Shown piece after piece: positions 1 through 548 of a DNA stretch of 548 nucleotides (positions within the stretch are counted from its first letter, which is position 1; every line of letters starts with the position of its first letter). The stretch lies in the NCBI RefSeq assembly GCF_003334385.1, contig NZ_QOWN01000167.1; one strand, written 5' to 3'. The position numbers were made by a program, and so were the translations under genes. Origin of the DNA: Escherichia coli. Lineage in GTDB: Bacteria > Pseudomonadota > Gammaproteobacteria > Enterobacterales > Enterobacteriaceae. The notes below the pieces were generated by a model. That model had not been told where the DNA came from, ran no database searches, and was given only the letters and a program-made list of their open reading frames with translations.

Positions 1-60
1 TGTGCAGCCATTTTGTCCGCAGCCATCTGTCTGGCCGTATCCGGTGCGCCTGCATGGGCG
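1..60 (+). other. Signal peptide coding segment (partial; N-terminal charged region lies upstream of the window), with predicted signal peptidase I cleavage after A-W-A, so the mature protein starts at the Ser codon at 61..63
   Basis: A hydrophobic core ([14 protein letters not shown]) is followed by a helix-breaking Pro and an A-x-A motif (APAWA) at codons 46..60, then a polar mature N-terminus (SEQQ). This is the standard Sec signal-peptide architecture for outer-membrane proteins. Confidence 0.8.
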
Positions 61-548
61 TCTGAGCAGCAGGCCACACTGAGCGCAGGGTATCTTCATG
101 CCCGTACGAACGCTCCCGGCAGCGATGATCTGAACGGGATTAACGTGAAATACCGTTATGAGTTTACGGACACGCTGGGGCTGATTACGTCATTCAGTTA
201 TGCCAACGCTGAAGATGAGCAAAAAACGCATTACAGCGATACCCGCTGGCATGAAGATTCCGTGCGTAACCGCTGGTTCAGCGTGATGGCGGGGCCGTCT
301 GTGCGCGTGAATGAATGGTTCAGCGCGTATGCGATGGCGGGTATGGCTTACAGCCGTGTTTCGACTTTCTCCGGAGATTATATCCGCGTAACTGACAACA
401 AGGGGAAAACGCACGACGTGCTGACCGGAAGTGATGACGGTCGCCACAGCAACACGTCTCTGGCGTGGGGGGCTGGCGTGCAGTTTAACCCGACCGAATC
501 CGTGGCCATTGATATTGCTTATGAAGGCTCCGGCAGTGGTGACTGGCG
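1..548 (+). CDS. lom: Lom/Ail/PagC-family outer-membrane beta-barrel protein (lambda Lom-like), partial at both ends; the start codon lies just upstream of the window and the stop roughly 15-20 codons downstream
   Basis: Frame 1 is open across the entire window (about 182 codons, no stop). The translation begins with a hydrophobic signal peptide ([19 protein letters not shown]) and continues with motifs I recognise from lambda Lom and the Ail/PagC family ([68 protein letters not shown]). Aromatic and hydrophobic residues alternate in a way typical of amphipathic beta-strands. Codon usage is enterobacterial. The supplied ORF track missed it because the ORF is truncated at both window edges. 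Confidence 0.93.

Follow-up and report, generated by a model that had tools for sequence, protein, structure and literature searches.

The middle of lom, very probably: a lambdoid prophage gene in a 548-nucleotide stretch of Escherichia coli DNA

A 548-nt stretch of Escherichia coli DNA (contig NZ_QOWN01000167.1 of assembly GCF_003334385.1), called the window here at its full length, is very probably an internal part of lom, the accessory gene found in lambda-like (lambdoid) phages and prophages between J, the tail-tip gene, and stf, the side tail fiber gene. Frame +1 is free of stops over 182 codons plus 2 nt, i.e., over the whole window, and corresponds to the middle 91% of a gene of 199 codons: codons 5–186 and the next 2 nt, which belong to codon 187. 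Judged from the nearest relative, the gene starts 12 nt upstream of the window (ATG-CGT-AAA-GTT, encoding MRKV) and runs on for 40 nt beyond its 3' end (RTDGFIVGVGYKF followed by the stop), which hold the final 12 codons and the stop; both pieces are absent from the window itself. Because the window holds neither end of the gene, the start, the stop, and the intactness of the source copy are read from relatives. The gene is entered as follows:

1–548, plus strand: internal part of the lom coding sequence, from the open frame, the Pfam and PHROG matches, the match to E. coli SCU-104, and dN/dS

The assignment to the family was established by profile searches with the frame-1 translation, the check proposed in a preliminary description that had read a plus-strand Lom/Ail/PagC-family gene across the window. 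Residues 1–182 matched positions 5–186 of 199 of the Pfam model PF06316 Ail_Lom (379.1 bits, E = 6e-114), and the PHROG 108 profile "Lom outer membrane protein" was matched over its positions 5–186 of 199 (E = 1.2e-97). Among solved structures searched by sequence, the best match was lambda Lom (9wso_C, "Outer membrane protein lom", E = 1.6e-38), and OmpX (5e-17) and Ail (1e-15) were also matched. Furthermore, the protein scored 102.9 bits against the NCBIfam Rck equivalog NF011777 (cutoff 258) and 90.2 bits against the OmpX equivalog NF006917 (cutoff 176). Since both scores are far below the equivalog cutoffs, the Lom protein of the window is a family relative of Rck and OmpX and not their orthologue.

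Why, then, did a gene that fills the window appear to be uncalled? The ORF lister leaves out ORFs that run off either end, as the preliminary description had suspected, and lom runs off both. Therefore, the apparent lack of a gene call is an artefact of the window edges and not biology. "Uncalled" is right for the ORF list but wrong for the databases, as PGAP annotates the gene in thousands of genomes; the lom gene is already known and routinely annotated, as are the family it belongs to, the place it occupies, and its broad occurrence. The lesson for genome scans is that a seemingly uncalled gene can be a well-known prophage gene cut by the edges of the window.

At a threshold of 20 aa, the list contains six ORFs, five of which are 26–43 aa long. 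The sixth, the sole listed ORF of at least 60 aa, is an antisense shadow of lom:

190–447, minus strand: shadow ORF of 85 aa with a GTG start, antisense to lom

Could this ORF be a real gene, or a second gene overlapping lom? It is the only complete ORF of at least 60 aa inside the window, and it stays open in 23 of 62 distinct alleles. However, stops interrupt the remaining 39, the start is a GTG, PHROG and PADLOC searches gave no match, and a promoter-like site is absent from both scanned strands of the window. Moreover, dN/dS in its own frame is 2.3, compared with 0.11 for the plus frame over the same span, as would be expected of a frame read antisense to a constrained gene. The interrupted alleles, this ratio, and the lack of PHROG and PADLOC matches rule the ORF out as a gene for practical purposes, and we give that reading a negligible probability. 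Scans of the window for tRNAs, promoters, and terminators found none, and an Rfam scan of the window gave a match at chance level only (E = 0.19; 17 bits, where the gathering score is 50). The lambda reference record holds a comparable case, orf206b (L003 5148–5768, minus strand), a 206-aa hypothetical ORF antisense to the tail fiber gene orf-401, which is likely another shadow ORF of the same kind.

The plus frame behaves as a constrained coding sequence. Among 84 relatives, the variable alignment columns are distributed over codon positions 1, 2, and 3 as 34, 29, and 86, and the mean dN/dS between the window and these relatives is 0.19; these values directly support the view that lom is under purifying selection. 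The best match of the window is the coding sequence HHJ22_RS12240 of E. coli SCU-104, with 99.6% nucleotide identity, from which it differs at nt 471 and 540, both synonymous third-position changes. The protein is 100% identical over 182 residues to WP_016232698.1 (199 aa), which is found in Qin-locus prophages.

A less favorable reading would be that the source copy is dead, i.e., what is left of lom, truncated or frameshifted, in a prophage that has decayed, or part of a short mis-assembled contig. The window has no start or stop codon, and the nearest prophages are partly decayed, with J frameshifted and split and a tail gene carrying an internal stop in SCU-104, and L frameshifted in UTAK-1. 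However, 546 nt run without a stop or frameshift, the sole two differences from the closest intact gene are synonymous, and the 199-codon gene is intact in 84 of 84 relatives, a sample of full-length, ungapped matches. We consider a dead fragment very unlikely.

The preliminary description had also taken the gene to be carried by prophages, and the distribution agrees with this: copies of lom lie in Qin-locus lambdoid prophages, and megablast found similar DNA in 197 phage records. Phages with 93–96% DNA identity include 434, mEp460, the cdtI phage, JLK-2012, and many Stx1- and Stx2-converting phages, and the phage records annotate the product as Lom or as an Ail/PagC/OmpX-type protein. Of 5426 complete E. 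coli genomes, 4692 (86%) hold similar sequence, at a median of 2 and a maximum of 13 places per genome, and it is named there by PGAP/RefSeq as "Ail/Lom family outer membrane beta-barrel protein". Thus, lom is among the commonest prophage cargo genes in E. coli, and the 199-aa allele class was met far more often in our survey than lambda's own allele, which is the subject of the functional papers.

In a plasmid collection, lom-like DNA was found in 61 records, nearly all of them non-mobilizable, the shortest listed being 44–62 kb. These records are possibly excised or episomal prophages, or assembly artefacts. Single lom-bearing plasmid records are labelled Paenibacillus and Stenotrophomonas, which may reflect contamination or mislabelling.

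One expectation of the preliminary description, a match to lambda Lom at high identity over the full length, failed: lambda's own 206-aa Lom (the lom product of NC_001416) is only 41% identical by BLASTP. Close kinship with lambda Lom is thereby ruled out, and the class to which the window belongs is the 199-aa (434/Stx-type) class. The comparison between lambda and SCU-104 in 40-nt steps locates where the two lineages part:

508–548, plus strand: start of a block nearly identical to lambda DNA, from the identity per 40 nt of lambda and SCU-104

From the 3' end of J to window nt 507, lambda and SCU-104 are 22–78% identical per 40-nt step, and from nt 508, most steps reach 85–98%, with dips to 68–75%. 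The high-identity block, which takes in the last ~13 codons within the window, runs on through the 3' end of lom, the terminator, and the 5' part of stf (L001 8508–9200 compared with L003, the SCU-104 and lambda locus records). By this identity profile, there is a lambdoid mosaic junction relative to lambda at about nt 505–510 of the window, inside lom, as is typical of such phages. Because identity with lambda rises only downstream of about nt 508, the divergent J tip and most of lom appear to form one exchangeable block. Given the 41% identity of the proteins and the different J tip, the results obtained with lambda (the co-structure with LamB and the protection against lambda-vir) are not simply transferable to the allele of the window.

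The neighborhood of the gene is well conserved in relatives. In SCU-104, UTAK-1, and ATCC 8739, lom lies in a Qin-locus lambdoid prophage in the order tape measure, tail genes, J, lom, stf, tfaQ, pinQ, ydfK, ynfT, and ydfJ, and the order J-lom-stf is also found in lambda, 434, and JLK-2012. Among the fetched relatives, the C-terminus of J is encoded immediately upstream of lom in 81 of 83 loci, and the N-terminus of Stf immediately downstream in 82 of 84.

The exceptions and the spacers are of interest in their own right. At L050 and L078, ~2.4 kb and 0.9 kb, respectively, separate lom from the Stf N-terminus downstream of it (usually 64–151 nt), which suggests inserted DNA between lom and stf; at L072 and L080, the J C-terminus is displaced upstream. 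The J-lom spacer falls into size classes of 67 nt (43 loci) and 79 nt (22 loci), and the lom-stf spacer into classes of 64 nt (47 loci) and 151 nt (20 loci). Type III secretion effector genes or remnants lie downstream of the tail fiber genes in JLK-2012 (L005 8257–10548) and 434 (L087 6413–8546), namely, NleA and EspV; an NleB-like pseudogene, NleC, and an NleH-like gene. This location is the usual cargo region of lambdoid phages.

Is lom an autonomous "moron"? In the nearest relative, SCU-104, G+C-rich terminator-like hairpins with a T run follow both J (L001 7940–7959) and lom (L001 8615–8636), and the phage 434 record annotates the hairpins after J and after lom as terminators. A Shine-Dalgarno sequence, GAGAGG, stands 6 nt before the lom ATG of the nearest relative. 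The stretch from the upstream hairpin to the ATG is only ~29 nt long, and a search between J and lom in the nearest relative revealed no sigma-70 consensus promoter. Since the hairpins are present and such a promoter was not found, autonomous moron status is only half supported.

Some of the prophages are visibly decaying. In SCU-104 (L001 608–937 and 3014–7921), J is split and frameshifted and one tail protein has an internal stop, and in UTAK-1 (L004 473–1064), the minor tail protein L is frameshifted. Despite these tail pseudogenes, lom, stf, and tfa are intact in both prophages. An intact lom beside decayed tail genes fits selection acting on the lysogen.

To the extent that sequence and modeling can tell, the product is a secreted outer-membrane barrel. 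Outer-membrane barrels of the Ail/Lom/OmpX fold are exported by Sec, inserted by BAM through a C-terminal aromatic signal, and expose four loops outward. An AlphaFold2 (AF2) model was made for the full-length nearest relative, which is identical to the window over 182 aa, from 25 sequences including lambda Lom. The following features were read from the sequence and the model:

1–60, plus strand: most of a Sec signal peptide (full-length residues 5–24), from a hydrophobic stretch and an A-x-A motif read from the sequence

70–546, plus strand: beta-strands 1–7 of an outer-membrane barrel of eight strands, plus the first residue of strand 8, from AF2, Foldseek, and the sequence

Model strands 1–4, full-length residues: 28–40, 47–58, 63–81, and 86–106

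Model strands 5–8, full-length residues: 111–135, 141–166, 172–183, and 186–198

202–234, plus strand: most divergent segment among the 199-aa sub-alleles (residues 72–82, in extracellular loop 2 and at the outer end of strand 3)

The predicted signal-peptidase I site follows A-W-A, as read from the sequence, so that the mature protein would start with SEQQ at window nt 61; in the alignment, mature OmpX begins 2 residues past this predicted cleavage site. The model has a mean pLDDT of 85.5 and eight strands, and a low-confidence N-terminal helix ahead of the barrel (residues 2–18) corresponds to the signal peptide. In a Foldseek search of the PDB, the top match was Yersinia Ail (3qrc; E = 4.4e-18, TM 0.86 normalized by target length), followed by E. 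coli OmpX (1qj9; E = 2.3e-17). The C-terminus in the nearest relatives, which lies outside the window, reads ...VGVGYKF, and its terminal F is nearly invariant among the sampled alleles. Together, these data directly support the prediction that Lom consists of a signal peptide and an 8-stranded antiparallel beta-barrel of the Ail/Lom/OmpX type.

The variation among 65 distinct protein alleles was set against this model. At the predicted extracellular loop tips, 4 of 6 residues vary in loop 1, 3 of 4 in loop 2, and 4 of 5 in loop 3, compared with 1 of 4, 0 of 4, and 2 of 5 in the periplasmic turns. The numbers are small, and the enrichment of variability at the modeled extracellular loop tips is no more than suggestive. 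Residues 72–82 read AGDKNRQLTRY in phage 434 and a very different version in the window, in proteins that are otherwise ~91% identical; by sequence, this segment resembles a small cassette that was exchanged within a surface loop.

A further feature of the coding sequence is an inverted repeat:

84–266, strand not applicable: inverted repeat with 19-nt arms at 84–102 and 248–266, 17 of 19 positions complementary, 145 nt apart

The repeat exceeds what was obtained in 300 of 300 synonymous-codon shuffles and in 300 of 300 codon-order shuffles, and it forms in the minimum free energy fold with pair probabilities of ~0.98. Two common polymorphisms in the arms keep the pairing through G-U. However, no compensatory changes in the arms were seen among 71 alleles, the arms are no less variable than the rest at synonymous sites (by hand count, 8 of their 13 third positions vary, compared with 86 of 182 overall), and the repeat is absent from lambda lom in a hand comparison of the alignment. 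The repeat is statistically unusual, but we set it aside as a candidate for a selected mRNA structure.

What might the protein do? Two lines of thought lead from the family, one toward the phage receptor and one toward the animal host. For the first, the main evidence comes from lambda. Over-expressed lambda Lom was reported to protect strongly against lambda-vir and not against T7, a result that stands among those for barrel proteins that block adsorption (PMC12366544). The same paper describes lambda Lom as constitutively expressed from the prophage and, citing Liu et al. 2013, as rising strongly late in infection; lysogen-level Lom does not block lambda-vir in laboratory conditions (PMC12366544). 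The lom gene of phi24B is expressed with or without prophage induction (PMC3342100). In addition, the PDB entry 9wso contains chains of lambda Lom and chains of the maltoporin LamB, and J is absent from it. A literature search on the entry code found no paper describing 9wso, giving unrelated text matches only. Because both proteins are in the entry, a complex of Lom with the lambda receptor LamB is suggested.

Taking these data together, we tentatively propose the following course of events. Lom would be exported by Sec with removal of the N-terminal signal peptide, and BAM would insert it in the outer membrane through the C-terminal aromatic signal ...GYKF, leaving four loops facing outward. 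The gene would sit in the late operon, bracketed by the terminator-like hairpins, and would be expressed both in lysogens and late in lytic growth, as the papers report for lambda and phi24B. The loops that face outward would then attach to some other component of the cell surface; a phage receptor in the outer membrane is the likeliest partner, by the precedent suggested for lambda Lom and LamB. In this way, fewer sibling phage would be wasted by adsorbing to lysogens, lysing cells, or debris. That the loops of Lom bind an outer-membrane receptor and thereby lower unproductive adsorption of sibling phage is the inference we prefer, with a confidence somewhat short of an even chance.

A more specific form of this proposal would make the 199-aa class a receptor-masking barrel for superinfection or adsorption exclusion, with variable loops, notably residues 72–82, tuned to receptors other than LamB. 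We regard this specific form as unlikely. Several points weigh against receptor masking by the window's allele in general: its identity to lambda Lom is only 41%, the same Lom class lies beside at least four types of J receptor-binding tip, including the 434 type, and the loop-2 variant does not follow the J type in what is a small, biased sample. A search of PADLOC-DB 2.0 (2023, which predates the 2025 report on Lom) gave no match to a defence model at E ≤ 0.1.

We set aside as weak the idea of a match between the Lom allele, or its loop-2 variant, and the J tip. Pairwise identities of the two correlate only at rho = 0.22, in a sample that is biased because the loci were chosen by similarity to the query. 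One J tip type is common to 75 of 82 loci, the 199-aa Lom class also adjoins tips of the 434 type and of three other types, and the sole prophage with a 434-like J tip lacks the 434 loop-2 variant. Adjacency alone could explain the association between Lom and the J tip.

The second line of thought starts from relatives of Lom. Ail, Rck, and PagC are associated with phenotypes of adhesion, serum resistance, and macrophage survival. In its strict form, this reading takes lom to be a classical lysogenic-conversion virulence factor (adhesion, complement resistance, and macrophage survival) without a phage-directed role. Lom and Ail have a Pfam family and a fold in common, lom is expressed in lysogens of lambda and phi24B, it is kept intact in decaying prophages, and its amino-acid variability is concentrated at the extracellular loop tips, all of which would agree with such a role. 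Furthermore, later papers, PMC12366544 among them, credit Vica Pacheco 1997 with the finding that lambda lysogens, and Lom itself, show increased adhesion to human buccal cells. However, the protein scores below the Rck and OmpX equivalog cutoffs and is thus not an orthologue of proteins with those phenotypes, and its presence in 4692 of 5426 complete E. coli genomes, among them commensals and laboratory-type strains (e.g., ATCC 8739), is a poor fit to a specialized determinant. Moreover, the level of lambda Lom increases strongly in the late lytic cycle, and the protection it gives is specific to lambda-vir (PMC12366544), and the adhesion evidence, as cited, is one 1997 study of lambda's own allele, which is only 41% identical. 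On balance, we find the strict form of the virulence reading rather doubtful. Adhesion to animal cells or serum resistance as an alternative or additional function of Lom is likewise conceivable but somewhat improbable. For the allele of the window, the label "lysogenic-conversion/virulence gene", which the preliminary description had applied, is drawn from the family as a whole, whereas recent work on lambda Lom points to a role directed at phage, the blocking of lambda-vir adsorption (PMC12366544).

If the more specific, unlikely form of the receptor proposal held, in which the 199-aa class masks receptors other than LamB, the Lom alleles would amount to a widespread and diversifying group of proteins that block receptors, carried by most E. 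coli genomes.

How does the Lom of the window compare with known systems? The closest counterparts are the other members of the 199-aa class (434, the Stx-converting phages, mEp460, the cdtI phage, JLK-2012, and the Qin-locus prophages; WP_016232698.1 and UMO75287.1), which are the same gene, with the same length and the same position between J and stf; the differences are allelic only. Phage 434 Lom, for example, is identical at 166 of 182 residues (91%), and its differences are concentrated in residues 72–81. Lambda Lom (NP_040601.1, 206 aa; PDB 9wso) is of the same family, fold, and gene position, but amino-acid identity is down to 41% over 174 aa by BLASTP and 47% in a MAFFT alignment, its loop 1 is longer by 8 residues, and its gene is linked to a different J receptor-binding tip that is ~50% identical over the last 200 aa.

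Ail of Yersinia, OmpX of E. coli, and Rck and PagC of Salmonella are 8-stranded beta-barrels, like the predicted fold of Lom, to which they are ~30% identical. With 175 mature residues, compared with about 148 in that group, Lom has longer strands and loops, and it is phage-borne in the tail gene region, whereas the genes of the group are chromosomal or on plasmids.

A likeness of another kind, in gene position and proposed activity, is found in T5 Llp and in Cor of phi80, N15, and HK022. Both are receptor-blocking lipoproteins, and T5 Llp blocks FhuA. As with lom, a small envelope protein is encoded next to the receptor-binding tail gene, and it is proposed to prevent adsorption of phage of the same type, as was reported for over-expressed lambda Lom (PMC12366544). 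Llp and Cor, being lipoproteins, are unrelated to the beta-barrel Lom in sequence and fold, and for the window's allele the same activity is a hypothesis only. If true, masking of a receptor other than LamB by the 199-aa class would extend the work apparently under way on lambda Lom and would not represent a new kind of system.

Follow-up and report, generated by a model that had tools for sequence, protein, structure and literature searches.

The 548-nucleotide stretch of Escherichia coli DNA that was analysed in this work, referred to here as the window, is by its sequence the uninterrupted middle of a lambdoid-phage lom gene. We estimate a probability of about 0.9 that the window lies in the tail-gene region of a lambdoid prophage, either intact or decayed. 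The identity of the gene was established from the window itself, while its location was approached through the surroundings of its relatives. The first-pass annotation of this DNA had proposed the same location and had added that nothing in the window shows the prophage context. We agree that the window holds no direct evidence of its surroundings, and the 548 bases would not by themselves separate an intact prophage from a remnant or from a free phage genome. The finding is an ordinary one. Both lom and its J-lom-stf position were already known, as part of the textbook picture of lambda since 1979-1982, and what the check mainly does is to bear out an annotation-level inference that was correct.

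Identity and Predicted Fold of the lom Product

Frame 1 of the + strand was found to be free of stop codons over all 182 codons of the window, for which the chance in random codons is ~1.6e-4, and the other five frames are broken. The translation matches the Pfam family Ail_Lom (PF06316) with an E-value of 6e-114 and a score of 379 bits, with query residues 1-182 aligned to positions 5-186 of the 199 in the model. The match to PHROG 108 (Lom outer membrane protein) covers the same profile positions, 5-186 of 199, with an E-value of 1.2e-97. The translated residues are identical to those of WP_016232698.1 from E. coli, which is annotated as an Ail/Lom family outer membrane beta-barrel protein. 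The lom homologue that had been read from the letters of the window was therefore correctly recognised.

The ends of the gene were placed from relatives that encode the identical protein. The start codon falls 12 nt upstream of window position 1 and the stop codon 40 nt beyond the last base. The window lacks the first four codons, which read MRKV in these relatives. The C-terminus of all relatives that have the identical 182 residues is GVGYKF, where the aromatic beta-signal of the family (…Y-K-F), which serves insertion by BAM, would be expected; the window stops 13 codons short of it. The 3' end of lom beyond the window is expected from the same relatives to read ...GGTTATAAGTTCTGA. The features of the window are collected in Table 1.

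An antisense open reading frame at positions 190-447 of the - strand (85 codons with a GTG start) was rejected as a gene. It contains internal stop codons in 6 of 60 alleles that are at least 90% identical to the window, it has no family support, and it is wholly inside the well-supported sense gene.

Lom is predicted to be an eight-stranded outer-membrane barrel with the Ail/OmpX fold. The AF2 model of the full-length identical protein, with a mean pLDDT of 83.8, begins with a low-confidence helix at residues 2-18, which is followed by a barrel with strands at residues 29-40, 47-58, 63-81, 86-108, 111-135, 141-166, 172-181, and 188-198. The beta3-beta4 and beta5-beta6 hairpins of the model are unusually long and protrude. 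Inspection of the translation places the end of the putative signal peptide at …SGAPAWA/SEQQ, where a hydrophobic core is followed by A-W-A. The top folds from the PDB in a Foldseek search were Yersinia Ail (3QRA) and OmpX (1QJ9), with a probability of 1.0 and target-normalised TM scores of 0.82-0.84. The nearest solved chain by sequence is lambda Lom (chain C of PDB entry 9wso), and phmmer also matches OmpX and Ail. Lom's position in the outer membrane was reportedly described by Reeve and Shaw in 1979.

Table 1. Features of the 548-nt window, with positions counted from its first letter
Feature	Position	Strand	Basis or remark
Internal lom (Ail/Lom family) coding sequence, frame 1	1..548	+	codons 5-186 of 199 plus two bases of codon 187
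Remainder of predicted Sec signal peptide, residues 5-24	1..60	+	by inspection; predicted cleavage after AWA, before SEQQ
Mature part of predicted 8-stranded beta-barrel, residues 25-186	61..548	+	AF2, Foldseek, phmmer
Predicted strands 1-7	73-108, 127-162, 175-231, 244-312, 319-393, 409-486, 502-531	+	eighth strand beyond the window
Variable 5' segment (signal peptide, strand 1, loop 1)	1..132	+	two main forms; per-site diversity, segment pN/pS, clustering
Loop-2 cassette, residues 71-82, near the tip of the beta3-beta4 hairpin	199..234	+	allele table, AF2 strands
Near-invariant 3' segment, residues ~150-186	436..548	+	conserved even at synonymous sites
Diagnostic synonymous third-codon sites 417 C, 471 G, 540 T	417..540	+	base-by-base comparison with relatives L001, L002, and L074-L083

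Location of lom Between J and the Tail-Fibre Genes in Relatives

The gene order in lambda is J, lom, stf (orf-401/orf-314), and tfa, just as the first-pass annotation had described it. All 10 of the places that encode the identical protein were found in lambdoid prophages and have J (1159 aa or a remnant), lom, a phage_tail_N tail-fibre gene, and tfa. These places are distributed over three or more chromosomal sites: in ydfJ, the site of the Qin prophage, beside ompT, and beside ybhB-bioA, the side of the lambda attachment site. The copies from strains SCU-104 and UTAK-1 belong to a complete lambdoid late region, which runs from nohA/terminase to J, lom, the tail-fibre gene, tfaQ, and pinQ and is inserted in ydfJ. 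The same order of J, lom, and tail-fibre gene was observed for 11 of 11 matches that were sampled at regular intervals along the E. coli ranking. This sample includes a truncated-J remnant, a copy split by ISEc12, the K-12 Rac lomR::IS5, and two phage genomes recorded as plasmids. The unbiased sample for chromosomal context is small, being composed of these 11 matches and the 10 identical-protein places.

A larger census was made with an enlarged set of IMG/VR viral contigs, which is biased towards phage-like DNA and contains 235 intact copies of lom. In 228 of these, J ends 66-70 nt upstream of lom and the tail-fibre gene starts ~64 nt downstream. The seven exceptions are rearranged versions of this J-lom-stf neighbourhood: they have inserts of 0.8-1.5 kb or a divergent end of J, and in one case each J has been lost or a tandem duplication is present. 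Viral loci that seemed to have no upstream J were found to be deletion derivatives, in which gene I, Nu1 (the small terminase), or lysis/head genes are fused to a 5'-truncated lom. Among the approximately 256 relatives examined, no stand-alone chromosomal lom was seen, and all have adjoining phage tail genes. These three sets of relatives support the proposed tail-region location, and the opposing case that had been named along with it, of housekeeping genes on the flanks with no phage genes nearby, was not seen in any relative examined. A lom match in a short contig can be used as a reliable flag for lambdoid tail-module DNA. For the window, a J-type tail-tip gene would be expected to end ~67-70 nt before the lom start codon, or ~79-82 nt upstream of window position 1. 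The side tail-fibre gene stf would be expected ~64 nt after the lom stop codon, with tfa following it.

The window could come from a decayed prophage, in which lom was kept and one or both of its neighbours were lost, truncated, or separated by an insertion. Decay of this kind is seen among the relatives: J is truncated beside lom in strain E105, it is pseudogenised or duplicated in SCU-104, the closest relative, and two contigs with the identical Lom protein (L080 and L081) carry terminase::J fusions. The inserts and J loss among the seven exceptions and the K-12 Rac prophage are further examples. Since the neighbours are full length in 97% of the viral-contig copies and in 17 of the 21 copies in the chromosomal sample, we regard a remnant as unlikely. 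It is in any case a sub-case of the main explanation, because the element would still be lambdoid prophage tail DNA.

A non-integrated lambdoid phage genome, present as virion DNA or as a circular "plasmid" record, is very unlikely. Phage records with a related lom gene number 197 and plasmid records 61, one ETEC isolate has a 46-kb "plasmid 2" that amounts to an entire lambdoid genome, and the nearest DNA match to the window is a metagenome scaffold. However, this scaffold (L074) runs into chromosomal ydfJ/ydfI, and the best phage record is 96% identical to the window, compared with 99.6% for chromosomal copies. Of 5,426 complete E. coli genomes, 4,692 have a match to the window. The matching places total 14,371 (median of 2 and maximum of 13 per genome), of which 14,323 are chromosomal. 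This multi-copy chromosomal distribution is the pattern of a multi-copy prophage gene.

A stand-alone chromosomal paralogue of the ail/pagC/ompX type, with no phage context, was rejected and has a negligible probability: the superfamily is common to OmpX and Rck/PagC, the NCBIfam models for both give weak matches, and the window carries no flanking sequence, but the scores are well below the equivalog cut-offs (102.9 bits against 258 for Rck/PagC, NF011777, and 90.2 against 176 for OmpX, NF006917), the identity to OmpX and Ail is ~30% as against 92-99.6% at the nucleotide level to phage and prophage lom, and the context of the relatives is that of a phage. The preferred reading thus remains lambdoid prophage tail DNA.

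The first-pass annotation had described the gene as a near-identical lom homologue. This description holds for the lom genes of other lambdoid phages and prophages and fails for lambda itself. Lambda Lom (NP_040601, 206 aa) is 41% identical in amino acid sequence over 174 aligned residues, and lambda-type lom reaches megablast-level similarity only at the last ~40 bases of the window (509-548). The best phage match is an unannotated phage record (204576) with 96.0% nucleotide identity. The annotated lom of phage JLK-2012 is 95.8% identical to the window, and the values for phages cdtI and mEp460, phage 434, and many Stx-converting phages are 93%, 92.9%, and ~93%, respectively. The closest copies in complete E. 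coli genomes are those of SCU-104 (99.6%) and UTAK-1 (99.5%). By these comparisons the window and lambda hold the same gene in two allele classes, and the class of the window is by far the commoner. This lom allele is present in most sequenced E. coli.

The best DNA matches overall are 99.6-99.8% identical, and all of the differences are synonymous. The ten contigs that encode the identical protein each carry 1-3 synonymous base changes relative to the window, and none has identical DNA. The nearest sequence is the ENA metagenome scaffold L074, which has one difference, at position 417. The combination of bases at the three diagnostic sites in Table 1 was not matched by any of the relatives compared, and the 138-base stretch that spans these sites was absent from the genome and metagenome contig collections. 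No exact copy of the full window was found in the IMG/VR viral contigs or in the complete E. coli genomes. An exact piece of 88 bases occurs in 70 viral contigs, none of which is identical across the full window.

In the relatives, lom is bracketed by two conserved terminator-like hairpins, each with a T-run and both located outside the window. The upstream hairpin (GGGCGCCAGAAATGGCGCC plus a T-run) is situated after the J stop codon and before the lom ribosome-binding site; ~20 nt separate its end from the ATG, so that there is little space for a promoter. The downstream hairpin (AGCCCGCCGGTTCAGGCGGGCT followed by a T-run) is found 27 nt after the lom stop codon, before the stf start; it is also present in lambda, where a different hairpin occupies the upstream spot. 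The calculated stabilities are about -15 to -18 kcal/mol, with the downstream hairpin at ~-18. The upstream stem varies by compensatory double changes (GGGCGCC…GGCGCC, GGGCGTC…GACGCC, and GGGCACC…GGTGCC), and both hairpins are independently annotated as terminators in the phage 434 record. A search of positions 9300-11100 of L074 gave no sigma-70 consensus promoter on the + strand, and in particular none in the ~700 nt upstream of lom, and manual inspection of the 100 nt upstream of lom gave no convincing promoter. The GC content of lom is 0.55, compared with 0.48-0.52 for the 3' end of J and 0.51-0.63 for stf, with no clear discontinuity. The label of moron that had been given to lom is, on these sequences, only partly borne out: the relatives have the downstream terminator of their own that the label implies, but neither a distinct base composition nor a + strand promoter was found.

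The literature on lambda and Phi24B points to low-level production of Lom in lysogens. According to the papers that cite Liu 2013 (PMC9836094, PMC11888456), lambda Lom is made in lysogens and strongly late in infection. In a Phi24B lysogen the expression of lom was equal with or without induction (PMC3342100). We propose that Q-antiterminated late transcription would read through both hairpins in lytic growth, and that a weak putative promoter may supply the lysogenic level of lom.

Allelic Variation and the Association of Loop 2 with the J Tip

Of the 81 copies of lom that were extracted, 79 are intact, and the pooled dN/dS among 60 distinct alleles was determined to be 0.25. The amino acid differences cluster in the signal peptide, in loop 1, and towards the top of the beta3-beta4 hairpin. 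For b6, T3, b7, and L4, in the near-invariant 3' segment, the values of pS are 0.00-0.09 and pN is at most 0.008. The 5' segment and the loop-2 (L2) segment each have two discrete forms, and all four combinations of these were found. The alternative form of loop 2, which is found in other alleles including that of phage 434, is YAGDKNRQLTRY. Depending on the viral contig, the blastn identity is interrupted at window position 64, 91, 185, 233, or 342. On these alignments, lom is itself a mosaic gene. On a larger scale, the identical Lom protein is encoded in a block of ~9.4 kb (L-K-I-J-lom-stf) that is 95-99% identical between copies. What adjoins this block varies: the tape-measure gene (853 vs 1077 aa), the integration site, and the C-terminus of the tail fibre. 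The suggestion that the flanks of lom are recombination hot spots is borne out by a block that has different partners and by a mosaic lom.

The pairing of J tips with Lom loops was evaluated for 187 unique J-tip/Lom combinations from 233 loci, which were sampled by L2 type and in which the J tips were anchored on the stop codon. The type of the J C-terminal tip is associated with the L2 cassette of Lom with a Cramer's V of 0.69. The segment for the signal peptide and strand 1, which lies physically between the two, gave values of ~0.30 with the J tip and 0.20 with L2. Of the 96 unique combinations that have the NAE cassette of the window, 92 have a J tip of type 0. The type of the L2 cassette predicts the type of the neighbouring J tip, and the J tip next to the window would be expected to be of type 0, the type that pairs with the NAE cassette. 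Phage 434, which uses OmpC, has a type-2 J tip and a GDK cassette.

Contig L164 contains, in order, J, lom, a C-terminal fragment of J (residues 900-1159), lom, and stf, which is a tandem duplication of the J tip together with lom.

Both this duplication and the association of J with L2 are consistent with the J tip and the Lom loop being inherited together. The association could equally be the result of clonal sampling or of short-patch gene conversion. It is tempting, though on balance rather doubtful, to suppose that each Lom loop variant binds the outer-membrane receptor of the adjacent J tip, in the way that lambda Lom appears to bind LamB in PDB entry 9wso, so that the J tip and lom would form a co-adapted cassette. 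If this were true, the NAE-type L2 cassette would mark the receptor of type-0 J tips.

Proposed Function and Comparison with Known Systems

The benefit of Lom to the phage is a decades-old question. PDB entry 9wso contains, according to its chain lists, lambda Lom and maltoporin (LamB, the lambda receptor), and the maltoporin is the same construct as that in the J-LamB complex (8xcj). Neither J nor Stf is present in this entry. A literature search found no paper describing 9wso. The strong block that plasmid-expressed lambda Lom imposes on lambda-vir, and does not impose on T7, was reported in PMC11888456, whose authors proposed either superinfection exclusion or the prevention of non-productive adsorption during lysis. 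The discussion in the same paper states that lysogens show no resistance to lambda-vir under laboratory conditions. A direct complex of Lom with LamB would explain the lambda-specific block through masking of the receptor.

Because lambda Lom was deposited together with LamB, we consider receptor masking most likely to be the primary role of Lom. Lom would alter the cell surface and mask the receptor that is used by the J tip of its own phage, and this would limit wasteful adsorption or superinfection. Adhesion would then be a side benefit to the host. For the allele of the window, this role would be carried over from lambda Lom, which has 41% identity to it and diverges mostly in the surface loops.

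Lom may instead serve primarily as a virulence or adhesion factor that benefits the host through lysogenic conversion. This is possible, although we think it the less probable role. The fold of Lom matches that of Ail, and Ail and Rck are known as adhesins and serum-resistance factors. Lom is also expressed in lysogens, and K-12 lysogens with a lambda lom mutation adhered less to human buccal epithelial cells, as described in papers that cite Vica Pacheco 1997. However, the expression of lom increases strongly at the late stage of the lytic cycle, shortly before the host dies, and lom keeps the same place within the receptor-recognition module in hundreds of phages. The specificity of the defence phenotype for lambda-vir, the LamB-Lom entry in the PDB, and the L2 cassette that tracks the type of the J tip also argue against adhesion as the primary role. 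The two roles are compatible and not exclusive. With receptor masking as the preferred role, the LamB-Lom deposit and the association of the J tip with loop 2 lead to a testable proposal of self-receptor masking with allele matching, and this could matter more than the finding on genomic context.

Of the known systems, phages 434, mEp460, cdtI, and JLK-2012 and the Stx phages have the same 199-codon gene as the window, as does WP_016232698.1. These relatives have in common the J-lom-stf position and the flanking hairpins. The Lom of phage 434 differs from that of the window at 17 residues, 7 of which are in the L2 cassette (NAEDEQKTH in the window and GDKNRQLTR in 434). Lambda Lom resembles the window in its membership of PF06316, its position between J and stf, the predicted eight-stranded barrel, a near-identical stretch in the last ~25 residues, and the same downstream hairpin. 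It differs in length (206 vs 199 residues), in a longer loop 1, and in loops 2 and 3. The sequence of the upstream hairpin also differs in lambda, and its neighbouring J tip has 56% identity over the final 199 residues.

The lomR pseudogene of the K-12 Rac prophage is 97.7% identical to the window at the nucleotide level over positions 231-404 and is likewise located upstream of stfR-tfaR-pinR. In contrast to the uninterrupted frame of the window, lomR is a fragment, attached to a truncated tape-measure gene and interrupted by an IS5-family element. Ail (3QRA), OmpX (1QJ8/1QJ9), and Rck/PagC share with Lom the eight-stranded barrel fold and detectable sequence homology (E ~1e-18). Their identity to Lom is ~30%, they are shorter (~150-170 residues, compared with 199 for Lom), and the beta3-beta4 and beta5-beta6 hairpins of Lom are much longer. 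Lom is phage-borne, whereas OmpX, Ail, Rck, and PagC are encoded by core chromosomal or virulence-plasmid genes.

Lom in different prophages and its association with the J tip

Prophages inserted at three or more integration sites were found to encode one identical Lom protein of 199 amino acids (contigs L074-L083, all of which carry the exact protein of the window). These sites are the ydfJ/Qin site, the ompT side, and the ybhB-bioA side. The prophages differ in their tape-measure genes (853 vs 1077 amino acids), and their tail fibres are 1035-1137 amino acids in length.

Among 233 related loci, lom was found to be mosaic. The segment encoding the signal peptide and strand 1 (window 1-132) occurs in two discrete forms, as does the loop-2 cassette (window 199-234), and all four combinations of the two are present. 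The loop-2 cassette is predicted by the type of the neighboring J tip with a Cramer's V of 0.69, and the intervening signal-peptide/strand-1 segment is predicted less well (V of approximately 0.30). PDB entry 9wso contains lambda Lom (chain C) and maltoporin, and this content implies that a complex of Lom with LamB has been solved. Both J and Stf are absent from this entry, and our literature search found no paper on it.

Duplications, deletions, and fusions at lom and J

A unit composed of the C-terminal tip of J (residues 900-1159) and lom is duplicated in tandem in the related locus L164 to give the order J-lom-J'-lom-stf. The annotation of phage PhiR49_1 also has two Lom features. In several prophages, independent internal deletions end on one side within lom; these endpoints correspond to positions ~185, ~231-233, and ~342 of the window. 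The 3' part of lom is joined by these deletions to gene I, to lysis or head genes, or to a small terminase or truncated tape-measure gene, and stf-tfa remain intact. In L080 and L081 the large terminase is fused to J domains, and therefore the whole head and most of the tail genes have been deleted. These two prophages adjoin bioA and retain the identical Lom protein, stf, and tfa despite the fusion. Six of 60 closely related alleles break the antisense reading frame within lom, and this frame, having no other support, was rejected as spurious.

Coordinates of features in and around lom
Feature	Locus	Coordinates	Strand	Remark
85-codon antisense ORF within lom	window	190-447	minus	
Tandem J tip + lom unit	L164	763-6402		
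Deletion ending in lom	L016	2897-3532		
Deletion ending in lom	L030	3275-3577		
Deletion ending in lom	L049	~7357-7603		
Deletion ending in lom	L092	5963-6178		K-12 Rac
Large terminase::J-domain fusion ORF	L080	7311-9933		GpA ATPase + nuclease domains
Large terminase::J-domain fusion ORF	L081	5326-9933		GpA ATPase + nuclease domains
Side tail fibre	L074	10665-14012		adjoins lom
nleL + espN	L094	8451-12546		effector genes
NleB-, NleC-, and NleH-like genes	L305	6413-8546		phage 434
Upstream hairpin + T-run	L074	9952-9981		~50-20 nt before lom start
Downstream hairpin + T-run	L074	10627-10658		27-58 nt after lom stop

Downstream genes and the hairpins that flank lom

The C-terminal tip of the side tail fibre in L074, the nearest relative of the window, is closely related to the receptor-binding tip of T4 gp37 (PDB 2xgf, E = 1.8e-88), and the first 94 residues of the fibre match the N-terminal piece of lambda Stf that is present in structures 9e7m and 9mgh of the tail. 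Directly downstream of the tail-fibre genes, both L094 and phage 434 carry type III secretion effector genes.

Terminator-like hairpins with T-runs flank lom on both sides, and comparison between alleles revealed compensatory double changes in the stem of the upstream hairpin. Lambda has a hairpin at the same place upstream of lom, but it is a different one, whereas the downstream hairpin is conserved, lambda included. In the phage 434 record, both of the hairpins that bracket lom are annotated as terminators.

Follow-up and report, generated by a model that had tools for sequence, protein, structure and literature searches.

A predicted signal peptidase I cleavage site in a prophage-borne Lom-like protein of Escherichia coli

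The described proteins nearest to the one analysed here are Lom of phage lambda (NP_040601; PDB 9wso, chain C) and two barrels of solved structure, OmpX of E. coli (1qj8/1qj9) and Ail of Yersinia pestis (3qra). Lambda Lom has been called an outer membrane protein (PMC12309495, PMC12366544) and has been described as a β-barrel with an N-terminal membrane localisation signal peptide (PMC12309495). Its gene is dispensable for plaque formation (PMC10695390) and is said to be expressed in lysogens, and a link of the protein to adhesion to buccal epithelial cells is cited in two papers (PMC4198210, PMC12366544). When expressed from a plasmid, Lom gave strong defence against lambda-vir, and superinfection exclusion was proposed (PMC12366544). 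A 244-residue 'putative outer membrane protein Lom' from E. coli O104:H4, which is a different protein from the one encoded in the DNA discussed here, was classed as SP(Sec/SPI) by SignalP 5 and as SPI by LipoP (PMC12385595, Table 1). The literature searched yielded no experimental N-terminus or processing assay for the present allele or for any Lom-like protein. The full-length lambda protein has been deposited as PDB 9wso (206 residues as deposited, two chains), and no paper describing this entry was found in the literature searched.

How does the present locus compare with these systems? The window, by which we mean the whole stretch of 548 nucleotides that was analysed, is open over all 548 bases in frame 1 of the + strand, the other two + frames being full of stops. 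Residues 1–182 of its translation match Pfam PF06316 (Ail_Lom) over model positions 5–186 of 199 (E = 6e-114), and a full-length relative taken as query matches PHROG 108, 'Lom outer membrane protein', from end to end (1–199 of 199, E = 6e-110). Judged by these matches, the window is an internal piece, codons 5–186, of a 199-codon lom-like gene of the Ail/Lom/OmpX family, and its relatives indicate that the gene resides in a lambdoid E. coli prophage. NCBIfam models were matched below their cut-offs only, the OmpX equivalog with a score of 98 vs 176 and the Rck equivalog with 117 vs 258; since both scores fall well short, the Lom-like protein is a family member but not an ortholog of either. 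The PADLOC defence models gave no match to the protein.

The closest record is that of E. coli SCU-104 (99.6% identity), which differs at 2 of the 548 bases, both silently, so that the protein is identical over the window. It adds M-R-K-V before the window translation and 13 residues (RTDGFIVGVGYKF) and a stop codon after it, and this is also the distance by which the mature part in the window ends short of the C-terminus. The four N-terminal residues and the C-terminal β-signal discussed below are thus taken from this near-identical relative and lie outside the window. The ATG at position 3989 of the SCU-104 locus is the first possible start of the lom ORF, with a GAGG motif just 5′ of it (read by eye from the sequence); an alternative start codon further upstream was considered and rejected, as there is none in the SCU-104 ORF. 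In SCU-104, phage JLK-2012 and lambda, relatives that serve as guides here, the window itself being without flanks, lom has the tail tip gene J on one side and the side tail fibre gene on the other. DNA similar to the window is present in 197 phage records, annotated Lom or Ail/Lom, which include JLK-2012, cdtI, mEp460, phage 434 and many Stx-converting phages (93–96% identity), and the allele in the window is of the type found in JLK-2012, phage 434 and the Stx phages (93–96% DNA identity), not lambda's own. Lom-like DNA, again annotated Lom or Ail/Lom, is found as well in 4692 of the 5426 complete E. coli genomes; a genome has a median of 2 copies and at most 13, and 48 of the places are on plasmids. 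An exact copy of the window was absent from these 5426 genomes, the best match reaching 99.6%.

Lambda Lom falls into the same Pfam family and its gene has the same position between J and stf. The two proteins share an overall plan, with a start MR(K/N)VC..., a hydrophobic core, P-A-x-A and an acidic mature start, and they end in an identical 22-residue C-terminal block. They are, however, only 46% identical over their length, with 206 residues in lambda against 199 here and PARA/EGGH in lambda where the present protein has PAWA/SEQQ, and the two proteins diverge most in the external halves of the strands. OmpX and Ail share with the Lom-like protein the eight-stranded barrel, the [ST]-x-G-Y of the first strand and a Sec/SPI signal ending in A-x-A or V-x-A. 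At about 29–31% identity they are more distant, and the strand pairs and loops are longer in the Lom-like protein (199 residues, compared with precursors of about 171–180); its gene is prophage-borne, whereas those of OmpX and Ail belong to the core chromosome. The coordinates of the features discussed in the following are collected in Table 1.

Table 1. Predicted features of the lom-like coding sequence in the 548-nucleotide window.
Feature	Position in window	Strand	Basis
h-region, precursor residues C5–V17	1..39	+	translation, Kyte-Doolittle hydropathy, AlphaFold helix 2–17
c-region S-G-A-P-A-W-A, precursor residues 18–24	40..60	+	sequence, –3/–1 rule, 20 relatives
A-P-A-W-A-S, with the predicted scissile bond between bases 60 and 61 (Ala24/Ser25)	46..63	+	–3/–1 rule, matrix, conservation
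Predicted mature Lom-like eight-stranded barrel, precursor residues S25–W186	61..548	+	Pfam, PHROG, PDB matches, AlphaFold, Foldseek
Predicted first β-strand, precursor residues 28–40, with the [ST]-x-G-Y motif	70..108	+	DSSP on the model, family alignment

Bases 46–63 (GCGCCTGCATGGGCGTCT; codons GCG CCT GCA TGG GCG TCT) encode A-P-A-W-A-S and bases 61–72 encode S-E-Q-Q. The original prediction, which placed an A-P-A-W-A motif followed by SEQQ at this point, is borne out by the translation, with the detail that the range 46–63 takes in only the serine of SEQQ. We estimate at roughly 90% the probability that the first 24 residues of the 199-residue precursor represent a classical Sec-type signal peptide, cut between A24 and S25 so that the mature protein starts with SEQQATL. 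All three regions of such a peptide are recognisable. The n-region M-R-K, which lies outside the window and is read from SCU-104, has a net charge of +2 and is invariant in 20 close relatives. The h-region is a run of 14 uncharged residues (V4–V17, V4 being outside the window) with a mean Kyte-Doolittle value of up to 2.63 in 9-residue windows. The c-region has Gly at –6, Pro at –4, Ala at –3, Trp at –2 and Ala at –1, and there is no Pro from –3 to +1. Several other bonds pass the –3/–1 rule, at residues 12–18 inside the core, at residue 19 only two residues past it and at residues 32–34 inside the first strand, and A24/S25 is the only one of them with a c-region of normal length past the hydrophobic core.

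The same ending is found in BtuB (...FSAWA/QDTS) and ecotin (...TSAWA/AESV), which we take to be signal peptidase I substrates ending in A-W-A. In both, a short polar c-region leads up to Ala at –3, Trp at –2 and Ala at –1, and the mature protein has a polar or acidic start. They are unrelated proteins, and the likeness is limited to the export signal.

Taken alone, the A-x-A ending is weak evidence, because about 16% of shuffles of this protein have such an ending in the same stretch and the protein contains five A-x-A triplets. We have to consider that the tripeptide is there by chance, with the N-terminal hydrophobic stretch being an uncleaved anchor or no export signal at all. That reading can draw on the frequency in shuffles and on the four other A-x-A triplets, and it loses most of its ground as soon as the wider context of the site is scored. 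For this we used a home-made 15-column log-odds matrix, to be taken as illustrative only, derived from 23 classical signal peptides of E. coli and coliphages; OmpX was kept out of the training because it belongs to the same family. With each peptide left out in turn, the true site was ranked first in 20 of 23 cases. The A24/S25 bond scores 11.4 bits, a value reached by just 2 of 5000 shuffles, and the second-best site in the whole protein scores 5.6; the 11.4 bits are fewer than for any of the self-scored training sites (minimum 14.3). The whole 15-residue context of the site is not due to chance. The matrix also recovers SVA/ATST, known from the crystal chain, which we take to be the cleavage site of OmpX. 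For lambda Lom it is ambiguous, giving 6.4 to TPA/RA and 4.0 to ARA/EG, which marks its limits. Given also that the family is one of processed outer membrane barrels for which structures have been solved, we consider a chance motif on an uncleaved or non-exported protein to be very improbable.

A more serious competitor is a Sec signal in which signal peptidase I cleaves elsewhere, such as after Gly19 (VSG/APAW) or slightly into SEQQA. The VSG/A bond passes the bare –3/–1 rule, weakly positive matrix scores are seen at Q28/A29 (5.2) and G19/A20 (3.7), and in lambda Lom the matrix is undecided between two sites that are just two residues apart. Against this, a cut after G19, two residues past the core, would leave too short a c-region, Q28/A29 fails the rule with Gln at –1, and the score of A24/S25 is more than twice that of the runner-up. 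Conservation points in the same direction, as the close relatives have G, A or V at residue 19, while Ala at –1 of the A24/S25 bond is invariant and that at –3 nearly so. Overall we regard a different bond as unlikely, and A24/S25 as the preferred site.

The conservation was followed in two sets of sequences. The close set comprises 20 distinct relatives of 199 residues that are more than 60% identical to the query. Counted from the A24/S25 bond, all 20 have Ala at –1 and Glu at +2, and 19 have Pro at –4; at –3 there are 19 Ala and one Val. Position –2, on the other hand, is occupied by S, W, G or T and, at 1.44 bits, varies more than any other position nearby, while in the h-region there is variation at 9 of 14 positions. 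By the –3/–1 rule, a site in use by signal peptidase I is marked by fixed residues at –1 and –3 and a free –2, and this pattern is a further argument against a chance tripeptide. Searches returned 433 family members among representatives of 50%-identity clusters, and the wide set comprises 59 full-length family members, down to about 30% identity. There the N-terminus is net positive in 58 of 59 and a hydrophobic core is present in all 59; the best site lies 7–9 residues before the first-strand anchor (aligned to A33) in 48 of 59, with Ala at –1 in 47, one of A, V, S, T or G at –3 in 52, and 15 different residues at –2. The claim of a signal peptidase I site directly before SEQQ is thus upheld as a prediction of cleavage, by the –3/–1 rule, by the top matrix score and by relatives that hold –1 and –3 and vary –2.

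Close Lom-like proteins carry one of two types of signal peptide, the window type ending /SE and a second type, VVWQVAAATPASA/AE. Both retain an A-x-A site, and from E26 onwards the mature proteins hardly differ. Five singleton database entries (P0018, P0024, P0029, P0033 and P0074) have an unrelated N-terminus joined to Lom near the c-region, the N-terminal part of P0024 being a fragment of J; these fusions are probably deletions, assembly joins or gene-call artefacts.

Two cysteines are present in the precursor, C5 and C14 (window positions 1–3 and 28–30). Both sit inside the signal peptide, and the mature chain is Cys-free. Their presence within the N-terminal 14 residues might suggest a lipoprotein signal, with signal peptidase II cutting at Cys5 or Cys14, and a few distant family members do show a lipobox-like tetrapeptide (by the relaxed pattern) in the same region. 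Here, however, neither a strict PROSITE-style lipobox nor the relaxed pattern [LVI][ASTVI][GAS]C is matched at MRKVC or SAAIC. Ile at –1 of Cys14 is disallowed, Cys5 follows directly after the charged n-region, and if the cut were at Cys14, the mature protein would keep a hydrophobic segment. Neither cysteine is conserved, since other alleles have Tyr in place of C5 and Trp or Phe in place of C14. Moreover, neither OmpX nor Ail, the relatives of solved structure, is a lipoprotein, and in both the mature chain begins beside the position of S25. We therefore find a signal peptidase II substrate scarcely credible, the least probable of the readings considered. The original prediction had dismissed a lipoprotein on the grounds that the +1 position has no lipobox cysteine, and this holds also for C5 and C14, which it did not discuss. 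A Tat signal was rejected as well: the twin-arginine motif R-R-x-[FGAVML]-[LITMVF] is absent, the n-region being M-R-K, and this absence counts in addition against the motif being accidental. A Sec signal cut by signal peptidase I between A24 and S25 is accordingly the reading that we keep in what follows.

With a family alignment of 64 sequences as input, AlphaFold gave a model with a mean pLDDT of 93.4 and lower values (68–77) over the first 30 residues. It shows a helix at 2–17, coil at 18–27 and eight strands at 28–40, 47–58, 63–81, 86–106, 111–135, 141–166, 172–181 and 188–198. The predicted cleavage bond sits in the coil, and the barrel begins 3 residues after the predicted mature N-terminus. 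The best Foldseek matches are Ail (3qra, E = 5e-16) and then OmpX (1qj9), within an E range of 5e-16 to 4e-15. The sequence search of the PDB (phmmer) put lambda Lom first (9wso chain C, E = 1.6e-38), followed by the OmpX 1qj8 family (about 5e-17) and Ail (3qra/2n2l, about 1e-15); 9wso is missing from the top Foldseek matches, perhaps because the Foldseek library ends in April 2026. The mature N-termini of the solved relatives align just downstream of S25, by 1 residue in Ail (2n2l, 3qra) and by 2 in OmpX (1qj8 family). In the 64-sequence alignment G34 and Y35 of the first strand are nearly invariant, and so are, within the family, Y197 and F199 in the part outside the window, where the SCU-104 protein ends in ...GVGYKF. 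An aromatic C-terminal signal of this kind is typical of BAM-assembled barrels.

Export by the Sec pathway and insertion into the outer membrane had also been proposed from the motif, and the prediction is sustained here by the PF06316 match (6e-114), by the matches to Lom, OmpX and Ail, by the eight modelled strands and by the C-terminal GVGYKF. The outer membrane is the probable location by homology only, and the description of the protein as surface-exposed would likewise follow from its homology to OmpX and Ail. When variation among the close relatives was mapped on the model, hot spots appeared at 37–46 and 73–80, the tips of L2 and L4 were conserved, and the variation was not cleanly confined to the predicted external loops; the mapping is thus only partly informative and is given no weight in favour of surface exposure.

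From what is established for the Sec pathway, we would expect the 199-residue precursor to cross the inner membrane via SecYEG. LepB (signal peptidase I) would then cut after Ala24, reading Ala at –3 and –1 in a c-region that is probably kept extended by Gly at –6 and Pro at –4, and would release a mature protein starting with Ser-Glu-Gln-Gln. By homology, folding of the Cys-free chain by periplasmic chaperones and BAM would then give an outer membrane barrel of eight strands, whose termini are both likely to be periplasmic and whose long strand pairs are likely to project from the cell surface.

What is the role of this barrel then? The function of the mature protein is less certain than its export. 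The block to lambda-vir exerted by plasmid-expressed lambda Lom suggests a role against wasteful adsorption of sister phages. By analogy, the Lom-like allele might be a surface adsorption block against sister phages (superinfection exclusion), with alleles, including the two signal-peptide types, tracking the tail specificities of their carrier prophages; we put this forward tentatively and consider it rather doubtful in this full form. The feature itself is known already, being an unremarkable signal peptide cleavage site in a prophage gene that is very common. Its practical value is that it would fix the mature N-terminus as SEQQATL, which is useful for expression constructs, epitope work and mass-spectrometric identification. 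For annotation it means that the window is predicted to encode an exported barrel and not a cytoplasmic protein or a lipoprotein, and beyond such correct annotation it is of little import.

Two candidate elements on the opposite strand of the window were discarded. Nothing supports the antisense ORF at 190–447 (minus strand, 85 codons) as a real feature, and the sole Rfam match, ST7-AS1_2 at 453–523 of the minus strand, is meaningless, with 17 bits compared to a gathering score of 50 and E = 0.19.

The surroundings of the gene can be followed in SCU-104. There lom is bracketed by terminator-like GC hairpins with T-runs at 3940–3959 and 4615–4636 of the locus, the first shortly before the lom ribosome binding site and the second shortly after the stop codon; in all, 4 terminator-like sites were found in this locus against 1.3 expected in shuffles. 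With this bracketing lom looks like a self-contained inserted gene unit. The J gene upstream of it (locus 1–3921) is annotated as frameshifted and incomplete while lom is intact, and so the SCU-104 prophage may be defective while keeping lom. In the Stx phage Phi24B, a 20-nt small RNA, 24B_1, is reported to be encoded between lom and the next gene (PMC4426718), a region that lies outside the window.

Follow-up and report, generated by a model that had tools for sequence, protein, structure and literature searches.

The question raised by this locus is whether a short divergent segment in the gene of a presumed outer-membrane protein of Escherichia coli reflects a surface loop that keeps accumulating substitutions, or variation of another kind. 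In the window, by which we mean the whole stretch of 548 nucleotides that was analysed, the preliminary description had singled out 14 codons as a cluster of differences from the Lom protein of phage lambda and had placed them in a probable surface-exposed loop. The position and the translation of this segment were confirmed: it is read in frame 1, as had been described. The window and its first features are as follows.

Positions 1 to 548, plus strand: internal part (codons 5 to 186 of 199) of an Ail/Lom-family outer-membrane beta-barrel gene, assigned from the open frame, Pfam, PHROG and the nearest copy.
Positions 1 to 60, plus strand: remainder of the predicted signal peptide, codons 5 to 24 (ending in APAWA, then S25), in the 'W-type' allele of a polymorphic 5' block, assigned from the full-length copy and the model.
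Positions 196 to 237, plus strand: segment flagged in the preliminary description, codons 70 to 83, from the translation of frame 1.

Frame 1 of the plus strand is open across all 548 nucleotides and gives a stop-free translation. It matched Pfam PF06316 (Ail_Lom) with E = 6e-114 and 379 bits over model positions 5-186 of 199, i.e. over the entire partial window, and PHROG 108 ('Lom outer membrane protein') with a value of 1e-97. Variable sites among the homologues are distributed over codon positions 1, 2 and 3 as 56/50/112, and an 85-residue antisense open reading frame is broken in 29 of 127 homologues; because of these two observations the plus frame was taken as the gene and a minus-strand gene was rejected. 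A search of the window against Rfam returned no RNA family above noise. The NCBIfam equivalogs Rck and OmpX were rejected as identities as well, since both scores stayed below the curated cut-offs (102.9 bits versus 258 for Rck and 90.2 bits versus 176 for OmpX). On sequence grounds we therefore assign the window to codons 5-186 of a 199-codon lom-family gene of a lambdoid prophage, belonging to an E. coli subfamily of 199 residues that is distinct from lambda's Lom.

The closest copy in complete E. coli genomes was found in strain SCU-104, with 99.6% DNA identity. Its two differences from the window are both synonymous, all 182 window residues are identical, and the protein is already annotated as RefSeq WP_016232698.1. 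This full-length copy starts with MRKV, reads APAWA/SEQQ at the predicted processing site and ends with GVGYKF, whose final aromatic residue would serve as the putative beta-signal for insertion into the outer membrane; the window is devoid of the first 4 and the last 13 codons. The signal-peptide cleavage site was read from the A-x-A motif and would lie in front of S25. In the structural model introduced below, a helix spans residues 2-17 and the pLDDT is low at residues 22-24. The 5' block occurs in two alleles, W23 and S23. Since the window itself carries no flanks, gene context was taken from homologous copies. In SCU-104 the gene is located between a degraded gpJ gene and a tail-fibre gene of a lambdoid prophage, adjoining pinQ and ydfK. 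The same slot between J and the tail fibre, on the same strand, is seen in lambda and in two outgroup loci (L164 and L166), and a long J-like open reading frame was present upstream in 151 of 155 loci. Of the 5426 complete E. coli genomes, 4692 contain a match to the window; the median is 2 places in a genome and the maximum 13. In a phage collection, 197 records of lambdoid and Stx phages matched.

Whether the segment is divergent depends on the reference. The near residue-for-residue match to lambda Lom that had been proposed did not hold: BLASTP against NP_040601.1 (NC_001416, 18965-19585) gave 41% identity over 174 residues with an 8-residue gap, and a global alignment gave 42% over the window. 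At the DNA level, lambda lom aligned by megablast only at positions 461-548, with 80.7% identity. In the global alignment, identity to lambda Lom was highest at the C-terminal end (81%) and in the transmembrane cores (58%), as compared with 25% in loop 3 (L3), 23% in beta1, 18% in extracellular loop 1 (L1) and 0 of 9 residues in the patch described below. The two proteins share the Pfam family, the slot between J and tail fibre, the eight-strand plan and identical C-terminal ~27 residues, whereas L1 of lambda Lom is 8 residues longer and its patch region reads AASKKSSTVMT. The structure of lambda Lom has been solved (9wso chain C). At 41-42% protein identity, lambda Lom was discarded as a reference, and the flagged segment is unexceptional in alignments against it, low identity being spread along the protein.

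A comparison of the window with P0031 gives a different picture. This protein represents the subfamily's largest cluster (24,859 member sequences), which occurs in many E. coli genomes including O157:H7. P0031 belongs to the same 199-residue subfamily, has the same gene context and is 84% identical to the window overall; it differs in carrying the patch AGDKNRQLTRY (net charge +2) and an S-type 5' block (signal peptide and L1). Of the 31 amino-acid differences, the signal peptide and residues 25-49 account for 10 each, residues 50-72 for 1, residues 73-81 for 7 and residues 82-199 for 3. In the part of the protein that starts at residue 50, the segment 73-81 thus contributes 7 differences in 9 residues and the other 141 residues contribute 4 (hypergeometric P = 4e-8). 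The local cluster of substitutions thus stands against P0031 and disappears against lambda Lom. Smaller differences had also been reported near the mature N-terminus; these were corroborated by the 10 differences in residues 25-49, which include the 'SEQQATL' stretch and cover the second stretch of the preliminary description. Because the comparison with P0031 reproduces the described pattern down to 'SEQQATL', the reference behind the preliminary description was probably a common E. coli prophage Lom of the P0031 type and not lambda's own.

Variation within the subfamily was analysed on 155 complete 199-codon genes from viral contigs, corresponding to 127 distinct DNA sequences and 111 distinct proteins with no indels. 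Retrieval relied on peptide patterns, and since one of these (EDEQKTHY) recognises only one form of the patch, allele A, the allele frequencies in this sample are biased. Three regions account for the amino-acid variation among the 111 distinct proteins, namely the signal peptide and residues 25-49 and 73-81. In the latter segment 7 of 9 columns are variable, versus 22 of 166 other mature columns (odds ratio 23, P = 5e-5). The features that bear on this variation are the following.

Positions 61 to 135, plus strand: second variable block, comprising the mature N-terminus, beta1 and extracellular loop 1, codons 25 to 49 (beginning SEQQATL), from the variable columns.
Positions 175 to 231, plus strand: strand beta3, codons 63 to 81, of which residues 73 to 81 protrude outside; a DSSP strand in the AlphaFold2 model with pLDDT 96-98.
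Positions 198 to 230, plus strand: dimorphic patch of ~33 nt, in the window in the form of allele A, from the haplotype table, the swap pair, pS/pN and the outgroups.
Positions 232 to 276, plus strand: hairpin tip YSDT (codons 82 to 85) and returning beta4 arm (codons 86 to 96), nearly invariant, from variability and the strand at 86-106.
Positions 349 to 456, plus strand: beta5-beta6 extracellular hairpin, the loop 3 region, codons 121 to 156, conserved in the subfamily, from the strands at 111-135 and 141-166.

An AlphaFold2 model was calculated from a 47-sequence alignment (mean pLDDT 92.3). Besides the signal helix, it contains strands at residues 28-40, 47-58, 63-81, 86-106, 111-135, 141-166, 172-181 and 188-198, with short turns of 4-5 residues at 59-62, 107-110 and 167-171. 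The best Foldseek matches were Yersinia pestis Ail (3QRA) and E. coli OmpX (1QJ9), with E values of about 1e-14 to 1e-15. Together with the Pfam match, this bears out the proposed Ail/OmpX-type barrel. In the solved structures of Ail and OmpX, both termini and the short turns face the periplasm, and beta3 and beta4 are connected by extracellular loop 2 (L2). Judged by the alternation of F69 and Y71 with S68, S70 and A72, beta3 would cross the membrane with residues 63-72, up to the aromatic Y71, and in the model residues 73-81 can then be attributed to its membrane-distal arm, the outward-running half of the extracellular hairpin of loop 2. The notion of a surface-exposed loop is thus retained as far as the extracellular side is concerned; the segment is, however, modelled as an extended strand arm and not as a coil loop.

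The variable columns do not follow the extracellular surface in general. They number 6 of 11 in L1 and 7 of 9 in the beta3 arm, versus 0 of 4 in the tip, 0 of 11 in the beta4 arm, 2 of 36 in L3 and 0 of 7 in loop 4 (L4); mean entropy is 0.09 in the hairpin tip and 0.05 in the beta4 arm. When extracellular residues were compared as a whole with the rest of the protein, no significant enrichment of variable columns was seen (odds ratio 1.4, P = 0.42). A general diversification of the loops therefore finds no support. In the 25-49 block, the variable columns are 25, 27, 29, 33, 37-39, 41, 42, 45, 47 and 49. Within the arm, the odd positions 73-81 carry the radical changes (N/G, E/K, E/R, K/L and H/R), and the even positions are conserved or mildly changed (A72, A/D74, D/N76, Q78, T80 and Y82). 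Given strand alternation, the odd-position changes would continue the lipid-facing face of beta3 formed by F69 and Y71 and would point off the barrel axis. The hairpin register suggests that the variable residues 45, 47 and 49 of beta2 pair with 76, 74 and 72, which would make L1 and the patch one contiguous variable surface; a beta-bulge would shift both assignments.

Inspection of the haplotypes revealed that the patch occurs in two classes only, among 268 retrieved proteins as well as in the 155 coding sequences. Allele B reads AGDKNRQLTRY, with minor K/R75 and L/I79 variants. Allele A, the 11-residue form present in the window, has a common sub-variant A* that reads ANAKDEQKTHY. The net charge of residues 73-81 is -2 for A, 0 for A* and +2 for B. 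Further minor variants within the alleles are E75K, N73D/S, Q78K/R and H81R. Between A and B, 16-20 nt differ within positions 198-230, and the flanks are near-identical; in the next 22 nt downstream (positions 231-252) the window is identical to the nearest B-type copies. The change extends to silent sites, as 4 of the 5 codons with unchanged amino acid differ synonymously (S70, A72, Q78 and T80). In the cleanest swap pair, L124 (A*) and L085 (B), 19 of 597 nt differ and 16 of these are located inside positions 198-230 (Poisson scan P ~2e-11); the surrounding ~1.1 kb of this pair showed 0-4 differences per 100 nt, versus 16 in the bin of the patch. Between the classes, pS is 0.98 and pN 0.38 for codons 70-81, as compared with pS 0.14-0.17 and pN 0.015-0.028 in flanking codons. 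For codons 37-49, values of pS 0.44 and pN 0.21 were obtained between the allele classes. Outside the patch, no site is fixed between the classes.

The two outgroup genes, which have the same length and 70-73% protein identity, carry the patches AGDKDRQFIHY and AGGKDRQMTYY. Both are B-like, and allele B is therefore close to ancestral and allele A derived, with changes at G73N, D74A, K75E, R77E and L/F79K that involve multiple nucleotides in several codons. Within the patch, pN is 0.031 and pS 0.333 among A copies and pN is 0.033 and pS 0.115 among B copies. Since allele A exists in several synonymous haplotypes, it is not recent, and the conservation of the protein while the DNA drifts in each allele indicates that both are old and constrained. 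As to the origin of A, scans of one genome per species over bacteria and archaea for a donor of the patch first gave no match and then returned E. coli E69 (A*) and four chance matches in unrelated metagenome-assembled genomes. Among representatives of 50%-identity clusters, an A-like patch was seen only within the close subfamily and in none of the more distant family members. Import from an unsampled lineage and an old burst of changes in situ are indistinguishable on these data.

The patch is found on different backgrounds. In terms of copies, the combinations of 5' block and patch were S+B 41, S+A* 37, W+A 72 and W+A* 4. A W-type (N41-type) L1 accompanies the B patch in P0032, P0034 and P0114, and all four combinations of L1 and patch thus exist. 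All three forms, A, A* and B, are seen together with the dominant type of the J C-terminus (127 of 151 loci), and several patch alleles are likewise represented in every tail-fibre N-terminal cluster, with loose linkage. Coupling of the patch to the receptor-binding C-terminus of J, or to the N-terminus of the tail fibre, was therefore rejected, and the patch is not tied to the receptor-binding modules of the phage. Both alleles are frequent: in complete E. coli genomes, approximate counts obtained with haplotype-specific 45-nt megablast queries, for which a 28-nt exact word is needed, gave 6548 places for B, spread over 3188 genomes, 771 and 2006 for two A haplotypes and 1549 for A*. Both alleles can reside in one genome, e.g. 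in strains E2865 and 120899. The different 5', J and tail-fibre backgrounds and the co-occurrence in single genomes point to short-tract recombination. Judged from its discrete haplotypes, its sharp boundaries and its occurrence in all combinations with the flanks, the patch can be regarded as an allelic cassette, i.e. a mosaic segment. The length of the tract and the shuffled flanks are compatible with gene conversion between co-resident prophage copies.

We consider it probable, taking the statement as a whole, that two old patch alleles are swapped between prophages, which gives rise to a narrow divergence peak, and that the two forms are kept for recognition at the cell surface. The arm of beta3 would exist in two old alleles of ~33 nt, a near-ancestral basic B and a derived acidic A, the latter present in the window. 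Short-tract homologous recombination (gene conversion) would carry these alleles from the lom copy of one prophage to that of another, and the remaining gene would be shuffled or homogenised, so that divergence peaks sharply at the patch. The charge-reversing exchanges E/K75, E/R77, K/L79 and H/R81, together with the nearby top of L1 and beta2, would then make up a single variable surface on one flank of the protein. The two forms may be kept for a difference in what this surface binds or is recognised by, the partner being the LPS core or polyanions, a ligand of the host, a phage or an antibody. The different parts of this statement do not carry the same weight. The dimorphism, its boundaries and polarity, the purifying constraint within each allele, the reassortment and the position on a strand arm in the model are held with high confidence. 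That the forms are kept for altered binding or recognition by the variable surface is a tentative proposal, plausible by analogy and held with some doubt.

The alternative that survives best is neutral mosaicism: a short tract of a diverged lom homologue would have been copied once and would have spread by hitch-hiking and recombination, the alleles being functionally equivalent in a region that tolerates almost any polar sequence. Lambdoid prophages are well known to be mosaic, and their genes notoriously so; chimeras of 207 residues between the lambda type and the present 199-residue subfamily exist. In addition, dN>dS was not detected at the patch, either between or within alleles, the between-allele pN/pS of 0.38/0.98 being based on saturated synonymous sites that number only ~8. 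Since no test in this analysis demonstrates selection, we regard this alternative as a serious rival. It is nevertheless the less probable one, as the alleles are conserved at the protein level while synonymous diversity builds up, which is most evident for A, and as both are frequent on many backgrounds. Moreover, the very narrow divergence peak with shuffled flanks is what is expected if the patch itself is retained, and the donor lineage that such copying calls for was not found in the scans of one genome per species.

The continuous loop diversification of the preliminary description, in which receptors, immunity or phage would exert positive selection and point substitutions would accumulate in clusters, fares worse, and we consider it improbable. 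The patch is indeed the most variable part of the mature protein (7 of 9 columns), it is extracellular, its changes are radical and charge-reversing, and minor variants such as E75K, N73D/S, Q78K/R and H81R do arise within alleles. A continuously diversifying segment is, however, difficult to reconcile with two discrete, internally conserved alleles, the only classes in 268 proteins and 155 coding sequences, with a pN/pS of 0.09-0.29 within the classes and with synonymous differences in those patch codons that encode unchanged residues. The near-invariance of L3, L4, the hairpin tip and the beta4 arm argues against it as well, and a McDonald-Kreitman-type count, in which strictly fixed sites are few (3 non-synonymous and 1 synonymous), was not significant (P = 0.61).

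A single complex mutation at the origin of allele A, be it a compensated frameshift, a small inversion, templated or quasi-palindrome repair or retroelement-type mutagenesis, is suggested by the ~13 nt changes within ~21 nt and by three codons changed at all three positions, but is highly improbable, since the register scan of A against B was best in frame (19 of 38 at shift 0, versus 6-11 at other shifts and 15 for the reverse complement), no second copy of the patch with up to 3 mismatches was present in 12.5 kb of the nearest locus, the window contained no convincing inverted repeat involving the patch as a local template, and the substitutions involve all four bases and are not adenine-restricted as in the target of a diversity-generating retroelement.

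Returning to two old alleles exchanged between prophages, the relatives of the protein give some indication of what the variable surface may do. Low conservation of loops is textbook knowledge for the Ail/Lom family. Ail (3QRA/3QRC) and OmpX (1QJ8/1QJ9) share the fold with the present model (Foldseek E of 4e-15 to 5e-14, target-normalised TM-scores of 0.78-0.85), including the protruding beta3-beta4 and beta5-beta6 hairpins, and differ from it by an identity of only ~30%; compared with OmpX, the hairpin here is 8 residues longer, and two OmpX L2 gaps fall inside the patch. Heparin-binding site I of Ail is positively charged and is built by the extracellular loops EL2 and EL3 on the outer side of the barrel; a second site is provided by EL1 (PMC3417512). 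By analogy, the basic B allele resembles the heparin site of Ail; with the acidic A allele, such a site would be lost or reversed.

Lambda Lom has been linked to adhesion and, when expressed, conferred strong defence against lambda-vir and not against T7 (bioRxiv 10.1101/2025.02.28.640651); the 199-residue subfamily is not known to confer such defence. Lom orthologues are expressed in lysogens of Stx phages (PMC3342100). LomW of the Stx2 phage 933W is likewise a prophage-encoded Ail/Lom-family protein and serves as an EHEC vaccine antigen, being treated as surface-exposed and immunogenic (PMC6692519). It differs from the present protein in its 244 residues, its 43% identity over 162 residues, its origin from a short-tailed phage and its other gene context, and it was rejected as the identity of the window gene, as it forms a separate subfamily. 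Since the A/B patch is without counterpart in LomW, the vaccine data do not transfer directly.

In its most specific form, the functional proposal would turn the A/B patch and the adjacent L1 into a switch that sets the specificity of Lom's outward face, with the alleles held by frequency-dependent selection, for which we see little likelihood at present. Possible versions are allele-specific superinfection exclusion, which would extend the lambda-vir defence reported for lambda Lom and in which the phage or tail protein that is blocked would depend on the allele, an allele-dependent use of the protein as a receptor by phages or colicins, and matching to the LPS core type of the host. A simple model in which each allele matches its own phage is not favoured, because no coupling to J or tail-fibre type was seen.

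In summary, the gene itself is ordinary and already annotated, and the patch is a new example of a known feature and not a new kind of system; no prior description of the dimorphism was found in the searchable literature, the coverage of which is incomplete. Variation is genuinely concentrated in the flagged stretch, on the side of the protein exposed at the cell surface, and this stretch comes in two discrete versions instead of being a continually mutating loop. It matters for the biology of E. coli prophages insofar as Lom-family genes, on the count given above, are among the most widespread cargo that these elements carry. A narrow, charge-reversing patch with two states is found on a surface where the larger loop 3 is invariant. 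The beta3 arm and L1 are thus where specificity would have to be sought, and L3 and the beta4 arm are the candidates for a broadly reactive epitope or for a function that is conserved. The patch may finally serve as a clean example of allele exchange over a very short tract (~33 nt) between co-resident prophages.

The residue at codon 75 of the patch (the variable segment at codons 73-81) was found to correlate with the type of the polymorphic 5' block, which encodes the signal peptide and extracellular loop 1 (L1). The segments concerned here and below are the following:

Window 214-216: codon 75, at which the residue correlates with 5' block type in the sampled genes.
Window 61-231: region corresponding to the 207-aa chimeric Lom proteins P0082, P0090 and P0095.
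Window 466-546 and lambda lom locus L001 1003-1083: identical C-terminal stretch, from the protein alignment.
Window 190-447, minus strand: antisense open reading frame of 85 aa with a GTG start, overlapping the patch.
Window 84-102 and 248-266: inverted repeat of 19 nt, 89% complementary, within the coding sequence.

The W-type signal peptide and L1 were paired with E75 in 72 of the 76 sampled genes that have this block, and the S-type block was paired with K75, in either the A* or the B allele of the patch, in all cases (78/78). The association could be simple linkage across about 100 nt. Alternatively, it could reflect a charge interaction of residue 75 with the adjacent top of L1/beta2.

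In the three 207-aa homologues the N-terminal part, with its long loop 1 (...GVPALSGTGARAGDLKGIN), resembles lambda Lom. The patch, read in P0090 and P0095, is of the B type in both (AGDRNRQITRY). These proteins appear to be mosaics of lambda-type Lom and the 199-aa subfamily of the window. The window protein and lambda Lom themselves have an overall identity of 42% and share their final 27 residues; at the DNA level the alignment of the window with lambda lom is confined to this C-terminal end, with 80.7% identity. PDB 9wso gives a solved structure of lambda Lom as chain C and lists two chains with this sequence; a literature search for a paper on this entry found none, and the PDB set used for structure matching with Foldseek did not include it.

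Two other phage records are among those that matched lom. In MW057783.1, 'Campylobacter phage CJLB-4' (48,361 bp, listed host C. jejuni), the match lies at 19378-19465, nearly the same coordinate as its phage lambda counterpart at 19458-19545, and the record looks like a lambda genome carrying a Campylobacter label. In Escherichia phage D2 (OM475427.1), 40 nt of the lom 3' end (window 509-548) are 97.5% identical and fall within a feature annotated as 'host specificity protein J'; this match may be what remains of a lom gene, or the annotation may overrun.

Within the window, the antisense frame is probably not a gene: of 127 distinct homologues, 98 keep it open and in the other 29 it is broken. 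The arms of the inverted repeat are 145 nt apart; the repeat may be due to chance and points to no function.

The lom copy nearest to the window lies in a prophage of E. coli SCU-104. There the annotation splits the J gene immediately upstream of lom (locus L003, 1014-5921) into two pseudogene pieces, of which one is incomplete and the other both incomplete and frameshifted, and the adjoining lom is intact. In a decaying prophage, lom seems to persist longer than the tail genes.
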